This document shows positions 1 through 64,000 of a stretch of DNA of 64,000 nucleotides, piece after piece; position 1 is the first letter of the stretch, and each line of letters starts with the position of its first letter. A program made the position numbers and the translations under genes. Source of the DNA: an uncultured Eubacteriales bacterium (GTDB lineage Bacteria; Bacillota; Clostridia; Oscillospirales; Oscillospiraceae); contig CATEPI010000006.1 in the NCBI GenBank assembly GCA_949525845.1, positions 33,917-97,916 of the forward strand, written 5' to 3'. The notes under the pieces were generated by a model, which saw only the letters and a list, made by a program, of their open reading frames with translations, had not been told where the DNA came from and searched no databases.

Positions 1-68
1 ATAGAATGGATTGGTATTTCACAGACACACATCCCACATTCCCACAGAGACAGAAGGGGGCTATCCTT

Positions 69-1136
69 ATGCGCAAGCTGGTCATCGAGAGGGCCGCGGT
101 CAAGCACAACCTGTCCATCATCAAAGAGCGGGCCGCAGGGGCGGTCATCTACGGCGTCCTCACTGGCGACGGCGGAGGGGCGGGCATCGTCCCCATGGCC
201 AAGCTCCTCCGGGCGGAGGGCATCGGCCGCTTTGCCGTGTACGAGGTGAAGGAGGCGGAGAAGCTGCGCCAGGCCGGCTTTGAGGACGAAGAGATCCTCA
301 TGCTCCGCTCCACCACCGACCGGGAGGAGCTGGAGCAGCTGGTGGACCTGAACGTGGTGTGCACCATCTCCTCGGTGGACACCGGCCTGGCCCTCAACGC
401 CCTGGCAGAAAACCGGTCCACCGTGGCCTGCGCCCACATCCAGGTGGACACGGGTATGGGCTTTGGCGGCTTTCTGGTCGGCGAGCCGGAGAAGATTCTG
501 CTGGCCTACCGCTCCCTGCCCAACGTGGCCCTGGAGGGCATCTACACCCAGCTCCACGCCATGCGGGTGGGGGACCCGGAGTGCGCCCACCAGCTGGAGC
601 GGTTCCACCAGGTGCTGGACACCATCCACACCGCCGGGTTTGAGACAGGCACCGTCCACGCCGCCGGCTCCTTCGCCCTGCTCCACAACGACAGCGCCCG
701 GCTGGACGGCGTCCGGGCGGGCTCGGCCATCCTGGGCCGGTGCCGCCGCACCCGGGATGACCGGCTGAAGGCGGTGGGCTACGGCGAGGCCCCCCTGTCC
801 GAGGTCCGCTGGCTGCCCAAGGGCCATTCCGTGGGCACCTACCGGCCCATCACCCTGAAACGGCCCACCCGGGTGGCGGTGCTGCCCGTGGGCTATCAGA
901 ACGGTTTTGGCGTGGTCCGGCCCCGGGAGACCGGATTCTGGGCCCTGTGGCAGCAGTGGCGGCGTTCCAGAAAGCGGACGGTCCGCGTCGGCGGCCAGCG
1001 GGTGAAGCTTATCGGCCCCATCGGCGCCACCGAGACCCTGCTCAACGTCACCAACGTAAAGTGTTCCGCCGGCGACCTGGCCGTCTTTGATATCGACCCC
1101 ATCTTTGCCCGGGGCTTCGTCCGGGAGTTCCGGTAA
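69..1136 (+). CDS. Alanine-racemase-fold protein lacking the PLP-binding Lys (probable pseudo-enzyme)
   Basis: Alr motifs are recognisable (VDTGMG, VRAGSAILG, LPVGYQNGF), but AVVKANAYGHG reads GVLTGDGGGAG. Start placed at ATG 69 after GAAGGGGG. Confidence 0.8.
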   Translation: MRKLVIERAAVKHNLSIIKERAAGAVIYGVLTGDGGGAGIVPMAKLLRAEGIGRFAVYEVKEAEKLRQAGFEDEEILMLRSTTDREELEQLVDLNVVCTISSVDTGLALNALAENRSTVACAHIQVDTGMGFGGFLVGEPEKILLAYRSLPNVALEGIYTQLHAMRVGDPECAHQLERFHQVLDTIHTAGFETGTVHAAGSFALLHNDSARLDGVRAGSAILGRCRRTRDDRLKAVGYGEAPLSEVRWLPKGHSVGTYRPITLKRPTRVAVLPVGYQNGFGVVRPRETGFWALWQQWRRSRKRTVRVGGQRVKLIGPIGATETLLNVTNVKCSAGDLAVFDIDPIFARGFVREFR

Positions 1137-1141
1137 AAACA

Positions 1142-1232
1142 CCTCATCCGTCACGACCTGACGGTCGTGCCACCTTCCCCTAAAGGGGAGGGGTGCGCCA
1201 AAAAGCCTTCCCCCGAAGGGGGCGGATGAGGC
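1142..1232. repeat. REP-like two-hairpin palindrome doublet (CCGTCA-tagged)
   Basis: cctcatccgtca-[cacgacc/ggtcgtg]-ccaccttcccctaaagggga, then an inverted partial copy; same architecture as 46454-46612. Confidence 0.75.
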
Positions 1233-1267
1233 CCTTTCTGTTACAAAACATTAAGCGAGGTTTTATC

Positions 1268-2482
1268 ATGCCTGACCTGAAATTCCAGCCGCTGCTCTTC
1301 GGCGGCGATATCAACGTATACAGCGTGGCCCGGGCCTTCCACGAGGCCTACGGGGTGCGTTCCATCGCCTATGGCAAGTACCCATCCTTTCCCTGCCACG
1401 GCAGCGCCATCCTCGACTACCGGGTGTGCCCGGACAACGAGGACGAGGCCGCCTTCCGGCGTAACGTCCAGGCCGCGGCGGAGGAGTTCCCCCACAAGAA
1501 GATCATCCTGCTGGGCTGCGGGGACAGCTATGTCCAGCTGGCCGCCCACTGCAAGGACTCCCTGCCGGAAAATGTGATTGCCCCCTACATCGACGGCGGC
1601 CTGCTGGATACCCTCATCAACAAGGAGAAATTCTACCAGCTGTGCGACCAGCACGGCATCGACCACCCGGCCACCTTCATCTACGACAAATCCATGGGCC
1701 ACGACTTCTCCCTGCCTTGGGGCCCGCCCTACATCGCCAAGCCCGCCGACAGCGTGGCCTACTGGGCCTGCGGCGACCACTCCCTGGCCAAGGTATACAT
1801 CTGCCAGAGCTGGGAGGAGCTGCTGGAGAGCCTGGACCACGTCTACGCCGCCGGCTATCCGGACCACATGGTGCTCCAGGAGTTCATCCCCGGGGACGAC
1901 AGCTATATGCGGGTACTCACCAGCTACTCCGACCGGAACGCCCGGGTGACCACCATGTGCCTGGGCCATGTCCTGCTGGAGGAGCACTCCCCCCACGGCA
2001 TCGGCAACCACGCCGTCATTCTCACCGAGCGGGATGAGGAGCTGGAACAGAAAATCAAGGGGCTTCTGGAGTCCCTCCACTTTGTGGGCTTCTCCAATTT
2101 TGACATCAAATACGACCGCCGGGACGGCAAATACAAGGCCTTCGAGATCAACTGCCGCCAGGGCCGGAGCAACTACTACGTCACCGGCGCGGGGCATAAC
2201 ATCGCCCGGCTGGTGGTGGAGGACCGGGTAGAGGGGAAGGACCTCCCCTTCACCATGACGAAAAACCGCTCCCTGTGGCGGATGGTGCCCAAAAAGGTTG
2301 CGTTTAAATTCACCCCCAGGCAGTATCACGAGGAGATGCGGGCCCTTATCAAGGCGGGGGCGGATTCCCACTCCCTGGTGTATTCCAAAGACGCATCCCT
2401 GCGCCGCCGCCTACGGGTATGCAAAAACCACTTGGGCAACATCAAGCGGTTTGACCGGTACAATAAGGTACCGGAGGAGTAA
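1268..2482 (+). CDS. ATP-grasp carboxylate-amine ligase, D-aspartate ligase (Asl) family
   Basis: GGDINVYSVARAFHE, QEFIPGDD, FSNFDIKYD, FEINCRQGRS motifs; adjacent to an aspartate racemase. Confidence 0.85.
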   Translation: MPDLKFQPLLFGGDINVYSVARAFHEAYGVRSIAYGKYPSFPCHGSAILDYRVCPDNEDEAAFRRNVQAAAEEFPHKKIILLGCGDSYVQLAAHCKDSLPENVIAPYIDGGLLDTLINKEKFYQLCDQHGIDHPATFIYDKSMGHDFSLPWGPPYIAKPADSVAYWACGDHSLAKVYICQSWEELLESLDHVYAAGYPDHMVLQEFIPGDDSYMRVLTSYSDRNARVTTMCLGHVLLEEHSPHGIGNHAVILTERDEELEQKIKGLLESLHFVGFSNFDIKYDRRDGKYKAFEINCRQGRSNYYVTGAGHNIARLVVEDRVEGKDLPFTMTKNRSLWRMVPKKVAFKFTPRQYHEEMRALIKAGADSHSLVYSKDASLRRRLRVCKNHLGNIKRFDRYNKVPEE

Positions 2483-2502
2483 GTCTCTGACCGAACGCAC
2501 AC

Positions 2503-2633
2503 AAAAGCCCCCCTTGCCAAAGGGGGGAGGGCCGCGAAGCGGCGGGGGGATTCCGTCCACCGGCACGGCCCAGTTAAACGGAATCCCCCAGTCATTCGCT
2601 GCGCGAATGCCAGCCCCCTTTTGCAAGGGGGCC
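2503..2633. repeat. REP-like two-hairpin doublet (GGATTCCGT/ACGGAATCC ends)
   Basis: Inverted pair of units; the same two units occur in swapped order at 48613-48760. Confidence 0.8.
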
Positions 2634-2659
2634 ATCCACATCATCCAAAGGAGCATCCT

Positions 2660-3376
2660 ATGCAGTACCGTCTCGGCGTTCTTGGCGGCATGGGCCCCCA
2701 GGCCACCAACACCTTCTACCAATTTGTCATTGACCGCACCGCCGCCCGGTCTGACCAGGAGCACGTCAACGCCCTGATTCTCTCCGATGTGGACATGCCC
2801 GACCGCACCGCCGCCATCCTGGGCAGCGAGGAGGAGCGGGAGGCGGTGTACCGCCGCCTGCTGGCCGACGCCCGGCTGCTGGAAAACGCGGGGTGTACCT
2901 GCATCGCCGTCCCCTGCAACACCTCCCACTTCTTTCTGGACCGGGTGCAGGAGGGGGTCCGCGTTCCCATTCTCCACATGATTCGGGAGACCGCCCGGCT
3001 GCTGGCCGCCCGGGGGCTGCACCGGCCCGGCATCCTGGCCACCGACGGCACCATCCGGACCGGACTCTACCAAAAGGAATTTTCAGCCGCTGGAATACAG
3101 TCCGTTATCCCCACCCCTGAGGCTCAGGGGCTGGTAATGTCCCTTATCTACGACGACGTGAAGGCCGGCCGGGACGGCGACCCACAGAAGTTCGCCGCCA
3201 TCCACGAGGACCTGCTCTCCCAGGGCTGTGACTGCGGCGTGCTGGCCTGTACTGAGCTGTCGGTCTTCGCTGACCGGCACCACCTGCCCCCCTTCTACAC
3301 CGACGCCATGGCCGTCCTGGCCGAGCGGGCGGTGGAGGCCTGCCATAGGCCTCTGCGGCATATTTTTATCAAATAA
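2660..3376 (+). CDS. racD: Aspartate racemase (PLP-independent, two-Cys)
   Basis: GVLGGMGPQAT, PCNTSH and LACTELS motifs; RBS AAGGAG. Confidence 0.9.
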   Translation: MQYRLGVLGGMGPQATNTFYQFVIDRTAARSDQEHVNALILSDVDMPDRTAAILGSEEEREAVYRRLLADARLLENAGCTCIAVPCNTSHFFLDRVQEGVRVPILHMIRETARLLAARGLHRPGILATDGTIRTGLYQKEFSAAGIQSVIPTPEAQGLVMSLIYDDVKAGRDGDPQKFAAIHEDLLSQGCDCGVLACTELSVFADRHHLPPFYTDAMAVLAERAVEACHRPLRHIFIK

Positions 3377-3396
3377 TACTTAGAGGAGTAGCTATT

Positions 3397-4668
3397 ATGG
3401 ATAAAATAAAAGCCGACCCCCTGGCGCTAAACGCCGTCATCTGCGCCGTTTTAAAGGGGCCCAGCACCACCCCTGACGACTTCAAGCGGGCCACCCTGGT
3501 GGACAGCTTCTCTATGATCTACCAGAAATTCCCCGACTGGGCAGAGCCTGTCCCGGGGGACTTCTCCGTGTTAGGTATGCTGGAGAACATGCACACCCTC
3601 CACTTTCCCAACAACCCCGGCCGGGCGCCCATCCAGGTGGACGACTTCTCCTTTCTGGCCCGCTGCAAGCGGCTGAAGCGGCTGGATGTGGCCCGCACCA
3701 ACTTCTCCGACTGCTCCATCCTGCTCCAGCTGCCCTTTATGAGCTACGTCCACCTGCCCCCCAGAGAACAGCTCACCCACCTGGAGGTGCTGGACAAGCT
3801 GCCCTGGCGGCGGAGGGTGGACTTTCTCCCGCCGCCCCCCGCGCCTGTTCTGCCAAAGCCCAAGCCGGAGCCCAGTGAGATGGCCAGGGCCATTGTGGAG
3901 GAGATTAAACGGCGCACTGCTATGGACTGCTATAAGCTGACCATCCGGCCTGACAGCCAACCCGGGCTGTTTGACAGCAAATTTGGCGGCTTCCCCTACT
4001 GGGACCCGACCCTGCCCTACCCGGTGGACAGCGCAGGGGAGAAGCTGGTGCTGCTGGCTCAGATCAATTTTGACCAGTTCCCGGCTGACGACCCTCTGCC
4101 CCAGGGCGGGATGCTCCAGTTTTTCGTGGGGCAGGACGACTGCTTTGGCATGGAATTCAGCGGCGGCCGGGCCGACGGCTACCGGGTGGTGTACCATGAG
4201 AACATCGACCCCTCCATCACCGAGGAACAGCTCAAGCCGCTGGACATCCCTACTCAGGCAGAGACGGAGATCTTCCCCCTGGCAAGGCCCATAGCAGTGA
4301 CTATGGAAAAGAGTACCAGCTATATGGGCCCGGTGGACGGGCGGTTTGACGACCTCTTTTCCCAGGTGTACCAGGCCGTCACCGGGCAGGCCTCGAGAAA
4401 GGGGATACACCACTGGGGTACCCTGGAGCGCAACGACAGAGATTATCTGTGGGACCAGCTCGACACCGACGGCCACCATCTGCTGGGCTACCCCTACTTC
4501 ACCCAGGAGGACCCCCGGGAGGGTCTCTATGAGACCCTGCTCTTTCAGATGGACTCTGACGACGGTATCCTTTGGGGTGACGCCGGGGTGGGAAATTTCT
4601 TCATCGACCTGGAAAAGCTGAAACAGCGGGACTTTTCCGACGTGTTCTACACCTGGGACTGTTGCTGA
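3397..4668 (+). CDS. LRR-like N-terminus fused to a YwqG/DUF1963 domain
   Basis: LKRLDVARTNFSDCSILLQL is LRR-like; a Pro-rich linker follows; then SKFGGFPY, LLAQINF, LGYPYFTQEDPR, LLFQMDSD, WGDAGVGNFFI and YTWDCC, typical of DUF1963. Confidence 0.8.
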   Translation: MDKIKADPLALNAVICAVLKGPSTTPDDFKRATLVDSFSMIYQKFPDWAEPVPGDFSVLGMLENMHTLHFPNNPGRAPIQVDDFSFLARCKRLKRLDVARTNFSDCSILLQLPFMSYVHLPPREQLTHLEVLDKLPWRRRVDFLPPPPAPVLPKPKPEPSEMARAIVEEIKRRTAMDCYKLTIRPDSQPGLFDSKFGGFPYWDPTLPYPVDSAGEKLVLLAQINFDQFPADDPLPQGGMLQFFVGQDDCFGMEFSGGRADGYRVVYHENIDPSITEEQLKPLDIPTQAETEIFPLARPIAVTMEKSTSYMGPVDGRFDDLFSQVYQAVTGQASRKGIHHWGTLERNDRDYLWDQLDTDGHHLLGYPYFTQEDPREGLYETLLFQMDSDDGILWGDAGVGNFFIDLEKLKQRDFSDVFYTWDCC

Positions 4669-4698
4669 TTTCCACACTCATCAAGCGAGGTGTTTAAC

Positions 4699-6648
4699 GT
4701 GAAACACACCCTTAACGACTATATCGCCCTGCTGGAGGAGCGCTCCCTGCTGGCCGCCCCCGTCCCGGCGGATGTAAACCGGTCCGCCCCGGTGGAGCTG
4801 GTGTCCTACGACTCCCGGGAGGTGGTCCCCGGCACGCTGTTTCTCTGCAAGGGGGCCCACTTTAAGGAGGAGTTCCTGCAAATGGCCCGGGACAGGGGAG
4901 CCATCGCCTATGTGAGCGAGCAGCCCTACCCGTCCGTCAACCTGCCCTGTCTCCAGGTAAACGACATGCGCCTGACCATCGCCCCCCTGGCCGACCTGTT
5001 TTTTGACCACCCCTCGGGCAGACTGAAGGTGATCGGCCTGACGGGCACCAAGGGCAAATCCTCCACCGCCTACTACCTGAAGCACATTCTGGATGACTAT
5101 ATGGCCGAGAAAAGGGGGGCTGAAAGCGGCCTTATCTCCTCCATCGACACCTACGACGGGGTGGAGCGGTTCGAGTCCCACATCACCACCCCCGACGCCC
5201 TGGACCTCCAGCGCCATTTTGCCCGCGCGGTGGAGGCCGGGCTGGAGTACCTCACCATGGAGGTGTCCAGCCAGGCGCTGAAATACCACCGCTCCCTGTG
5301 CACCGACTTCGCCGCCGCCGTCTTTCTCAACATTGGCTACGACCACATCTCTCCCATCGAGCACACCGACTTTGAGGACTATTTTTCCGCAAAACTGCGG
5401 ATTTTTGCCCAGGGACAGATTAACTGCGTCAATCTGGACTGCGACCACGCCGACCGTATCCTGTCCGCCGCCCAAGCAGCGGGGGCCCCGGTGTACACCT
5501 TCTCCCAGAAAAATCCGGAGGCCGACGTCTACGCCTCCCAGGTGCGCAAGCGGGGGGAGGACATTCTGTTTCAGGTACGCACCCGGCGGTATGAGCGGGA
5601 GTTCCGGCTCACCATGCCGGGGCTGTTCAACGTGGAAAATGCCCTGGCCGCCATCGCGGTGTGTGAGGGTCTGCAAATTCCCCAGCGGCACATCTACACC
5701 GGCCTGGCCAAGGCCCGGGTGCCGGGACGGATGGAGGTGTTCTCCAACGCGGACAGCACCGTCACCGCCCTGGTGGACTACGCCCACAACCGCATGTCCT
5801 TCGAGACCCTGTTCCGCTCTGTTCAGGCCGAGTACCCCGGGCGGCGGATTGTCACTGTTTTCGGCTGTCCCGGCCTGAAGGCCCTGGACCGCCGCCGGGA
5901 TCTGGGGGAAATTGCGGGAAAATACTCCGACCTGGTGGTCCTCACCGAGGAGGACAGCGGGGAGGAGGACACCCTGTCCATCTGTCAACAGATTGCCGCC
6001 CACGTGGCGGAGCAAGGGGGAGCGTACCGCATTGAGCCCAACCGGGGGGAGGCCATCCGCCAGGCCGTTTTGAGCTGTGACCGGCCCTCCATCCTCCTCA
6101 TCACCGGCAAGGGCCGGGAGACCCGGCAGAAACGGGGCCGGGAGTATGTGGAGGTGCCCACCGATGTGGAGTATGTCCAGACCTTTTTGCGGGAGTACGA
6201 CGGGGCCCGCGCTCCGGACGGCATAGACCGGGTGCGCAGCCTGCTGGAGCTGCTGCCCGCCCTGAAGCGGCACCAGGGGAAAAAGGCGGCAGTATGGAGC
6301 GCCCACCCGGGGAAGGACCTGCTTCAGGACGCCGATGCCCTGCGGACGGTGGGGCTGGATGTGGTTCTGGTCTCACTGGGGGAGGACGCCCCCGGGGACG
6401 CGGACTATCTGGTGTATTTCACCGAACTGGGAGAGGACCGCCGGCTCATGCCGGGCCGGGTGGATTTTAGGCGCGCGGAGGAGCTGCTGGGGACCCTCAG
6501 CGGCGAACCGGCCGCCGCCGTCCGCCGCTGCCTGGACGCCCTCGCCGCCGGAGCGGAGGAGGCCGCCGTGCTGGACAGCACAGCCGAACATGCCCTGTTG
6601 CTGTATATGCTGGACCAGCGGACGCCGGGGATTGTAATTGCCAGATAA
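4699..6648 (+). CDS. murE: MurE-type UDP-MurNAc-tripeptide synthetase with a C-terminal degenerate ArgB-like domain
   Basis: P-loop TGTKGKSST, TTPD, MEVSS, FNVEN, VPGRME, VDYAHN; about 140 extra C-terminal aa resemble an amino-acid-kinase fold. Start placed at GTG 4699 behind GAGGTG. Confidence 0.85.
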   Translation: MKHTLNDYIALLEERSLLAAPVPADVNRSAPVELVSYDSREVVPGTLFLCKGAHFKEEFLQMARDRGAIAYVSEQPYPSVNLPCLQVNDMRLTIAPLADLFFDHPSGRLKVIGLTGTKGKSSTAYYLKHILDDYMAEKRGAESGLISSIDTYDGVERFESHITTPDALDLQRHFARAVEAGLEYLTMEVSSQALKYHRSLCTDFAAAVFLNIGYDHISPIEHTDFEDYFSAKLRIFAQGQINCVNLDCDHADRILSAAQAAGAPVYTFSQKNPEADVYASQVRKRGEDILFQVRTRRYEREFRLTMPGLFNVENALAAIAVCEGLQIPQRHIYTGLAKARVPGRMEVFSNADSTVTALVDYAHNRMSFETLFRSVQAEYPGRRIVTVFGCPGLKALDRRRDLGEIAGKYSDLVVLTEEDSGEEDTLSICQQIAAHVAEQGGAYRIEPNRGEAIRQAVLSCDRPSILLITGKGRETRQKRGREYVEVPTDVEYVQTFLREYDGARAPDGIDRVRSLLELLPALKRHQGKKAAVWSAHPGKDLLQDADALRTVGLDVVLVSLGEDAPGDADYLVYFTELGEDRRLMPGRVDFRRAEELLGTLSGEPAAAVRRCLDALAAGAEEAAVLDSTAEHALLLYMLDQRTPGIVIAR

Positions 6649-6654
6649 TATTAC

Positions 6655-6813
6655 GGGGTACAGGCAGAGCGCCTGTACCCCATGTTTATTTCGAAAAGCT
6701 TCCGAATGTAGGGCAAGGGCTCTGCCCTTGCCTGTCCTTACCCGCCCTGACCTCATTCCGATGCCGTTTTATCCCCTTCCGGGGATAGGCAGGGGTAGAA
6801 CCCCTGCCCTACA
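6655..6813. repeat. GTAG-type REP cluster
   Basis: gtagggcaagggctctgcccttgcc (6708) and inverted aggcaggggtagaacccctgccctac (to 6812), plus the hairpin ggggtacaggc/gcctgtacccc. Confidence 0.8.
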
Positions 6814-6874
6814 TGACGTACCGGCCGGTATTTTTGGAGGCTTTCTCCTTTATGAAAAGGAAATGCCCAGTAAT

Positions 6875-7045
6875 TTATTCAGCCATCCTTTTCTCATACT
6901 TTTTCAGAAGGTCCTCGATTGCTTCATCAATCAAGCGGGATTTTGGAACCCGTGTTTTTCTTGAAAGCTCATTGAAAGGCTCCACTAACTCATTTGCCAG
7001 AGAAGAAATTAACTTTGTTCTGTTTACAAGATTTGTTCCAGCCAT
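6875..7045 (-). CDS. Ribbon-helix-helix protein, 56 aa (not in ORF track)
   Basis: Manual translation MAGTNLVNRTKLISSLANELVEPFNELSRKTRVPKSRLIDEAIEDLLKKYEKRMAE; RBS AAGAGG. Confidence 0.8.
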   Translation of the reverse strand: MAGTNLVNRTKLISSLANELVEPFNELSRKTRVPKSRLIDEAIEDLLKKYEKRMAE

Positions 7046-7132
7046 ATGCTCGCCTCTTATGCACTATATAGTTACTACATGATGCAATTAGGTTACCATT
7101 AAAAATTCTTTTCGTCAATTACTCACCATCTA

Positions 7133-7161
7133 TTGACTTAGTAGTTACTACCTAGTACACT
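7133..7161 (+). promoter_or_regulatory. Sigma70 promoter with a palindromic operator in the spacer
   Basis: TTGACT-17-TACACT; GTAGTTACTAC at 7141-7151; second TAGTTACTAC at 7069-7078. Confidence 0.7.
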
Positions 7162-7178
7162 ATAGGTGGGGTGGTAAT

Positions 7179-7319
7179 ATGAAAAAAGCGGAAAAGAACG
7201 TCACGGTGGGAATGTCCCAGGAGCTCTACAGCGCATTGCAGCGGCTGGCAGAGGAGGACTGCCGGTCCGTCCCCAGCTACATCCGCATGGTCCTGCGGGA
7301 ACACACGAAGAAAAGATGA
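7179..7319 (+). CDS. Arc-like ribbon-helix-helix protein, 46 aa (not in ORF track)
   Basis: MKKAEKNVTVGMSQELYSALQRLAEEDCRSVPSYIRMVLREHTKKR; shares the LAE..RS..SYI..VLREH pattern with 33440-33604. Confidence 0.75.
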   Translation: MKKAEKNVTVGMSQELYSALQRLAEEDCRSVPSYIRMVLREHTKKR

Positions 7320-7340
7320 TTTCCGCCCCGGGTCGGACAT

Positions 7341-7371
7341 AAAAAACCGCCTCTTTTGGAGGCGGTTTCTT
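7341..7371. terminator. Bidirectional intrinsic terminator
   Basis: aaaaaaccgcctc-ttttg-gaggcggtttct between convergent genes. Confidence 0.7.
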
Positions 7372-7757
7372 CATGGAACACCGAGGCATTGCTTCAGTCC
7401 CTCCTGAAGGACCTGCGAGAAGTTGATCCCCGCCTTGACCGCCAGCTCATTGAGATAGTTGGGGATGGTTACATTTTTCCGCACAGCGCGCATATCATTG
7501 GCCCGGCGGTAGGCATCAAAATCCACCAGAGCAAAGACGGCAATTTCCCCCTCCCCGCACTTCGGCAGGGCAGAGGAGGCCGGCGGCAGCTCCTGCCCCA
7601 TATCCTGGAGGGTAATTCCGCACAGGCTGATGGCGTCGGCGGCCATTTCCATCGCGTCGGCCAAATCCTGGCCTTCGGTGTTGATGTTAAAATCCGGGGC
7701 ATATACCAGATAGCCCCCTTCACTGGGCGTCAGTATAATGGGATACGCAGTTTTCAC
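7371..7757 (-). CDS. hicB: HicB antitoxin
   Basis: YLVYAPDFNINTEGQDLADAMEMA N-terminus; RKNVTIPNYLNELA-GINFSQVLQE RHH C-terminus. Confidence 0.9.
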   Translation of the reverse strand: MKTAYPIILTPSEGGYLVYAPDFNINTEGQDLADAMEMAADAISLCGITLQDMGQELPPASSALPKCGEGEIAVFALVDFDAYRRANDMRAVRKNVTIPNYLNELAVKAGINFSQVLQEGLKQCLGVP

Positions 7758-7776
7758 AGCGGGAAGCCTCCTTCCG

Positions 7777-7950
7777 TTATTTCAGACCCCGGCGCCGGAT
7801 AATCGCCTTGGCGGTCTGCTCGTTGATCTCCTTATGACGAGGAATTGCTTCCACCTCTTTGCCGTCTGTCACAATCATGTGGCTGCCGCCCTCCCGAATC
7901 AGCCACCATCCATTCCTGTTGAACAGCTTCAGTAGATCCCTCTGTTTCAT
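7777..7950 (-). CDS. hicA: HicA toxin (mRNA interferase)
   Basis: MKQRDLLKLFNRNGWWLIREGGSHMIV-IPRHKEINEQTAKAII; conserved GSH motif. Confidence 0.9.
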   Translation of the reverse strand: MKQRDLLKLFNRNGWWLIREGGSHMIVTDGKEVEAIPRHKEINEQTAKAIIRRRGLK

Positions 7951-7970
7951 TCTATCCACTCCACACCACA

Positions 7971-7999
7971 ATTATACGCATCCAATGCGCATTTGTCAA
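7971..7999 (-). promoter_or_regulatory. hicAB promoter with an imperfect palindromic operator
   Basis: Minus strand TTGACA-17-TATAAT; TACGCAT-CCA-ATGCGCA overlaps the spacer. Confidence 0.8.
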
Positions 8000-8018
8000 A
8001 TGGGATCTTTACAGTGGT

Positions 8019-8612
8019 TTACCCGTTAAACTTCCCCATCCCCCGGTCGATGCCCTGGTCCAGAATGCACTCGATGGCGTCGGCGGCCCGTTTGACGGCG
8101 GCGTCGATGGCCTTTTTGTCCTCTCCCACGAACTTGCCCAGCACCCAGTCGGCCATATCGTAATCGGGGTGGGGCTTCTCTCCCACCCCCACCCGCAGGC
8201 GGGGGAATTGGTCGGTGCCCAGGTGCTGGATGATGTTTTTCAGCCCGTTGTGCCCCCCGGCGGAGCCCTTCACCCGGATGCGCAGCCGGCCCACCGGCAG
8301 GGCGGTGTCGTCGGACACCACCAGCACCCGGTCGGGGGGAATTTTGTAAAAATCCGCCGCCTGGCGCACTGCCTCCCCGGACAGATTCATATAGGTGATG
8401 GGCTTCATCACCAGCACCTTCTCCCCGGAAATGGTCAGCACATTGGTCAGCGCCTTGAATTTCAGCCGCTGGATGGGCTTTCTCTGGCGCTCGGCCACCT
8501 CGTCGGCCACCATAAAGCCCACATTGTGCCGGGTGTTCTCATACTTGTCCCCGGGATTGCCCAGGCAGACCAGCAGCCAGCTGACACCCCCGCTGTCTTT
8601 TTTGAAAAACAT
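8019..8612 (-). CDS. pth: Peptidyl-tRNA hydrolase
   Basis: LGNPGDKYENTRHNVGF, KPITYMNLSG, GSAGGHNGLK. Confidence 0.95.
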   Translation of the reverse strand: MFFKKDSGGVSWLLVCLGNPGDKYENTRHNVGFMVADEVAERQRKPIQRLKFKALTNVLTISGEKVLVMKPITYMNLSGEAVRQAADFYKIPPDRVLVVSDDTALPVGRLRIRVKGSAGGHNGLKNIIQHLGTDQFPRLRVGVGEKPHPDYDMADWVLGKFVGEDKKAIDAAVKRAADAIECILDQGIDRGMGKFNG

Positions 8613-8662
8613 GGTCGTCACCTCATAAAAATGGGGCGGCTCAGTGGCCGCCCCGGTCAAGC

Positions 8663-9646
8663 TTACAGGAAAAGCGGGGAGACGGAGGTCTCCATGTAGA
8701 TGTGGCTGATGGCCTCGGCAAAGAGGTGGGCCACCGAGATGTAGCGCAGCTTGTCGCATTGGACATCGGGCTTGGCGGGAATGGTGTTGAGGAAGACCAC
8801 CTCGTCCAGCACGCTCTCGTTGATGCGGCGGATGGCGGGACCGGACAGGATGCCATGGGTGGCGCAGGCGGTAATGTCTCTTGCGCCGCCGATCTCCACC
8901 AGGGCCTTGGCAGCGTGGCACAGGGAGCCGCCGGTGTCCACCATGTCGTCCAGCAGGATGACCCGCTTGTCCCGCACGTCGCCGATGATGTTCATTACCT
9001 CGGAGGAATTGGCCTTCTGCCGGCGCTTGTCCACAATGGCCAGGGGCATATTCAGCTTCTGGGCGAAGGCCCGGGCCCGGGCCACCGAGCCCACGTCGGG
9101 GGAGACCACCATGGTGTCCTCGTGGTCGTCCTTGAACTTGCGGTTGAAGTAGTCCACAAAGATGGGGGAGCCCAGCATGTTGTCCACCGGGATATCGAAG
9201 AAGCCCTGGATCTGGTTGGCGTGGAGGTCCATGGTGAGCACACGGTCGGCGCCGGCGGTGGTGATCAGGTTGGCCACCAGCTTGGCGGAGATGGGGTCCC
9301 GGGGCTTGGTCTTCCGGTCCTGCCGGGCATAGCCGAAGTAGGGGATCACAGCGGTGATCCGGCCGGCGGACGCCCGCTTCAGGGCGTCGATGATAATAAG
9401 CAGCTCCATCAGAGCGTCGTTGACAGTGTTGAGCTTTCCATCCTTTACGAAGGAGCAGGTGGACTGGACCACGAAGACGTCGGAGCCCCGGACGGTCTCA
9501 TAGATCGAGACAAAGTTCTCCCCGTCGGAGAAAGCGCCCACCTCCGAGTTGCCCAGAGGGATTCCCAACTCTTTGCAGATGTCCCTGGCCAGAGCGGGGT
9601 TGGAATTGCCCGTGATGACCTTGATGTCCTTCCCATGTGCTATCAT
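8663..9646 (-). CDS. prs: Ribose-phosphate pyrophosphokinase
   Basis: FSDGE, PYFGYARQDRK, DLHANQIQGFF, VSPDVG, DDMVDTGGS. Confidence 0.97.
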   Translation of the reverse strand: MIAHGKDIKVITGNSNPALARDICKELGIPLGNSEVGAFSDGENFVSIYETVRGSDVFVVQSTCSFVKDGKLNTVNDALMELLIIIDALKRASAGRITAVIPYFGYARQDRKTKPRDPISAKLVANLITTAGADRVLTMDLHANQIQGFFDIPVDNMLGSPIFVDYFNRKFKDDHEDTMVVSPDVGSVARARAFAQKLNMPLAIVDKRRQKANSSEVMNIIGDVRDKRVILLDDMVDTGGSLCHAAKALVEIGGARDITACATHGILSGPAIRRINESVLDEVVFLNTIPAKPDVQCDKLRYISVAHLFAEAISHIYMETSVSPLFL

Positions 9647-9723
9647 ATGACTTTCATCCTCCCAATTTTGCCGGCCCTGGGGCCGTTTTTTCTCTCGTAT
9701 CCCTTCTGTGTGAGGTCCCTTCC

Positions 9724-10407
9724 TCACTTTTTCCCTTTTCTTTTCCGGTTCTCCCCGGCCCAGCCCTCCTTGACCTCCTGGCGGGTCCGGCCAATGGCCA
9801 TGGCGTCCTCCGGGACGCGCCGGGTCACCGTGGTGCCGGCGGCGATAAAGGCCCCGTCCTCCACCGTCACCGGGGCGACGAAGTTGGTGTTGCAGCCCAC
9901 AAATACATGGCTGCCGATGGTGGTGCGGTGCTTCTGGAAGCCGTCGTAGTTGCAGGTAACAGTGCCGCAGCCGAAGTTGCAGTCCTCACCCACGTCACTG
10001 TCCCCCACATAGGTGAGGTGGGCCATCTTGGTCCCCCGGCCCAGATTGCAGTTTTTCAGCTGGACAAAGGCCCCGATTTTGGAGCCCTCCCCCACCACGC
10101 AGTGGGGCCGGATGTGGGTGTAGGGGCCGATCTGGCAGTCCGCCCGGAGCACGCTCTCCTCACACTGGGAGGCGTTGACGGTGCATCCGTCCTCCACGGT
10201 GGAGTCGGTAATCATGGTCTGGGGGCCGATGCAGCAGTTTTTCCCGATCACCGTCTTCCCCCGAAGGATGGTGCCGGGGAGGAGCAGGGTACCCGCCCCC
10301 ACGGTGACCTCCTCTTCCACATAGACGGCGGCGGGGTCCATCATCAGCACGCCTTGGGCTAGAAGCTGTTCCCGCTTGGCCTGAAGCGCGGCCGAATAAT
10401 CGTTCAT
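9724..10407 (-). CDS. glmU: Stand-alone C-terminal (acetyltransferase) half of GlmU
   Basis: Hexapeptide repeats, IGPYTHIRP, HLTYVGD, NFGCGTVTCNYDG, FVGCNTNFVAPV; 227 aa with its own RBS (GGAGG) and no nucleotidyltransferase domain. Confidence 0.85.
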   Translation of the reverse strand: MNDYSAALQAKREQLLAQGVLMMDPAAVYVEEEVTVGAGTLLLPGTILRGKTVIGKNCCIGPQTMITDSTVEDGCTVNASQCEESVLRADCQIGPYTHIRPHCVVGEGSKIGAFVQLKNCNLGRGTKMAHLTYVGDSDVGEDCNFGCGTVTCNYDGFQKHRTTIGSHVFVGCNTNFVAPVTVEDGAFIAAGTTVTRRVPEDAMAIGRTRQEVKEGWAGENRKRKGKK

Positions 10408-10630
10408 TCTGTTCCTCCCATATCAACCGGACAGGCGGCCCGGTATTTGCCGCCTGTAATTGAGTTTAACAAAGTTTTCCCAGTGGGCATTATAACACAG
10501 TTTGCGCTTTTTTTCCACCATTAGGGAATTATTTTCAAAAAGTTTAAATTGCCGCTTTTTCATCGGAATCATTCCAAATCCGACAAAAACCGCCCTCCAC
10601 AGTCTATGGAAGGCGGTCATTTGTCTTTTG

Positions 10631-11140
10631 TCAGCAGGCGGGCGCCAGCGGACGCACCCCAAGCCGCTCCCGCAGCCTGGAGGGCCGGCAGACCCGGGAC
10701 ATCTCCAGTCCGGCGCAGACGGTGTCCACCAGGTCCACCACCCAAGCCTCCAGCGACCGGGGCAGCGCGCCGCCCAGGGGCCACATGTGGGAGAGGATAA
10801 TGTTTTGCTCCTTGTCGGAGAGGGGGGTGAGGGCAGCGGCGTTCCGGGCGGCGAACCGGGGGTGGTCGAAGCACTGGTTGCCGGGGTGGGCCGATTTGTC
10901 CCTGGAGTCGTAGAGATACAGGTCGTGAAGCAGGGCTCCCCGGACGGCAGCGTGCACATCCATGCGGAGCAGCCGGGCCACCCGGTAGGTACTGAAGGCC
11001 ACAAACAGGGAGTGGTCCAGCGTAGTCACCGGACCGTGGTGCTTCCACCGGCCCATCATCCGCACCGGCTCGGAGTCCAGCAGTTCCCTGGTCAGCTCCA
11101 CAAACTCCCGTTCCCGCAGCTTACGGCTTAAACGGCTCAT
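10631..11140 (-). CDS. HD-domain protein
   Basis: HHGPVTTLDHS, GALLHDLYLYD, HPRFA, IILSHMWPL. Confidence 0.85.
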   Translation of the reverse strand: MSRLSRKLREREFVELTRELLDSEPVRMMGRWKHHGPVTTLDHSLFVAFSTYRVARLLRMDVHAAVRGALLHDLYLYDSRDKSAHPGNQCFDHPRFAARNAAALTPLSDKEQNIILSHMWPLGGALPRSLEAWVVDLVDTVCAGLEMSRVCRPSRLRERLGVRPLAPAC

Positions 11141-11247
11141 TGGAATCAGTCCTTTCGTCGTAATCGCAGGGTGTTCCCCGCGCAGTTGGTTCTGACCCTA
11201 TCATACACTATCTTCGCACCGTTGTCATCTGAGAATTTTTTACAATT

Positions 11248-12495
11248 TTACCGGGTCTGCCCCGCCCCTTTTATCACAAATTTAAAGGAACAAAGCTCTC
11301 CCAGGCCCAAAGGGCCCCTTGCGTGCAACTTTTGGGTGGAAATCCCCATCTCGCAGCCCAGGCCGAACTCCCCGCCGTCGGTGAAGCGGGTGGAGGCGTT
11401 CCAGTACACCGCCGCGCTGTCCACCTGGTTCAGGAAGGCATGGGCCGCCTGCTCCTCGCCGGTGACGATGGCCTCCGAGTGGCCGGTAGAGTGGGCGGCA
11501 ATGTGGGAAATGGCCTCCTCCAGACAGTCCACCACCTTAACGGCCATAATGTAATCCAGAAACTCGGTGTCAAAGTCGGCGGGCCCGGCGGGGGTGCCGT
11601 CGATGATGTTCGCCGCTTCCGGGTCCAGCCGCAGCTGGACCGGATGGCCGAAGCGGTTGTGCTCCAGCCGGTCCTTCAGCTTGGGCAGAAACTCCCCGGC
11701 CACCTCCCGGTGGACCAGGCAGACCTCGGCGGCGTTGCACACGCTGGGCCGGGAGCACTTGGCGTTTTCGAGGATGTCCAGGGCCATGTCCTGATCGGCC
11801 CACCTGTCCACATAGACGTGGCAGATGCCGGTGCCCGTCTCCAGCACGGGGACGGCGGCGTTGTCCACACAGGCCCGAATCAGCCCCGCGCCCCCCCGGG
11901 GGATAAGCAGGTCCACCAGCCCCCGGGCGGCCATCAGCTCGTTGGCGGAGGCCCGGGAGGTGTCCTCCACCAGCTGGAGGGCGTCGGGGGACAGGCCGGC
12001 GGTGGAAAGCCCCTCCTTCAAAGCGGACACAATGGCGGCGGCGGAGCGGTGGGCCTCCTTGCCCCCCCGCAGGACACAGGCGGAGCCCGCCTTCAGGGCC
12101 AGGGCGGCGGCGTCGCTGGTGACGTTGGGCCGGGACTCGTAAATAATGGCGATTACCCCCATGGGGACGGCGGTCTTCTCAATGACCAGCCCGTTGGGCC
12201 GCTCCACCCGGCTGAGGACCGCCCCCACCGGGTCGGGCAGCTCCGCCACCTCCCGCAGGCCGGCGGCCATGCCGGCAATTCGGTCGGGGCTGAGGGCCAG
12301 CCGGTCCAGCATTACCTCGGAGATGGTCCCCCGGGCCGCCTCCAGGTCCAGGGCGTTGGCGGCCAGGATGTCGTCACACCGGGCCTCCAGCGCATCGGCC
12401 ATGGCCAGCAGGGCCCGGTTTTTGGTTGCCGTGTCCGCCGCCGCCATATCCCACTTGGCCGCCCGGGCCTTTTGGAGCAGTTCCTGTGTTGTCAT
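11248..12495 (-). CDS. proA: Gamma-glutamyl phosphate reductase
   Basis: [46 protein letters not shown]. Confidence 0.97.
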
Positions 12496-12516
12496 ATTCT
12501 GTCACCTCAAATTTTT

Positions 12517-12580
12517 GTAGGGGCGGCCTGTGGCCGCCCGTGTGTTCCGGCTTATGCGGGCGGCCAAAGGCCGCCCCTAC
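12517..12580. repeat. GTAG-type REP doublet
   Basis: gtaggggcggcctgtggccgccc and inverted gggcggccaaaggccgcccctac. Confidence 0.85.
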
Positions 12581-12590
12581 ATACACCCCA

Positions 12591-13184
12591 TCAGTGGGGC
12601 CACACCAGGCTCACCGCGCACAGGGCCAGGGACAGGGCCATTGCCACGTCCACCGTCCGGCGGTGGCGGGCAAAGAGCTTTTGCAGCGACGCCCCGGCGA
12701 ACAGCCACACCAGATTGCACACCGGCCCGGTGAAGGGGAGGAACAGCCCCACCGCCAGCAGGGCCCAGATCGAGCTGTTGTAGGGCAGCACATAGCCGCT
12801 CAGGGCGGCGATGCAAAAGATGATTACCTTCACATTGGTCAGATTGACCAGCAGCCCCGTGAGGAAGGTGGGAGCCGCCGGGTCCCGGTCCGGGTCGGCC
12901 CCGCCGGGGCGCAGCATGTGCCAGGCCATCCACAGCAGGTAGGCCGCTCCCACCCAGGACAGCGCCCCCACATACCGGTCCAGGGCCGCCCCCAGCAGCC
13001 AGGTCACGGCCACCGCCCCCATGGAATCCAGAAAGAAGCCGCAGAACAGCCCCCGCCACTGCCGCAGGGCGGGCCCTCTCCCATACCGCAGGGCTGCCCC
13101 CAGGGAACAGAGATTGGCGGGTCCGGGGGTGATGGCCCCCACAAAGCAGTAGATTAAAAAGCTGGGAATCAGTGAAATCGGCAT
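12591..13184 (-). CDS. LysE/RhtB-family exporter (EamB-like)
   Basis: ITPGPANLCSL, GAAYLLWMAW, LLVNLTNVKVIIF. Confidence 0.85.
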   Translation of the reverse strand: MPISLIPSFLIYCFVGAITPGPANLCSLGAALRYGRGPALRQWRGLFCGFFLDSMGAVAVTWLLGAALDRYVGALSWVGAAYLLWMAWHMLRPGGADPDRDPAAPTFLTGLLVNLTNVKVIIFCIAALSGYVLPYNSSIWALLAVGLFLPFTGPVCNLVWLFAGASLQKLFARHRRTVDVAMALSLALCAVSLVWPH

Positions 13185-13297
13185 GGCTGCCACCGTCCTT
13201 TCCGTTGGTGGCTCTATCCTAGCAGAAAAAATAACAGTTGAAAAGCGAATGTTTTTAAAGTATAATATTGATATAGTCAATGATTGGAGGAATCCCC

Positions 13298-14176
13298 ATG
13301 GAGCTGAAAAATCTGCGGACCCTGCTGGCCGTGGTGGACCAGGGCAGCTACCAGAGAGCGGCGGAGCACCTGGGCTACACTCAGTCCACCATCACCGTGC
13401 AGATCCAGCAGCTGGAGGAGGAGCTGGGAGTCCCCCTCTTTCAGCGGGCGGGCCGGCGGATGGTACTCACCCCGGTGGGGGAGCAGGCCCTGGCCCAGGC
13501 CCGGGAGCTGCTGCTGGCCGCCGACCGGCTCTCTCAGCTGGGCCAGGCGGGGCGGGAGCCCCTGGGCACCCTGCGGGTGGACATGGCCGAGACCCTGCTG
13601 TGCTACCGGATGCAGCCAGTGATTCAGCAATTCCGCCGGCTGGCCCCCCAGGTCCGGCTTATCATCCGCAGCCGCAACTGCCTGCGCATCCCGGAAAACG
13701 TCCACACCGGGGCCTGCGACCTGGGGGTGGGCTACGACATGGACTGGAACCGGGAGACGCTGGAGGTGGAGTCTATGGGCCGCTACCCCATCGTCCTGCT
13801 GGCCTCGCCGGAGTTTGCCCACCCCGACTTCGTCACCCCCGGCCAGCGCAAGCCGGTTTCCCTTATCACCGACGAGCCGGACAGCCTTTTCCGCCGGAAT
13901 CTGGAGGACTACCTCCGCCGCCGGAGCATCACTCTGGACGCCACCCTGGAGCTGTGGAGCATTGAGACCATCAAGCGGTGTGCCATGTCCAACCTGGGCT
14001 TTACCTACCTGCCCCGGTTCGCCGCCCGGGAGGAGCTGGCCGACGGACGTCTGGTGGAGCTGGAGGCCCCCATCTCCGGGGTCCCGGCCCCCACCCTGTG
14101 CGCCTGGCGGAAAAACCGCTGGGTCACCCCGGCCATGGAGCTGTTTATGAATCTGCTCCGGGAGAGCATCTCCTAG
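13298..14176 (+). CDS. LysR-family regulator, divergent from the exporter
   Basis: GSYQRAAEHLGYTQSTITVQIQQLEEELGVPLF. Confidence 0.93.
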   Translation: MELKNLRTLLAVVDQGSYQRAAEHLGYTQSTITVQIQQLEEELGVPLFQRAGRRMVLTPVGEQALAQARELLLAADRLSQLGQAGREPLGTLRVDMAETLLCYRMQPVIQQFRRLAPQVRLIIRSRNCLRIPENVHTGACDLGVGYDMDWNRETLEVESMGRYPIVLLASPEFAHPDFVTPGQRKPVSLITDEPDSLFRRNLEDYLRRRSITLDATLELWSIETIKRCAMSNLGFTYLPRFAAREELADGRLVELEAPISGVPAPTLCAWRKNRWVTPAMELFMNLLRESIS

Positions 14177-14997
14177 CCGAACCGCCGGCGGAAGGGGGCG
14201 ATGTTGCCGTCCCGGCCGGGCCGCTCCAGAATGGAGAAGGTCACCGTCTCAAAGAGCCGGCCCCAGCCCTCCCCCTCCAGCAGCTCCTGCCAGAAGCGGG
14301 CCACATCCTCCGGGTCGTTGCGGAACACCCCGCAGCCGTAGGCCCCCAAAACCAGCTGGGCGCAGCCCCATTTGGCGAACAGGGCCAGAAGCTTCCGCAT
14401 CCGGCCCTTCATAACCGCCTTGGCCCGGTCTGCGCTGTCCCCGTTGCGCAGGACAATCCCCATGTTGACGGCGGGGGCGGTGATCACCGGGCAGGTGATG
14501 CTGTGCTCCGTCAGGGCGTAATCACTGGTGCGGAAGAAGGTGACGTCGCCAATGAGCATGGTGTCAGTGTACACCGGGTCCCGGTTGGCCCGGTTGATCT
14601 CGTAGTATCGGGGCCCCTGGCCGGTGGTCTGAGTGTGGTAGAGATTGGAGCAGAAGGCCAGGCACTCCTCCTGGGCCACCGAGCCGTTGAGAAAACCGCC
14701 CCCAGGATTTTTGGCGGAGGCGAAATTCAACACCCCGATCTTAGGGCAGAGGGTCTCCCCATCAGCCAGGCGGAAAATGGCGTCTACCGTCCCCTCGCCC
14801 CGGACCTCCAGGGCGGCGGCGGAGCCCTCCGCTGGAAGGACCGTCTCCTCCACCAGCTTATCCAGCGCCCCGGCGGTCCACAGCTCAGCAGGCCGGCAGG
14901 CGTCATACAGGATGACCTGACCGTTTACCGAATAGCGCCCCACCCGGCTGATTTCCACCGTCTCCTGGGCCAGGGCCTGAAGCTGTTCCTGGTTCAT
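14173..14997 (-). CDS. TIGR02452-family protein (microbial PARG-like macrodomain)
   Basis: LNFASAKNPGGGFLNGSVAQEECL, VITAPAVN, LVLGAYGCGVFRNDP. Confidence 0.88.
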   Translation of the reverse strand: MNQEQLQALAQETVEISRVGRYSVNGQVILYDACRPAELWTAGALDKLVEETVLPAEGSAAALEVRGEGTVDAIFRLADGETLCPKIGVLNFASAKNPGGGFLNGSVAQEECLAFCSNLYHTQTTGQGPRYYEINRANRDPVYTDTMLIGDVTFFRTSDYALTEHSITCPVITAPAVNMGIVLRNGDSADRAKAVMKGRMRKLLALFAKWGCAQLVLGAYGCGVFRNDPEDVARFWQELLEGEGWGRLFETVTFSILERPGRDGNIAPFRRRFG

Positions 14998-15764
14998 ACC
15001 CGCGCCCCCAGGAAGCGGGTGCCCACCGCCTTGCCCTCGGCGATGTCGTAGAGACGCTCGGGGTGCTCTCCGTTGGTAATTACCATGTCGCAGCCGGCCG
15101 CGGTGACCATCTTGGCCGCCCGCAGCTTGGTCTCCATTCCGCCGGTGGCCAGCTCGCTGCCCTTGCCCCCGGCCAGGGCCTCGATCTCAGGGGTGACAGC
15201 CTCCACCGTGGGAATCAGTTTGGCGGCGGGGTCTTTCCGGGGGTCGGCGGTGTACAGCCCCTCGATGTCGGACAGGAGGACCAGCAGGTCCGCCCCCACC
15301 GAGCAGGCCACAATGGCCCCCAGGGTGTCGTTGTCCCCCACCTTGATCTCGGCGGTGGCCACCGTGTCGTTCTCGTTGATGACGGGCAGGGCTCCCAGCT
15401 CCAGCAGCCGGGCCATGGTGTTTTCAAAATTCTGCCGGCGGCCGTCGTTGTCCACATCCTCGCTGGTCAGCAGGATCTGGGCCACCGTGTGGTTGTACTG
15501 GGAAAACAGCTTGTCATAGGTGTACATCAGCTCGCACTGGCCCACCGCCGCCGCCGCCTGCTTGGTGGGCATGTCGGAGGGCTTGCCGGGCAGATTCAGC
15601 TTGCCCACCCCCATGCCGATGGCCCCGGAGGACACCAGGATCATCTCGTGCCCTGCGTTCTTCAGGTCGGACAGCACCTTCACCAGCTCCTCCACGTGGC
15701 GGATGTTCAGCCGCCCGGTGGCGTGGGCCAGGGTGGAGGTGCCTACTTTTACTACAATACGCAT
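14994..15764 (-). CDS. proB: Glutamate 5-kinase (no PUA domain)
   Basis: VVKVGTSTL, VSSGAIGMG, INENDTV, GDNDTL, TGGMETKL. Confidence 0.96.
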   Translation of the reverse strand: MRIVVKVGTSTLAHATGRLNIRHVEELVKVLSDLKNAGHEMILVSSGAIGMGVGKLNLPGKPSDMPTKQAAAAVGQCELMYTYDKLFSQYNHTVAQILLTSEDVDNDGRRQNFENTMARLLELGALPVINENDTVATAEIKVGDNDTLGAIVACSVGADLLVLLSDIEGLYTADPRKDPAAKLIPTVEAVTPEIEALAGGKGSELATGGMETKLRAAKMVTAAGCDMVITNGEHPERLYDIAEGKAVGTRFLGARV

Positions 15765-15792
15765 GGTTTTCACTCCTTACTGCGTTTTTGCT

Positions 15793-15880
15793 GTAGGGAC
15801 GCATCACGATGCGTCCGCCCTCTCACAATGTGTCCGCCCTTTGGAGGGGGTGCGGCGGACGCTTCATGAAGCGTCCCTAC
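15793..15880. repeat. GTAG-type REP doublet; supplies the proC stop codon
   Basis: gtagggacgcatcacgatgcgtcc ... ggacgcttcatgaagcgtccctac; proC TAG at 15877-15879 lies within the tag. Confidence 0.85.
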
Positions 15881-16686
15881 TTTTTGCTCAAACTCACCGT
15901 CTTCTCATAGGCGGCAATCACCGCCTCCATGGCGGCGGACCGGAAGCCGCCCTTCTCCAGGGCCCGGATGCCCTGGATGGTGGTGCCGCCGGGGGAACAG
16001 ACGGCGTCCTTCAAAGCGCCGGGGTGTTGGCCGCTCTCCAGCACCATCCGGGCCGCTCCGACGGCCATCTGGGCAGCGTAGGCCACGGCCTTGTCCCGGG
16101 GCAGGCCGCAGGCCACGCCGCCGTCGGCCAGAGCCTCCAGAAACAGGTAGGCGAAGGCGGGGCCGCAGCCGGACACCGCGCTGGCCGCGTCGATAAATCC
16201 CTCGGGCACCGGGTCCACCAGTCCGGCGGGGGCGATCAAGGCGGCAAAGGCGTCCAGCTCCTCCACCGTCGCCAGCTGGCCGCAGTACTGCACCACTCCG
16301 GCTCCGATGGCGGAGGGGGTGTTGGGCATGATGCGGATGACGGGGCAGTCCAGGTCTACCATATCCTGAATCCGGTCGCAGGTCAGGCCCGCCGCCATGG
16401 TGACCAGAATGAACCGGTCCTCCCGCTTGCGCAGGATGGGCTCCAGGGGGTCCAGCACCAGCTGCATCATCTGGGGCTTCACCCCTAAAAAGATGAGCTT
16501 GGCGGTGCGGGCGATCTCCTCGTTGGTGGACAGGACCGCGCCAGGCAGCTCTGCCGCCAGGGCCTCCGCCTTGGCGGGGGTGCGGTTGGACAGCAGGATG
16601 GTCTCGGCCAGCCCGCTCCGGGCCGCCGCCCGGGCCACGGCAGAGCCCATGTTTCCGGTGCCGATAAAGCCGATGGTTTGATACAT
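15877..16686 (-). CDS. proC: Pyrroline-5-carboxylate reductase
   Basis: GFIGTGNMG, RIMPNTP, SGCGPAF, VCSPGGTTIQG. Confidence 0.97.
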   Translation of the reverse strand: MYQTIGFIGTGNMGSAVARAAARSGLAETILLSNRTPAKAEALAAELPGAVLSTNEEIARTAKLIFLGVKPQMMQLVLDPLEPILRKREDRFILVTMAAGLTCDRIQDMVDLDCPVIRIMPNTPSAIGAGVVQYCGQLATVEELDAFAALIAPAGLVDPVPEGFIDAASAVSGCGPAFAYLFLEALADGGVACGLPRDKAVAYAAQMAVGAARMVLESGQHPGALKDAVCSPGGTTIQGIRALEKGGFRSAAMEAVIAAYEKTVSLSKK

Positions 16687-16707
16687 AATTGGTTCCTCCT
16701 CGTAAAA

Positions 16708-17205
16708 TCAGACAGGCGTGGTATTCTTCGCCCTGTATTTCCCGCAGCACGCCTCCAGGCGCTTGAAATTACAGCAAACCTTTTGATAAAACGGGTTGTT
16801 TCCGGCAACTGCCTTCTCATAGGTCTTTTGCGCCCTGGCAAAAATCAATGCCCGGTTCTTTTCACAATAGTCCAGCTGTTTCAGCAGCAGCGCCCGATAC
16901 CGCTCGTCCGGCTCTGCCAGAATGTCAAAATCCAACAGCTGATATTTATGTACCGGAATCATGTTGTTAAAGCCCATAATTCCCAGCGTCCCGCCATCCA
17001 GCTTCAGAACGGGACCGCCCGATTTCAGGTTGACATGGTTCGGCTTGGGAGACTCCAGTGGAACGTAATAATCGAAGCTCCCGATTTTCAGCACGATTCC
17101 CACATATGGCCGCCTCTGTCCCTTGTTATGCTGGACACGGTTGTCCATTTTATGGAGAAATTCAATATAATCCTCCCGGACATGGTAAAATCGCAGCCTG
17201 CCCAT
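16708..17205 (-). CDS. toxN: Type III TA toxin, ToxN/AbiQ family endoribonuclease
   Basis: FYHVREDYIEFL, RPYVGIVL, YYVPLESPK, MGFNNMIPV, CCNFKRLE; 165 aa, preceded by a terminator and repeats. Confidence 0.88.
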   Translation of the reverse strand: MGRLRFYHVREDYIEFLHKMDNRVQHNKGQRRPYVGIVLKIGSFDYYVPLESPKPNHVNLKSGGPVLKLDGGTLGIMGFNNMIPVHKYQLLDFDILAEPDERYRALLLKQLDYCEKNRALIFARAQKTYEKAVAGNNPFYQKVCCNFKRLEACCGKYRAKNTTPV

Positions 17206-17224
17206 ACGGCCTCCTTTGTAACAA

Positions 17225-17443
17225 GAAATGCGGGACAGCAAGGCCGTCCCGCATTTTTTCGTTCCCCACTTCCGGCAGGGGGTCGCCGCTTTTTTCGCCC
17301 TCTTAATTACGGACAGAGTTCACCGCTTTTTTCGCTCCCCACTCTTGCAGGCAGGTAGGGGCTCACCTCTTTGAGAAGCGCAGAGGCAGAGATGACGGGA
17401 CGTCAATCTCGTATCTGACAGAACAGGATTACCCCATTCTGCG
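17225..17443 (-). ncRNA. toxI: Putative ToxI/antiQ-type antitoxin RNA: 5' structured domain, three degenerate repeats, terminator
   Basis: Extended -10 TGcTATAAT (17449-17457); units at 17367-17325, 17324-17288 and 17287-17251, each GG(T/C)GA...stem...CGAAAAAA; terminator atgcgggac/gtcccgcat at about 17226-17257. Confidence 0.72.
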
Positions 17444-17638
17444 TTTTTATTATAGCAACATTGCATCGAAAATAGAATCCGCAATTTTTACGAACTTTCC
17501 CGGGGTTTCTTGTGGACTTTTTTGCACCAAATCTGTTTGCCTACAACATATTGTATTTTAACGCTGTTTCGTACCTAACATTAAGAAATCTTAATCAATT
17601 CTTAATTGTATTTCCCCCGCCGCTGTTATATACTGACC

Positions 17639-17657
17639 GTACTAATACAGTTAGTAC
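17639..17657 (+). promoter_or_regulatory. GntR (YtrA-type) operator
   Basis: GTACTA-N7-TAGTAC directly upstream of the gntR-ABC operon. Confidence 0.7.
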
Positions 17658-17678
17658 AGTATCCGGAAAGGAGGAGCT

Positions 17679-18056
17679 GTGATGTTGAATTTAGACTACC
17701 GGGACGCCCGGCCCATTTATGAGCAGGTGAAGGACGGTCTGCGGCGGCTGATGGTCACAGGGGTGATACAGGAGGGGGAGAAGCTCCCCTCGGTGCGCAC
17801 CATGGCCGGGTCGCTGGCCATCAACCCCAACACCATCCAGCGGGCCTACGAGGCCCTGGAGTCGGAGGGCTATGTCTACTCGGTGCCCGGGAAGGGCTCC
17901 TTCGCCGCCCCCAACACCGGGGTGGACGAGGGGCGCAAGCATGACCTGCTGCACACCTTCGACCAGACGGCGGGGGAACTGCTGTTCCTGGGGGTAAGCG
18001 GCGAGGAGCTTTGGGCCCGCGTCCGGGCGCTGGAAGGGGGAGAAACGAATGATTAA
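17679..18056 (+). CDS. GntR-family regulator (YtrA-like)
   Basis: PIYEQVKD, LPSVRTMA, INPNTIQRAY, PGKGSF. Confidence 0.93.
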   Translation: MMLNLDYRDARPIYEQVKDGLRRLMVTGVIQEGEKLPSVRTMAGSLAINPNTIQRAYEALESEGYVYSVPGKGSFAAPNTGVDEGRKHDLLHTFDQTAGELLFLGVSGEELWARVRALEGGETND

Positions 18057-18951
18057 GGTAATCAATGTGGTAAAGACCTTCGACGGCTTTCGCGCCCTGG
18101 ACGGTCTCACCATGACGGCGGAGAAGGGCTCCATCTACGGGCTGGTGGGCCCCAACGGGGCGGGCAAATCCACCATTCTGCGGCACATCATGGGCATTTA
18201 CCGGCCCGACTCCGGGTCGGTGCTGGTGGACGGGGATCAGGTCTACGAAAATCCGGCGGTAAAGGCCAGGATCGCCGCCATCCCCGACGAGCTGTACTAC
18301 TTCAACTCCGCCTCCACCCGGGATATGATGCGCTTTTACCGGGGGATGTACCCAAATTTCGACGCAAAGCGGTACGAGGCCCTGGCCGAGGCCTTCCCGG
18401 AGGTGGATGAAAAGCTGCCCATCCGGCGGCTGTCCAAGGGGATGCAGAAGCAGAGTGCCTTCCGGCTGGCCCTGTGCTGCAATCCGGATGTACTGGTCCT
18501 TGATGAGCCGGTGGACGGCCTGGACCCGGTGATGCGGCGGCAGGTGTGGTCCCTGCTCATGGGGGACGTGGCCCAGCGGGGGACCACCGTGCTGGTCAGC
18601 TCCCACAACCTGCGGGAGCTGGAGGACGTGTGCGACCATGTGGGCATCCTGTCCCACGGCAGGGTGCTGCTGGAGCGGTCCCTCACCGATTTGCAGGACA
18701 ACGTAGTGAAGCTTCAAATCGCCTTTGCCGACGGTAAGCTGCCCGAGCTGCCCCGTGACCTGAACGTGCTCCATACCTCTCAGATCGGGCGGGTGTTCAC
18801 CCTCATTGTCCGGGGCAGCCCGGCGGAGATTAAAACCCGCATGGCGGGCTTCGCCCCCATTCTCATGGAGGCCCTGCCCCTGACACTGGAGGAAATCTTT
18901 ATCTATGAACTGGGAGGTGAGGACTATGCGGTCCGCGACATCGTACTTTAA
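18049..18951 (+). CDS. ABC transporter ATP-binding protein
   Basis: GPNGAGKST, LSKGMQ, LVLDEPVDGLD, SSH. Confidence 0.95.
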   Translation: MIKVINVVKTFDGFRALDGLTMTAEKGSIYGLVGPNGAGKSTILRHIMGIYRPDSGSVLVDGDQVYENPAVKARIAAIPDELYYFNSASTRDMMRFYRGMYPNFDAKRYEALAEAFPEVDEKLPIRRLSKGMQKQSAFRLALCCNPDVLVLDEPVDGLDPVMRRQVWSLLMGDVAQRGTTVLVSSHNLRELEDVCDHVGILSHGRVLLERSLTDLQDNVVKLQIAFADGKLPELPRDLNVLHTSQIGRVFTLIVRGSPAEIKTRMAGFAPILMEALPLTLEEIFIYELGGEDYAVRDIVL

Positions 18952-20860
18952 CGGCACCCTCTACCGCAAGACCCTGGCCCGCTTCTGGCCCCTGTGGGGG
19001 CTGTGGGGGCTGTGGGGGCTGGGCTGGCTCTTTCTGCTGCCCCTGAACTTCCTCAACAGCTGGCTGCGCTACTCCCGCCAGTCGAGCTCCAATGCCCTGC
19101 GCTTTATGCTGCAAGACGCCGAAAACGTCCCCAGCCTGCTGTCCCCCGGCGTGTTCCTGGCCCTGCTCTTTGCCATTCTGTGCGCCATGGCGGTGTTCGG
19201 CTACCTCTATAACAGCCGTTCCGCCTGCTGGACCCACGCCCTGCCCCTGCGGCGGGAAGCCCTGTTTACCACCCAGTACCTGGCGGGGCTCTCTTTCCTG
19301 CTGCTGCCTCTGGCGGCGGCGGGGGTGCTCACCGCCGCGGTGGAGGTGTCATTCCTGCCCATGGAGCAATGGGGCACGGCCCTGTCCGCCCTGCTGACCT
19401 GGCTGCTGGCCCAGAGCGGCATCTGCCTGTTTTTCTTCTCCTTCGCCGCCTTCTGCGCCATGTTCACCGGCCACATTCTGGCCCTGCCCGCCTTCTACTT
19501 TATCCTCAACTGCCTGGTCTCCGGGCTCTGGGCCCTGGTGGACGCACTGATGTCGGAATTCTTCTACGGCTACTGGAGCAGCTCCGGGGTGTTGACGGTG
19601 GTGGAATACCTCACCCCGGCACACGCCCTGAGCCGCGCGGTGAACTACGGCGTTGGCGATGAGGGAAACCAGCTCAGCAGCCCCGTAACGGTGGCGGTCT
19701 ACGCCCTCGCGGGGGCGGCCCTGTTCCTGGTCTCCCTGTATGTCTACCGCCGGCGGCATGTGGAGACCGCCGGGGACGTGGTGTCCATCCCCCTGGTGCG
19801 GCCCCTGTTCAAATACGGCGTGTCCTTCTGCGTCGGGCTGTGCTTCGGTATGTTCACCGTCGTCTTCTTCAACTTCTACAGCCTCACCGCCCTGATTCCC
19901 TTCATCCTCCTCTGGTCGGCGGTGGGCTATTTCGCCGCCGAAATGCTTTTGAAAAAGTCCTTCCGGGTGTTCAGGGCCTGGAAGGGGGCGGCGGTGATGG
20001 CCGCTGTGCTGCTGGCCCTGTGCCTGGGCTGTCTGGCCGACGTGTTTGGCGTGGCGGGCCGGGTACCCGCCCCCGGTCAGGTGACGTCGGTGGAGGTGAC
20101 GCTTGATATGGGTTACCCCTCCGACGGCGGCCGTTCTCTCGGCGCCTACCTCGATGATCCCAATCAAATCCAGATCATTACCGCCCTCCACCAGGCCATC
20201 GTGGACAACCGGGACCGCGAGGGCCTGGACCTCGACTCGGACAACGACTACACCTCCGCCTACCTCACCTACCAGCTCTCCAACGGCAGCGAGCTGAGGC
20301 GGAGATACGCAGGCGTCCCCATCCGCGCCGGCGACCTGGATACCCCCGGCACCGTGGCCCACGCCATGCAGCAGCTCCTTGCCGACCGGGAGCTGGTGGC
20401 CACGGCATATGGCTTTGACAAGTTCCTGGAGGACGGCCGCCTCACCTCCGCCTATCTGGACCGGGTTAACCTGAACGGAGCGCCCTACAGCGACAATCTC
20501 TACCTGGACGACTACCGCCAGGAGCTGTGGGACGCGGTCCAGGCCGACTTTGACGAGGGGACCATCGGTGTGCGCTACCTCTTTAACATGGATACGGAGC
20601 GCAGGGAAAACACCTACCAGACCGATCTGATCTTTGAGATGTCCTACGACCGCAGTGAGACCGCCGGCCCCGCCGCCAGCGGAAGGGCCTATTATGAGAC
20701 CTCTCCCTCCAACAACTGCCTCTATGTCACCCTCACCCCCCAGGCGCGCCACACCCTGGCCGTGCTGGAGCAGACCGGCATCTTTGAGGAGGGGTACTCC
20801 CTGGCAGCCCACGAAACCGCAGATTATGACCCGGCCTATCCCGACACGGCAGCGCATTAA
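18926..20860 (+). CDS. ABC transporter permease with a large extracytoplasmic C-terminal domain
   Basis: Multiple hydrophobic helices, HALPLRRE motif; overlaps the ATPase gene. Confidence 0.85.
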   Translation: MRSATSYFNGTLYRKTLARFWPLWGLWGLWGLGWLFLLPLNFLNSWLRYSRQSSSNALRFMLQDAENVPSLLSPGVFLALLFAILCAMAVFGYLYNSRSACWTHALPLRREALFTTQYLAGLSFLLLPLAAAGVLTAAVEVSFLPMEQWGTALSALLTWLLAQSGICLFFFSFAAFCAMFTGHILALPAFYFILNCLVSGLWALVDALMSEFFYGYWSSSGVLTVVEYLTPAHALSRAVNYGVGDEGNQLSSPVTVAVYALAGAALFLVSLYVYRRRHVETAGDVVSIPLVRPLFKYGVSFCVGLCFGMFTVVFFNFYSLTALIPFILLWSAVGYFAAEMLLKKSFRVFRAWKGAAVMAAVLLALCLGCLADVFGVAGRVPAPGQVTSVEVTLDMGYPSDGGRSLGAYLDDPNQIQIITALHQAIVDNRDREGLDLDSDNDYTSAYLTYQLSNGSELRRRYAGVPIRAGDLDTPGTVAHAMQQLLADRELVATAYGFDKFLEDGRLTSAYLDRVNLNGAPYSDNLYLDDYRQELWDAVQADFDEGTIGVRYLFNMDTERRENTYQTDLIFEMSYDRSETAGPAASGRAYYETSPSNNCLYVTLTPQARHTLAVLEQTGIFEEGYSLAAHETADYDPAYPDTAAH

Positions 20861-20924
20861 CCCCGTCCACTGTGCGGACCGCGCCGCGTATTAAAACGCA
20901 CAGCCCAAAGGACTGCGCCAAAAA

Positions 20925-21095
20925 GCCTCCTTTAGAAAGGAGGTGCCCCAGTGCGCACACTGGGGCGGAGGATTGCGTTTTGCGAAGCAAAACATACGAA
21001 GTAAACAAGGATTAGGATTATTTCATACATTTTGCCTTCGGCAAAATACAATCCTCAGTCAGCCTTCGGCTGACAGCTCCTTTCAAAAGGAGCCT
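20925..21095. mobile_element. Composite REP/MITE-like element, copy 1
   Basis: Outer units nearly identical to 59643-59823; the interior carries two GAA-loop hairpins. Confidence 0.75.
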
Positions 21096-21203
21096 GCCCC
21101 CTCTGTCGGCTTCGCCGACATCTCCCCCTGTCAGGGGGAGTCGGCCCTGCGGGGGCGGAGGTTTTTTGACAGTTTAAGCCTTCCCCCTTGAAGGGGGAAG
21201 GCG
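21096..21203. repeat. Additional REP-like palindromes
   Basis: ccctctgtcggcttcgccgacatctccccctgtcaggggga; gccttcccccttgaagggggaaggc. Confidence 0.65.
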
Positions 21204-21334
21204 TTTTCTTCGCCCAAAAACCGTAGAAAATCTTATTGCATTTTCGCCGGGTCTTCGGTATAATGAAGTGCAAGAGCGGTTATCCCGGGCACTCCCCGGA
21301 GCGCCCTATAAAAATTCAGGAGGTAATACACATC

Positions 21335-22591
21335 ATGAGAGAAGTTTATGTCGTCAACTGCTGCCGCACCGCCATCGGTTCCTTCGGCGGGTCCCTGAAG
21401 GACACCCCCGCCGCCGAGCTGGGCGCCACCGTCATCAAAGAGGCCCTGAACCGGGCCGGCGTAAAGCCCGAGAACGTGGACGAGGTTATGTTCGGCTGCA
21501 TCCTCACCGCCGGTCTGGGCCAGAACGTGGCCCGTCAGGCCAGCCTGAAGGCCGGCATCCCCACCTCCGTCCCCGCCTACACCGTGGGCATGGTGTGCGG
21601 CTCCGGTATGAAGTCGGTCATTGAGGCCGGCCGGACCATCGCCCTGGGCGACGCTGAGATCATCGTGGCCGGCGGCACCGAGAACATGTCCGCCGCCCCC
21701 TACGCCATCCCCGCCGCCCGCTGGGGCGCCCGCATGGGCGACAATAAGATGGTGGACACCATGATCAAGGACGGCCTGTGGGACGTGTATAACAACTACC
21801 ACATGGGCACCACCGCCGAGAACATCTGCGACGTGTGGGGCATCACCCGTGAGGAGCTGGACGAGTTCGGCTACAACTCCCAGAAGAAGGCCGCCGACGC
21901 CATGGAAGCCGGCAAGTTCGACGACGAGATCGTCCCCGTGATGATTAAGGTCAAGAAGGAAATGGTGGAGTTCAAAAAGGACGAATTCCCCCGCCTGTCC
22001 CCCCTGGATAAGCTGGCCAAGCTGCGCGGCGCCTTCCCCTGCGGCCCCGAGGGCGTGGAGGACGAAATTGTCCACACCTTCCAGCCCGCCGGCGTCCACG
22101 AGGCCGACGCCAAGAAGCATGTCCAGCGCGTGACCGCCGGCCAGGCCTCCGGCATCAACGACGGCGCCGCCGCCATCGTGCTGGCCTCCAAGGAGGCCGT
22201 TGAGAAGTACGGCCTGAAGCCCATGGCCAAGCTGGTCAGCTGGGGCCAGGGCGGCGTGGATCCCAAGATTATGGGCGTGGGCCCCGTGCCCGCCTCCCGT
22301 CAGGCCCTGGACAAGGCCGGCCTGAAGATCGAGGACATGGACCTGGTGGAGGCCAACGAGGCCTTTGCCGCCCAGTCCATCGCCGTGGCCCGTGAGCTGA
22401 ACTTCGACATGAGCAAGGTCAACGTTAACGGCGGCGCCATTGCCCTGGGCCACCCCGTGGGCGCTTCCGGCGCGCGGATCATCGTCACCCTGCTCCACGA
22501 GCTGGCCAAGCGGGACGACGCCAAGAAGGGCCTGGCCACCCTGTGCATCGGCGGCGGCATGGGCGTTGCCACCATTTTTGAGAAGTGCTAA
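21335..22591 (+). CDS. thlA: Acetyl-CoA C-acetyltransferase (thiolase) with an internal insertion
   Basis: [25 protein letters not shown] catalytic motifs intact; 418 aa. Confidence 0.93.
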
Positions 22592-22616
22592 GATTTTCGT
22601 AAATAGTACGCCTCAT

Positions 22617-22647
22617 GGCCCGGAGCTTTGCTCCGGGCCGTTTTTTG
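22617..22647 (+). terminator. Intrinsic terminator after the thiolase
   Basis: ggcccggagc-ttt-gctccgggcc-gtttttt. Confidence 0.85.
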
Positions 22648-22782
22648 AAATCGAATCATTTTTACAACAAATCCGGTGTGCGGCGCATACTATGGATTGG
22701 GATGCTGGCCGGCAAGCTGACCGAACCCGGACTGTCCACCAGTCCCCGCGTACCCAATGTGGAAAAATGTGTGGGAAAGTCC

Positions 22783-22811
22783 TTGACAAAGGTTATAACT
22801 GCTGGTATAGT
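22783..22811 (+). promoter_or_regulatory. Sigma70 promoter of the abi locus
   Basis: TTGACA-17-TATAGT. Confidence 0.8.
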
Positions 22812-22817
22812 AATCTC

Positions 22818-22885
22818 AGTGATTGTGTTGCAGAAACCTGTGAGGCCTGCGACCCAGGGGGTTCCTGCGGGGGCCCTCTTTTTTT
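22818..22885 (+). ncRNA. Putative abiF-type leader/antitoxin RNA
   Basis: Hairpin GTTGCAG..CTGCGAC (22827-22853), then a terminator hairpin (22856-22879) and T-run, between the promoter and the Abi CDS. Confidence 0.6.
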
Positions 22886-22911
22886 ATAAATGTCAGGTGG
22901 TGACTGACCGG

Positions 22912-23853
22912 ATGGCAAAACCGTTTTTGACCTATCCGCAGCAGATTGCGAAGCTGCGTGACGAGAAGGGCCTGATGATTCAGGACGAGCCTTATGCGGA
23001 AGCAATGCTTCGGCAGAACAGTTACTTTGCTCTCGTCACCGGGTATAAGCATCTGTTCAAGGACCAGGCAACCGGGAAATATAAGGCTGGCACCCGATTT
23101 GAGGACCTGGTTGCGCTTTATGAATTTGACCGCAGCCTGCGTGAGCTGTTTCTGCCCTACCTGTGCCGGGTGGAGCGGCACATTCGCTCCCTGATGTCAT
23201 ACTACTTTTCTGAAAAGTATGGAGAATCCCAGCAGGCCTATCTGGACAAAAGCAATTATCAGTACTCAGGTGACAACATACCGCGGGTTGACAAGCTGAT
23301 TTACAAATTATCCGGTATTATTTACGCGCCCAACAGTCCCTATGTGTACATCCGGCACTATGTATCCCGAAATCACAATGTTCCTCTCTGGGTGCTTTTA
23401 AATGCCGTCACATTTGGCACCCTCTCAAAAATGTACATGCTGCTGCCTCAAAATCTCCAAATTAAAATCAGCGCGAATTTTCCGGGCATCAACGAACGTC
23501 AGTTGTCCGCTGTTTTAAGCATCCTTTCCAAATACAGAAACGTCTGCGCCCACAATGAACGGTTGTTTTCCCACCGCTTTCGGGAAAGCATCCCCGATCT
23601 GCTCCTGCATCAAAAGCTCGGGATTCCAAAAACAGGAGCCCAATACAGCTGCGGAAAGTCAGACCTGTTTTCCGTGGTCATCGCACTGCGGTATCTTTTG
23701 CCGAAAAACGATTTTTTGGCGCTGAAGCAGGAACTTGTGCTGCTGATTAACAAGTTTAAGCGCAGTACGACAGCCATTCAGGAAAAAGAACTTCTTTCAG
23801 CTATGGGATTTCCTGAAAACTGGACCTCCATTACAAGGTTCCGCAAGCTATAA
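22912..23853 (+). CDS. Abi_2 (AbiD/AbiF-family) HEPN ribonuclease
   Basis: KPFLTYPQQIAKL, SYFALVTGYK, LYEFDRSLR, VERHIRS, TFGTLSKMY, HEPN motif RNVCAH. Confidence 0.9.
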   Translation: MAKPFLTYPQQIAKLRDEKGLMIQDEPYAEAMLRQNSYFALVTGYKHLFKDQATGKYKAGTRFEDLVALYEFDRSLRELFLPYLCRVERHIRSLMSYYFSEKYGESQQAYLDKSNYQYSGDNIPRVDKLIYKLSGIIYAPNSPYVYIRHYVSRNHNVPLWVLLNAVTFGTLSKMYMLLPQNLQIKISANFPGINERQLSAVLSILSKYRNVCAHNERLFSHRFRESIPDLLLHQKLGIPKTGAQYSCGKSDLFSVVIALRYLLPKNDFLALKQELVLLINKFKRSTTAIQEKELLSAMGFPENWTSITRFRKL

Positions 23854-23870
23854 GCACCATAATGCGAAAA

Positions 23871-23905
23871 ACCCCGGATACCTGCTCCAAGGTATCCGGG
23901 GCTTC
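23871..23905 (+). terminator. Terminator after the abi gene
   Basis: ccccggatacct-gctcca-aggtatccgggg. Confidence 0.7.
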
Positions 23906-24246
23906 CCGTTGAAAAAGAGGATTAAAATGAAACGAACTGTCTCTTGCAGATTTTATAATACAGGAAAGATATTAACAAATCCAACGTCAGTTGTTACAAA
24001 AGGATTAAATCATCCAAAAAATTTTGGAGGGGCGCAGGACCTTTTGGCAGATTTAGACAGGCCTCCAGACAGAGAGAAAGGCCAACGGAGCGACCCGTCA
24101 GCCTTTCAAAAAATGGAGGATAGAATGAAAAGATGTTCTTGCCTTGCGAGTATGAGTATAGACAAAAGATTTTACAAAAGTTCTTTCAAGATGTTACAAA
24201 AGCTTTAAATCTTTTCGAGAAAATTTCCCGCCGGAAGGAGGAGCCG

Positions 24247-25083
24247 CTATTTTCCGCCAAAAAGCTTTTTCAGCCATCCCGCTTTCTTCTTCCTGGCCGC
24301 CTCCGGGGCGGGCGGGTCCGGAACGTTCACGGTATGTACCTGCCGCTCCACCTGGGCCGTGGTCGGATCGCCGCCCTGGGCGCGGATGGCCTCCTCCAGC
24401 TGCCGCCGGCAGGTCTCCACATAGATGGTCACGCCTTCTATGTCGCAGTTATTCAAATAGGAACGGCACACCGTCTCCTGGATATTCATGGGGTTGGGCT
24501 CAATGACCTCGGTGGCCTCCAGCAGCCCCAGGTTCTCCCGCCCGGCGTGCTCCAGGGCCTTGAAAAATACAGGCAGCGTGTTGCCAAAGACCGACTCCAG
24601 CGCCGCCCGGACCGGGCCGCTCTGGCCGTCGGCCAGCAGCCGGGGCACCTGGTCCTCCGGGATGTACACCCCGCCGCTGTAGTTTTCCAGAATGCAGTTC
24701 TGAACCGGATTTGAAAGCCGGTCCCCCAGAATCTTCTGGAAGGGCAGGGTGTAGGCCGCCATGGCTGGCTGGTCCATCAGGTTGGAGTACAGTCCGCCCC
24801 GGGTGTAGTAATAGGTGCGGAACAGCCCCTGAACCGCCGCCAGGATGTAGCTGTGGGTCTTGTCGAAGGACTCCCTCGGCTGGACCTTCGCCGCCGTCTC
24901 CATAATCTCCTGGTACCGGGCGGCGCAGAATTTCTCGTTGCCGTTGTCGCTGCCCATCCGGTACTCCTCCGTCAGCGCCATAAGCCCGGAGTGGTCCCCT
25001 GAGCGCACCTCCTCCAGCCGGTCGAAATACCAGTGGAACATCTCCTTCTGACTGATTGGATGCCAGCTTACGTCAAATCCCAT
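24247..25083 (-). CDS. Hypothetical protein
   Basis: 278-aa ORF starting MGFDVSWHPIS, RBS AGGAGG; no family recognised. Confidence 0.75.
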   Translation of the reverse strand: MGFDVSWHPISQKEMFHWYFDRLEEVRSGDHSGLMALTEEYRMGSDNGNEKFCAARYQEIMETAAKVQPRESFDKTHSYILAAVQGLFRTYYYTRGGLYSNLMDQPAMAAYTLPFQKILGDRLSNPVQNCILENYSGGVYIPEDQVPRLLADGQSGPVRAALESVFGNTLPVFFKALEHAGRENLGLLEATEVIEPNPMNIQETVCRSYLNNCDIEGVTIYVETCRRQLEEAIRAQGGDPTTAQVERQVHTVNVPDPPAPEAARKKKAGWLKKLFGGK

Positions 25084-25190
25084 TTTATAATGCCTCCTTT
25101 GTTTGCACCGATATCGGAGCAATTATACCCCATTCCTTTGCTATTGTCAAACTATGTTTGTTCCGAAATTGGTGCAAAGGATGTGGGGTT

Positions 25191-25418
25191 TTGAATAAAG
25201 CGTATGAATATGCTCTGGGACAAAATATCCGCACACTTCGGGAGCAGCGAGGGCTGACACAGGAACAGTTATCCGCCCAACTGCAAGTCCGTGGCTGTGA
25301 TATCACCAGAAGCTGTCTGGCTAAAATCGAAGCTGGACAGCGGCACATTTATCCAGACGAGCTGCGCTGCGTAAAAGAGGTTCTGCGTGTTTCTTTTGAG
25401 GAGCTTTTCCCGAAATAG
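25191..25418 (+). CDS. XRE-family HTH regulator
   Basis: GQNIRTLREQRGLTQEQLSAQLQ-ITRSCLAKIEAGQR; TTG start inferred. Confidence 0.85.
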   Translation: MNKAYEYALGQNIRTLREQRGLTQEQLSAQLQVRGCDITRSCLAKIEAGQRHIYPDELRCVKEVLRVSFEELFPK

Positions 25419-25420
25419 CG

Positions 25421-25864
25421 TCACCGCAGACCTTGAAAAAATTCCTGGAGCACCGCCTCACACTCCCGCTCCAGGGGGCCCTGGTAGATGCGGGGACGGT
25501 GGTTAAATCGCTCCTCAAACAGGTTGAGCACCGACCCGCAGCACCCCGCCTTGGGGTCCTTCACGCCGTAGCGCACCTCCTCGATCCGGGCGTTGATGAT
25601 GGCTCCGGCGCACATGGGGCAGGGCTCCAGGGTGACATACAGGGCGCAGCCGTGGAGCCGCCAGCTCCCCAGCCGGGCGCAGGCCTCCCGGATGGCCTCC
25701 ACCTCCGCGTGGGCGGTGGCGTCGCCGCCCGCCTCCCGGCGGTTGCGGCCCCGGCCGATAATCTCCCCGTCCTTCACGATGACGCACCCCACCGGCACAT
25801 CGCCGTCAGTGATGGCCTCCCGGGCCAGACGCAGGGCCTCGGCCATGAAATATTCGTGGTTCAT
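25421..25864 (-). CDS. tadA: tRNA adenosine(34) deaminase
   Basis: DATAHAE, LYVTLEPCPMCAGA, DPKAG. Confidence 0.93.
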   Translation of the reverse strand: MNHEYFMAEALRLAREAITDGDVPVGCVIVKDGEIIGRGRNRREAGGDATAHAEVEAIREACARLGSWRLHGCALYVTLEPCPMCAGAIINARIEEVRYGVKDPKAGCCGSVLNLFEERFNHRPRIYQGPLERECEAVLQEFFQGLR

Positions 25865-25872
25865 ATTGATAC

Positions 25873-26124
25873 TTACCCTTTGTAAACGCCGCCCCGGTTG
25901 TCTACCTTGATGACCTGGACGGTCAAAATATCGTTGTACAGATAGTAAATTGCCCGGTACGTGCCGATGCGGACCCGATATTGCCCTTTGTGCCCCCGCA
26001 TAGGTGATACATCTCCCTCAAACGGAAGCTTGTAAAGTGCCCTCAATATCCGCTCCTGCTGGTCCCTGGACTGGGTCAGAATAAACTTTCGGGCGGGCTT
26101 TTCAATCAAAATCTTATACTTCAC
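25873..26124 (-). CDS. relE: RelE/ParE-family toxin
   Basis: YRVRIGTYRAIY, VQVIKVDNRGGVYK; 4-nt overlap with the upstream antitoxin. Confidence 0.88.
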   Translation of the reverse strand: MKYKILIEKPARKFILTQSRDQQERILRALYKLPFEGDVSPMRGHKGQYRVRIGTYRAIYYLYNDILTVQVIKVDNRGGVYKG

Positions 26125-26339
26125 AGCACAATCCCCAGCTGTTTCGCAAAGTCCTCAATGGGCATGGGGTCACCCCGCTCCGGGTCATTCTCATAATCCC
26201 GCGCCATTTTTTCACAGAATGCCTCGTCTGCCGTATCATCAATTGCCTGCTTCATGGCCTGGAGCACAGCCACAACATTGATAAGCTGCGTGTCGCTGAA
26301 GCTGTCCAGAATGGCGTTACATCGTTCACGGTTACTCAT
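26121..26339 (-). CDS. Putative antitoxin of the RelE toxin
   Basis: Small acidic protein ending PMPIEDFAKQLGIVL, translationally coupled to relE. Confidence 0.75.
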   Translation of the reverse strand: MSNRERCNAILDSFSDTQLINVVAVLQAMKQAIDDTADEAFCEKMARDYENDPERGDPMPIEDFAKQLGIVL

Positions 26340-26487
26340 GCCGCAAAACCTCCTTCTAAATCACAAAGATATGATTTATTGTACCATTTTAATTATACCA
26401 TGATAGGTAAATGAAAACAAGACCCCTTGCCCCAAACACCAAACCGTGATACAATACACGGCGAATCTATCCTGGGGAGCGCCGTCT

Positions 26488-28362
26488 ATGAAGACCTATT
26501 TCGCTGGACAATTTGATATCGCCGTCATCGGGGCGGGCCACGCGGGCATCGAGGCCGCGCTGGCCGCCGCCCGGATGGGGATGAAAACCCTTTGCTTCAC
26601 CGTCAACCTGGACGCGGTGGGCAACATGCCCTGCAATCCGGCTGTCGGGGGGACGGGGAAGGGCCATCTGGTCCGGGAGCTGGACGCCCTGGGGGGCGAG
26701 ATGGCCAAAGCCGCCGACAAGGCCTGCATCCAGTACCGGCTGCTCAACCGGAGCAAGGGCCCCGCCGTCTGGTCCCTCCGGGCCCAGGCCGACCGCCGGG
26801 AGTACCAGAAGGTGATGAAGCACACCCTGGAGAAGCAGGAGAACCTGTGGGTGAAGCAGGCGGAAATTGTGGATATCCTCACCGAAGACGGCGCGGTGTC
26901 CGGGGTGGTCACCCACACCGGGGCGGTGTATGAGGTGAAGGCCGCTGTCGTCGCCACCGGCACCCATTTAGGGGGCCGCATCGTGGTGGGAGAGGTGGTC
27001 CGGGACTCCGGCCCCGACGGCCTGTCCGCCGCCCTGGCCCTGACCCAATCGCTGATAAAGCTGGGCCTGTCCATCCGCCGGTTCAAGACGGGCACGCCCC
27101 CTCGGGTCAACGCCCGCAGCGTGGATTTCTCCAAAATGGAGCTCCAGGAGGGGGACGGGGAGGGGCTGGCCTTCTCCTTTCAGACGGAGCGCCCTCCGGA
27201 AAACCGGGCGGTGTGCTGGCTGACCTATACCAACGAGGAGACTCACAGGGTCATCCGGGCCAACCTGGACCGTTCCCCCCTCTACGACGGCACCATCGAG
27301 GGGGTGGGCCCGCGCTACTGCCCCTCCATCGAGACCAAGGTGGAGCGTTTCCCCGACAAGGAGCGCCACCAGCTGTTCATCGAACCCATGGGGCTGGACA
27401 CCGAGGAGCTGTATATCCAGGGCTTCTCCTCCTCCCTGCCTGAGGAGGTGCAGATCCAGATGCTCCACACCATCCCCGGCCTGGAGCAGGCCGAGATGAC
27501 CCGGTGCGCCTACGCCATTGAGTATGACTGCGTGGATCCCACCGGACTGGAGGCCACCCTGGAGACCAAGGCCGTCCCCGGCCTGTACGGGGCGGGGCAG
27601 TTCAACGGCTCCTCCGGCTATGAGGAGGCCGCTGTCCAGGGCTTTGTGGCCGGGGTGAACGCCGCCCTGAAAATCCAGGGAAAGCCGCCCCTGATCCTCC
27701 GCCGGGACCAGGGGTACATTGGGGTGCTCATCGACGACCTGGTCACCAAGGGCACCAACGAGCCCTACCGGATGATGACCTCCCGCACTGAGTACCGCCT
27801 GCTCCACCGCCAGGACAACGCCGACCGGCGGCTTGCCCCTGTCGGCTTTGAATTGGGGCTGGTCTCACGGGAACAATATGAGCGGGTGCAGCGGAAATAC
27901 GAGGCCGTGGACCGGGAGGTCCGCCGCCTGGAGCACACCGGCACGCCGCCCACCCCGGAGCTGGCCGCCCTGCTGGAGGCCCGGGGGGAGCCCCCGGTGA
28001 AGGACGGGGCCCGGCTGGCCGACCTGCTCCGCCGCCCCCGGCTGTCCTACGCCGATTTGGCCCCCTTCGACCCCGCCCGGCCGACCCTGGACCCGGCGGT
28101 GGTCAGCGAGGCGGAAATTACCATCAAATACGCCGGGTACATCGAACGCCAGCTGCGCCAGGTGGAGGAGGTCCGCCGCCTGGAGGAGCGGCCCATGCCG
28201 GAGGACATCGACTATGCGTCCATCGCCGGCCTGCGGCTGGAGGCCCGGCAGAAGCTGGATGCCATCCGCCCCAAAAACCTGGGCCAGGCGGGCCGGATGT
28301 CCGGGGTGTCCCCGGCGGACGTGGCGGTACTGATGGTGTATTTGAAGCAGAGAGAGGGATAG
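26488..28362 (+). CDS. mnmG: tRNA uridine-5-carboxymethylaminomethyl modification enzyme MnmG (GidA)
   Basis: [44 protein letters not shown]. Confidence 0.97.
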
Positions 28363-28368
28363 GGCACT

Positions 28369-28734
28369 GTGGATCAACAAAAGCAGCACGGCATCGCGTC
28401 CGCAGTGGAGGCCCTGAACCGGCACATCCGGTTAAAGGAGATTTCTGATTTCCGAATCGACAGGCTGGAAGGGGAGACCCTGACCCTTGTAGGCAGCTTT
28501 GACCTGTCCTACTACCACGACCTGGCCCTGGTGATTACAGGCGTCTCCTCAGTCAACCTGTCCTGCTGCTTCTGGGTGGACCTGTCGGAGCCCCAGCCCT
28601 TTTCTGCCGCCTTTCCCTTAGAGGATACCGCCGTCCTCAGCTTTACCGACTGCGGCGCCCGCCGGCGGGGGGAGATCGCCTTCGAGGGGGACATCTCCCT
28701 TCAGATTGAGCATGTATCCTATTATAAAAGATAG
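28369..28734 (+). CDS. Hypothetical protein (immunity-protein-like ORFan)
   Basis: 121 aa, GTG start 6 nt after the mnmG stop; LVGSFDLSYYHDL motif. Confidence 0.65.
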   Translation: MDQQKQHGIASAVEALNRHIRLKEISDFRIDRLEGETLTLVGSFDLSYYHDLALVITGVSSVNLSCCFWVDLSEPQPFSAAFPLEDTAVLSFTDCGARRRGEIAFEGDISLQIEHVSYYKR

Positions 28735-28746
28735 AGAGGTGCATCT

Positions 28747-29436
28747 ATGGAACGGTCAAGCGGTCTGCTGGGAAAGCTACAGGAATTTCTTGACCCCACG
28801 CCCATTGAGGACAAATATACCCAGCTGTTGAAGCGGGCGTATACAGAGATATTTCAGCCGCGGGGCTTCAAGCGGGCAGGGCAGAATTTTCGCTGGTTCG
28901 GTCCGGACGGTCTGGGAAAGATTGTCAATTTCCGAAAAGACAAGTGGAATCAGAAGGACCTCCGGCTGGGCTTCATGATTAACACCGGCGTCTATTTTGA
29001 GCCGGAGCCAGCCATTAAAAACCGAGCATTCAAGGAATACGCCTGCCAAATCAGAAATTCCGGATACAATCCGACCCCCACCGACGAATACGGAAAAAAG
29101 GGTGAGGAATTTTCCTATAATAAGCAGTTCTGGTATATTTTTAAGCGGACCGACATGGAGGCAATGTATCAGGATTTGAAGCAGTCAATGGAAGACGTAT
29201 TTGATTGGTTCGACCATTTTGAAAGCCGCCAGGCTGTCATTGACATGATTCTGGACGGCACGGCCCAGCAGTACTCCCACACAATTGTCATGAACTACAA
29301 TGTGGCAAAAATGCTGGCCGAGATGGGCTATCAGGCCCAGGTCTACCAGCAGATCAAGGACACCCGGACCACCAATTCCCAGGCATGGGCGGTGATCCGG
29401 CTGGCGGAGGACCTGGAAAAGGAGCTGGGGCTATAG
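28747..29436 (+). CDS. DUF4304-like protein
   Basis: FQPRGFKRAGQNF-IVNFRKDKWN-FMINTG pattern; lower GC. Confidence 0.65.
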   Translation: MERSSGLLGKLQEFLDPTPIEDKYTQLLKRAYTEIFQPRGFKRAGQNFRWFGPDGLGKIVNFRKDKWNQKDLRLGFMINTGVYFEPEPAIKNRAFKEYACQIRNSGYNPTPTDEYGKKGEEFSYNKQFWYIFKRTDMEAMYQDLKQSMEDVFDWFDHFESRQAVIDMILDGTAQQYSHTIVMNYNVAKMLAEMGYQAQVYQQIKDTRTTNSQAWAVIRLAEDLEKELGL

Positions 29437-29593
29437 GGGCGGATATCGTCCGCCCCTATGCAGAATGTAGAACTGCGGGCGCATAATATGCGCCCCTACA
29501 AAACGCATTGCGTAGGGGCCGACGACCTCGGCGGCCCGTCTCCCGCAGGCCACCCTATTCCTAAAAACGGCGCGCCGGGTCGTCGCGCCCTAC
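29433..29593. repeat. Cluster of four GTAG-type REP units; the first supplies the upstream stop codon
   Basis: taggggcggatatcgtccgccc; gggcgcataatatgcgccctac; gtaggggccgacgacctcggcggccc; ggcgcgccgggtcgtcgcgccctac. Confidence 0.8.
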
Positions 29594-29616
29594 ACAATGT
29601 TTCCGGGAGGAATCTT

Positions 29617-30516
29617 ATGAACCTGACACAAATCAAGGGAAACACCTGGGTCATTGAGGCCAGCGAGCTGATCCCCCTGTACCGGCTGGATGACAGACGG
29701 TGCGTCCTGCTGGACACCGGCCTGCCGGGGGAGCGGGATGAGCTGGACGACACCCTGCGCTCAGCCGGGCTGACCCCCGCCGGGGTGCTGTGCTCCCACG
29801 CCCACGTGGACCACTGCGCCAACAATGGCTATTTTCAAGAGAAATACGGCACGAAGGTGGCCCTCACCTTTCCCGAGGCGGGTATGTGCTCCTCCCTGCT
29901 GACGCTCAAGTGCTACTTCCTCACCCTCTCCCCGGGAACGGTGGAGCGGGAGTCGTCCTGCATGCTGCACACGCCCGACGTGATCATTCCGCCTGCGGAC
30001 GGCCCCTTCTCCTTTTGCGGGGCGGATTTCCGTATTGTCCACACCCCGGGGCACTCCTCGGGACACGTGTGTACCGTCACCCCGGACAACGTGTGCTACA
30101 CCGCCGACGCCCTCCTCAGCCAGGAGCTGCTGGAGGCCAAGCTGCCCTACAACCTGAGCCAGCGCATGGCCCTGGACAGCCGGGAGAAGCTGCGGGGGCT
30201 GGGCTGCGACTTCTACGTCATGGCCCACCGGGGGGTGTGCTCCGGGGCGGAGATCGGCCCTCTGATCGACGCCAATCAGGCCCTGATCCACCGCCGGGCG
30301 GAGGAAATCCTCTCCCTGGTGGGCCGGCCCATGACGGCCAGCCAGATCGCTGAGGCGGCCTGCCTGCACTACAAGCTGCTCACCCACAAGCCCTCCCGCT
30401 CCCTGCGCTTTGAGCGCAACGTCCGCTTCTTCATCGAGTACCTGGTGGACGCCGGCCGGCTGGACGAGGTATGCCAAAACGGGGCCACCTACTATATCAG
30501 ACAGGAAAATTCCTGA
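29617..30516 (+). CDS. MBL-fold metallo-hydrolase
   Basis: LLDTG, SHAHVDHC, HTPGHSSGH, ADA; start placed after RBS GGGAGG. Confidence 0.88.
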   Translation: MNLTQIKGNTWVIEASELIPLYRLDDRRCVLLDTGLPGERDELDDTLRSAGLTPAGVLCSHAHVDHCANNGYFQEKYGTKVALTFPEAGMCSSLLTLKCYFLTLSPGTVERESSCMLHTPDVIIPPADGPFSFCGADFRIVHTPGHSSGHVCTVTPDNVCYTADALLSQELLEAKLPYNLSQRMALDSREKLRGLGCDFYVMAHRGVCSGAEIGPLIDANQALIHRRAEEILSLVGRPMTASQIAEAACLHYKLLTHKPSRSLRFERNVRFFIEYLVDAGRLDEVCQNGATYYIRQENS

Positions 30517-30629
30517 AAGTTAGGGAAAAATACTTGCAATCCGTTTAAAACTGTGGTATGCTGTTTGTTACTTCCGGGTTTTTCCCGCCGTCAATTTTCG
30601 GCCCCAGGGCCTTGAAAGGAACGAGAGAC

Positions 30630-30866
30630 ATGAATACACTGAATTTAGTCCTTACCATCATTCAGGTCCTGTGCGGCCTGGCCGTTATCGCCGTGGTGAT
30701 GCTCCAGTCCGGCAAGAGCGCCGGCCTGTCCGGGGCCATCGCCGGCGGCGCTGACACCTTCCTGTCCAAGAACAAGGCCAAGAGCCTGGACGCCAAACTG
30801 GCCAAGATGACCAAGTGGGTAGCTATCCTCTGGATCGTCATTACCCTGGCCCTGAGCCTGATTTGA
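30630..30866 (+). CDS. secG: Preprotein translocase subunit SecG
   Basis: VVMLQSGKSAGLSGAIAGG; two TM helices. Confidence 0.93.
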   Translation: MNTLNLVLTIIQVLCGLAVIAVVMLQSGKSAGLSGAIAGGADTFLSKNKAKSLDAKLAKMTKWVAILWIVITLALSLI

Positions 30867-30882
30867 GCCCTGTCGCAATACC

Positions 30883-30917
30883 AAAGCACCTCACCGAAAA
30901 GGTGAGGTGCTTTCTTT
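30883..30917 (+). terminator. secG terminator
   Basis: aaagcacctcacc-gaaaa-ggtgaggtgcttt. Confidence 0.85.
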
Positions 30918-30999
30918 CTGCTTGCGAAATGGGTCGAAGCCTGATACAATAGCAATGCCGCCCTGCCCCTCCCTGTGCAAGGGAAGGAGGTGAAACCCT

Positions 31000-31095
31000 A
31001 TGGGAGACGCTCGAGAACTCTTACTAGCCGTCGCCGCAAATGTTATCGCATACTACATTTGCAAATGGTTTGATGGCCACAGCAAAGGGCGGTAA
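31000..31095 (+). CDS. Type I toxin, Fst/Ldr-like, 31 aa (not in ORF track)
   Basis: MGDARELLLAVAANVIAYYICKWFDGHSKGR; promoter TTGCGA-17-TACAAT (30922-30950); RBS GGAGG with an upstream anti-SD. Confidence 0.82.
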   Translation: MGDARELLLAVAANVIAYYICKWFDGHSKGR

Positions 31096-31099
31096 CCAT

Positions 31100-31181
31100 A
31101 GCGAAACCCCGGAGAGTCACACCTCTCCGGGGTTCTTTTTTTGGTGATACCCATGGGAGACGCTCATTTCTGCCTGGGTAC
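31100..31181 (-). ncRNA. Putative antisense antitoxin RNA 1 (par RNAII-like)
   Basis: Minus promoter TTGCAT-18-TATAAT (31217-31188); 31143-31165 repeats the toxin start region 30989-31012; shared hairpin aaccccggagag/ctctccggggtt. Confidence 0.75.
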
Positions 31182-31227
31182 AGATTGATTATAACACAGT
31201 TGCGCCGGGATATGCAAGAGAAAAGTT

Positions 31228-32676
31228 TTATTTCACCTCGTGGCTGTTCAGCAAAGACTGCTTGATATCCCACAGCTTCTGGGACAGGTCCACGTAGTAG
31301 TTGTGGGGGTTCTCGAAGCGTTTCACTTCGTCCCACAGGGCGTCCACCTGCCGCTGGCAGTAGGCCCGGCTGGTCTGGAGGTCGGGCACCTGATACACCA
31401 GCTCGCCCCCCCGGAAGATGGGCACCATCAGCTCCCGGGCCTCAATGTCGGTGTACACCTTCCGCTTCCAGGTAGCGTCCGGGTCGAAGAGCTCCAGGGG
31501 CTGGGAGAAGTCAAACTCCTCGTCGTGGAGGCAGATGAGATCGGCCTCCGCCTTGCCGGTGTCCTTGGAGAAGATGCGATAAATCTTCTTGAAGTGGGGG
31601 GTGGTGATTTTGGCGGCGTTCTCACTGATCTTGATTTTGGGAATGATGGTCCCGTCGTCCCCCTCGATGGCGGCCAGCTTGTAGACCCCGCCGAACACCG
31701 GCTCGCTGCGGGAGGTAATCAGCCGCTCGCCCACGCCGAAGGAGTCGATGCGGGCCCCCTGACGCACCAGGTCCCGGATGATGTACTCGTCCAGGGCGTT
31801 GGAGACCACGATCTTGCAGTCGGTGAATCCGGCCTCGTCCAGCATCTCCCGGGCCTTCTGGGAGAGGTAGGTGAGGTCGCCGGAGTCCAGGCGGATGCCG
31901 CATTTGGTGATGCCCTGGGGGACCAGGACCTCCCGGAAGGCCCGGATGGCGTTGGGCACGCCGGACTTCAGCACGTTGTAGGTGTCCACCAGCAGGGTGG
32001 CGTTGTTGGGGTAGAGCCGGCAGTAGGTCTTGAAGGCCGTAAGCTCGTCGGGGAACATCTGCACCCAGGAGTGGGCCATAGTGCCAGTGGCGGGGGAGCC
32101 GTACCGCTGGTCGGCCATGGTGCAGGCGGTGGCGGCGCAGCCGGCGATGTAGCTGGCCCGGGCCCCCAGCAGAGCGCCGTCCGCCCCCTGAGCCCGGCGG
32201 GAGCCAAACTCAGCCACCGGCCGGCCCTCGGCGGCCCGGACGATGCGGTTGGACTTGGTGGCGATGAGACTCTGGTGGTTCAGGGTGAGCAGGAGGAAAG
32301 TCTCCACAAACTGGGCCTGGATGGCCGGGGCCCGGACGGTGAGGATGGGCTCATTGGGGAAGACCGGGGTGCCCTCGGGGACGGCCCAGATGTCGCCGGT
32401 GAATTCGAAGCCCCGCAAGAAGGCCAGAAATTCCTCGCTGAAACAGCCCTTGGTACGCAGGTAGTCAACATCCTCCTGGTCAAAGCACAGCTCCTGGATG
32501 TACTCCACCACCTGGGCCAGGCCGGCGGCGATGGCAAAGCCCCCCTTGTCGGGGACGGAGCGGTAGAAGACGTCAAAATAGCAGATGCGGTCCTGCAAGC
32601 CGGTCTGGAAGTAGCCGTTGGCCATGGTCAGCTCGTAGAAGTCGCAGAGCATGGTCAGGTTGGTTTTCGCTTTCAT
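31228..32676 (-). CDS. pncB: Nicotinate phosphoribosyltransferase
   Basis: DFYELTMA, EFGSRRAQG, GTMAHSW, LLVDTY, GIRLDSGD, DSFGVG. Confidence 0.96.
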   Translation of the reverse strand: MKAKTNLTMLCDFYELTMANGYFQTGLQDRICYFDVFYRSVPDKGGFAIAAGLAQVVEYIQELCFDQEDVDYLRTKGCFSEEFLAFLRGFEFTGDIWAVPEGTPVFPNEPILTVRAPAIQAQFVETFLLLTLNHQSLIATKSNRIVRAAEGRPVAEFGSRRAQGADGALLGARASYIAGCAATACTMADQRYGSPATGTMAHSWVQMFPDELTAFKTYCRLYPNNATLLVDTYNVLKSGVPNAIRAFREVLVPQGITKCGIRLDSGDLTYLSQKAREMLDEAGFTDCKIVVSNALDEYIIRDLVRQGARIDSFGVGERLITSRSEPVFGGVYKLAAIEGDDGTIIPKIKISENAAKITTPHFKKIYRIFSKDTGKAEADLICLHDEEFDFSQPLELFDPDATWKRKVYTDIEARELMVPIFRGGELVYQVPDLQTSRAYCQRQVDALWDEVKRFENPHNYYVDLSQKLWDIKQSLLNSHEVK

Positions 32677-32696
32677 AGGGAAAGCCTCCTTGTGTC

Positions 32697-32714
32697 GGGG
32701 TGACAAGACACCCC
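32697..32714. promoter_or_regulatory. Palindromic operator at the pncB transcription start (possible NiaR site)
   Basis: GGGGTGAC-AA-GACACCCC about 12 nt downstream of a minus-strand TATAAT (32726-32731). Confidence 0.45.
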
Positions 32715-32918
32715 CATTTGACCCTATTATACTCCCTCCGGCCAAAAATGCAAGGAAAAGTGCAATTTTCTAAAAACAGGTGCGCCAGAGTCATCCCGCA
32801 GCTTTTTATGCAGGGGCGGACACTCCCTCCGCATCTGCCACCCTTGCATCATTTGCCGAATTTTGCTATAATATGGGCGGTTGCCTTTCCACCCTGGCAA
32901 CAGGGAGGAGGTGAAGAT

Positions 32919-33011
32919 ATGAACACGTTGGTAGACTATATTGTGGCTGTCATAGCAAGTGTGGTTGGTCATTACATCTGCAAGTGGTTTGACCGTCACA
33001 ACAAAAGGTAA
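32919..33011 (+). CDS. Type I toxin, Fst/Ldr-like, 30 aa
   Basis: MNTLVDYIVAVIASVVGHYICKWFDRHNKR; promoter TTGCAT-17-TATAAT (32844-32872). Confidence 0.82.
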   Translation: MNTLVDYIVAVIASVVGHYICKWFDRHNKR

Positions 33012-33019
33012 CCGAGCAT

Positions 33020-33102
33020 AAACCGAACCCCTGGGAGAGATAGCAGCTCTCCCAGGGGTTCAATTTTTGGTGAAGACAACAATGTTGGTAGACTTGTTGG
33101 TC
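33020..33102 (-). ncRNA. Putative antisense antitoxin RNA 2
   Basis: Minus promoter TTGCAA-18-TATAAT (33138-33109); 33069-33094 repeats 32910-32937; shared hairpin aacccctgggagag/ctctcccaggggtt. Confidence 0.75.
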
Positions 33103-33146
33103 GAGGTCATTATATCACAAGCGATCCTATCTTTGCAAGAGTAATT

Positions 33147-33338
33147 TTATATTTTTTCCTTCCCGCCGCCGGGGAACAGCTGAAAAATCTTTCCCACGTT
33201 GGGCGGGTCGCCTCCTGCAGCCACCCAGCCGGCGGCAAAGGCCCGGCGAGCCATGGAAAACAGGTAATTTTCCGCCTCGTCATACTCAGGTGCTTCTAAA
33301 AACTGTGAAAAGGCATCTTCAAAGTCGTTGGAAAACAT
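33147..33338 (-). CDS. Small acidic hypothetical protein
   Basis: 63 aa, RBS GGGGGTGG; divergent from an RHH gene. Confidence 0.65.
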   Translation of the reverse strand: MFSNDFEDAFSQFLEAPEYDEAENYLFSMARRAFAAGWVAAGGDPPNVGKIFQLFPGGGKEKI

Positions 33339-33439
33339 TTCACCACCCCCACTATTTAAAACTAATTTACGCGATTATACATTGTATGTCAATGTTTAAT
33401 GCGGAATTATAGTATCATACTTCAGGGAGGGGAGATTCT

Positions 33440-33604
33440 ATGAAGCCTGTTAAAACATCGGTAAGCATAACCATTGACAATCCTGTCCTGGAACAGATAA
33501 AATATTTGGCCGAACTGGAGGACCGCTCCCTGTCCAGCTATATCAACCTGGTTCTCCGGGAGCACTTAAAGCAGCTGGAGCGGAAAAAGGCTGAAAACCG
33601 CTAA
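33440..33604 (+). CDS. Arc-like ribbon-helix-helix protein, 54 aa (not in ORF track)
   Basis: MKPVKTSVSITIDNPVLEQIKYLAELEDRSLSSYINLVLREHLKQLERKKAENR; RBS GGGAGG. Confidence 0.8.
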   Translation: MKPVKTSVSITIDNPVLEQIKYLAELEDRSLSSYINLVLREHLKQLERKKAENR

Positions 33605-33646
33605 AATACCCTTGACAGAGTGGGAGAACTGGCATACAATAGGAAG

Positions 33647-33874
33647 TCACAAAGCCTTGACAGGGAACAGTACCTCACAGCGGGGTTTTAGAGAGAGGAT
33701 GGCCGGTGCAAATCCTCCGAAGCTGTGGCGGGAAGGCGCCCTGGAGCGCGGGGAGGAAATGCCCCGCCGGTCCCCGCCGTTACCGGGTTAGAGTGTCCCC
33801 CCAGGGGAAATTCAGGTGGAACCACGGACAGTTTTTGTTCGCCCTGAGCCGAAAGGCTCGGGGCGTTTTTGTTT
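33647..33874 (+). promoter_or_regulatory. Glycine T-box riboswitch
   Basis: Promoter TTGACA-17-TACAAT (33612-33640); AGAGA box, GGTGCAA, specifier GAA-GGC (33735-33737, Gly); T-box AGGTGGAACCACG (33813-33825); terminator 33840-33874. Confidence 0.88.
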
Positions 33875-33890
33875 GGAAAGGAGTGATTTT

Positions 33891-34274
33891 ATGACCGAAC
33901 AGCACAGGGAGCAGGCCATTGAGGTGGTGAAGAACATCTGCCATGTTCTCCACGAGAAGCGGTATGAGGACCTGCCCTCCTGCGTGGACAAGATGGAGTG
34001 GGACAACACCGACGAGATCCGGGAGTGTATCCAGGGCACGCTGGAGATGAACGACTTCGATGTGTTCGACGAGTACGGCGTCCCCTGCAATTTTAAACCG
34101 CAGTATGAGTACCACCACGAAGTGATGTTTTTCGAGTACAAGGACGGCAGCGGTTTCGCCGTGGACTATGAGCTGACCTCCGGCGGCGAGTTGGTTTATC
34201 TGACGTTACAGCTTGAGTTCTTGTACGAAAACGGCGGCTTGAAATCTATTTTCCGCACCATCGACCCCCAGTAG
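33891..34274 (+). CDS. Hypothetical acidic protein inserted directly behind the T-box
   Basis: 127 aa, RBS AAGGAG; the stop is supplied by a REP GTAG tag. Confidence 0.75.
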   Translation: MTEQHREQAIEVVKNICHVLHEKRYEDLPSCVDKMEWDNTDEIRECIQGTLEMNDFDVFDEYGVPCNFKPQYEYHHEVMFFEYKDGSGFAVDYELTSGGELVYLTLQLEFLYENGGLKSIFRTIDPQ

Positions 34275-34293
34275 GGGCGGCCTTTGGCCGCCC
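34271..34293. repeat. Single GTAG-type REP
   Basis: gtaggggcggcctttggccgccc, nearly identical to 12517-12539. Confidence 0.8.
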
Positions 34294-34315
34294 GCCGGGT
34301 ATCAGAGAGGACAGT

Positions 34316-34633
34316 ATGAAAAGAAAGCATCCTTGGTTTATCTGGCTGTCGTTCGTTGGTCTTGCCTGGTTTTCCGGGAGAGTTTCCTGTGAATACCGCA
34401 GCGAAAGGATGACAAAGTGGCCGGATGAGAAGGTCAACCGGTGGCTGGGCTGGTGTGGACGTTTGATTGGTTCAGTACTGGCTGGGGTAATTCTCCCTGT
34501 CATTTTGGCGGGCTGCTTTATTAAGCCGTTTGGCTTGATATGGAATATTTTGGTTGTCCCATATATCTATCTGGCTGGAGTTTTTATCACCAATTATCTC
34601 TATGACTGGCATAACAGGAACAAATTATCATAA
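34316..34633 (+). CDS. Small membrane hypothetical protein
   Basis: 105 aa, three hydrophobic segments, low GC, RBS GAGG. Confidence 0.6.
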
Positions 34634-34646
34634 GGAGTGCAACACT

Positions 34647-36071
34647 ATGAAAAACAGCGAAAAGACCATGGAAAAAATTGTGGCCCTGTGCAAGGGCCGG
34701 GGCTTCATCTTCGCCGGCAGTGAAATCTACGGCGGTCTGGCCAACACCTGGGACTACGGCCCCCTGGGTGTAGAGCTGAAAAACAACATCAAAAAAGCCT
34801 GGTGGAAGAAGTTCGTCCAGGAGAACCCCTACAACGTGGGTCTGGACGCCGCCATCCTGATGAATCCCCAGGTGTGGGTGGCCTCCGGCCACGTGGGCGG
34901 CTTCTCCGACCCGCTGATGGACTGCAAGGAGTGCAAGGAGCGCTTCCGCGCCGACAAGGTGATTGAGGACTGGTGCCAGGAGCACAGCTTCGACCTGGGC
35001 CACAGCGTGGACGCCATGTCCCAGGCCCAGATGAAGGAGTTTGTGGAGGAGCACCAGATCGTCTGCCCCTCCTGCGGCAAGTTCAACTGGACCGATATCC
35101 GCCAGTTCAACCTGATGTTCAAGACCTTCCAGGGGGTCACGGAGGACGCCAAGAACACCGTCTATCTCCGCCCCGAGACCGCCCAAGGCATCTTTGTCAA
35201 CTTCCAGAACGTCCAGCGCACCACCAGAAGAAAGCTGCCCTTCGGCGTGTGCCAGGTGGGCAAATCCTTCCGCAACGAGATCACCCCGGGCAACTTCACC
35301 TTCCGCACCCGGGAATTTGAGCAGATGGAGCTGGAATTTTTCTGCAAGCCGGGCACCGAGCTGGAGTGGTTCGCCTACTGGAAGAAGTTCTGTCATGAGT
35401 GGCTGCTGGGCCTGGGCATCAAGGACGAAAACCTCCGTCTCCGGGACCACGACCCCGAGGAGCTGAGCCACTACTCCAACGCCACCACCGACTTTGAGTT
35501 TGCCTTCCCCTTCACCGACTGGGGTGAGCTGTGGGGGGTGGCCAGCCGCACCGACTTTGACCTGAAGGCCCACCAGACCACCTCCGGCAAGGATCAGACC
35601 TACTTCGACCAGGAGACCAATGAGCACTATATCCCCTATGTGATCGAGCCCTCCCTGGGTGCCGACCGGGTCACCCTGGCCTTCCTGTGCGACGCCTACG
35701 ACGAGGAGGTGGTGGACGCCGAGAAGAACGACGTGCGCACCGTCCTGCGGCTGCACCCCGCCCTGGCCCCCTTCAAGTGCGCCGTGCTGCCCCTGTCCAA
35801 AAAGCTGGGGGATAAGGCCCGGGAGGTCCAGACCGAGCTGAGCAAGTATTTTATGGTGGACTACGACGACGCCGGGTCCATCGGCAAGCGCTACCGCCGT
35901 CAGGACGAGGTGGGCACCCCCTATTGCATCACCGTGGACTTCCAGACCGTCGGGAGCGACACCGAGGAGGCCGACCACGCCGTCACCATCCGGGACCGGG
36001 ACACCATGGACCAGGTCCGCGTGCCCATCAGCCAGCTGAAAAACTGGCTGGAGGAGAAGCTGGCGTACTAA
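34647..36071 (+). CDS. glyQS: Glycine--tRNA ligase (homodimeric, eukaryote/archaea-type)
   Basis: [55 protein letters not shown]. Confidence 0.96.
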
Positions 36072-36152
36072 GCTCTTAAAATATAGCGACAGGCCCCCTG
36101 TGCATACCGCGCAGGGGGCCTGCCCTCTAACCGCTGTGATGGAGGTGTTATT

Positions 36153-36404
36153 ATGCTACCACGTATTAAAGATGTAACGCCCATGCCGGAATATCAACTG
36201 CACGTTGTCTTTGATGACGGCAAATCCGTCATTTATGATATGATGGAGGATATCCGGCAAATCGAAAGCTACCGCGACCTGCTGAACATACACGGGCTGT
36301 TTGACCAGGTCTCTGTTGACCAGAGCCGGACCTGCGTGTACTGGAATGACGATATCGACCTGCCCAGCGATACGATTTATGAATATGGAATGCCCAAGGT
36401 TTAA
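36153..36404 (+). CDS. DUF2442-like protein (no partner gene visible)
   Basis: LHVVFDDGK, LFDQVSVD-VYWNDDIDLPSDTIYE. Confidence 0.75.
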   Translation: MLPRIKDVTPMPEYQLHVVFDDGKSVIYDMMEDIRQIESYRDLLNIHGLFDQVSVDQSRTCVYWNDDIDLPSDTIYEYGMPKV

Positions 36405-36446
36405 ATAAACGTCTCGTATTTTATTGTCGGTAAAATACGAGACATT

Positions 36447-36683
36447 TTAATTTTCTGCCTCCCTGTGAGCATCCTCGATGGACTTCAGGATCACATGGGG
36501 CGGCACATCCAAAGCCTGGCCGATTTTAAAGAGGGTATCCAGGGTAGGACTACGCAGTCCCCGTTCCAGTTTGCTGTAGTGGGTGCGGTCCAGTCCAGCC
36601 AGTCCGCTGAGCACATCCTGAGTTAAGCCTTTTCGCTCCCTGTACTCTACCAAAACGCGGCCGACAATTTCAGGTTTTACCAT
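36447..36683 (-). CDS. XRE-family HTH regulator
   Basis: RERKGLTQDVLSGLAGLDRTHYSKLERGLRSPTLDTL. Confidence 0.9.
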   Translation of the reverse strand: MVKPEIVGRVLVEYRERKGLTQDVLSGLAGLDRTHYSKLERGLRSPTLDTLFKIGQALDVPPHVILKSIEDAHREAEN

Positions 36684-36738
36684 CCTTTACTCCCTCCTTC
36701 GTACACCTATAGCATACCAATGAGGGAATTTCTTTATG

Positions 36739-36774
36739 GGGTCACTTGACCCCAAAGAAAAAAAGTAGTATAGT
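36739..36774 (+). promoter_or_regulatory. Promoter with an operator overlapping the -35 box
   Basis: GGGTCA-CT-TGACCC (36739-36752); TTGACC-17-TATAGT. Confidence 0.65.
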
Positions 36775-36809
36775 TATGTTACAGTAAAAAGGAAGGAAGC
36801 CTGATACAG

Positions 36810-36968
36810 ATGAAAAAAGTAACCCTATTGGTCCCGGAATACCTGTTCGACTTCTATGAGAAGGTAGGAAAAACAGCGGGCGGCCTTTCTCCAGAAAAAG
36901 TCACGTCGGACGCACTCTTTAAACTGGCAGGGGAATTATCCTTCAACGCCATCTATAAGGAAAAATAA
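36810..36968 (+). CDS. Small RHH-like protein, 52 aa, paralog of 43713-43874 (not in ORF track)
   Basis: MKKVTLLVPEYLFDFYEKVGKTAGGLSPEKVTSDALFKLAGELSFNAIYKEK; 33 of the first 47 aa identical to the paralog. Confidence 0.82.
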   Translation: MKKVTLLVPEYLFDFYEKVGKTAGGLSPEKVTSDALFKLAGELSFNAIYKEK

Positions 36969-37106
36969 GGGGCACCCCCGTCCAGTGGTCGAGAGTGCGT
37001 CAGTGCGTCAAAAAAGCGCACTGTGAAAGAACGCGTCCATTTTTTCTGTTCCTATTGACACACATGGAAAACAAATCTATAATAACAGGCGACAACTAAA
37101 TAGAGC

Positions 37107-37217
37107 GAATGTCTTCAAGGCAGGGTGAAATTCCCGATCGGCGGTAAAGTCCGCGAGCACACAGGTGCTGATTTGGTGAAAGTCCAAAACCGACAGTACA
37201 GTCTGGATTAAAGAAGG
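37107..37217 (+). promoter_or_regulatory. FMN riboswitch (RFN element)
   Basis: tcttcaaggcagggtgaaattcccgatcggcggtaaagtccgcgagc...gctgatttggtgaaagtccaaaaccgacagtacagtctggat..gaag; promoter TTGACA-17-TATAAT (37055-37083); terminator before the RBS. Confidence 0.92.
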
Positions 37218-37365
37218 TGTATTGAATTTGTCAGAACTGTTCTGACAGCATACACGTTTCCTGTCCGGCCAAGAAATGCTTTGTTGACATGTTCAATATA
37301 CCTCTTAATTACACCGAAAGGCATTGCGTTGCTTTTAGGTGTTAATTTTTTTGGAGGTAATTGAA

Positions 37366-37926
37366 ATGAACCACAAAACAAAAACGCTCACAGCCGTCGG
37401 GACCCTCTGCGCCCTTGCCTATGCTGCCACTGCGGTGGGCCGGATTCCCCTGATACTCTTTTTAAAGTATGACCCAAAGGACATCATCATTGCCACCGGC
37501 GGGTTTTTGTTCGGTCCCCTGGCCGCCGGTTCCATCGCCCTGCTTGTTTCCCTTGCCGAAATGCTTACCATCAGCGAGAATGGTGTGCTGGGCTTTCTCA
37601 TGAATGTCATCTCAAGCAGCTCCTTTACCTGTACCGCCGCCTTCATCTACCGGAAAAAGCGGACTTTCCCGGCCGCCGCCACGGGGCTGCTCTGCGGCTG
37701 GGGGGCGATGGTCTCTGTGATGATGCTCTGGAACTACCTGATTGCCCCCATCTACATGGGCTGCTCCAGAGAAGAAGTGGTACTGCTTCTGCTCCCGGCG
37801 TTTCTGCCCTTTAACCTGATAAAAGGCGGCCTCAATGCGGCGGGTGTCCTGCTGGTTTACCGGCCTGTCATAACCGCCTTGGTGCGCTCCCATCTTGTGG
37901 AAGCCGGGCAGGGGACCAGAGGCTGA
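37366..37926 (+). CDS. ribU: ECF transporter S component (riboflavin, RibU-like)
   Basis: FLKYDPKD, FGP, LPFNLIKG; downstream of the FMN riboswitch. Confidence 0.85.
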   Translation: MNHKTKTLTAVGTLCALAYAATAVGRIPLILFLKYDPKDIIIATGGFLFGPLAAGSIALLVSLAEMLTISENGVLGFLMNVISSSSFTCTAAFIYRKKRTFPAAATGLLCGWGAMVSVMMLWNYLIAPIYMGCSREEVVLLLLPAFLPFNLIKGGLNAAGVLLVYRPVITALVRSHLVEAGQGTRG

Positions 37927-37994
37927 ACCCGCCCTGGGCCAAAATCCAAGCGGCATATAAAATGCCCGCCGGCAGTGCCGGCGGGCGTTCAGCG

Positions 37995-39602
37995 TTATCT
38001 CAGATAATTCAGCGGATTCACCGCAGTGCCGCGGACGCGGACCTCGAAGTGGCAGTGGACGCCGGTGGAGCGGCCGGTGGAACCGGCCTTGGCCACAGTC
38101 TGGCCCTGGTAGACCTTCTGTCCCGCAGACACCACCAGACTGGAGTTGTGGGCGTAGTAGGTTTGGGTGCCGTTGTCGTGGGTGATGATGACCAGGTTGC
38201 CGTAGCTGCCCTTGTAGCCGGCGAAGGTGACGGTGCCGCCGTCGGCCGCCTTGACGGCCTCGCCGTACACGGCGTGGATATCCAGGCCGGAGTGGTAGCT
38301 GTAGCTGCCGAAAATCTTCCGCCCGCCGAAGTAGGAGTTGATGCGGTGGCTGCTGACGGGCCACAGGTAGGTGCCCTTGGACGCGGTCTTGGGCCGCTCC
38401 TTGGTGCCCACGGCCTTTACGGTGGTGGTGGGCTCCCGCAGGGTGGTGGTGTCGGTGACGGTGCGGTCCCGCTCGTAGCCGTTGACATAGACCACATCCG
38501 CCTGAACCTGGGCCTCGCCCTCCTCGCCCTGGGTGAGGATCTTGGAGTCGCCCTTATACATCTTGTCGTCCTGGACCTCCTCCACCGGGCAGGGGATGGC
38601 CTCGGTATAGGTCACATGCTCGGTGGTCTGGACGGACAGGGCGGGGATGACCTCCTTCACGTTGAGCACGTCGCCCACCATCAGCCGGTTGAGGCTGGCC
38701 TGGGGGTTGAGCTCCATCAGGTCGCTGAGGGACATGTCGTTGCGGTAGGCGATGCCGTTGTAGGTGTCCCCCTTCACCACGGTGTAGGTGGTCTCGCCGG
38801 TGGTGTTGGCTTTCAGGGCCTCCTCCACCTGGTCCACGCTCATCAGGTTGTCCGCCGCGTAGACGGGCGTAATGGACACATCCTCCACAAACTCGGCGGA
38901 GGTGGTGGCGTCGGTGACGAACTCGGCCTTGATGCTGTCCAGCATGGTGTTCAGGGCCTCCTGGTCCTTCACCACACCCACCGCCCGGCCGTCCAGAGTG
39001 ATCTGGTAGGCCCGCAGCTGGTCGCTGAGCTCGTTGAGCTGGCCATAGAAGTAGTTGCTGATATCCTGCTCCCGGCTCAGGCCACTTTTCAGGGTGAGGG
39101 TAAAGCTGTAGTCAATCTCGCTGTCCACCTGGTAGCGGTAGCCCAGCAGCTGACTGCCCCGGGTCTCCACCGTCTGGATGGCGTTGTCCACCACGCTCTG
39201 GTCTGCCACAATGCCCACCTCCTGGCCGTCCACAATGACGGCGTAGCTGGTGGAGTAGAGGGTGGTCAGGGTGAGGGCGGCGCCCAGGGCCCCGGCTACC
39301 AGCAGGAAGGAAACGGGGCCCACCGCCAGCGTTCCGGCGGCGGCGCCGTGGAACAGGTGGGCCCAGCGGCGGAAGTGGATTCGTGCCCACTCCCGCATCC
39401 CCTTGGCATAGAGCTTGAACTCTTCCCGCCAGTCGGGGGCGGCGGGGGCGGCGGGGGCATCGGAGGCCCGGGCCTCCTCTTTGGGGGGCTGGACCTTCTT
39501 GGGCTCGGCCTTGGGGGGCTTGGGCTGCCGGATGGGTCCGGTCTGGTCCAGCTCCGCAATGGGGAGCCGGGCGGTCCAGCTCTGATCCTGTACTTGGTTC
39601 AT
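37995..39602 (-). CDS. Membrane-anchored LysM-G5-M23 peptidoglycan endopeptidase
   Basis: TM helix, LysM (YTVVKGDTYNGIA), G5, M23 motifs HSGLD and YYAHNS, HCHFEV. Confidence 0.9.
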   Translation of the reverse strand: MNQVQDQSWTARLPIAELDQTGPIRQPKPPKAEPKKVQPPKEEARASDAPAAPAAPDWREEFKLYAKGMREWARIHFRRWAHLFHGAAAGTLAVGPVSFLLVAGALGAALTLTTLYSTSYAVIVDGQEVGIVADQSVVDNAIQTVETRGSQLLGYRYQVDSEIDYSFTLTLKSGLSREQDISNYFYGQLNELSDQLRAYQITLDGRAVGVVKDQEALNTMLDSIKAEFVTDATTSAEFVEDVSITPVYAADNLMSVDQVEEALKANTTGETTYTVVKGDTYNGIAYRNDMSLSDLMELNPQASLNRLMVGDVLNVKEVIPALSVQTTEHVTYTEAIPCPVEEVQDDKMYKGDSKILTQGEEGEAQVQADVVYVNGYERDRTVTDTTTLREPTTTVKAVGTKERPKTASKGTYLWPVSSHRINSYFGGRKIFGSYSYHSGLDIHAVYGEAVKAADGGTVTFAGYKGSYGNLVIITHDNGTQTYYAHNSSLVVSAGQKVYQGQTVAKAGSTGRSTGVHCHFEVRVRGTAVNPLNYLR

Positions 39603-39650
39603 GGTAATCACCTCTTGTTCTGAGGAAAAAATGACAATCGTGAAATAAGA

Positions 39651-39667
39651 GTTACAAAACGGTAACA
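39651..39667 (-). promoter_or_regulatory. WalR-like direct repeat at the M23 gene promoter
   Basis: Minus strand TGTTAC-N5-TGTAAC just after TTGACG-17-TATATT. Confidence 0.45.
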
Positions 39668-39825
39668 ACAATATACACATTTTCCCGCCATCCGTCAAGC
39701 CCTTTTTTCGCTTCGCCGCAAATTTTTTACCGAAAAAGTGTACAAAAATAGAACGCCGCAGGAGGTTTTGCGGCGTTCTTCGTCTAAATAGTATATAAAA
39801 CTGCAAATATCCCTAGATATTGTGG

Positions 39826-40122
39826 TTATACCACCATCCGCAGGAGGAAGGCCAGCGTCATAACAATCACCGCCGCGCTGGCGCAGGCGTCCAGCCGCCA
39901 GGCCCGCCGCTCCCGCCGGGCGCGGCGGCGCTCCTCGGGGGAGAGGGTGAGCACCACGGGCCGGAACCCGGGCTCCTCCTCAGGGAGGTACGCCTCCACC
40001 TCAGGCTGTCGGGCCAGACTGTCCCGCTGAGCGGCGGCCTGCCGGCGGCGCAGCTCGGTCAGGTCGATGATGTTGCCGGTGTGCCGAATAAAGTTGGAAG
40101 TCTTATAGTACATGGTCTGCAT
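39826..40122 (-). CDS. 98-aa protein with a C-terminal TM helix, under putative LexA control
   Basis: MQTMYYKTSNFIRHTGNIIDL...ACASAAVIVMTLAFLLRMVV; RBS GGAGG. Confidence 0.75.
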   Translation of the reverse strand: MQTMYYKTSNFIRHTGNIIDLTELRRRQAAAQRDSLARQPEVEAYLPEEEPGFRPVVLTLSPEERRRARRERRAWRLDACASAAVIVMTLAFLLRMVV

Positions 40123-40211
40123 AGGTTTCCCCTCCAAGAGTTTGATGTTAGGGTAAGTATAGACCAGAAGCTGTCCAAAAAACCGGACTATTGCGGCGCT
40201 GCCCGGAAAAG

Positions 40212-40259
40212 AAACATTCGTTCTAAGGCGACTATACAACATCCGTTCGAGAATGTCAA
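40212..40259 (-). promoter_or_regulatory. Promoter with two Firmicutes SOS (LexA) boxes
   Basis: TTGACA-17-TATAGT; GAACggatGTTG (40248-40237, in the spacer) and GAACgaatGTTT (40223-40212). Confidence 0.7.
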
Positions 40260-40783
40260 GGGATAATCGAAAATTTGTTTGATTTTTTATAGTGCCACGC
40301 CGGGTTATAGGGCCCCTCGCTTAACTGTATGATCTCCTGAGCGGTATAGAACCAGTCGGTGTCATCGATCCATACATAATCCCGTGCGTTCTCCTCTAAT
40401 TTGAAGTATTGGGACAAAAATCGGAAGGCAAACTCAAAATCTCCGCCTAAATAGTCCAAATCCAGTGCCCAGAAGTAATTTTTCTTTTGAATCAGCCAGC
40501 TAAAGCTGCCATAGGAGCTGTCCTCCGGCCCCTGAATGCTAAATCCGCACTGCCTTGTTTGGATTCCCTTCTCAAAGCTCGTTTTCACCGCCTCGGCGCC
40601 CAGTTCAGACAACGTGCCGTCTACACACTCCGTTTCAGCCCCTGTTATAGGGTCCACATATCGGGACGCCTTCAGACCAATGCAGTGAATGCCCGCCCTG
40701 TCCGCCGCCTGCCGGACGCCGGACAGCGTAGCCTCACAGGAAAATCCCTCTATTTCCTTCAGAATAATGATAGAAACACCCAT
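40256..40783 (-). CDS. Hypothetical protein (low-GC ORFan)
   Basis: 175-aa open frame; no family recognised. Confidence 0.65.
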   Translation of the reverse strand: MGVSIIILKEIEGFSCEATLSGVRQAADRAGIHCIGLKASRYVDPITGAETECVDGTLSELGAEAVKTSFEKGIQTRQCGFSIQGPEDSSYGSFSWLIQKKNYFWALDLDYLGGDFEFAFRFLSQYFKLEENARDYVWIDDTDWFYTAQEIIQLSEGPYNPAWHYKKSNKFSIIP

Positions 40784-40969
40784 TTGGGTCCCTTCCCTCT
40801 TGTCATCTCTCCGCGGCCCTGTTCGCTTCCTATATATTATACAGACGAAGAAAGGGAAAAAAGGTTCCCTTTGTACGTGTTTTTTTCCAGCCCGTGTTGC
40901 TTTTTCGGTAAAAAGGGGGTATAATGCTTTGGCTTATTGAGACATCCACAGATTTGAGGTGCAATTCCC

Positions 40970-42799
40970 ATGAAAAATGAGAAATTAAGAAATATCGCCA
41001 TCATCGCCCACGTAGACCACGGCAAGACCACCCTGGTGGACGAGATGTTGAAGCAGTCCGGCGTCTACCGGGAGAATCAGGCGGTCACCGACCGGGTGAT
41101 GGACTCCGGCGACCTGGAGCGGGAGCGGGGCATCACCATCACCGCCAAGAACACCGCCGTACAGTACGGCGGGGTGAAGATCAACATCGTGGACACCCCG
41201 GGCCACGCCGATTTCGGCGGCGAGGTGGAGCGCATCCTGAAGATGGTCAACGGCGTTATCCTGCTGGTTGACGCCGCCGAGGGCCCTATGCCCCAGACCC
41301 GTTTTGTGCTCTCCAAGGCCCTGGAGCTGGGCCACAAGGTGATTGTGGTGGTGAACAAGATCGACCGCCCCGACCAACGGGTTTACGAAGTGGTGGACGA
41401 GTGCCTGGAGCTGCTGCTGGACCTGGACGCCACCGACGAACAGTTGGACTCCCCCATGCTGTTCTGCTCCGGCCGCCAGGGCACCGCCTCGGTGCAGCCC
41501 GATGTGGCGGGCAGCGACTTGAAGCCCCTGTTTGAGACCATTATCGACTATATCCCCGCCCCCGACGTGGAGGTGGACGCCCCCTTTCAGATGCTGGTGT
41601 CCTCCATCGACTACAACGAATTCGTGGGCCGCATCGCCATCGGCCGCATCGAGCGGGGCAGCGTGAGGCAGAATCAGGAAATCGCGGTGTGCAACTTCCA
41701 CCACCCCGACGCCGCCCCCATGAAGGCCAAGGCCACCGCCCTCTACGAGTTCGACGGCCTGGGCAAGGTCCCTGTGCAGGAGGCCGCCGCCGGCAACATC
41801 ATCGCCCTCAGCGGCATTGGCGACGTGACCATCGGCGACACCATCTGCGCCCCGGACGCGGTGGAGCCCATTGAGTTCGTTCAGATCTCCGCCCCCACCA
41901 TTGAGATGACCTTCTCCGTCAACGACTCCCCCTTTGCCGGCCGGGAGGGCAAATTCGTCACCTCCCGCCAGCTCCGGGATCGGCTGTTCCGGGAGACGCT
42001 GAAGGACGTGTCTCTGAAGGTCTCCGAGATGGAGGGGGCCACCGACTCCTTCAACGTGGCCGGCCGGGGGGAGATGTCCCTGTCCATCCTCATTGAGACC
42101 ATGCGCCGGGAGGGGTATGAGCTGCAAGTCTCCCCGCCCCGCGTCCTCTACCAGGAGGTGGATGGGGTCAAGTGCGAGCCCATCGAGCGGGTAGTGATTG
42201 ACGTGCCCACCGACTATGTGGGGGCCGTGATGGAGAAGCTGGGTTCCCGCAAGGGGGAGTTTGTCACCATGAATCCCGTGGGGAACCGCACCAAGCTGGA
42301 GTTCCTGGTCCCCGCCCGGGGCCTGTTCGGCTACCGCAGCGAGTTTTTAACCGACACCAAGGGCGAGGGCATCATGGCCTCCGTCTTCGACAGCTACGCC
42401 CCCGTCAAGGGAGAAATCCAGCGCCGGTCCACCGGCTCCCTGGTGGCCTTCGAGACGGGCGAGGCGGTCACCTACGGCCTGTTCAACGCCCAGGAGCGGG
42501 GGGCCCTGTTCATCGGGGCGGGCACGCCGGTCTACGGCGGCATGATTGTGGGCGAGTGCCCCAAGGCGGAGGATATCTCCGTCAACGTATGTAAAAAGAA
42601 GCAGCTGACCAACATGCGGGCCTCCGGCTCCGACGAGGCCCTGCGCCTGGTCACCCCCCGCACCCTCTCCCTGGAGCAGTGCCTGGAGTTTCTGGCCGAT
42701 GATGAGCTTCTGGAGTGTACCCCGGAGAATCTGCGCCTGCGCAAGCGCCTGCTGGACCACGGCGCCCGCATGCGGGAGGCCTCCAAGAAAAAAGGTTGA
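40970..42799 (+). CDS. typA: Translational GTPase TypA/BipA
   Basis: [38 protein letters not shown]-like LECTPEN. Confidence 0.97.
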
Positions 42800-43273
42800 T
42801 TGGAATATATGACGCACACGCTCTTAAAAGTACGCTGTCCTGGCATCGAAAACGGAAAATTTCTCATCGGTCACACCGGCCGGGGGGCTGACCGCTCCCC
42901 GGAGTTGGTGCTGGAAAACCTGTCCCCGGAGGCGGTCACTTTGGGGGTTGTGCTGGAGGACATGAGCCACCCCATAAAGGGCTTCACCCACTGGGTCATC
43001 TGGAACCTGCCCGTCTCGGACCGGATTCCGGGGAACATTCCGGCGGGGAAGGCCCTGCCGGAATTGGGCGGCGCGGTGCAGGGGGTGGCCTACGGCCTCC
43101 ACCGCTACGCCGGACCCAAGCCGCCGAAAGGGAGGACTCACACCTACTGCCTTACTGTTTACACCTTGGACTGCGCCTTAGACCTGCCAAGCGGCGCGCG
43201 GAAAAAGGCTTTCCTGCGGGCGGCGGAAGGACATATCCTTCAAAGCGGGAGTATCTCTGGAGAATTTGAGTAA
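42800..43273 (+). CDS. YbhB/YbcL (PEBP/Raf kinase inhibitor-like) protein
   Basis: SPEL, EDMSHP, FTHWVIWN, YAGPKPP, HTY. Confidence 0.88.
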   Translation: MEYMTHTLLKVRCPGIENGKFLIGHTGRGADRSPELVLENLSPEAVTLGVVLEDMSHPIKGFTHWVIWNLPVSDRIPGNIPAGKALPELGGAVQGVAYGLHRYAGPKPPKGRTHTYCLTVYTLDCALDLPSGARKKAFLRAAEGHILQSGSISGEFE

Positions 43274-43278
43274 AATAG

Positions 43279-43323
43279 AAAACGTTCCGTATTTTACGAT
43301 GCGTAAAGTACGGAACGTTTTTA
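43279..43323. terminator. Bidirectional terminator
   Basis: aaaacgttccgta...tacggaacgtttt between convergent genes. Confidence 0.7.
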
Positions 43324-43324
43324 C

Positions 43325-43564
43325 TTATAAGCCTCTAAAGAATTCATCAAAAGAATCGACCTGATAGATATCCTTTAATGCCTGCAATACGCTGACTTTT
43401 ATGCTGTAATTACCCAATTCCATTTGAGAAATGATCTCACGGCTTATATCAATGCCCACCAGTTGCAGTTTTGCGGCAGCCTTTTCCTGAGAAAGTCCCG
43501 ATTGTTTTCTCAAACGCCGCAGGTTTGCCCCGATCGAGATATCCTGTTTCAGCTTTTTTGACAT
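43325..43564 (-). CDS. XRE-family HTH regulator
   Basis: IGANLRRLRKQSGLSQEKAAAKLQL-ISREIISQMELG; same subfamily as 25191-25418. Confidence 0.88.
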   Translation of the reverse strand: MSKKLKQDISIGANLRRLRKQSGLSQEKAAAKLQLVGIDISREIISQMELGNYSIKVSVLQALKDIYQVDSFDEFFRGL

Positions 43565-43589
43565 CCCTATTCTCTCCAAAAATTTTTTT

Positions 43590-43655
43590 GGAATATATAC
43601 ATTCCACTATTGATTTTAGGTTATTGCCATGGTAATATTGGAATGAATAGATTCC
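43590..43655. promoter_or_regulatory. Two GGAAT-N6-ATTCC operators 50 bp apart
   Basis: 43590-43605 and 43640-43655, in the divergent intergenic region. Confidence 0.65.
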
Positions 43656-43712
43656 GAAAATGAAGAGGGATATAAAATATTTGACAATATTGAGAAGGGA
43701 AGTCTAATTAAG

Positions 43713-43874
43713 ATGAAAAAACTAACAATAGAGGTTCCAGACTACATATTTACGTTTTATAAAAAAGTTGGGGAACAAGCAGGTGGCATTACGGTGGAAA
43801 AAGTAATGTCAGACGCACTGTTCAAATTAGCGGGAGAGCTGTCGCTAAATGCGCTCAAAGATACGGATGGCTGA
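43713..43874 (+). CDS. Small RHH-like protein, 53 aa, paralog of 36810-36968 (not in ORF track)
   Basis: MKKLTIEVPDYIFTFYKKVGEQAGGITVEKVMSDALFKLAGELSLNALKDTDG. Confidence 0.82.
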   Translation: MKKLTIEVPDYIFTFYKKVGEQAGGITVEKVMSDALFKLAGELSLNALKDTDG

Positions 43875-43896
43875 ATCATCAGCCATCCGTTTTCGT

Positions 43897-44499
43897 TCAA
43901 CTCCAGGGCGCCAGCTCAAACCGCACAAAATACCCCTGGGGGTGACGGCAGACGGGGCAGTGGGCGGGGGCGGCGGTGGCCTCCACCGCGAAGCCGCAGT
44001 GCAGGCACATCCACTGTGTCTCCACCTCGGAGAAGAACAGCTGGTCCTTCTCCATCAGGTCAGCGAATTTGCCGAACCGGTCCCCGTGGGTCTTCTCCAC
44101 CTTGGCGATATTCTCAAACAGCTTGCCCACCAGGGGGAAGCCCTCGCTCATAGCCGTCCTGGCGAAGTGGTCATAGTCGTGCTCCCACTCCTGATACTCG
44201 TTGTGCTGGGCGGCCCGCAGATAGTCCAGCACCCCGGAGTAGATATCCACCGGGTAGGTGCCGTCCACCTTGACGGTCTGGCCGGCGCAGTCCTCCAGGG
44301 CGGAATAAAACTGCTTGGCGTGGACCCGCTCCTGCTCGGCGGTAAAGAGGAATACCCCCTGGATAACGGCCAACCCCGCCTTGTTGGCCACTCCGGCGGC
44401 GATGGTGTAGCGGTTTCGGGCCTGGCTCTCCCCGGCGAAGGCCCGCATGAGATTTTCCCGGGTCTGGCTGTGGAGAAAGGCCTCGGTTTTGTCGGACAT
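43897..44499 (-). CDS. rbr: Rubrerythrin
   Basis: AFAGESQARNRY, EQERVHA, VEKTH, C-terminal CLHCG..CPVC. Confidence 0.93.
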   Translation of the reverse strand: MSDKTEAFLHSQTRENLMRAFAGESQARNRYTIAAGVANKAGLAVIQGVFLFTAEQERVHAKQFYSALEDCAGQTVKVDGTYPVDIYSGVLDYLRAAQHNEYQEWEHDYDHFARTAMSEGFPLVGKLFENIAKVEKTHGDRFGKFADLMEKDQLFFSEVETQWMCLHCGFAVEATAAPAHCPVCRHPQGYFVRFELAPWS

Positions 44500-44591
44500 A
44501 ATAAACCCTCCCTGCGATATTTTTGATTCCCGCCCTTTCGGGCGGGAATATGAGCATCGCTGTGGGTTCAGTATGCCTCAAAAGCTGGAAA

Positions 44592-45749
44592 TTATCCGGC
44601 GTTGACGGGAATCTTGTTGTCCCCGTACTGCAAATGGTCCACCTTGCTCAGGTCCAAGGGCTGGTCGAAGACGGCGAAGCCCTCCAGCTCCCGCGTGCCG
44701 GCCTGGGAATTGCCAACATCTGTGTCGCGGCCGTGGATGCAGGGGATCGACGTGCCGTCCGTCAAAACGATTTCCACAGGGCCCAGGCCGGCGCCGATCC
44801 AGTTGTTGTCCGCCGGCAGGGTGGTGGTGTAGCGGTAGGACAGGCTCAGCGGGGACAGGGACATCTGCTCCACGGTGTTGGTCACGTCGTAGACCGCCCC
44901 GCGCAGCTCGTCCTCCGCCCGGGTGCTCCAGGTGAGGCCCCCGGCCTCCAGCTCCGCCAGCTGGGACTGGAAGTTCAGGCCGATGTCAAAGGCAAAGGTC
45001 CCGGTGAAAATGGGGGTGTAGCCCTTGTCGGAATCCTGGGTCCACAGACCCCGGACGGTGAAGACCTTGGACACACCATCGTTAAGGGCGATCCCGCCGT
45101 CGCTGAGGTTGGTGAACCGGGCCACGAACTCCTTCACATTGTCGTTGGGCTCGCTGTCGGGCAGGGGGCGGAAGTTCAGCTGATAGCCGAAGGTGTCCGC
45201 CGGATAGGCCCCCTCCGCAGGCTCCAGAGTGAGGTGGTCGTCCGCCTCGGGGCCAAAGAGCTGATAGCAGGCCCCGTCCCGCTCCCAGTCCAGGTCGGGC
45301 AGGGCGGTCCCCTCCGGGGCCTCCACCCGCAGGCGCAGGTAGTAGACGTTTTCGTCTGCCAGGGCGGCCAGGGGGGTGATGCTGGCCCCGTTGTCGGTGA
45401 CGGCGGCGGGGGCAGCCCCGTCCTGCCCCTCAAAGGTTTGGACCAGCCGGTCGATGGTCTCCATCTGGCCCGGGGTAAGGGAGTCGTTCCCCCGGGAGAA
45501 CACATCCCCGAACAGCTCCCCGCCCAGCAGCCGGCCGGCGGCCAGGGCGGAGACGGTAAAGGCGGCCGCCACAGCGGCGGCGACGAGCAGGCGGGCGGGC
45601 TTAAAGCCCCTCTTTCTGGATTTCGTCTCGGTATGAATATTTTTCATGGTAATCTCCTTTATTCTGGTTGGGGAATAGGGGGTATTTCCGCCCAATTCCA
45701 CGTCCTCCGCCGGATAGCGGTCCAGCAGGTCCGAAATGTTACGCTTCAC
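44592..45749 (-). CDS. Anti-sigma factor (DUF4179-like)
   Basis: Single TM helix, extracytoplasmic domain; coupled to the upstream ECF sigma factor. Confidence 0.75.
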   Translation of the reverse strand: MKRNISDLLDRYPAEDVELGGNTPYSPTRIKEITMKNIHTETKSRKRGFKPARLLVAAAVAAAFTVSALAAGRLLGGELFGDVFSRGNDSLTPGQMETIDRLVQTFEGQDGAAPAAVTDNGASITPLAALADENVYYLRLRVEAPEGTALPDLDWERDGACYQLFGPEADDHLTLEPAEGAYPADTFGYQLNFRPLPDSEPNDNVKEFVARFTNLSDGGIALNDGVSKVFTVRGLWTQDSDKGYTPIFTGTFAFDIGLNFQSQLAELEAGGLTWSTRAEDELRGAVYDVTNTVEQMSLSPLSLSYRYTTTLPADNNWIGAGLGPVEIVLTDGTSIPCIHGRDTDVGNSQAGTRELEGFAVFDQPLDLSKVDHLQYGDNKIPVNAG

Positions 45750-46290
45750 GGAGAAACCCCTCCCTTGTCAAAATGTCTTTCAGCTTCATCCGGCCCCGCC
45801 GGAGCTTGGTTTTTATGGTGGACTCATTGAGCCCCATTTGGCGGGCAATCTCCTGCACCGTCTGGGCGTAGTAGTAGTGGCGCAGGAAGATTTCCCGGTC
45901 CGGCCCGGGCAGGGAGTCCACCGCCTGGCGGACCTGCTGCCGTTCCACCGCCCGCTCATATTCGCCGGGCGGGTCGTCGGGGCCTGGGATGTCCAGGGCG
46001 TCCTCCTCCAGAGGGATGGTCTGGCTGATCTGCCGCAGCCGGTTTTTGGCCTTGTTCCGGGCCACCGCCCCCAGCCAGGCCTTCACTGATCCCGCCCGCA
46101 GGGCCTCGGGCCGGTTCCAGGCGGCCAGAAACACGTCGGATACGATCTCCTCTCCGTCCTCAACGGACATGGCGTTTCGCAAAATGTTCCACACCACCGC
46201 TGAGACGTAGGGGAGGTAACGATCCATCAGCCCCTCCAGCCCGGCGGGATTGCCGGCCCGTATTTTGTTGATTATCGCTTCTTCCCACAT
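45739..46290 (-). CDS. ECF RNA polymerase sigma factor
   Basis: EEIVSDVFLAAW, WLGAVARNKA, DREIFLRHYYY, STIKTKLRRGR. Confidence 0.9.
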   Translation of the reverse strand: MWEEAIINKIRAGNPAGLEGLMDRYLPYVSAVVWNILRNAMSVEDGEEIVSDVFLAAWNRPEALRAGSVKAWLGAVARNKAKNRLRQISQTIPLEEDALDIPGPDDPPGEYERAVERQQVRQAVDSLPGPDREIFLRHYYYAQTVQEIARQMGLNESTIKTKLRRGRMKLKDILTREGFLREA

Positions 46291-46453
46291 AAGGAACACC
46301 TCTGAACTGATTTGAAAGCCGCTTTCACTTATCATATCACACCGACCGGCCCTTTGGTTTCACCCGGAAGGCCGTCTTTGCACAAAAAATCCCCCGGAGC
46401 ACGCTCCGAGGGATTCAGCTTGTTATAGGCATATTACGGAAGGGCTATCCGCC

Positions 46454-46612
46454 AAAGCCTTCCCCCTTCCAGGGGGAAGGTGGCACGGGCGAAGCCCGTG
46501 ACGGATGAGGGTGCGCGGCAGGTTTCTGCCTCTTATCGAAAGGACAGCTTGCCCGCCCCGCCCCCTCATCCGCCCCCTTCGGGGGCACCTTCCCCCCGGA
46601 GGGTGGAAGGCT
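46454..46612. repeat. REP-like two-hairpin doublet
   Basis: gccttccccc..gggggaaggtggcacgggcgaagcccgtgacggatgaggg and an inverted copy. Confidence 0.8.
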
Positions 46613-46641
46613 TACCCTGCGGGGGACGAGGGGATTTACCC

Positions 46642-47175
46642 TCACAGGTCCAGTTTTTTCTCCAGACAGACCAGCTGCACATCAGGGATGCCGTTGAACA
46701 CGCAGGGAACGATTCCCGCTTCCCAGTAGCCCAGCCCGGCATAGAGCCGCCGGGCGGCGGTGTTTCTGGCGTTGGTGTCCATGCGGAGGTAGGGGCAGCC
46801 GTGGCTCCGGGCGTGCTCCTCATAGAAGGCCACAAAGGCCTTCCCGCAGCCCTTTCCTCCAAAGGCGGGATCCACCACCAGGGTGTGTAGCACCAACACC
46901 TGCTCAGGCGGAGCGTCGGGGTATCGCCAGGGAGCCCCGGCGTACTCGGGCACCTGGTTCTGGTCGATCTTGGCAGCGGCGGCAATTACGCCCTCCCGCT
47001 CCAGTACAAACAGACTTCCCGCCTTCAGGGCGTCCAGGGCGGTCTGCTCGGTGGGGTAGACCCCTCGAATCCATCCCACAGCCGCCCGGCCCTGTTCCTC
47101 CTCAGTCAGGATACGGCCGTAGATGGCAGCCACCTGGGGAATGTCCTCCAAAACTGCCTTTCGGATTCCTTCCAT
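46642..47175 (-). CDS. GNAT N-acetyltransferase
   Basis: LHTLVVDPAFGGKGCG, LRMDTNARNTAARRLY. Confidence 0.9.
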   Translation of the reverse strand: MEGIRKAVLEDIPQVAAIYGRILTEEEQGRAAVGWIRGVYPTEQTALDALKAGSLFVLEREGVIAAAAKIDQNQVPEYAGAPWRYPDAPPEQVLVLHTLVVDPAFGGKGCGKAFVAFYEEHARSHGCPYLRMDTNARNTAARRLYAGLGYWEAGIVPCVFNGIPDVQLVCLEKKLDL

Positions 47176-47189
47176 GATACTTTCCTCCT

Positions 47190-48389
47190 CTATCTCACCA
47201 GCAGCTTTTTCATGCCCTCCTCCAGACCGTCCACGGTGAGGGGGAACATGGGCAGCTCCCGGGCGATGGCATCGTAGGTCTGGCACCAGTACTCCCCCCA
47301 GTCGGGCCGGCGGCTGGGGTTGAGCCAGACGGTGTGCCGGAAACGGCCCTTCAGCAGCCGCAGCCAGTCCATGCCGCACTGCGGACCCCCCGCCCGTTCG
47401 CTCCGGCCGTAGTAACCCCCCATCAGCTCATAGGGGGCCATCTGGGCGTCCCCCACCAGAATCAGCTTGTAGTCCCCGGGGAGGTTGGACAACACCCAGT
47501 CGGTGGGCACGCTGTCCCGGGACATAAGGGTGGGGGCGTTGTACAGCCGCCCATAGGGGCAGTTGTGGAAATAGTAGACCTTCAGGTCCTTAAAATGCCC
47601 CGACTTGCTCACCGCCTGAAACAGGGCGGAGCACAGCTGGGCGTAGTAGTCCATGGAGCCACCGGAATCCATCAGAAGGAGCACCTTCACCGTGTTTTCA
47701 CGGGGGCGCTTGTAGCGCACCTTGAGCACGCCCCCGTTGTCCGCCGTGTCCCGGATGGTGCTGTCCACGTCAAACTCAGTAGGGGGGAGGTCCACCAGAC
47801 CGGAGAACTGGCGCAGGTGGCGCAGGGCCACCTGAAACTGCCGGGTATCCAAAGTGTTGTCCCGGCGGAAGTCCCGGAATTTCCGCTCCCCCGCCACCCG
47901 GAAGGCCCGGCGGTACATGGACCGTCCACCCACCCGAATGCCCACCGGGGAGAGGCCCGCGTTGCCAAAGGTGGACATGCCGTGGGTGCCCACCCAGTAA
48001 TTGCCCCCGTTGTGCTCCTCGTTCTGCTCCAGCATCCGCTCCTTGAGCATCTGCTCGATCTCCTCCTCGGAGAACCCTAGGTTTTTCAAGGCCTGGATTT
48101 CATCCCAGTTGGCGTAGTCGGATAATACATCTGGTTTATTCAGCCAGTCTAATAACTCCTTGGATACTTCCTGCTGGAAGGGGACGTCCTTGAAATACTC
48201 CAGAAAGGTGCGGTCGAAGGCGTCGAAGTCGGCCTCGCTCTTCACCAGCAGACACCGGGCCAGATGGTAGAAGCCGGTAAAGCTGGCGTTGTGGAGATTT
48301 TTGTGGAGCCCCTCCATCAGAGCCATCCACTCGGTGAGGGACACCTTTAAGCCGTTTCGCCGCAGCAGATATAACAGGTCTTCAAACAT
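47190..48389 (-). CDS. VWA/CoxE-like domain protein
   Basis: MIDAS-like LLMDSGGSM, YYFHNC, ILVGDAQMAPYEL, VWLNP. Confidence 0.85.
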   Translation of the reverse strand: MFEDLLYLLRRNGLKVSLTEWMALMEGLHKNLHNASFTGFYHLARCLLVKSEADFDAFDRTFLEYFKDVPFQQEVSKELLDWLNKPDVLSDYANWDEIQALKNLGFSEEEIEQMLKERMLEQNEEHNGGNYWVGTHGMSTFGNAGLSPVGIRVGGRSMYRRAFRVAGERKFRDFRRDNTLDTRQFQVALRHLRQFSGLVDLPPTEFDVDSTIRDTADNGGVLKVRYKRPRENTVKVLLLMDSGGSMDYYAQLCSALFQAVSKSGHFKDLKVYYFHNCPYGRLYNAPTLMSRDSVPTDWVLSNLPGDYKLILVGDAQMAPYELMGGYYGRSERAGGPQCGMDWLRLLKGRFRHTVWLNPSRRPDWGEYWCQTYDAIARELPMFPLTVDGLEEGMKKLLVR

Positions 48390-48423
48390 GGCTTTGCCCT
48401 CCCATTCGCTTCAGAATCGTCAT

Positions 48424-48495
48424 GCAGGGCAAGGGCTCTGCCCTTGCATGATGCTGGCTGTCTCGAAAAAGGCAAGGGCAGAGTCCTTGCCCTAC
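48424..48495. repeat. GTAG-type REP doublet
   Basis: gggcaagggctctgcccttgc / ggcaagggcagagtccttgccctac; same family as 6708 and 61183. Confidence 0.8.
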
Positions 48496-48612
48496 ATATT
48501 GTAGCGTCTTTTAAGAAAAAAGGCAAGCCTATTCTTGCCTGCGGGAGTGTCTTAGCGCGTACTTTATCACAATCAGGAGAAAAGTTGCAAATGTGACACA
48601 CCTTGGCAAACA

Positions 48613-48760
48613 ACGGAATCCCCCGCCACCGGACTGCGTCCGGCGGCCCTCCCCCCTTTAGCAAGGGGGGCTTTTGGCGCTGGCTGGTCCGTTTCCGCTC
48701 CAAAGGCCCCCTTGCTAAAGGGGGCTGGCATTTGCGTAGCAAATGACTGGGGGATTCCGT
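48613..48760. repeat. REP-like two-hairpin doublet
   Basis: Same two units as 2503-2633 but arranged tail-to-tail. Confidence 0.8.
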
Positions 48761-48949
48761 CTCTCCCTGTCCGACAAGTCACGCCTCTGCATAAAATCTG
48801 CGAAAAGTACACATCCCCCTTCCTGCCAAGTTTCATTATTTTTTTGACAAGTATACTTGACAACACAGCCCCCACCGTGCTATGATACCCTCAACGGAGG
48901 AGGTCACGGCCGGACCTGCGCCGGAATCATTTGAAAAGAGGTCTTTCAC

Positions 48950-49264
48950 TTGGAAAAGGACAAAATTCTGGAAAAAAGCCGTATGGAAAACAAAAATCAG
49001 GACGAGATGGAGCGGACCATTACCATCGAGGGGGAGTCCTTCAGCCTGGCTTTTACATTAATGGCGGGGCTGGCTATTGTAGTCTTTAATCACTTCCACA
49101 ATCTGTCTTCCGACAGTGTCATGATTATGTTCTGGACCTCCTGCGTCAGCAACCGCCTGTACCGCCTTACGAAGCGGAGAAGCACCTCCGACCTGATTAC
49201 CATGATAATTTCCCTTGTCATTCTGGTGTTTTATGTGGTAAAATACTTCTCACAGGGATGGTGA
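48950..49264 (+). CDS. DUF6442-like small membrane protein
   Basis: MEKDKILEKSRMENKNQDEME N-terminus, three TM helices; upstream of an XRE gene. Confidence 0.7.
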   Translation: MEKDKILEKSRMENKNQDEMERTITIEGESFSLAFTLMAGLAIVVFNHFHNLSSDSVMIMFWTSCVSNRLYRLTKRRSTSDLITMIISLVILVFYVVKYFSQGW

Positions 49265-49268
49265 GGGC

Positions 49269-49478
49269 ATGGACGACCAGTTGGTCCTGAAAAATCGGTT
49301 AAAGGTGGCCCGGGCGGAGCGGTCCCTGTCCCAGGGGGAGCTGGCCAGGCTGGTTGGCGTCTCCCGCCAGACCATCAGCTCCATCGAAACGGGCCAGTTC
49401 AACCCCACCGCCAAGCTGGCCCTGGTGCTGTGCGTCGCCCTGGATAAGAAGTTTGAGGAATTATTCTATTTCGACTGA
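49269..49478 (+). CDS. XRE-family HTH regulator
   Basis: LKNRLKVARAERSLSQGELARLVGVSRQTISSIETGQFNP. Confidence 0.92.
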   Translation: MDDQLVLKNRLKVARAERSLSQGELARLVGVSRQTISSIETGQFNPTAKLALVLCVALDKKFEELFYFD

Positions 49479-49492
49479 GAGGAGGCCCGCCT

Positions 49493-49678
49493 GTGGAGCC
49501 TTTTGCCATTGGACTGTTCGCCGTGGCAGTAATCGGCATTCCCATCGCCATACTGCTGTTTAACGACTACGGCAAGAAGCGGGGGTGCGGCCGGGGCTGC
49601 GCCACCTGCAGAAACCGGGATATCTGCTACCGGAAGAAGAAAAATACCCAACAAGGAGGTGCAAAGCATGGGGACTGA
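49493..49678 (+). CDS. FeoB-associated Cys-rich membrane protein-like
   Basis: TM helix followed by GCGRGCATC..C. Confidence 0.65.
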   Translation: MEPFAIGLFAVAVIGIPIAILLFNDYGKKRGCGRGCATCRNRDICYRKKKNTQQGGAKHGD

Positions 49679-49817
49679 AAAAGAACGCAAGGACACTCAA
49701 AAAGCCGTTCTCTATGACCTGCGGCGGCTGTTGAAAAACAGCGGCAAAGACACCTATTCTGTGGACGAGCTCTGTAATTTGCTGGACACCATAGCCGACG
49801 CGAAGGATCAGGAGTAA
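49668..49817 (+). CDS. 49-aa hypothetical protein (not in ORF track)
   Basis: MGTEKERKDTQKAVLYDLRRLLKNSGKDTYSVDELCNLLDTIADAKDQE; RBS AGGAGGT. Confidence 0.7.
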   Translation: MGTEKERKDTQKAVLYDLRRLLKNSGKDTYSVDELCNLLDTIADAKDQE

Positions 49818-49856
49818 CACAACAGCCCGGAACCAAATTGGTTCCGGGCTTAACAT

Positions 49857-50240
49857 TTACTCGTCCTCTTTGGGCTCCTCAATTTTGGCGTCGGGGGCGT
49901 TCTTGCCCACGGAGGCGATGCCGTTGAGACAGCTGTCCTTCCGTTTGTAGCCCTCGCTCTTGCCAATGTTCTCACCGTTCTTGGCCTTCAGGCGGAAACG
50001 GAACTCACCGGCCTTGTCCTTGTAGACCTCAAACTTGGGGTGGGTCAGCTTCTCAAAGCCCTCCACCGTCTGGTCCTCCACGTGGGCCAGGGCGTTCTTC
50101 TGCACCGAGGCGATGCCCCCCTGGCAGCCGGACATGCTGGTGTAGCTCTCGGAGGCGGTGAGGATTACCTCGCCGTTGCCCGCCTTCAGGTTAAAGGTAA
50201 ATTCGCCGCCTTTGGTCTTGGTGATCACAAATTTTCCCAT
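49857..50240 (-). CDS. yegP: YegP (DUF1508) family protein
   Basis: Two repeats of F.F.LKA.NGE.I..SE.Y......GI.SV.KNA. Confidence 0.92.
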   Translation of the reverse strand: MGKFVITKTKGGEFTFNLKAGNGEVILTASESYTSMSGCQGGIASVQKNALAHVEDQTVEGFEKLTHPKFEVYKDKAGEFRFRLKAKNGENIGKSEGYKRKDSCLNGIASVGKNAPDAKIEEPKEDE

Positions 50241-50290
50241 TGTATGTGCCTTCTTTCTCTTTATTTTGAGGTCCGGGTGACCTTGTTCAC

Positions 50291-50728
50291 CTATTTAAAT
50301 TTCTGGCTCTCCGCCACCGCCAGCTGGTCGCAGCGGTTGTTGAACTCGTTTTCAGCGTGGCCCTTCACCCAGTGGAGGTTTACCGTGTGCTTTTCGCACA
50401 GGTCCAGCAGACGGCCCCACAGGTCGGGGTTGAGGGCGGGCTTTTTGTCCGACTTCACCCATCCCCGGGCCCGCCAGCCCTTGGCCCAGCCCTTGCCCAG
50501 GCCGTCGATGACATATTTGCTGTCAGAGTACAGCTCAACAGTGCAGGGCTCTTTCAGCGCCTCCAGGGCAGCAATCACCCCGGTGAGCTCCATCCGGTTG
50601 TTGGTGGTCTGGGCCTCGCCCCCGGACAGCTCCTTTTTGTGTTCGCCGTACATCAGGATGGCCCCCCAGCCTCCGGGTCCGGGATTGCCGGAGCAGGCTC
50701 CGTCGGTGTAGATGGTGACAATTTTCAT
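50291..50728 (-). CDS. rnhA: Ribonuclease HI
   Basis: [43 protein letters not shown]. Confidence 0.96.
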
Positions 50729-50744
50729 AAATTCCCCAAACCCT

Positions 50745-50914
50745 CCCGCGCAAAATCGACGTCCGGTAATAAAGGTAAGCGTCCTGAAGACATAAACGTA
50801 CCGGTGTAATGATAACGGACCTGATAAAAAGCTGGGATTCGAACCCAAGCAAGGTCCCATTGCCGCCATAAAGTCGCCTGATGGCTCCGGCGCGGAGCTG
50901 ACGTCCGCTTTTTA
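50745..50914 (-). ncRNA. Candidate tRNA-like structured RNA between the DIP1984 gene and rnhA
   Basis: TAAAAAG (50914-50908) pairs with CTTTTTA (50831-50825) directly after the T-arm TTGGG-TTCGAAT-CCCAG; three internal hairpins; 3' tail with a CCGGTA/TACCGG stem. Confidence 0.6.
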
Positions 50915-50928
50915 CGCAACCAAAGATT

Positions 50929-51384
50929 TTACATCAGCTCGGTGGTCCAGTTCTTCTCCTGGATGGTTTCCTCCAGCTCCCGCAGGTCCTTGGACAGGCT
51001 GTCCACCTGCTTTTGCAGCTTCCGGACGTCCACGGTGCTCTTTACCTTAATCTCGCTGACAGAGTGGCGGCGGACTAGGGCGCTGGCGCTGTTCAGGAAC
51101 CCGCGCAGGATGGACAATTTGCCCTTGAGACAGTCCCGCTTGGCCAACAGGTCGGACAGGGTGGTCCCGTCCCCCGCCCGGGTGGAATTATTGGTGCGGT
51201 TGATGGCGGAGATCAGCTCCTCCAGCCGGGCATAGTCCGCGTCCAGCTCTTTCAGCAGCTCCATGGGGTCCTCGGCGGGCCGTTCCCCCTCCTGAACCTG
51301 GGCATTGTTGTCCAGCCGGTCCTCCAGCTGGCGGATGCGGGTCTGGAGCTCAGACCGCTGGGACAGGGCGTTGGCCAATTTCAT
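50929..51384 (-). CDS. DIP1984-family coiled-coil protein (often misnamed septicolysin)
   Basis: MKLANAL..RSELQTRI.QL..RL..NAQVQEGE.PAEDP..LL, INRTN, SEIK, IQEKNWTTEL. Confidence 0.88.
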   Translation of the reverse strand: MKLANALSQRSELQTRIRQLEDRLDNNAQVQEGERPAEDPMELLKELDADYARLEELISAINRTNNSTRAGDGTTLSDLLAKRDCLKGKLSILRGFLNSASALVRRHSVSEIKVKSTVDVRKLQKQVDSLSKDLRELEETIQEKNWTTELM

Positions 51385-51418
51385 AAATCACAGCTCCCCC
51401 TAAATTTTAATATTCGGA

Positions 51419-51793
51419 TCAAGGAAATCTTTTAATCAGAGACATGATTCCTTTTTGCAGAAGTGTCAATAGCCAAAGGAATAGTCCAACACCGGATGCC
51501 ACAGCTATTGCTCCCACTCGCTGTTGTTTCCAGGCAAATCCATGGTACGTCATATTACAAACATCCCAGTACCGCTTATATATTTCCTCAAACCGTTCCA
51601 TGTCCTCTTTATTTGCTTTTTGGCTTATCATCAAAGTACTTAAATTCTGATACTCCTTTTCCACCTGTACCTGGTATGACCTCATAGCCAACCAGATGCC
51701 CCCAAATATTAGGAACACAACCAGTAATAACATACCGACCTTCCTAAATGTCAGCGGTCCAGCCAGGCTCAAGCGTATTTTATCAGAGCCCAT
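51419..51793 (-). CDS. Hypothetical membrane protein (low GC)
   Basis: Two TM helices, 124 aa. Confidence 0.6.
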   Translation of the reverse strand: MGSDKIRLSLAGPLTFRKVGMLLLVVFLIFGGIWLAMRSYQVQVEKEYQNLSTLMISQKANKEDMERFEEIYKRYWDVCNMTYHGFAWKQQRVGAIAVASGVGLFLWLLTLLQKGIMSLIKRFP

Positions 51794-52265
51794 TCAAAAT
51801 CTCCTGCCGCTTCTCCCAATACTCCTTTTCGTCCATCATCCCGGCGGCCCTCAGGCTCTCCAGCAGGGCCAGCTGGCGCTGGACCTCCGGGGCGAGCCCT
51901 CTGTCCCGGGGGCGGGCCCTGACATACCGCTTTATAAAGGCCTGATAGACGTCCAGTGCGGTAAATATGCCGGCCAAGAGGGTCCATATGACTCCGAAAG
52001 GGGCAGTGGCGGGAACGATCACAGCCAGCCCAAACAGGACAAAAACTCCGCCCCACACTGCGCCCACCACCCCCTGCGTCCTGCTGGGAAGATGGGCGTC
52101 GTTTCCCCCGGCCCGCTTCCGCAGCCAGCTCATGGTCCACTCATAGACCTTATTGAGGGCGGCGAATTCCAGACACAGTCCGATCAGGGACAGCACCACA
52201 TACAGCATCACATCTGTATTGCCGCCGGGGTCAACCATGGACTCCCACATTGGCACAAAATACAT
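51783..52265 (-). CDS. Membrane protein with a C-terminal SHOCT domain
   Basis: LESLRAAGMMDEKEYWEKRQEIL; three TM helices; exact start uncertain. Confidence 0.7.
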   Translation of the reverse strand: MYFVPMWESMVDPGGNTDVMLYVVLSLIGLCLEFAALNKVYEWTMSWLRKRAGGNDAHLPSRTQGVVGAVWGGVFVLFGLAVIVPATAPFGVIWTLLAGIFTALDVYQAFIKRYVRARPRDRGLAPEVQRQLALLESLRAAGMMDEKEYWEKRQEILNGL

Positions 52266-52268
52266 AGA

Positions 52269-54794
52269 TTACTCCTCTGATTTCTCCTCATCAGGCAAAG
52301 ACTCGGGCTCGACGGTCTCGGCGCTCTCCTCCCGGTCGGCCAGGGCCAGGGAAATCACCTTGTCCCCCTCCTCCTTAAAGCGCATCACGATGACGCCCTG
52401 GGTGGCCCGGCCGGCCATGCGGATGGCGTCCACATGGGTGCGGATGAGGATGCCCGCCTGGGTGACCACCAGCAGGTCCTCGCTGCCGTCCACCACCTTG
52501 ACCCCCACAATGGGGCCGGTCTTTTCAGTGACCATATAGTTTTTGATGCCCAGGCCGCCCCGGTTGGTGATGCGGTACTCCTCCACAGGCGTCCGCTTGC
52601 CGAAGCCCTTCTCGGTGATGGACAGCACCGTCTTGCCCTCGATGGCCCGGGCGGCGCCCACCACATAGTCCCCCTCCCGCAGGCGGATGCCCCGGACGCC
52701 CATGGCGTCCCGGCCCATGGAGCGCACATCGTTCTCGTCGAAGCACACCGCCATGCCGTCGTGGGTGGCAATGAGGATCTTTTTGTTTCCGTCCGTCTCC
52801 CGCACGCAGACCAGCTCGTCCCCCTCGTCCAGCCGCAGAGCCCGGATGCCGTTGTTCCGCAGGTTTTTCAGGGCCTGAACGGGCAGGCGCTTCACCGTAC
52901 CCTGGCGGGTGACCATGAACAGATATAACTCCTCCTCGCCGGCCTCCCGGTAGTGGAGCATGGTCTGCACCCGCTCCCCCTGCTCCACTTGCAGAATGTT
53001 GATAATATTGGTGCCCTTGGCGGTCTTGCCGCTCTCTGGGATCTGATAGCCCTTCTTCCGGTAGACCTTTCCGGTGTCGGTGAAGAACAGAATATAGTCA
53101 TGGGTGGAGGCGGTGAACACGTCCACCACATAGTCCTCCTCCCGGGTGGTGATGCCCTTCTTGCCCATGCCGCCCTTGGACTGAGCGGCGTACTCGCTCA
53201 CCGGGGTGCGCTTGATATAGCCCGCCTGGGTGAGGGTGAAGACGCACTGTTCCTCCTCAATGAGGTCCTCAATGTCGATCTCGTCCTCCACGTCCTGAAT
53301 CTCGGTGACCCGGTCGTCGCCGTACTTGTCCCGGATGGCGGTGAGCTCGTCCTTGAGGACCCCCCGCAGCATCTCCTCGGAGGCCAACAGCTGGTTGAAG
53401 TAGGCGATGCGCTCCTCCAGCTCCTTGTACTCCGCCTCCAGCTTCTCCCGGTTCAGACCCTGGAGGGAGATCAGCCGCATGTCGCAGATGGCCTGGGCCT
53501 GGACGTCGTCCAACTCAAACCGCTCCATCAGCCGCTCCTTGCCGTTGTCGTAGCTGGTACGGAGAATATGGATAACCTCGTCGATGTGGTCCTGGGCGAT
53601 AAGCAGTCCCTCCAGCAGGTGGGCCCGCTCCTGGGCCTTGCGCAGGTCGTATTTGGTGCGGCGGATGATGACCTGCTCCTGATAGGCGATATACTCATCC
53701 AGGATATGCCGCAGGGACAGAATCCGGGGCTGGAGCTTGCCATTCACCTCCACCAGGGCCAGCATGTTGATGGCGAAGGTGGTCTGGAGCTGGGTCTGGG
53801 CAAAGAGGCGGTTGAGCACCACCTGGGGGTTGGCGTCCCGCTTCAGCTCGATGACGATGCGCATGCCGTTGCGGTCGGTCTCGTCCCGGATGTCGGAGAT
53901 GCCCTCCAGCCGTTTGTCCTCCACCTGGTCGGCCATGTTTTTAATCAGCATCCGCTTGTTCACCTGGTAGGGAATCTCGGTGATGACAATGCGGGTGCGG
54001 TCCTTGCCGAACTCCTCAAACTCGTGCCGCGCCCGGATGGTCACCCGGCCCCGGCCGGTGGCGTAGGCGGCGCGGATGCCCGACCGGCCCATAATGATGG
54101 CCCGGGTGGGGAAGTCGGGGCCGTGGATGTGCTCCATCAGGTCGGCCAGGGTGGCCTCGGGGTCGTCCAGCACGCAGATGGCGGCATTGATTACCTCCCG
54201 CATGTTGTGGGGAGGGATGTTAGTGGCCATGCCCACGGCGATGCCGCTGGAGCCGTTCACCAGCAGGTTGGGGAAACGGGAGGGCAGGGTCCGGGGCTCC
54301 TTCCTCGTCTCGTCGAAGTTGGGTTCCCAGTCCACCGTGTCCTTCTCGATGTCCCGGAGCATCTCGTCGGAGAGCTTGGACATGCGGGCCTCGGTGTAAC
54401 GGTAGGCCGCCGGGGGGTCGCCATCCACGCTGCCGAAGTTGCCGTGACCGTCCACCAGCATGTACCGCATGGAGAAGTCCTGGGCCAGGCGGACCAGGGC
54501 GTCGTAGACGCTTTGGTCGCCGTGGGGGTGGTAGCGGCCCAGCACGTCGCCCACGCAGGTGGCCGACTTCTTGAAGGGCTTATCCGCCGTGAGATTGTCC
54601 TCATACATGGCGTAGAGGATACGCCGGTGGACGGGCTTCAGGCCGTCCCGCACGTCGGGCAGGGCCCGGCCCACGATGACCGACATGGCGTATTCAATGT
54701 AGGAGTTCTCCATCTCCGGCACCAGGGAAGATGTGATAATCTTCTGGTCCGGGTAGCGGATCTCCTCGGGATCGTATTGGGGTTTTTTAGACAT
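52269..54794 (-). CDS. gyrA: DNA gyrase subunit A
   Basis: [22 protein letters not shown] catalytic Tyr, GyrA-box-like QSKGGMG. Confidence 0.97.
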
Positions 54795-54854
54795 TTATTG
54801 TGTTCCTCCTTGTTAGAGGTGGGTGATATGGGAAAAGTAGCAGATTTGCTCCAA

Positions 54855-54970
54855 AAGGCTCCCTCTAAGAGGGAGCTGTCACCGCCGTAGGCGGTGACTG
54901 AGGGAGTCTTTTCGTTGGCGTACTCCCTCCGTCACGGCTTCGCCGTGCCACCTCCCTCTGAGAGGGAGGC
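54855..54970. repeat. REP-like two-hairpin doublet
   Basis: ggctccctct..gagggagctgtc.ccg..ggcggtgactgagggag / ctccctccgtca..gccacctccctct..gagggaggc; near copy at 57895-58009. Confidence 0.85.
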
Positions 54971-54990
54971 TTTTTGCGCTTTCCTGTCAG

Positions 54991-55464
54991 CTACCAGGTC
55001 ATTTTCAGCCAGTCCATACCGGGGTAGGGCTCCAAGGTGTGGGCGTACCACTCCACGCATTTTGCCGCAAGTTCCCGGTCCCGCATGGTGATTTTCATGC
55101 CAATCTCAGATTGCCCATCGCTGCACTCAATGGGAGATATCTCGTCAGAGTTCAGATATTCCGGATTGAAGCAGGCCCAGGCAATACACTCCTCTTCTCT
55201 GCTGATTTGCAGAAAAATCAATCCATCGCCGCCAGCACTCTCCAGCTGGAAAAACCCCTCCTCGATTTCTCCATCCTCGTTAGGGGTCAGATACAGGCTT
55301 TCATAGCGTCCATTGCGCACTTTCTCCACAATATCCCGCACACCCGCCTCTGACAGGTCTTTGATTTCCGTGTCCTCGCCAGAGTTGAACTCTTTATTGG
55401 CATACTGGATTCGGATTTCTGAGGGCATTGCGGGAACCACGCTTTTTTTAATAATTTCTTCCAT
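54991..55464 (-). CDS. Hypothetical acidic protein (Imm1-like) between gyrB and gyrA
   Basis: 157 aa, low GC, ends AKCVEWYAHTLEPYPGMDW; RBS AAGGGAG. Confidence 0.65.
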   Translation of the reverse strand: MEEIIKKSVVPAMPSEIRIQYANKEFNSGEDTEIKDLSEAGVRDIVEKVRNGRYESLYLTPNEDGEIEEGFFQLESAGGDGLIFLQISREEECIAWACFNPEYLNSDEISPIECSDGQSEIGMKITMRDRELAAKCVEWYAHTLEPYPGMDWLKMTW

Positions 55465-55475
55465 AGCAATCTCCC

Positions 55476-57431
55476 TTAGTAGTCCAGATTCACCGCATAT
55501 TTGGCGTTGCGCTCGATGAACTCCTTCCGGGGCTCCACCTTCTCGCCCATCAGGATGGTAAAGGTCTCGTCGGCCCGGACGGCGTCGTCCAGCTCGATGC
55601 GGCGCAGGGTGCGCTTCTCCGGGTCCATGGTGGTGTCCCACAGTTCCTGGGGGTTCATCTCGCCCAGGCCCTTAAAGCGGTTAATCTCCACCTTGGCGTT
55701 GGGGTTATCCCCCCGCAGCTCGGCGGAAATGGCGTCCCGCTCCTCCTCAGAGAAGGCCAGACGGGTGGTTTTGCCCCTTGTCAGCTTGAACAGGGGGGGG
55801 ACGGCGGAGTAGACATAGCCGTTTTCAATCAGCGGACGCATGAAGCGGAAGAAGAAGGTGAGCAGCAGGGTACGGATGTGGGCGCCGTCCACGTCGGCGT
55901 CGGCCATGATAATCACTTTATGATACCGCAGTCGGTTCAGGTCGAAGTCCTCCCCGATGCCCGCCCCCAGGGCGGTGATGACGGGGGTGAGCTTGTCATT
56001 GCCATAGACCTTATCCGCCCGGGCCTTCTCTACGTTGAGCATCTTGCCCCACAGGGGGAGGATAGCCTGAAAGCGGCTGTCCCGGCCCTGGGTGGCGGAG
56101 CCGCCGGCGGAGTCGCCCTCGACGATATAAATTTCGGTGAGCTCCGGGTTGGCCTCGTTGCAGTCCCGCAGCTTGTCGGGCATGGCCGCGCCGCCTAAGG
56201 CGGTCTTCCGGCGGATGGATTCCCTGGCCTTCCGGGCGGCCTCCCGGGCCCGGTTGGCCATCAGGGCCTTGTCCAGGATGGCCCGGCCCACGGCGGGGTT
56301 CTCCTCCAGGTAAATCTCCAGCTTCTCGGACACGATGGCGTTGACCAGGGTGCGCATCTCGCTGTTGCCCAGCTTGGCCTTGGTCTGACCCTCGAACTGA
56401 GCCTCGGTAAGCTTCACTGAAATGACCACGGTAAGGCCCTCCCGGCAGTCCTCGCCGGACACCTTCTCGTCGTCCTTGAGCATTTTGATTTTCCGGCCGT
56501 AGGCGTTGAGGGCGTTGGTCAGCGCCCGGCGGAAGCCCTCCTCGTGCATACCGCCCTCGGGGGTGTGGACGTTGTTGGCGAAGGAGACCATAACCTCCTG
56601 GTAGCCGTCGTTGTACTGCATGGCCACCTCGGCCATGGAGTCCTCCCGGGCCCCGGACATATAGATCACCTCATTGTGCAGGGGATCCTTGTTCCTGTTG
56701 ATGAAGGTGACAAATTCCCGGATGCCGCCCTCATAACACATGTCGTCCTCCTGCTCCTGGCCGGGGCGCAGGTCCACCGTCTGGATCCGCAGGCCGGCGT
56801 TGAGGAAGGCCTCCTCCCGCATACGGGTATGGAGGGTGTCGTAGCTGTACTCCAGGGTCTCGAACATCTCCGGGTCGGGCTTAAAGGTGACAGTGGTGCC
56901 GGTGTGGTCGGTCTTACCCACCACCTTCATCTCCTGGGTGATCTTGCCCCGGGCAAACTTCATCTCATAGATTTCCCCGTTCTTGTGGACCTGTACCTCC
57001 AGCCACTCGGACAGGGCGTTGACAACAGACGCGCCTACCCCGTGGAGGCCGCCGGATACCTTATACCCGCCGCCGCCGAACTTGCCGCCGGCGTGGAGGA
57101 TGGTAAATACTACCTCCAGAGCGGGTTTACCGGTCTGGGGCTGAATGTCAACCGGGATACCCCGGCCATTGTCGGTGACAGTGACGGTGTTGCCCGGGTT
57201 GATGGTGACGGTGATATCGGTGCAGTGGCCGGCCAGGGCCTCGTCGATGGAGTTGTCCACAATTTCATACACCAGGTGGTGCAGGCCCGACTCCGAGGTG
57301 GAGCCGATATACATGCCCGGCCGCTTGCGCACCGCCTCCAGGCCCTCCAGGACCTGGATCTCCGACCCGCCGTACTCGTGGTCGGTCTGAGTGGTGTTCA
57401 GTTCGTTCAGTTGATTCAGTTCTTCTGACAT
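55476..57431 (-). CDS. gyrB: DNA gyrase subunit B
   Basis: [52 protein letters not shown]. Confidence 0.97.
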
Positions 57432-57460
57432 AGTTACCTCCGCGATGGTGAAATTCTTAA

Positions 57461-57871
57461 TCAATCCAATTCTTCGCCGTCCAGATCGGCGGTGTCGTGG
57501 TAGTCGTCCTCGCCGCCCTCGGCGCCCACCAGCTCGGTGGTCCGCATCCGGCGCTTGTCCTTGGCCGCCTCCACATTCCTGTGGATCAGTTCCTTGACCT
57601 CCCGGGGATTTTTTACGTTTTTCAGGTCCAGGTGGGGGATGCTCTTGTCCGAGGACACCACGCACACCGTCCCCACGCCGAAGATACGCTGACCCAGCGA
57701 CATGTTCAGCTGAAGGTCCCGCACCCGGTAGAGCAGGACCTCGTCGGATTTGATGTTGAAAAATCCGGTCTCGCAGAACAGCCGGTCCCCGCTGAGGCGG
57801 TAGCGGGTGAAGGACAGGGGCAGCCCAAAATGACGCTTGCGGTCCTTCCACAGATATTCGATGGATTCCAT
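57461..57871 (-). CDS. Bacterial PH-domain protein
   Basis: [35 protein letters not shown]. Confidence 0.8.
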
Positions 57872-57894
57872 ATATTGACCCTCCTTATCTTTAT

Positions 57895-58009
57895 GGCTCC
57901 CTCTCTGAGGGAGCTGTCGCCGCCGCAGGCGGTGACTGAGGGAGTTTTCCGTGGACGGACTCCCTCCGTCATTTGCTTCGCAAATGCCACCTCCCTCTGG
58001 GAGGGAGGC
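57895..58009. repeat. REP-like two-hairpin doublet
   Basis: Near copy of 54855-54970. Confidence 0.85.
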
Positions 58010-58015
58010 TTTTTT

Positions 58016-58279
58016 CTACTCCAGCCCGCCCCGTTCCGCTCGGTGGGCCAGGGTGGCGGAGGACAGGGGGGAGATATAGACCACCGGCTCCCCCCAGCGG
58101 CTGTCGGCCAGGATGAAGGACCGGGGCAGGTCGTCGGTGAGCCAGATGGCCCGGCCCTCCGACTCCGCCCGCTCCAGCAGCTCACGGGTCTTATAGGCCC
58201 AGCTAGCGTTGTCCAGGTCGAAAATGCCTAAAATATCCCGGTCGGGGATGACGACGGATTGACCCAAATGCAGGTACAT
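58016..58279 (-). CDS. remB: RemB (DUF370/YaaB-like) protein
   Basis: MYLHLG-ILGIFDLD, PRSFIL, YISPLSSATL; conserved position between recF and gyrB. Confidence 0.85.
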   Translation of the reverse strand: MYLHLGQSVVIPDRDILGIFDLDNASWAYKTRELLERAESEGRAIWLTDDLPRSFILADSRWGEPVVYISPLSSATLAHRAERGGLE

Positions 58280-58282
58280 CTG

Positions 58283-59386
58283 CTACACCAACCTTCCTCC
58301 GTGGATATGAAAGGCCTTTCCACCCTCCAGTCCTTCCAGCTTTTCCTCCTCGCAGCAGGTGATGAATACCTGCCCGCCCCGAATGCGGTTGAGGACGAAG
58401 GCCTGCCGCCGGGGGTCCAGTTCGGAGAGGACGTCGTCCAGCAGGAGGACGGGCCATTCTCCTGTCTCCTCCTGAAAAATCTCCCGCTGGGCCAGCTTGA
58501 GGGACAGCGCCGCCGTCCGGGTCTGGCCCTGGGAGGCGTAGGTCTTGGCGTTTTTCCCGCCGATATCCACGGTTAAATCGTCCTTGTGGGGCCCTGACAG
58601 GCACTGCCGGCTGTCGATTTCCGCCTTGCGGTGCTTCTCCTGGTGTTCCAGCAGCAGGGGGAGCAGTTCCCGGGGCGGGGCCTGGGGGTCGGGGATGTTG
58701 GACACCGTGCTGTACCCCAGATCCAGCCCCTCCCGCCCACCGGAAAACTCCCCGTGGATGGCGGGGGCCCGCTCCCGCAGGCGCTTGACAAAGTGGGCCC
58801 GGTAGTGGATCACAATGGCCCCGGTCTGGGCCATGCGCAGGTTGAAATCGTCCAGGGTGTCCAGCATGGAGGGGTTTTCCGGCCAGTCCCGGAGGATGCG
58901 GGTCTTGTGGCCGTAGAGCCGGCTGTACTCGGCCAGCGCCTGGGCGTATCGGGGCCGCAGCTGACAGATGGCCCCGTCCAAAAACCGCCGCCGCTCCTCG
59001 CTGCCCGCCCGGATCAGGGACAGGTCCTCGGGGCAGAACAGCACGGTATTCAGAATCCCCGCCAGCTCTCCGGCGGTTTTCAGCCGCACCCCGTTGGACC
59101 ACAGCTGCCGGCCCCGCCCCCGGAGGAGCCTGGCCTCCAGGGTAAAATCCCGGTCCCGGCTGAATACCTCCCCCTTGACAAAGGCGGTGTCGACGTCCAG
59201 CATTATCATCTCCCGGTCGTACCGGGCCCGGTGGGACCGGGCGGCGGAGAGATAGGCTACCGCCTCCAGCAGGTTGGTCTTGCCCTGGGCGTTGTCGCCG
59301 TAGATCAGATTGACCCGGGGGTCAAATTCCGCCTCCAGGTGGGGGTAGTTGCGGAAAAAATCCAGCTCCAGCCGCTTGACAATCAC
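58283..59386 (-). CDS. recF: DNA replication/repair protein RecF
   Basis: [36 protein letters not shown]. Confidence 0.97.
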
Positions 59387-59598
59387 GTGACCACAAGCTC
59401 CGTCTCGCCGTCAATCACTGCCCGGTCTCCGGGGCGCAGCTTCTTCCCCCGCATGGGGCAGACCTCCCCGTTGACAGCCACCCGGCCCTCCTGGATAATC
59501 AGCTTGGCATCCCCGCCCGTCTCCACCGCCCCGGCGAATTTGAGCAGGTCCTGGAGCTTGATAAATTCGGTGTGTATTTTGATTTCGTGGGTTTCCAT
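59383..59598 (-). CDS. yaaA: S4-domain RNA-binding protein YaaA
   Basis: [25 protein letters not shown]. Confidence 0.92.
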
Positions 59599-59642
59599 TG
59601 CTATCCTCTTTTCAAGCGTCTTTCGTCCCCCCGCAGGGGCAA

Positions 59643-59823
59643 GCCTCCTTTTGAAAGGAGGTGCCCCAGTGCGCACACTGGGGCGGAGGATTGCATTTTG
59701 GCGAAGCCAAAATATGCGGAGCAAACCCAGGTTTGCAAAACTTTGTTTACTCCGTATGTTTTGCTTTGCAAAACGCAATCCTCAGTCAGCCTTACGGCTG
59801 ACAGCTCCTTTCCAAAGGAGCCT
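59643..59823. mobile_element. Composite REP/MITE-like element, copy 2 (interior inverted relative to copy 1)
   Basis: Outer units match 20925-21095; the interior matches the reverse complement of that copy's interior. Confidence 0.75.
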
Positions 59824-59847
59824 TACCCCCTGAAGCAAGACGGGAAT

Positions 59848-60954
59848 TTAATTCGCCTTCAACCGCACAGGCAGCACCATATAGGTAAAATTCTCCTCCC
59901 CCTCGGCGGGCAGGATAACGCAGGGGGCCACGCCGGAAGTAAACTCCATGCGCAGCTTGTCGGCGGGGGCGGCCTTCAGGGCGTCCATAAGGAACTTGTT
60001 GTTAAAGCCGATTTCCAACCCGCCGCCGTCGCCGGAGATCACGCACTGGTCGGCGGCGTCGCCGATGGCGGTCTTGGTGGTGATATCCACCATACCGTCT
60101 CCAAAGACGCAGCGCAGAGGGGATTTCAGCTTTTCGCTGATGATAAGAGACACCCGGTCAATGGAGGACAGCAGGGCCCGGGCCTCTACCTCCACCTTGA
60201 TGGAGTTGTTCCGGGGGATGGCGTTGCGGTAAGCCAGAAAATCCCCCTCCAGCCGGCGGCACACCAGCACGGTGTCCCCTGTCTGAAACAGGATATGGCG
60301 GGCCCCCTGGGTAATGGTGACCTGCTCTTCACCGGAACAGATCTTCTCTACCTCACCCAGGGCGGAGCCGGGCACCACGAAGGAAAAGGTCTCCGCCCCT
60401 TTTTTCTCCTCCACCGCCTCATGGCGCAGGGCCAGCCGGTAGCCGTCCACCGATACCACGGTAAGGCCGTCCCCCTCCACCTCAAAGAGGGAACCGGTGT
60501 GGATGGGCCGGCTCTCGTTGTCGCTGACGGCAAAGAGGGTCTGTCCGATCATGGACCGCAGCACCGGCTGACCGATGGTGAGGGAGTTCTGCTGGTCCAC
60601 AGTGGGCAGCTCGGGGAACTCCTCCGGGTCAGTGCCCAGGATGTTGAACTCAGACAGGCCGCACTTGATATTCACCGTGTATCCCTGGGAGGTAAACACC
60701 ACCACGTCGTCGGGCATCTTGCGGACAATCTCCCCAAAGAGCCGGGCGGAGAGCACCAGGGAGCCCCCTTCGGCAATCTCGGCGGGGACGGTGGCCTGGA
60801 TGCCGGTCTCCAGGTTGTAGCCGGTGAGGCGCAGGGTCTGGCCCGCCTCAATGAGAATCCCCTCCATGGCGGGGATGGAGCTCTTGGCGGCCACCGCCCG
60901 GGAGGTAATGGACACCGCGCTGGACAGCAGGGCCTTTTCACAGGAGAATTTCAT
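59848..60954 (-). CDS. dnaN: DNA polymerase III beta clamp
   Basis: MKFSCEK, GYNLETGI, VSVDGYRLA, IGFNNKFL, VLPVRL. Confidence 0.96.
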   Translation of the reverse strand: MKFSCEKALLSSAVSITSRAVAAKSSIPAMEGILIEAGQTLRLTGYNLETGIQATVPAEIAEGGSLVLSARLFGEIVRKMPDDVVVFTSQGYTVNIKCGLSEFNILGTDPEEFPELPTVDQQNSLTIGQPVLRSMIGQTLFAVSDNESRPIHTGSLFEVEGDGLTVVSVDGYRLALRHEAVEEKKGAETFSFVVPGSALGEVEKICSGEEQVTITQGARHILFQTGDTVLVCRRLEGDFLAYRNAIPRNNSIKVEVEARALLSSIDRVSLIISEKLKSPLRCVFGDGMVDITTKTAIGDAADQCVISGDGGGLEIGFNNKFLMDALKAAPADKLRMEFTSGVAPCVILPAEGEENFTYMVLPVRLKAN

Positions 60955-61004
60955 AGAGGTGCCTCCAATCTCGTTCTCTCTCTCCCGCAGGAGGGGAGGA
61001 GAGG

Positions 61005-61180
61005 ATTTTTTTAGTAACAGTAGTCTATAGGCGAAAAAAATGTGGAAACATAGCGCAAAGCCTTGCAGCACTAAGAAAAGCGTCTCAACAGGGGGTGTGG
61101 ACAGAGACGGAGGGTTTTCCACAGGGGCCAAACTGTCCACATTTCTCCACAGACAATCCACATTTTTTTGTGGAGAACTT
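61005..61180. other. Probable oriC (dnaA-dnaN intergenic region)
   Basis: Seven DnaA-box-like 9-mers (61041, 61096, 61115, 61133, 61143, 61154, 61169) next to TAG-TAA-CAG-TAG trio-like repeats (61012-61023) and a T-run. Confidence 0.8.
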
Positions 61181-61182
61181 GT

Positions 61183-61261
61183 GTAGGGCAAGGGCTCTGC
61201 CCTTGCCTTTCTTACAAGGGTTAAAGACCTGTTCCAGGCAAGGGCAGAGCCCTTGCCCTAC
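61183..61261. repeat. GTAG-type REP doublet abutting oriC
   Basis: gtagggcaagggctctgcccttgcc / ggcaagggcagagcccttgccctac. Confidence 0.85.
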
Positions 61262-61284
61262 ATTACGAAAGCGGCGGAAATGCC

Positions 61285-62601
61285 CTACTCGTACCGGGAA
61301 TTGATATTGGTGGTAATGTCCTTGATGATCTCCGCCTTTTCCGGGTCGGTTTTCACCAGGTCCTCAATGCGGTTGAGGGCGTTCAAAACGGTGCTGTGGT
61401 CCCGGCCGCCGAACTCGGCGCCGATCTCCTTCAGCGACAGGTTGGTCATGCGGCGGATCTGGAACATGGCGATCTGCCGGGCCAGGGAAATGTCCTTGGA
61501 GCGCCCCTGCCCCCGGAGGAGGGAGGGCTCCAGGTTATAGAACTTGCACACCTCCTCAATAATCACGTCGGCGGTGGGCAGAATGTCGGACTTCTCCTTA
61601 AAAATGTCCTTTACCGCCCGGATGACCGTGTTTTTATCCACCTTGTCCCCATTGATATCCTGATAGGCCATAATCTTGTTCACGGTGCCCTCAATCTGCC
61701 GCACATTGGCGGTGATGGTCTCGGCGATGAGCTGGATAATATAGTCGGGCAGTTCCATCCCCATACGGATGGCCTTGTTTTTGATGATGGCGGTGCGGGT
61801 CTCGTAGTCCGGGGGGATGATATCGGCCAGCAGGCCCCACTCGAAGCGGGTTTTTAGCCGGTCCTCCAGCCGAAGCATCTCCTTGGGGGGGCGGTCGGAG
61901 GTGAAGGCGATCTGTTTTTTCAGCTCATAGAGGGTGTTGAAGGTGTGAAACATCTCCTCCTGGGTGGAGTCCCGGCCGGCGATAAACTGCACGTCGTCCA
62001 TGAGAAACACGTCCGCCCGGCGGTACTTGTCCCGGAACTCCTGGGTGCGCCCCTCCCGGATGGCGGCCACCAGCTCGTTGGTGAAGGCGTCCCCCTTCAC
62101 GTAGATGATTTTATAGTCCGGGTGGTCGGCGTGGATGGCGTGGGCGATGGAGTAGAGCAGGTGGGTCTTGCCCAGGCCGGACTCGCCGTAGATGAACAGG
62201 GGGTTATAGCTCAGCCCGGGATTCTCCGCCGCCTTCCGGGCGGCGGCGTGGGCAAACTTATTGGAGGAGCCCACCACAAAGCGGTCGAAGGTGTATTCCT
62301 CGGTGCCCGGGAGGAAGATGGAGGGCTTTGGCTTGGCGGCAAAGGTGTTCAGTTCCCCCTCGGTGAGCACCTCCACCTGGAAGTCGGCGGAGAACAGCTC
62401 ATGGAGGGCGTTCTGGATGGGGAGGACATACCGGGCGGCGATGATATCCCGCTTGAACCGGGTGGGGCTGTACAGGACAAGGCGGCTCTCCTCCAGGGTG
62501 ACGGCCTGGGTATCGTCAAACCAGGTATTCAGGGTGGTGGCGGTCATCTCCGCTCCCATGAGGGCTTTCACCTTCTCCCAGACTTCGGCGGCGGGATTCA
62601 T
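61285..62601 (-). CDS. dnaA: Chromosomal replication initiator DnaA
   Basis: YNPLFIYGESGLGKTHL, DDVQF, RLKTRFEWG, GGRDHSTV. Confidence 0.98.
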   Translation of the reverse strand: MNPAAEVWEKVKALMGAEMTATTLNTWFDDTQAVTLEESRLVLYSPTRFKRDIIAARYVLPIQNALHELFSADFQVEVLTEGELNTFAAKPKPSIFLPGTEEYTFDRFVVGSSNKFAHAAARKAAENPGLSYNPLFIYGESGLGKTHLLYSIAHAIHADHPDYKIIYVKGDAFTNELVAAIREGRTQEFRDKYRRADVFLMDDVQFIAGRDSTQEEMFHTFNTLYELKKQIAFTSDRPPKEMLRLEDRLKTRFEWGLLADIIPPDYETRTAIIKNKAIRMGMELPDYIIQLIAETITANVRQIEGTVNKIMAYQDINGDKVDKNTVIRAVKDIFKEKSDILPTADVIIEEVCKFYNLEPSLLRGQGRSKDISLARQIAMFQIRRMTNLSLKEIGAEFGGRDHSTVLNALNRIEDLVKTDPEKAEIIKDITTNINSRYE

Positions 62602-62849
62602 GGCGCTCCTCCTTTTCATTCATTCAAAGCGCCTTCTCCGCCCGGAGGGGAGAAGGCACAGAAATATGTGGTTTTCCACTCCTTACATTATACCAAAAAA
62701 CGGGAGAGTCGGCAAGGTTTTTCCACATTTTTTATTTTAAATGTATAAAAAAAGAGGACAGCTCTTGTGTGTGGAGGAAAAAGACGCTACAAGATGTTGC
62801 AGGACGGGAAAAAACTGAAAAAAAACCCCTCCCCGGAGAAAAAAAGATG

Positions 62850-62879
62850 GTTGACAGGGGCGGCAGTTATCCGTTATAA
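62850..62879 (+). promoter_or_regulatory. rpmH operon promoter
   Basis: TTGACA-18-TATAAT. Confidence 0.75.
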
Positions 62880-63030
62880 TGTTGGTCGTATCTTTTGGAG
62901 GAAAGGGCGGCGCCCTTCCCCTCCGGCCGTCCTGACGGGACGGCGCAGATCCGCAGACCGCAGCTCTGCAACAGGGCTGTTGTTGGGCCGGGAGAGCCGG
63001 CTTGAAATCTAAACTGAGGAGGTGTCCCCC

Positions 63031-63165
63031 ATGCTTCGTACCTATCAGCCCAAAAAGCGTCAGCGCTCCAAGGAGCACGGCTTCCGCAAGCGTATGGCCA
63101 CCCGCAATGGCCGCAAGGTGCTGGCTCGCCGCCGCGCCAAGGGCCGCGCCCGCCTGACCCACTAA
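63031..63165 (+). CDS. rpmH: 50S ribosomal protein L34 (not in ORF track)
   Basis: [44 protein letters not shown]. Confidence 0.97.
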
Positions 63166-63289
63166 GGGCAAGGCAGCCGGCCGCCCCTGCCGCCTGTGTG
63201 CGGCCCCACCGGGACAGACAGTTTAGATAGCGCACAACCAGGGGCGTGGGATCAGATCCTCCGCCCTCTCTGTGCATACGGAGGAAAAC

Positions 63290-63646
63290 ATGAAGCATAC
63301 CATCCCTCTGAAACAGAATCATGAGTTTCGCCGGCTGTACAGCAAGGGAAAGAGTGCTGTCTCCCCCTACTTTGTCGTCTACTGCCGGAGGACCAACCGG
63401 CCTCTCAGCCGGCTGGGCATCACCACCGGGGTAAAGCTGGGCAACGCCGTCAAGCGCAACCGGGTCCGCCGCCGCATCCGGGAACTGTACCGCATCCACG
63501 AGGCGGACCTGCTCCCCGGCTACGACATTGTGATTGTGGCCCGCACCCGGGCCATCTACGGCCGTTACTCTGAGCTGAAACGCAGCTTCGTCCAGCAGAT
63601 GAAAAAGCTGGGCCTTGCCGCACCAAAGGGGGATGGGCCCCGGTGA
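63290..63646 (+). CDS. rnpA: Ribonuclease P protein component
   Basis: [25 protein letters not shown] (RNR motif). Confidence 0.96.
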
Positions 63647-63861
63647 AGCGGCTGCTTCTGTCCCTGATTCGGTTCTACCGGCAGGAAATCTCACCCCTGC
63701 GCCCCCCATGCTGCCGTTTCATCCCTACCTGCTCGGAGTACGCCCTGGAGGCGGTGGAAAAGTATGGTGTTTTCAGGGGGGGCTGGCTGGCCCTGCGCCG
63801 GCTGGCGCGGTGCCACCCCTTCCACCGGCAGAAGTCCGTGGAGTACGATCCGGTACCGTAA
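63643..63861 (+). CDS. yidD: Membrane protein insertion efficiency factor
   Basis: [20 protein letters not shown]. Confidence 0.95.
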
Positions 63862-63963
63862 CCCTGTCAGCCTCTGGCTGACGGAGAGGGCCCTCTCCGG
63901 CCCTCCGGGCCGCCTCCCTCATAGGGAGGTAAGGCCTTAACTTGATATGCGGAGGTATTTTTA

Positions 63964-64000
63964 GTGGGTATTATTTTACAACCCTTTGCCTGGCTGCTGC
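63964..64000 (+). CDS. yidC: Start of a probable YidC/Oxa1 insertase (truncated by window edge)
   Basis: GTG after GGAGGT, MGIILQPFAWLL; call rests mainly on synteny. Confidence 0.55.
   Translation, partial: MGIILQPFAWLL

Follow-up and report, generated by a model that had tools for sequence, protein, structure and literature searches.

The minus strand of the 64-kb stretch of DNA analysed here (hereafter, the window) carries a gene for a 98-residue, tail-anchored membrane protein, whose promoter is overlaid by three boxes of the LexA type and whose relatives form an uncharacterised family of the Oscillospiraceae. We tentatively regard this protein, the founding example of its family, as an effector of the DNA-damage checkpoint that is produced from an SOS (LexA-repressed) gene, a reading to which we would give slightly less than an even chance. 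Outside the enterobacteria, SOS division inhibitors are usually small bitopic membrane proteins under LexA control. The known SOS inhibitors, SulA, YneA, SosA, ChiZ, DivS and SidA, are lineage-specific and, therefore, homology searches cannot reveal new ones. No SOS cell-division inhibitor described for the Clostridia was found in the literature searched. Our proposals below on how division is affected, and through which target, are drawn by analogy with the known systems; on this footing the 98-residue protein may inhibit division after DNA damage and is a good candidate for such a role, with odds somewhat short of even.

The features of the locus are compiled in Table 1. The coding sequence has a ribosome-binding site on its 5′ side, which is kept in all orthologs, and an intrinsic terminator behind it, which bears out the monocistronic gene that a preliminary description of this DNA had proposed. 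A comparable terminator lies behind the gene in one orthologous locus (L019; loci are designated by L numbers), and none was detected behind it in L009 or L025. A longer reading of 138 residues, from an ATG at position 40242, was rejected: it is unconserved, and in L002 to L004 that ATG meets TGA after four codons. Against this longer reading, the public gene calls give 98 residues on 87 contigs. The gene is under purifying selection, with dN/dS values of 0.24–0.52 in comparisons of the 98-residue coding sequence with its orthologs. Eight mouse-gut metatranscriptomes contain the gene; since their assembled contigs, which may include DNA, extend beyond the promoter, neither the transcription start nor a damage response is readable from them.

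Table 1. Positions of the gene for the 98-residue protein, its control elements and its downstream neighbour in the window
Feature	Position	Strand	Remarks
box0, auxiliary LexA-type operator, CAAACAAATTTTCG	40268..40281	minus	22 nt upstream of the −35; weaker box
−35 hexamer, TTGACA	40254..40259	minus	unchanged or almost unchanged in every ortholog
box1, LexA-type operator, cGAACggatGTTGt = CGAACGGATGTTGT	40236..40249	minus	fills the spacer; its last T is common with the −10
−10 hexamer, TATAGT	40231..40236	minus	17 nt from the −35
box2, LexA-type operator, aGAACgaatGTTTc = AGAACGAATGTTTC	40211..40224	minus	covers the predicted transcription start (~40224)
5′ UTR hairpin, GTCCGGTTTTTTGGAC	40173..40188	minus	conserved in orthologs
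Ribosome-binding site, GGAGGGG	40129..40135	minus	seen in the sequence
Coding sequence of the tail-anchored membrane protein	39826..40122	minus	98 residues; stop codon included
N-terminal cytoplasmic motif, residues 1–30	40033..40122	minus	consensus MQTxYYxTxNFIRHxGNVVDLxEYRRKLA
Arg-rich juxtamembrane patch, residues 64–76, ERRRARRERRAWR	39895..39933	minus	from the sequence
C-terminal transmembrane helix, residues 77–98	39829..39894	minus	from conservation and AlphaFold2
Intrinsic terminator after the gene	39750..39779	minus	11-bp stem, then T-run ATTTTTGT
Own promoter of the M23 gene, TTGACG-17-TATATT	39698..39670	minus	from the sequence
LysM + G5 + Peptidase_M23 gene	37995..39602	minus	syntenic neighbour downstream; listed for context

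The promoter, TTGACA-17-TATAGT, matches the consensus at 11 of 12 positions. The preliminary description had placed two GAAC-N4-GTT boxes on it, one in the spacer and one near +1; the minus-strand sequence contains the promoter and both boxes, and the number of boxes has to be raised to three by the addition of box0 upstream of the −35. When compared with CGAAC-N4-GTTCG, which has 10 specified positions, box0 and box1 have two mismatches each and box2 has three. In diverged orthologs the mismatches fall to one or two in box2 and to one in box0, the latter reading CGAACAAATTTTCG or CGAAAAAATGTTCG and, in the form CGAAAAAATGTTCG, being nearer to the consensus than box0 of the window. Box2 of the orthologs reads AGAACAAATGTTTC, with a core identical to that of the recA operator of Clostridioides difficile, GAGAACAAATGTTTGT. 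The boxes stand where bound protein would block the promoter, a classic repressor layout: box0 flanks the −35, box1 touches the −10 from within the spacer and box2 lies over +1, the transcription start being positioned from the −10 hexamer.

About 50 orthologous loci, some with a protein identity as low as 39–46%, share this layout with its fixed spacing. Among 21 diverse loci, the GAAC and GTTG of box1 and the AAC and GTT of box2 are invariant (21/21 for each box), and the N4 spacers of both vary freely; the −10 hexamer of the orthologs is TATATT, TATCTT or TATTTT. Box1 starts 10 nt after the start of the −35 in the diverse loci (11 nt in L028), the distance from box1 to box2 is 23–26 nt (24–26 nt in 20 of the 21), and box0 stands 21–23 nt from the −35 in 20 of the 21. 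Orthologs of 39–51% identity carry the layout too, with the exception of the Intestinimonas ortholog L028, which has no box0. A strict promoter pattern, defined without box0, was matched in 26 of 29 further metagenome loci; L048, L049 and L056 have single-base variants of box1. Across the same comparisons as this promoter footprint, the synonymous divergence of the coding sequence reaches 0.5–0.9. The conservation of the boxes upstream of homologs, which had been named as a check on the preliminary description, is evident from these alignments, and phylogenetic footprinting over about 50 loci strongly supports its view of a LexA/SOS-boxed gene for a small membrane protein.

Sites of this kind are uncommon elsewhere in the sequence. 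GAAC-N4-GTT occurs only nine times on both strands of the window, and 14-mers with at most two mismatches from CGAAC-N4-GTTCG, a level of similarity reached by 0.4% of random 16-position windows, fall almost only at the promoter of the gene for the 98-residue protein in the 263 kb of sequence compared. The GAAC-N4-GTT sites at positions 23494, 23557, 17975 and 11101 lie inside open reading frames (Abi-like, GntR and others) with no promoter and look like chance occurrences. Two more such sites are located at positions 6946 and 19221.

Throughout the Firmicutes, CGAAC-N4-GTTCG with a variable N4 is the motif of LexA. The boxes described here follow the clostridial and Bacillus operator GAACnnnnGTT(T/C), for which the recA operator of C. 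difficile has been validated by SPR (PMC4234289). The comparison supports well, if short of proof, that LexA controls the gene, and we hold this to be very probable; binding of LexA to the boxes is expected from established knowledge on other Firmicutes. A tblastn search with B. subtilis LexA found no LexA gene in the window or in the 60 loci, and neither recA nor another core SOS gene was found in the same sequences. No lexA or recA promoter of the lineage is among the sequences examined, so that recognition of the motif by the LexA of the Oscillospiraceae is expected from what is established for other Firmicutes. This point is in favour of the alternative that a regulator other than LexA acts on the boxes and that the gene stands outside the DNA-damage response. 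We consider that alternative very unlikely, however: we know of no other Firmicute regulator with the CGAAC-N4-GTTCG dyad, and three sites that together occlude the −35, the −10 and +1 form a layout typical of a repressor. The dyad itself is the motif validated for clostridial LexA (PMC4234289).

Under LexA control, the promoter in undamaged cells would be occupied by LexA dimers on box0 (near −50), box1 (within the spacer and over part of the −10) and box2 (at +1), and the three occupied operators would jointly close a near-consensus sigma-A promoter. DNA damage would then lead to RecA-stimulated self-cleavage of LexA and leave the promoter free. The combination of three operators with a strong promoter predicts tight repression followed by late, switch-like induction. 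The monocistronic mRNA, with its 5′ UTR of about 100 nt, would be translated into a protein that has 76 N-terminal residues in the cytoplasm and a conserved C-terminal helix in the membrane.

The family to which the protein belongs is unannotated. It amounts to 172 clusters at 50% identity, nearly all of about 50–160 residues among the 150 matches listed, and has so far been found only in the Oscillospiraceae (Lawsonibacter, Flavonifractor-like bacteria, Intestinimonas, Colidextribacter and Pseudoflavonifractor). No family match was found in Pfam, NCBIfam, PHROG, PADLOC or PDB, which is in agreement with the earlier suggestion of a lineage-specific family unrelated to known inhibitors; unrelatedness to SosA, ChiZ and SidA was judged indirectly, via curated models and PDB chains, and the LysM domain of ChiZ is absent. 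A defence system was discounted in view of the lack of a PADLOC match. The gene is chromosomal and not of phage: tblastn gave no match in 50,697 phage records, IMG/VR gave none either, and no PHROG of note was found, so that a phage or mobile origin was set aside.

In all members, a conserved 30-residue N-terminal motif is joined by a variable linker to an Arg-rich patch, and a conserved membrane helix forms the C-terminus, with at most about three residues beyond it in any member. The Arg-rich stretch and the single C-terminal transmembrane helix noted in the preliminary description are thus genuine features, with RRRARRERRAWR followed by a hydrophobic helix. Within the N-terminal motif, M1, T3, Y5, T8, N17, D20, L21, Y/L24 and R25 are at least 85% conserved; T3, L21 and R25 exceed 90%, and M1 and Y5 are invariant. 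The membrane helix has a conserved face composed of L77, D78, A81, S82, V85, M88, T89 and F92. The AlphaFold2 model consists of two helices and a disordered linker: residues 62–97 form a helix with pLDDT values of 87–98, residues 21–33 form the other, and residues 1–20 are of low confidence. From the positive-inside rule, applied to the Arg-rich patch, we infer that the N-terminal 76 residues face the cytoplasm.

With its bulk in the cytoplasm and its helix at the C-terminus, the protein has a topology opposite to that of YneA, SosA and ChiZ. It could be imagined as the first SOS division inhibitor that acts from the cytoplasmic face, its helix residing at the divisome and its GNVVDLxEYRRK segment capturing or displacing a cytoplasmic divisome component (FtsA, SepF or the tail of FtsZ, for example) or else the cytoplasmic tail of the M23 neighbour; we regard this particular version as unlikely. 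DLxEYRRK may resemble the C-terminal peptide of FtsZ, DIPxFLR, with the Pro and the Phe-Leu pair unmatched; no FtsZ is present in the sequences examined. A likeness of the N-terminus to AbrB/MazE (GRVVIPIELRR versus GNVVDLxEYRR) was dropped at an hhalign probability of 0.9%.

The most conserved part of the protein, a short cytoplasmic N-terminal motif, is typical of a binding peptide and would also suit a membrane anchor that withholds a soluble factor once DNA is damaged. A transcription factor, a replication initiator and a repair protein are conceivable targets, and the mode of action would be anti-sigma-like or comparable to that of HigX of Caulobacter. HigX sets a precedent in that it is an SOS-induced, membrane-bound regulator, showing that SOS regulons can include proteins of this sort (PMC13384398). 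L016, L022 and L028 have ECF sigma genes in the vicinity; these come with anti-sigma partners of their own, however, and the adjacency is inconsistent. Moreover, the protein has no recognisable DNA-binding or anti-sigma domain (the Pfam HTH_71 match, with E = 0.14, is below any threshold), its AbrB-like resemblance fails as described above, and AlphaFold2 gives a single short helix in the N-terminal part. Taken together, sequestration of a soluble factor appears rather improbable to us.

The conserved polar residues in the membrane helix would also fit another activity: the protein could be a toxin or persistence factor that is induced in the SOS response and acts on the membrane, like TisB and DinQ. 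In that case oligomers of the helix, in which Asp, Ser and Thr are conserved, would dissipate the membrane potential and arrest growth generally, not division specifically, and the conserved 5′ UTR would be a post-transcriptional safety catch. TisB and DinQ of E. coli are type I toxins, which are LexA-repressed and membrane-inserted and have a long 5′ UTR, and the very tight LexA control predicted for the strong promoter of the present gene fits this picture. So does its conserved 5′ UTR of about 100 nt with a hairpin, the GUCC/GGAC core of which is present in nearly all orthologs with aligned 5′ UTRs, the exceptions being L013 and L025, and the stem extension of which covaries. Rfam had nothing relevant in the leader, and a known RNA was not considered further. 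On the opposite strand the hairpin reads as a hairpin followed by a T-run, as if an antisense RNA ended there, and it was flagged as terminator-like in L019; that strand, however, has no promoter-like site in the window between 39400 and 40900. Nor is the Shine-Dalgarno sequence hidden to any excess, as its unpaired probability resembles that in shuffled leaders (23 orthologs). A pairing of UGGUCU/ACCCU with the Shine-Dalgarno and start region, which RNAalifold gave among close relatives, is broken in L009, L012 and L019, and the idea of a leader that hides the ribosome-binding site was abandoned.

The size of the protein also speaks against a toxin: with 98 residues, 76 of which are hydrophilic, conserved and cytoplasmic, it is far above the type I toxins (less than about 60 residues). 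TisB and DinQ differ from it in being hydrophobic peptides of 27–29 residues that are paired with an sRNA antitoxin and whose primary transcript is translationally inert. In addition, the gene is present in a single copy at a conserved chromosomal site and is absent from phages and mobile elements. We consider a general membrane toxin quite improbable.

The preliminary description had drawn attention to the LysM-M23 wall hydrolase gene next to the gene studied here. This adjacency proved to be a conserved synteny, and the M23 gene proved to keep a promoter of its own (Table 1). The order typA (the divergent neighbour), the gene for the 98-residue protein and the LysM-G5-M23 gene is found in about 40 of 50 loci, including those of orthologs of 46–51% identity, and the M23 protein is bitopic with a long cytoplasmic N-terminus of about 95 residues. 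Both features would be consistent with an SOS-induced modulator of this hydrolase, or of another envelope enzyme, that binds its membrane helix or its cytoplasmic tail and alters septal hydrolysis or cell separation. Such a role overlaps with that of a division inhibitor and differs in its target, which would be hydrolysis and not synthesis. Against it, the M23 gene, besides having its own promoter, has no LexA box, and a terminator separates it from the gene for the 98-residue protein in the window and in L019. L020/L022, L028 and L056 have lost the synteny and kept the boxes, and the adjacency among close relatives may be plain inherited gene order. Modulation of the M23 hydrolase therefore seems to us an improbable role. 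In our weighing of a role in division, the wall-gene neighbour was counted in its favour; the reversed topology, the lack of an adjoining lexA, the separate promoter of the M23 neighbour and the loci with broken synteny were counted against it.

The 98-residue protein is similar to YneA, SosA, ChiZ and SidA in its size and predicted regulation and is a member of none of these families. Like YneA of Bacillus subtilis, it is small, has about 100 residues and one membrane helix, and is encoded behind a promoter region with three boxes, the promoter region of yneA reportedly having three LexA (Cheo) boxes. YneA docks on TM7 of FtsW via its membrane helix, AlphaFold 3 suggests likewise for SosA, ChiZ and SidA, and in YneA and SosA inhibition resides in the extracytoplasmic domain (PMC13396833). 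The helix of the 98-residue protein is likewise conserved along one face. It is C-terminal, however, and nothing of the protein is extracellular, whereas YneA has an N-terminal helix and depends for inhibition on an extracellular LysM domain; no LysM was found in the 98-residue protein (Pfam, E up to 1), and its sole hydrophobic helix comprises residues 77–98. Furthermore, yneA is divergent from lexA, whereas the window contains no lexA and the divergent gene is typA, and no family model reveals any sequence similarity between the two proteins.

SosA of Staphylococcus aureus is similar in being a small, LexA-controlled, lineage-specific bitopic protein without LysM (PMC6851548, PMC13396833). 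It has its N-terminus inside and an extracellular C-terminal segment, which the protease CtpA trims and on which activity critically depends, in contrast to the 98-residue protein, the soluble part of which is cytoplasmic. It follows from this placement, we infer, that any protease that resets the system would be cytoplasmic or membrane-bound. ChiZ (Rv2719c) of Mycobacterium tuberculosis, which is DNA-damage-induced, resembles the 98-residue protein in having an Arg-rich, disordered cytoplasmic N-terminal region before one membrane helix, and differs from it in its length of about 165 residues and in the extracellular LysM domain beyond the helix, with which the 98-residue protein ends. SulA (PF03846), a soluble, FtsZ-binding protein, is different altogether, as the membrane-anchored 98-residue protein has no Pfam match. 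The nearest analogy for a membrane inhibitor without an extracytoplasmic domain is offered by SidA and DidA of Caulobacter crescentus, which have little beyond a membrane helix and block late division via FtsW or FtsN, SidA being LexA-controlled (PMC4211646, PMC13396833). SidA differs in its length of 29 residues, in its origin from a Gram-negative alphaproteobacterium with another LexA motif and in having no 30-residue cytoplasmic motif.

By analogy with these systems, the 98-residue protein would act in the DNA-damage checkpoint by blocking division at a late step. Its membrane helix may dock, through the conserved polar face, on a membrane component of septal wall synthesis, for instance FtsW, in the manner of the YneA helix. 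A contact for a cytoplasmic partner in the divisome, or a handle for proteolytic removal after repair, could be provided by the conserved N-terminal motif.

The Oscillospiraceae that carry the gene abound as commensals in the gut and frequently encounter drugs that damage DNA, and the locus provides a concrete candidate for their SOS division inhibitor. Isolates with the gene include Colidextribacter sp. OB.20, Pseudoflavonifractor sp. 60 and Oscillospiraceae 50-58 and 44-5. Its conserved triple-operator promoter could act as an SOS reporter in this family of bacteria. Even if the protein should not inhibit division, its gene would still be a core member of the predicted LexA regulon of the Oscillospiraceae. 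If it does, its tail-anchored, cytoplasm-facing design would represent a new mechanistic type in this class of proteins, and the conserved membrane helix would offer one more natural tool with which to probe the complex for septal wall synthesis. Should it act from the cytoplasmic face, the mechanism would be unlike that of the extracytoplasmic YneA, SosA and ChiZ, and the protein would put a name to the missing SOS checkpoint protein of a large group of gut Clostridia.

The 98-residue membrane protein (hereafter the SOS protein, encoded by the SOS gene) is preceded by a sigma-70-type promoter, TTGACA-17-TATAGT, the top-scoring promoter-like site of the region, with 11 of 12 bases agreeing with the consensus. 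All the elements of the preliminary description, namely this promoter with two boxes, the 98-aa open reading frame, its C-terminal helix and the LysM-M23 neighbour, were found in the window. Box1 overlaps the -10 element by one base, its final T. Transcription is predicted from sequence to start at about 40224, with a leader of ~100 nt. In public metatranscriptomes, the SOS gene was found only within assembled contigs that extend beyond the promoter.

Features of the SOS gene region (window coordinates)
Feature	Position	Strand	Remark
box0, CAAACAAATTTTCG	40281..40268	minus	third site, from ortholog alignment; 21-23 nt upstream of -35
-35, TTGACA	40259..40254	minus	17 nt before -10
box1, cGAACggatGTTGt	40249..40236	minus	inside promoter spacer
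-10, TATAGT	40236..40231	minus	
box2, aGAACgaatGTTTc	40224..40211	minus	begins 7 bases past -10, at predicted start
Leader hairpin, GTCCGGTTTTTTGGAC	40188..40173	minus	from ortholog 5'UTR alignment; counterpart in locus L019, 3934..3951
RBS, GGAGGGG	40135..40129	minus	leader end, before ATG 40122
Terminator, 11-bp stem	39779..39750	minus	after SOS gene
LysM + G5 + Peptidase_M23 gene	39602..37995	minus	next same-strand gene; own promoter 39698..39670
typA/bipA	40970..42799		divergent from SOS gene

Dyads of the GAAC-N4-GTT type are the LexA (Cheo) boxes of Firmicutes. The motif occurs nine times on the two strands of the 64-kb window, box1 and box2 accounting for two; four others were checked, and all lay within ORFs without promoters. 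The matches at 23494 and 23557 were rejected as operators and taken as chance matches because they fall inside the coding sequence of a 412-aa ORF (22615..23853), Abi-like by eye. Only 0.4% of random 16-position windows contain a 14-mer with two or fewer mismatches to CGAAC-N4-GTTCG, and nearly all such sites in 263 kb of scanned sequence were at the SOS promoter.

A 98-aa gene call for the SOS protein is present on 87 public contigs. Orthologous loci came from 15 species-representative genomes, each of the Oscillospiraceae or of an unclassified gut Firmicute (Lawsonibacter, Colidextribacter and Pseudoflavonifractor among them), from about ten contigs carrying diverged members, at 39-51% identity and including one Intestinimonas contig, from 32 metagenome contigs and from three same-species contigs. 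The same promoter was found at every locus with sufficient upstream DNA. Conservation of the boxes upstream of homologs, proposed earlier as a check, was borne out: in 21 diverse loci neither GAAC nor GTT changes in box1 or box2, except for one G to A in box2, and the central four bases vary freely. The distance from the start of the -35 element to box1 is fixed at 10 nt (11 in the Intestinimonas locus), and that from box1 to box2 at 23-26 nt (24-26 in 20 of the 21). Synonymous divergence of the SOS gene in the same comparisons is 0.3-0.9, and neutral DNA is therefore not expected to stay identical. Box0 has two mismatches in the window's close relatives and one in diverged orthologs, where it reads CGAACAAATTTTCG or CGAAAAAATGTTCG; it is absent from the Intestinimonas ortholog only.

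Clostridial LexA operators conform to GAACnnnnGTT(T/C), and surface plasmon resonance showed binding of C. difficile LexA to sites of this kind, the recA operator GAGAACAAATGTTTGT among them (PMC4234289). The box2 core of several orthologs, AGAACAAATGTTTC, is the core of that operator, and the three sites lie over -35, -10 and +1, a repressor layout. With other Firmicutes such as C. difficile as the motif reference, the SOS gene is very probably under LexA control; that the boxes are read by another regulator seems very unlikely. No LexA or RecA gene was found in the window or any collected locus.

Nearly every ortholog whose 5'UTR was aligned retains the GUCC/GGAC core of the leader hairpin (loci L013 and L025 deviate), and base pair 5 covaries (G·U, C-G, A-U). 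With an A-rich 5' flank, this hairpin lies 63-67 nt upstream of the ATG in most orthologs and matched no Rfam family. Its opposite strand, a hairpin with a T-run, scored as terminator-like (L019). A 9-codon uORF (40211..40242, minus; MFLFRAAPQ and stop) starts at ATG 40218 within box2; it was rejected as a conserved element because orthologs have ACG there. The public call P0294 (103 aa) places the start 27 nt too far upstream (L020 220..531 versus L022 521..805), and a conserved ATGCAGAC start behind GGAGGG yields a 94-aa form (P0293).

Between typA and the SOS promoter lies a 175-aa ORF (40256..40783, minus; also in locus L017), with no match in Pfam or PADLOC and a GC content of 45-55% versus 60%. 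Same-species contigs L016 and L018 lack it, as does locus L001. Its last ~10 codons are conserved promoter DNA including box0, and its stop TGA lies within TTGACA; the ORF resembles a strain-specific insertion with a reading frame that continues into the SOS promoter.

Searching 1.84 billion representatives with a profile gave 172 clusters of the SOS protein family at 50% identity. Among the 150 matches listed, most are about 50-160 aa, with one of 2830 aa, and the full-length ones are about 79-125 aa. The family had no match in Pfam, NCBIfam, PADLOC or PDB sequences, and none was found in phage genomes or IMG/VR; PHROGs gave only a weak hit of the window protein to phrog_17376 (E = 0.007). 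The dN/dS of the SOS gene is 0.24-0.52.

All members share one plan, which in the window protein reads MQTMYYKTSNFIRHTGNIIDLTELRRRQ..., linker, RRRARRERRAWR and the C-terminal LDACASAAVIVMTLAFLLRMVV. The N-terminal motif, MQTxYYxTxNFIRHxGNVVDLxEYRRKLA, is conserved to at least 85% at M1, T3, Y5, T8, N17, D20, L21, Y24 and R25, with T3, L21 and R25 above 90% and M1 and Y5 invariant. An acidic, Pro-rich linker of variable length and sequence and an Arg-rich patch follow, and the helix LDxCASxxVvvMTLxFTLxVL ends the protein, its conserved positions (L77/D78, A81/S82, V85, M88/T89, F92) lying along one face. AlphaFold2 (47-sequence alignment) modelled a short helix at 21-33 and a long one, with good confidence, at 62-97, and defined the N-terminus poorly. 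The positive-inside rule would place residues 1-76 in the cytoplasm, and the protein would therefore be tail-anchored. It might tether a soluble factor to the membrane, and HigX shows that SOS regulons can contain membrane-bound regulators (PMC13384398), but no recognisable domain supports this, and we regard it as unlikely. A TisB-like toxin is quite unlikely: the protein is large for such a toxin, no promoter-like site was seen on the opposite strand over 39400..40900 of the window, and SD occlusion in 23 orthologs is no greater than in shuffled leaders.

The order typA, SOS gene, M23 is retained in about 40 of 50 loci, as would suit a modulator of the LysM-G5-M23 hydrolase. This hydrolase is bitopic, and its cytoplasmic N-terminus, rich in Pro, Ala and Lys, is unusually long at about 95 aa. 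The hydrolase gene, however, has its own promoter, TTGACG-17-TATA(G/T)T, retained in distant orthologs (window 37995..39698; L009, L019, L025), and synteny is lost in some members still carrying the boxes; this role is unlikely.

Small LexA-controlled single-helix membrane proteins are mostly division inhibitors (YneA, SosA, ChiZ, DivS, SidA). The SOS protein resembles them in predicted regulation, size and single helix, but its helix is C-terminal rather than N-terminal, it has no predicted extracytoplasmic part, it lacks the LysM of YneA and ChiZ and the domain of SulA, and its gene is not paired with lexA; it therefore represents a new family. Contact between the YneA membrane helix and FtsW TM7 has been shown to bring YneA to the divisome, and AlphaFold 3 suggests the same contact for SosA, ChiZ and SidA (PMC13396833). 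The single conserved polar face on the membrane helix of the SOS protein is compatible with such docking. We tentatively propose, by analogy, that the SOS protein is a division inhibitor that docks on the divisome by its membrane helix. LexA on three operators would keep the strong promoter closed until its cleavage upon damage frees it, probably late and steeply; the protein would enter the membrane via its C-terminal helix, and the conserved N-terminal peptide may either be the effector, with a cytoplasmic partner as its target, or serve as a handle for degradation. If this function is true, the SOS protein would be a new type among the SOS membrane division inhibitors.

Follow-up and report, generated by a model that had tools for sequence, protein, structure and literature searches.

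In at least four bacterial phyla, almost all DIP1984/DUF6847 genes examined are directly followed by a folded, abundant RNA. This points to a protein-RNA partnership not described before rather than to a tRNA-like remnant. In the window (the whole 64-kb stretch of DNA analyzed here), the 200-nt gap between the DIP1984 gene and rnhA encodes a discrete RNA of ~190 nt on the minus strand, at about 50924-50732. This RNA is unannotated in all records examined and is probably a member of an undescribed ~190-nt structured RNA family that forms an obligate two-gene module with DIP1984/DUF6847. The original prediction had proposed a 91-nt tRNA mimic at this site, with a fallback length of ~170 nt that comes nearer to the RNA described here. 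Recomputing the coordinates returned every sequence element it had listed in its place on the minus strand, and its broader idea of a structured RNA coupled to DIP1984 held across phyla in both directions of testing.

The DIP1984 Locus

The locus consists of three features, two of which belong to the module:

50929 to 51384, minus strand: DIP1984/DUF6847 gene, 151 aa, four helices, the putative protein partner of the RNA
50732 to 50924, minus strand: whole RNA, ~190 nt, delimited by a covariance model match (50730-50927) and RNA-seq contigs
50291 to 50728, minus strand: rnhA (RNase HI; NCBIfam PRK00203, 2.4e-63), a neighbor outside the module

Assignment of the protein to the DIP1984 family, as originally predicted, is confirmed by Pfam PF20935 (1.5e-52, 177.8 bits against a cut-off of 27) and NCBIfam NF038048 (2.4e-53, 180.3 bits against a cut-off of 70). 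It matches PDB entry 3kdq by sequence (E=3e-28), and its structural model (pLDDT 94.9) matches the same entry with a TM of 0.96. A Foldseek search against the PDB returned no fold relative other than 3kdq, and no RNA-binding relative of the fold is known. DIP1984 proteins are near neutral, with a mean pI of 6.1. At 50% identity, 2005 representative clusters match the family with an E of 0.001 or better; to our knowledge, it is a large orphan family without a known function. A DIP1984 crystal structure has existed since 2009, and the gene carried by Acinetobacter plasmids still goes under the label "septicolysin" and has been discussed as a virulence factor. No work on function or on an RNA turned up in literature searches for DUF6847, DIP1984, 3KDQ, PF20935, and septicolysin, and searches of PADLOC and PHROGs with DIP1984 returned nothing significant.

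The link to rnhA, for which the original prediction allowed a functional or an incidental reading, is incidental. An rnhA-type ORF cluster (145 aa, equated with rnhA by length and synteny) lies downstream in 12 of the 57 loci examined, all 12 within the close-relative range L011-L064. In ASF500, a RelB/YafQ pair is inserted between the DIP1984-RNA unit and rnhA. Neighbor analysis of the loci found no third conserved partner gene, and the neighboring genes are heterogeneous.

Coupling of the RNA to DIP1984

Covariance model R1 was built from 30 distant sequences, with the clade of the window left out. In the 64-kb window it has a single significant match, at 50730-50927 on the minus strand (61.2 bits, E=6e-18), and in 521 kb of sequence it has 85 matches, each on the DIP1984 strand just 3′ of the gene. 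Among 80 genome loci, located by a DIP1984 search with a nine-sequence alignment, the model finds the RNA after the stop codon in 78, and the two misses have less than 290 nt after the gene. The median gap between the stop codon and the model start is 5 nt. At some loci (L051, L092, and L024), a hairpin separates the RNA from the gene or the spacing is 500-700 nt.

The reverse search, with an RNA-only pattern in metagenomes, yielded 32 RNAs confirmed by the covariance model, and DIP1984 lies upstream in all 29 that have upstream DNA. Eight chance matches to the pattern had neither model support nor a DIP1984 gene.

RNA-DIP1984 loci occur in Bacillota, Actinomycetota, Pseudomonadota, and Cyanobacteriota, and MAGs labelled as Bacteroidales or Paludibacteraceae give weak matches. 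The pair is found on both chromosomes and plasmids, and its other neighbors are unrelated; terminators follow the RNA at many loci. Matches begin 10-16 nt past the stop codon in Mycobacterium branderi (59.5 bits), Paracoccus (47.4 bits), and Streptomyces (40.5 bits), and another follows DIP1984 in Picosynechococcus (44.9 bits); the matches in these four genera sit on plasmids.

Fold of the RNA

Comparison among relatives shows a fold made of a closing stem (P1, an internal loop N-G-Y-G, and P2), helix S2, pseudoknot PK2, a peripheral T-loop hairpin, GYA repeats, an invariant ACC, and a G-rich 3′ tail. In 5′ to 3′ order, its elements in the window are:

50918 to 50924, minus strand: 5′ single-stranded tail UUUGGUU (GGUA in most relatives), GG(U) conserved in alignments A4 and A5; RNA contigs begin here
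50910 to 50917, minus strand: P1 5′ strand GCGUAAAA, partner 50755-50748
50906 to 50909, minus strand: asymmetric internal loop AGCG between P1 and P2 (consensus N-G-Y-G), both G invariant in 74 sequences (G20 and G22 of A4)
50900 to 50905, minus strand: P2 5′ strand GACGUC, in the first "direct repeat" copy, partner 50763-50758
50884 to 50898, minus strand: hairpin A, GCUCC-GCGCC-GGAGC, loop pairs with GGCG at 50878-50875 (S2)
50875 to 50878, minus strand: S2 3′ strand GGCG, completing the loop-to-downstream helix S2
50849 to 50863, minus strand: hairpin C, GCAA-UGGGACC-UUGC, loop is the PK2 5′ strand
50832 to 50848, minus strand: T-loop hairpin UUGGG-UUCGAAU-CCCAG, 94% paired in 74 relatives
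50817 to 50821, minus strand: PK2 3′ strand GGUCC, pairs with GGACC in the hairpin C loop
50797 to 50816, minus strand: GYA...ACA...GYA region GUUAUCAUUACACCGGUA, two G-Y-A motifs flanking an invariant ACA
50781 to 50791, minus strand: small variable hairpin GUC-UUCAG-GAC, only in close relatives of the window, an insertion relative to most members (A4)
50765 to 50769, minus strand: UUACC with the invariant ACC, directly 5′ of the P2 3′ strand, C162 and C163 invariant in 74 sequences
50758 to 50763, minus strand: P2 3′ strand GACGUC, in the second "direct repeat" copy, partner of 50900-50905
50748 to 50755, minus strand: P1 3′ strand UUUUGCGC, partner of 50910-50917
50732 to 50747, minus strand: G-rich single-stranded 3′ tail GGGAGGGUUUGGGGAA (consensus GGGNGGGNNNGGGGA), G invariant in 74 sequences

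MAFFT alignments mis-register P1 and hairpin C between two sequence types, so the model was built from one sequence type and the remainder was aligned by Infernal. Pair counts for the modeled helices come from the alignment fitted to the covariance model. In the modeled helices, 96.3% of cells are paired, versus 67.5% in shuffles and 36-47% in slid controls, and 21 of the 22 modeled pairs have compensatory changes. This covariation is reproduced on an independent metagenome set, and the MAFFT alignment backs P2 and the T hairpin equally well. The strand of the RNA is fixed by G-U pairs. Thermodynamic folding is uninformative alone, with z = -1.1 for a 95-nt segment and z = +0.55 for the 200-nt region against shuffles. 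The original prediction had named a covariance model downstream of DIP1984 homologs as its check; covariation among relatives supports P1, P2, S2, PK2, and the T hairpin.

P1, recognized first in ASF500 (GCGUGAAA/UUUCACGC) and L004 (GCGCGAAA/UUUCGCGC), is 96% paired with compensatory changes in nine of nine pairs. The four modeled pairs of P2 are 99.4% paired and all compensatory; in the MAFFT alignment, pairing over all six pairs is 93%. The 8-nt direct repeat CGGACGUC, originally read as two copies 142 bp apart, is real, and its palindromic core GACGUC provides both strands of this helix. A kink-turn reading of the internal loop between P1 and P2 was rejected because the "GA" of the 3′ strand is not conserved. 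Helix S2 is 93% paired, has compensatory changes in six of six pairs, and is upheld on the independent metagenome set.

The two arms GCUCC/GGAGC and GCAA/UUGC of the original prediction persist as the local hairpins A and C. Hairpin A takes the form UCUC...GAGA in most relatives. The stem of hairpin C covaries by eye (AACGAA/UUCGUU, UAUAUGC/GCAUAUA, and GGUAUG/CAUACC), and the mis-registering in the MAFFT alignment lowers its pairing there to 66.5%. An AGGUCC/GGACCU pairing had been suspected and is borne out as PK2: 78 of 82 members carry their own partner, compared with a mean of 47 and a maximum of 58 of 82 in swapped controls, and all 48 members with a non-consensus tetramer have the matching partner. 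Two other predicted stems, CCGGUA/UACCGG (61% paired) and CCAU/AUGG (53% paired), did not hold up among relatives.

The T-arm-like hairpin was correctly predicted and is conserved, with compensatory changes in its outer pairs. It has the 5-bp stem and 7-nt loop (U-U-C-R-A-N-Y, closed by G-C) of a tRNA T-arm, and its own consensus, U-(U/C)-C-R-A-N-Y closed by G-C, is kept in ~70 of 83 distinct members; the hairpin is dispensable, being absent in ~11. Such a T-loop is a widespread tertiary-contact module found in RNase P, rRNA, and T-box stem I. A terminator scan flags the T hairpin and a U-run; that the T-loop and the 90 nt downstream are conserved speaks against a plain terminator.

Within the GYA region, A121, A123, G127, and A129 of A4 are invariant, and the Y bases of both GYA motifs change together. 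The weak matches in Acinetobacter baumannii and Enterococcus faecium keep P1, GGCG, P2, GUUACA, and ACUACC, and the UUACC/ACC element is retained even there. The anchor of the G-rich tail is present in 74 of 80 loci and missing in Acinetobacter. As some lineages lack this tail or the T hairpin, neither can be essential to a universal mechanism. A by-eye reading of A4 found no covariation for pairing of the 5′ tail GGUA with UACC at the invariant ACC, and this pairing is sterically doubtful.

Expression of the RNA

Metatranscriptomes show a discrete, abundant RNA, present at far higher levels than the coding part of its transcript. In mouse-gut run X24, depth is 107 over the RNA (50741-50924) versus 3.9 over the DIP1984 coding region and 0 over rnhA, a ratio of ~28 between RNA and coding region; these values are assembler contig depths, which carry neither strand nor end information. 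A second contig covers 50741-50919 at depth 19, one fragment reaches 50732, and a sister-species copy of the RNA has a depth of 4300. Additional RNA-seq runs are strain mixtures and added little. The RNase P-type 5′ end predicted at 50914 does not coincide with the contig starts at 50924 and 50919; one adapter-flanked fragment, the sole such case, ends at 50913. A simple promoter scan found no promoter. Read by eye, a -10-like TGTAAAAT overlaps the DIP1984 stop codon.

The most serious alternative, although an unlikely one, is that the RNA is a cis-acting 3′-UTR element that stabilizes, terminates, or autoregulates the DIP1984 mRNA (an exonuclease block or a self-repression site, for instance), with the abundant fragment as a decay-resistant by-product. 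Strict cis linkage is what such an element predicts, the median 5-nt gap is too short to hold a separate promoter outside the coding region, a low-depth contig extends from the coding region into the RNA, and many loci have terminators behind it. Against this, the excess of RNA over coding region is large, some loci have the intervening hairpin or the wide spacing noted above, and the fold goes far beyond the needs of known 3′ stabilizers: over 190 nt it combines two long-range or pseudoknot helices with a T-loop and ~20 invariant unpaired bases, all conserved in at least four phyla. The 3′-UTR small RNAs CpxQ and SroC likewise follow a stop codon directly and accumulate above the parent mRNA. 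Known RNAs of this kind are short, Hfq-dependent, terminator-ended, and conserved within genera or families only. The DIP1984 RNA differs from CpxQ and SroC in having a complex fold that is conserved across phyla together with the gene.

A Toxin-Antitoxin-Like Reading

It is quite unlikely that the pair is a toxin-antitoxin-like or defense module in which the abundant RNA neutralizes the protein in a type III-like manner and so aids plasmid maintenance or phage defense. Like ToxIN, CptIN, and TenpIN, it is a self-contained two-part module of protein and RNA, set in varied contexts and common on plasmids, with RNA in large excess over the mRNA of the protein. The DIP1984 gene appears in 342 Acinetobacter plasmid records and on Enterococcus, Mycobacterium, and Streptomyces plasmids, homologs lie on only five viral contigs, and the unit adjoins RelB/YafQ in ASF500. 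Unlike those systems, the RNA has no tandem repeat units and lies 3′ rather than 5′ of the gene, and DIP1984 falls outside the endoribonuclease families: the protein is hydrophilic, lacks a nuclease-like fold and any ToxN, CptN, or TenpN domain, and has no significant PADLOC match. In Oscillospiraceae, moreover, the pair occupies a stable chromosomal site adjoining gyrA, and in this it resembles a core gene rather than a mobile one.

The tRNA-Like and Other Readings

The original reading is very improbable. It took 50914-50824 for a 91-nt tRNA-like RNA in which a 7-bp acceptor-like stem stacks on a T-arm, with a tail behind it and with RNase P/Z processing as for tmRNA or Y RNA. Its acceptor stem, UAAAAAG/CUUUUUA, is perfect in this strain and also forms in the minimum-free-energy fold calculated for the 95-nt segment, the T hairpin contains a genuine T-loop, and the adapter-flanked fragment ends within one nucleotide of the proposed 5′ end. 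Across 74 relatives, however, the stem is 56% paired, equal to slid controls, with mismatches in ASF500 and L004, and its 5′ strand is taken by the covarying P1. With the acceptor helix at background, the RNA is therefore not a tRNA mimic. The main RNA contigs, which span 50924-50741, and the absence of the T hairpin from some members also speak against this reading. A D-arm with GG, an anticodon arm, and a 3′ CCA or discriminator are absent from both the sequence and the family consensus.

Searches for known RNA classes agree. ARAGORN finds 0 genes in the 64-kb window, and Rfam gives the RNA no tRNA, tmRNA, or Y RNA match at E up to 10 in the window; in locus L077, a relaxed search produced only a chance-level tRNA-Sec match (13.7 bits, E=4.9). 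No curated Rfam 15 family matches the RNA at the gathering threshold in the window or in 20 related loci, and relaxed searches of the window and L077 stay at chance level. The earlier comparison with tmRNA and Y RNA is not supported. The RNA has no conserved ORF, as a tmRNA would, and the same search recovered the genuine L077 tmRNA at 166 bits. A bacterial Y RNA (YrlA) was rejected on its neighbors, which include DIP1984 and no TROVE domain. For 6S RNA there is no Rfam match either; the fold is multi-helix with pseudoknots, and the RNA is strictly linked to DIP1984.

Scarcely credible are an rnhA leader or riboswitch, a small protein gene, and a strain-specific tRNA or attachment-site remnant: the GGGGAA of the tail doubles as the rnhA Shine-Dalgarno in the clade of the window, but rnhA follows at a minority of loci, has no RNA depth here, and elsewhere gives way to other downstream genes or a terminator where a leader would keep a fixed place 5′ of one regulated gene class; a 64-aa ORF overlaps the region, but open frames do not exceed those of shuffles in length and keep no constant frame; and the T-arm looks in sequence like the 3′ half of a tRNA, but the RNA is conserved across phyla, always with DIP1984, and is thus neither strain-specific nor a remnant, contrary to the refuting case foreseen in the original prediction.

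Comparison with Known Protein-RNA Pairs

Dedicated gene pairs of a protein and a structured RNA include smpB-ssrA (tmRNA), rsr-yrlA (Ro60 and bacterial Y RNA), and OLE RNA with oapA/B/C. The DIP1984 RNA resembles these as a stable, structured, abundant RNA beside its partner gene and conserved with it, and its coupling, at a median distance of 5 nt between stop codon and RNA start, is tighter. Like tmRNA and YrlA, it holds a true T-loop hairpin; unlike them, it has no acceptor stem, tag ORF, or Ro-binding stem. It shares no sequence or model similarity (Rfam) with any of the three, its putative partner has a four-helix orphan fold rather than that of SmpB, Ro60/TROVE, or Oap, and its binding by DIP1984 is predicted indirectly, from the strict two-way gene linkage and the co-variation of residue 66 with the GYA motifs.

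In its complex pseudoknotted fold, many invariant unpaired bases, wide distribution that includes gut Clostridia, and high expression, the RNA is comparable to raiA, ROOL, GOLLD, and HEARO/omega RNA, large structured RNAs of bacteria that comparative genomics brought to light. Of these, HEARO/omega RNAs accompany IsrB/IscB nucleases, and ROOL and GOLLD have no associated protein. The DIP1984 RNA differs in its smaller size of ~190 nt, in having no Rfam 15 entry, and in its strict link to a single small protein family.

A Putative DIP1984 Ribonucleoprotein

Residue 66 of DIP1984, which adjoins an invariant INxTN motif, is N or Q where the GYA motifs have U and S or T where they have C, and 65 of 69 distinct proteins agree with this rule. 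The residue and the Y base change on the same tree branch five times, versus at most three for 73 other columns; this correlation was found post hoc, its N/Q-versus-rest classes were chosen after the data were seen, and relatedness was only roughly controlled. Because residue 66 tracks U or C in the repeated GYA motifs, direct binding of the RNA by DIP1984 is suggested. The near-neutral charge of the protein, and a fold for which no RNA-binding relative is known, count against it.

In the proposed mechanism, gene and RNA would be made as one unit, closed by a terminator in many lineages. The RNA may be released by a cut just past the stop codon or started at a promoter overlapping it, and would then outlive the mRNA. 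Oligomeric DIP1984 would bind the RNA sequence-specifically to form a dedicated ribonucleoprotein, in which residue 66 could read the Y base of each GYA repeat, and the free G-rich tail and T-loop may be presented to a target. The chances are about even that DIP1984/DUF6847 and its RNA constitute an ancient or widely transferred ribonucleoprotein, both of whose folds are new, with a homo-oligomer reading the GYA repeats and a cellular role not yet known for any ribonucleoprotein, such as acting on nucleic acids or ribosomes through the G-rich tail and T-loop. Such a particle would be common in gut Clostridia, and its gene lies on hundreds of Acinetobacter plasmid records.

An obligate folded RNA partner changes what should be tested for DIP1984/DUF6847, as the working entity is probably a complex of protein and RNA and not a lysin. 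With it, one more class of intricate structure joins the few widespread bacterial RNAs that lack an assigned function. The system offers practical handles, including a small partner with a solved structure and tractable hosts such as A. baumannii, E. faecium, Synechococcus-type cyanobacteria, Streptomyces, and mycobacteria. Contact between residue 66 and the Y base of GYA is a specific, falsifiable prediction for this protein family.

Distribution and coupling to DIP1984

DIP1984 (DUF6847) is an uncharacterised protein family whose gene, in the window, is followed by a member of a new structured RNA family (~190 nt, ~50924-50732, minus strand). The sequence of the gap that holds this RNA is kept in Firmicutes bacterium ASF500 and other relatives of the source organism, itself a mouse-gut relative of ASF500 in or near Oscillospiraceae.

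Genes around DIP1984 (window coordinates)
54794-52269, minus: gyrA, first in the minus-strand gene order
51384-50929, minus: DIP1984/DUF6847, after gyrA and two small membrane-protein ORFs
between DIP1984 and rnhA, minus: 200-nt gap, the RNA region
50728-50291, minus: rnhA, after the 200-nt gap
49857-50240, minus: tandem-DUF1508 protein, HVO_2922-like, downstream of rnhA
49269-49478: HTH_3 regulator, divergent pair with the DUF6442 membrane protein
48950-49264: DUF6442 membrane protein, divergent pair with the HTH_3 regulator

A DIP1984 alignment searched against a single genome of each species yields 80 loci (97-56% protein identity) from Oscillospiraceae, Lawsonibacter, Flintibacter, Oscillibacter, Acetatifactor, and Christensenella, as well as the gammaproteobacteria Succinimonas and Ruminobacter and some Bacteroidales-labelled MAGs. 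Nearly all carry a similar ~190-nt stretch after the DIP1984 stop codon, in two sequence types: A, found in the window's clade, and B, with GAUCUC...GAGAAUGA. R1, a covariance model (CM) trained on 30 type-B sequences only, finds a single significant site in the 64-kb window, full length at 50730-50927 (minus strand, 61.2 bits, E=6e-18). Run over 89 sources (521 kb), R1 produces 85 matches. Each lies on the same strand as DIP1984 and just downstream of it, and together they account for 78 of the 80 genome loci; at the two loci missed, <290 nt of sequence follow the gene. The model start lies a median of 5 nt beyond the stop codon.

Plasmid-borne DIP1984 is likewise followed directly by an R1 match in Mycobacterium branderi (59.5 bits), Paracoccus versutus (47.4), Picosynechococcus (44.9), and Streptomyces (40.5). 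Matches are weak in A. baumannii pAB-G7-1 and E. faecium pNB2354_1, where inspection by eye picks out helices P1 and P2, the GGCG loop, GUUACA, and ACUACC; an intrinsic terminator follows the E. faecium copy. The divergent Acinetobacter copy combines these elements with a 10-bp P1 and lacks the G-rich tail. DIP1984 lies next to znuD2 on 342 records of small Acinetobacter plasmids, annotated as 'septicolysin' in older entries, and the ~500 nt after it are unannotated (L097 1962-2458 in the pAB-G7-1 locus).

In the reverse direction, a pattern built solely from the RNA's 5' part retrieves 40 metagenome contigs, 32 of which hold the RNA by CM. DIP1984 is immediately upstream in 29/29 RNAs with enough upstream DNA, three are cut by the contig end, and the 8 chance matches lack both the RNA and DIP1984. 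These searches show strict two-way coupling of the RNA and DIP1984 across phyla and replicon types.

Structure of the RNA

The sequence alone is unremarkable; what supports the RNA is its comparison with relatives, together with expression data. A 95-nt segment has no folding advantage over shuffles (z = -1.1), and ARAGORN finds no tRNA or tmRNA within the 64-kb window. Rfam reports only an FMN riboswitch (37107-37222, plus strand, 111 bits) and a T-box leader (33648-33849, plus strand, 100 bits), both above the gathering score, ordinary, and unrelated to the RNA, and the gap shows no real match even with E relaxed to 10. Neither Rfam 15 nor the literature searched holds a family or paper describing it.

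Elements of the RNA (window coordinates)
50924-50918, minus: 5' tail
50917-50910 with 50755-50748, minus: helix P1, GCGUAAAA with UUUUGCGC
minus: internal loop N-G-Y-G, both G invariant
50905-50900 with 50763-50758, minus: helix P2, GACGUC with GACGUC
50898-50884, minus: hairpin A, whose loop pairs with GGCG (50878-50875) as helix S2
50863-50849, minus: hairpin C, with loop GGACC paired to GGUCC (50821-50817, beyond the T hairpin) as pseudoknot PK2
50848-50832, minus: T hairpin
50816-50797, minus: two GYA motifs flanking an invariant ACA
50767-50765, minus: invariant ACC
50747-50732, minus: 3' tail GGGAGGGUUUGGGGAA

Pairing across the four modelled helices reaches 96.3% in the CM alignment (83 distinct sequences), compared with 67.5% for column shuffles and 36-47% for slid partners. 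This alignment was itself fitted to the model; in an unfitted MAFFT alignment, P2 is 93% paired and the T hairpin 94%. Compensatory changes occur in 21 of 22 pairs of the CM alignment, and the metagenome set gives the same pairing picture. From its G-U pairs, the RNA is assigned to the same strand as DIP1984; it contains no conserved ORF and no tandem repeats. The GGACC/GGUCC pairing suspected in the original prediction is PK2: its partner is present in 78/82 members and matches in all 48 with a non-consensus tetramer, whereas a swapped control averages 47/82.

The motifs on which a tRNA-like RNA had been proposed all lie where they were placed. Across relatives, however, the acceptor-like stem pairs at background level (56%), and the CCGGUA/UACCGG stem is 61% paired. 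The T-arm-like hairpin is borne out by its pairing and keeps its T-loop signature in ~70/83 members, but it is a peripheral module, since ~11 lack it. The 8-nt 'direct repeat' exists as sequence and serves as the two strands of P2; its core is palindromic and pairs with itself.

Genomic context

gyrA lies upstream of DIP1984 at 28 loci, all among closer relatives, an ORF cluster taken as rnhA follows the RNA at 12 only, and type-B loci adjoin unrelated housekeeping genes. Because these neighbours are heterogeneous, the module has two parts, DIP1984 and the RNA, and its link to rnhA is incidental.

In relatives, the DUF1508 protein and the HTH_3/DUF6442 pair are syntenic with rnhA. A RelB/YafQ(ParE) toxin-antitoxin pair lies between the RNA and rnhA in ASF500 (L001 4759-5306) and in L003 and L007-L010, so the RNA-rnhA junction is unconstrained. 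Two small predicted membrane ORFs (51419-52265), one with a weak SHOCT match, separate gyrA from DIP1984; their PADLOC matches are weak only (RTasSLATT, E=0.003), and a DUF3829 protein replaces them in relatives. Upstream of DIP1984 lie a group II intron domain fragment in Succinimonas amylolytica (L069 1614-1680, 46 bits) and, directly adjacent in a goat-omasum Bacillota MAG, a complete tmRNA gene (L077 2070-2427, 166 bits), which could reflect chance or an island inserted at ssrA.

Expression

The RNA accumulates as a discrete species. In X24, a ribosomal-RNA-depleted mouse-gut metatranscriptome, its contig spans exactly 50741-50924 at depth 107.5, versus 3.9 for the DIP1984 coding region and 0 for rnhA, as assembler values for assembled contigs that carry no strand or end information. 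A second run gives a contig at 50741-50919 (depth 19), other runs being strain mixtures, and a further fragment extends to 50732.

Two more X24 contigs, one of 155 nt (depth 4300) and one of 62 nt (depth 274), match the window only over the RNA's last 30 nt (50741-50770) and differ beyond that point. They seem to represent the copy of a sister species; if so, the RNA would be among the most abundant transcripts of the sample. A -10-like TGTAAAAT overlaps the DIP1984 stop codon (50926-50933), ~7 nt before the first RNA-seq contig start. A simple promoter scan does not call it, and A/T-rich hexamers are read by eye at the same place in many relatives.

The DIP1984 protein and proposed mechanism

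DIP1984 is modelled as a near-neutral (mean pI 6.1) four-helix protein (pLDDT 94.9) with a single structural relative, 3kdq, which is C. diphtheriae DIP1984 and itself uncharacterised. PADLOC and PHROGs assign it no significant family, and 'septicolysin' occurs as a bare label in the literature found. Both GYA motifs vary in concert at their Y base, and residue 66, adjoining the invariant INxTN motif, is the protein column with the highest mutual information with their state: N/Q accompanies GUA in both motifs and S/T accompanies GCA in both (65/69 distinct proteins). On a neighbour-joining tree built without residue 66, 5 of 6-8 inferred changes fall on the same branch, versus at most 3 for 73 other columns; this analysis is exploratory and post hoc, with relatedness controlled roughly. 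The co-variation matches an oligomer reading repeated sites and hints at direct recognition.

The DIP1984 gene and the RNA are probably co-transcribed, with the RNA released by processing or made from an internal promoter. Oligomeric DIP1984 would bind it sequence-specifically, forming a dedicated RNP that acts on some target. A purely cis-acting 3'-UTR element is unlikely, and a toxin-antitoxin-like or defence module somewhat more so. A tRNA mimic, contradicted by the covariation data, is highly improbable. The smpB-ssrA, rsr-yrlA, and OLE-oap systems resemble the DIP1984-RNA pair in arrangement but share neither component, and every membership test for known systems that could be run was negative.

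In the window's clade, the conserved GGGGAA tail lies ~5 nt before the rnhA ATG (50726-50737) and so doubles as the rnhA Shine-Dalgarno sequence. If the tail folds or is bound, rnhA translation could change locally as a side effect.
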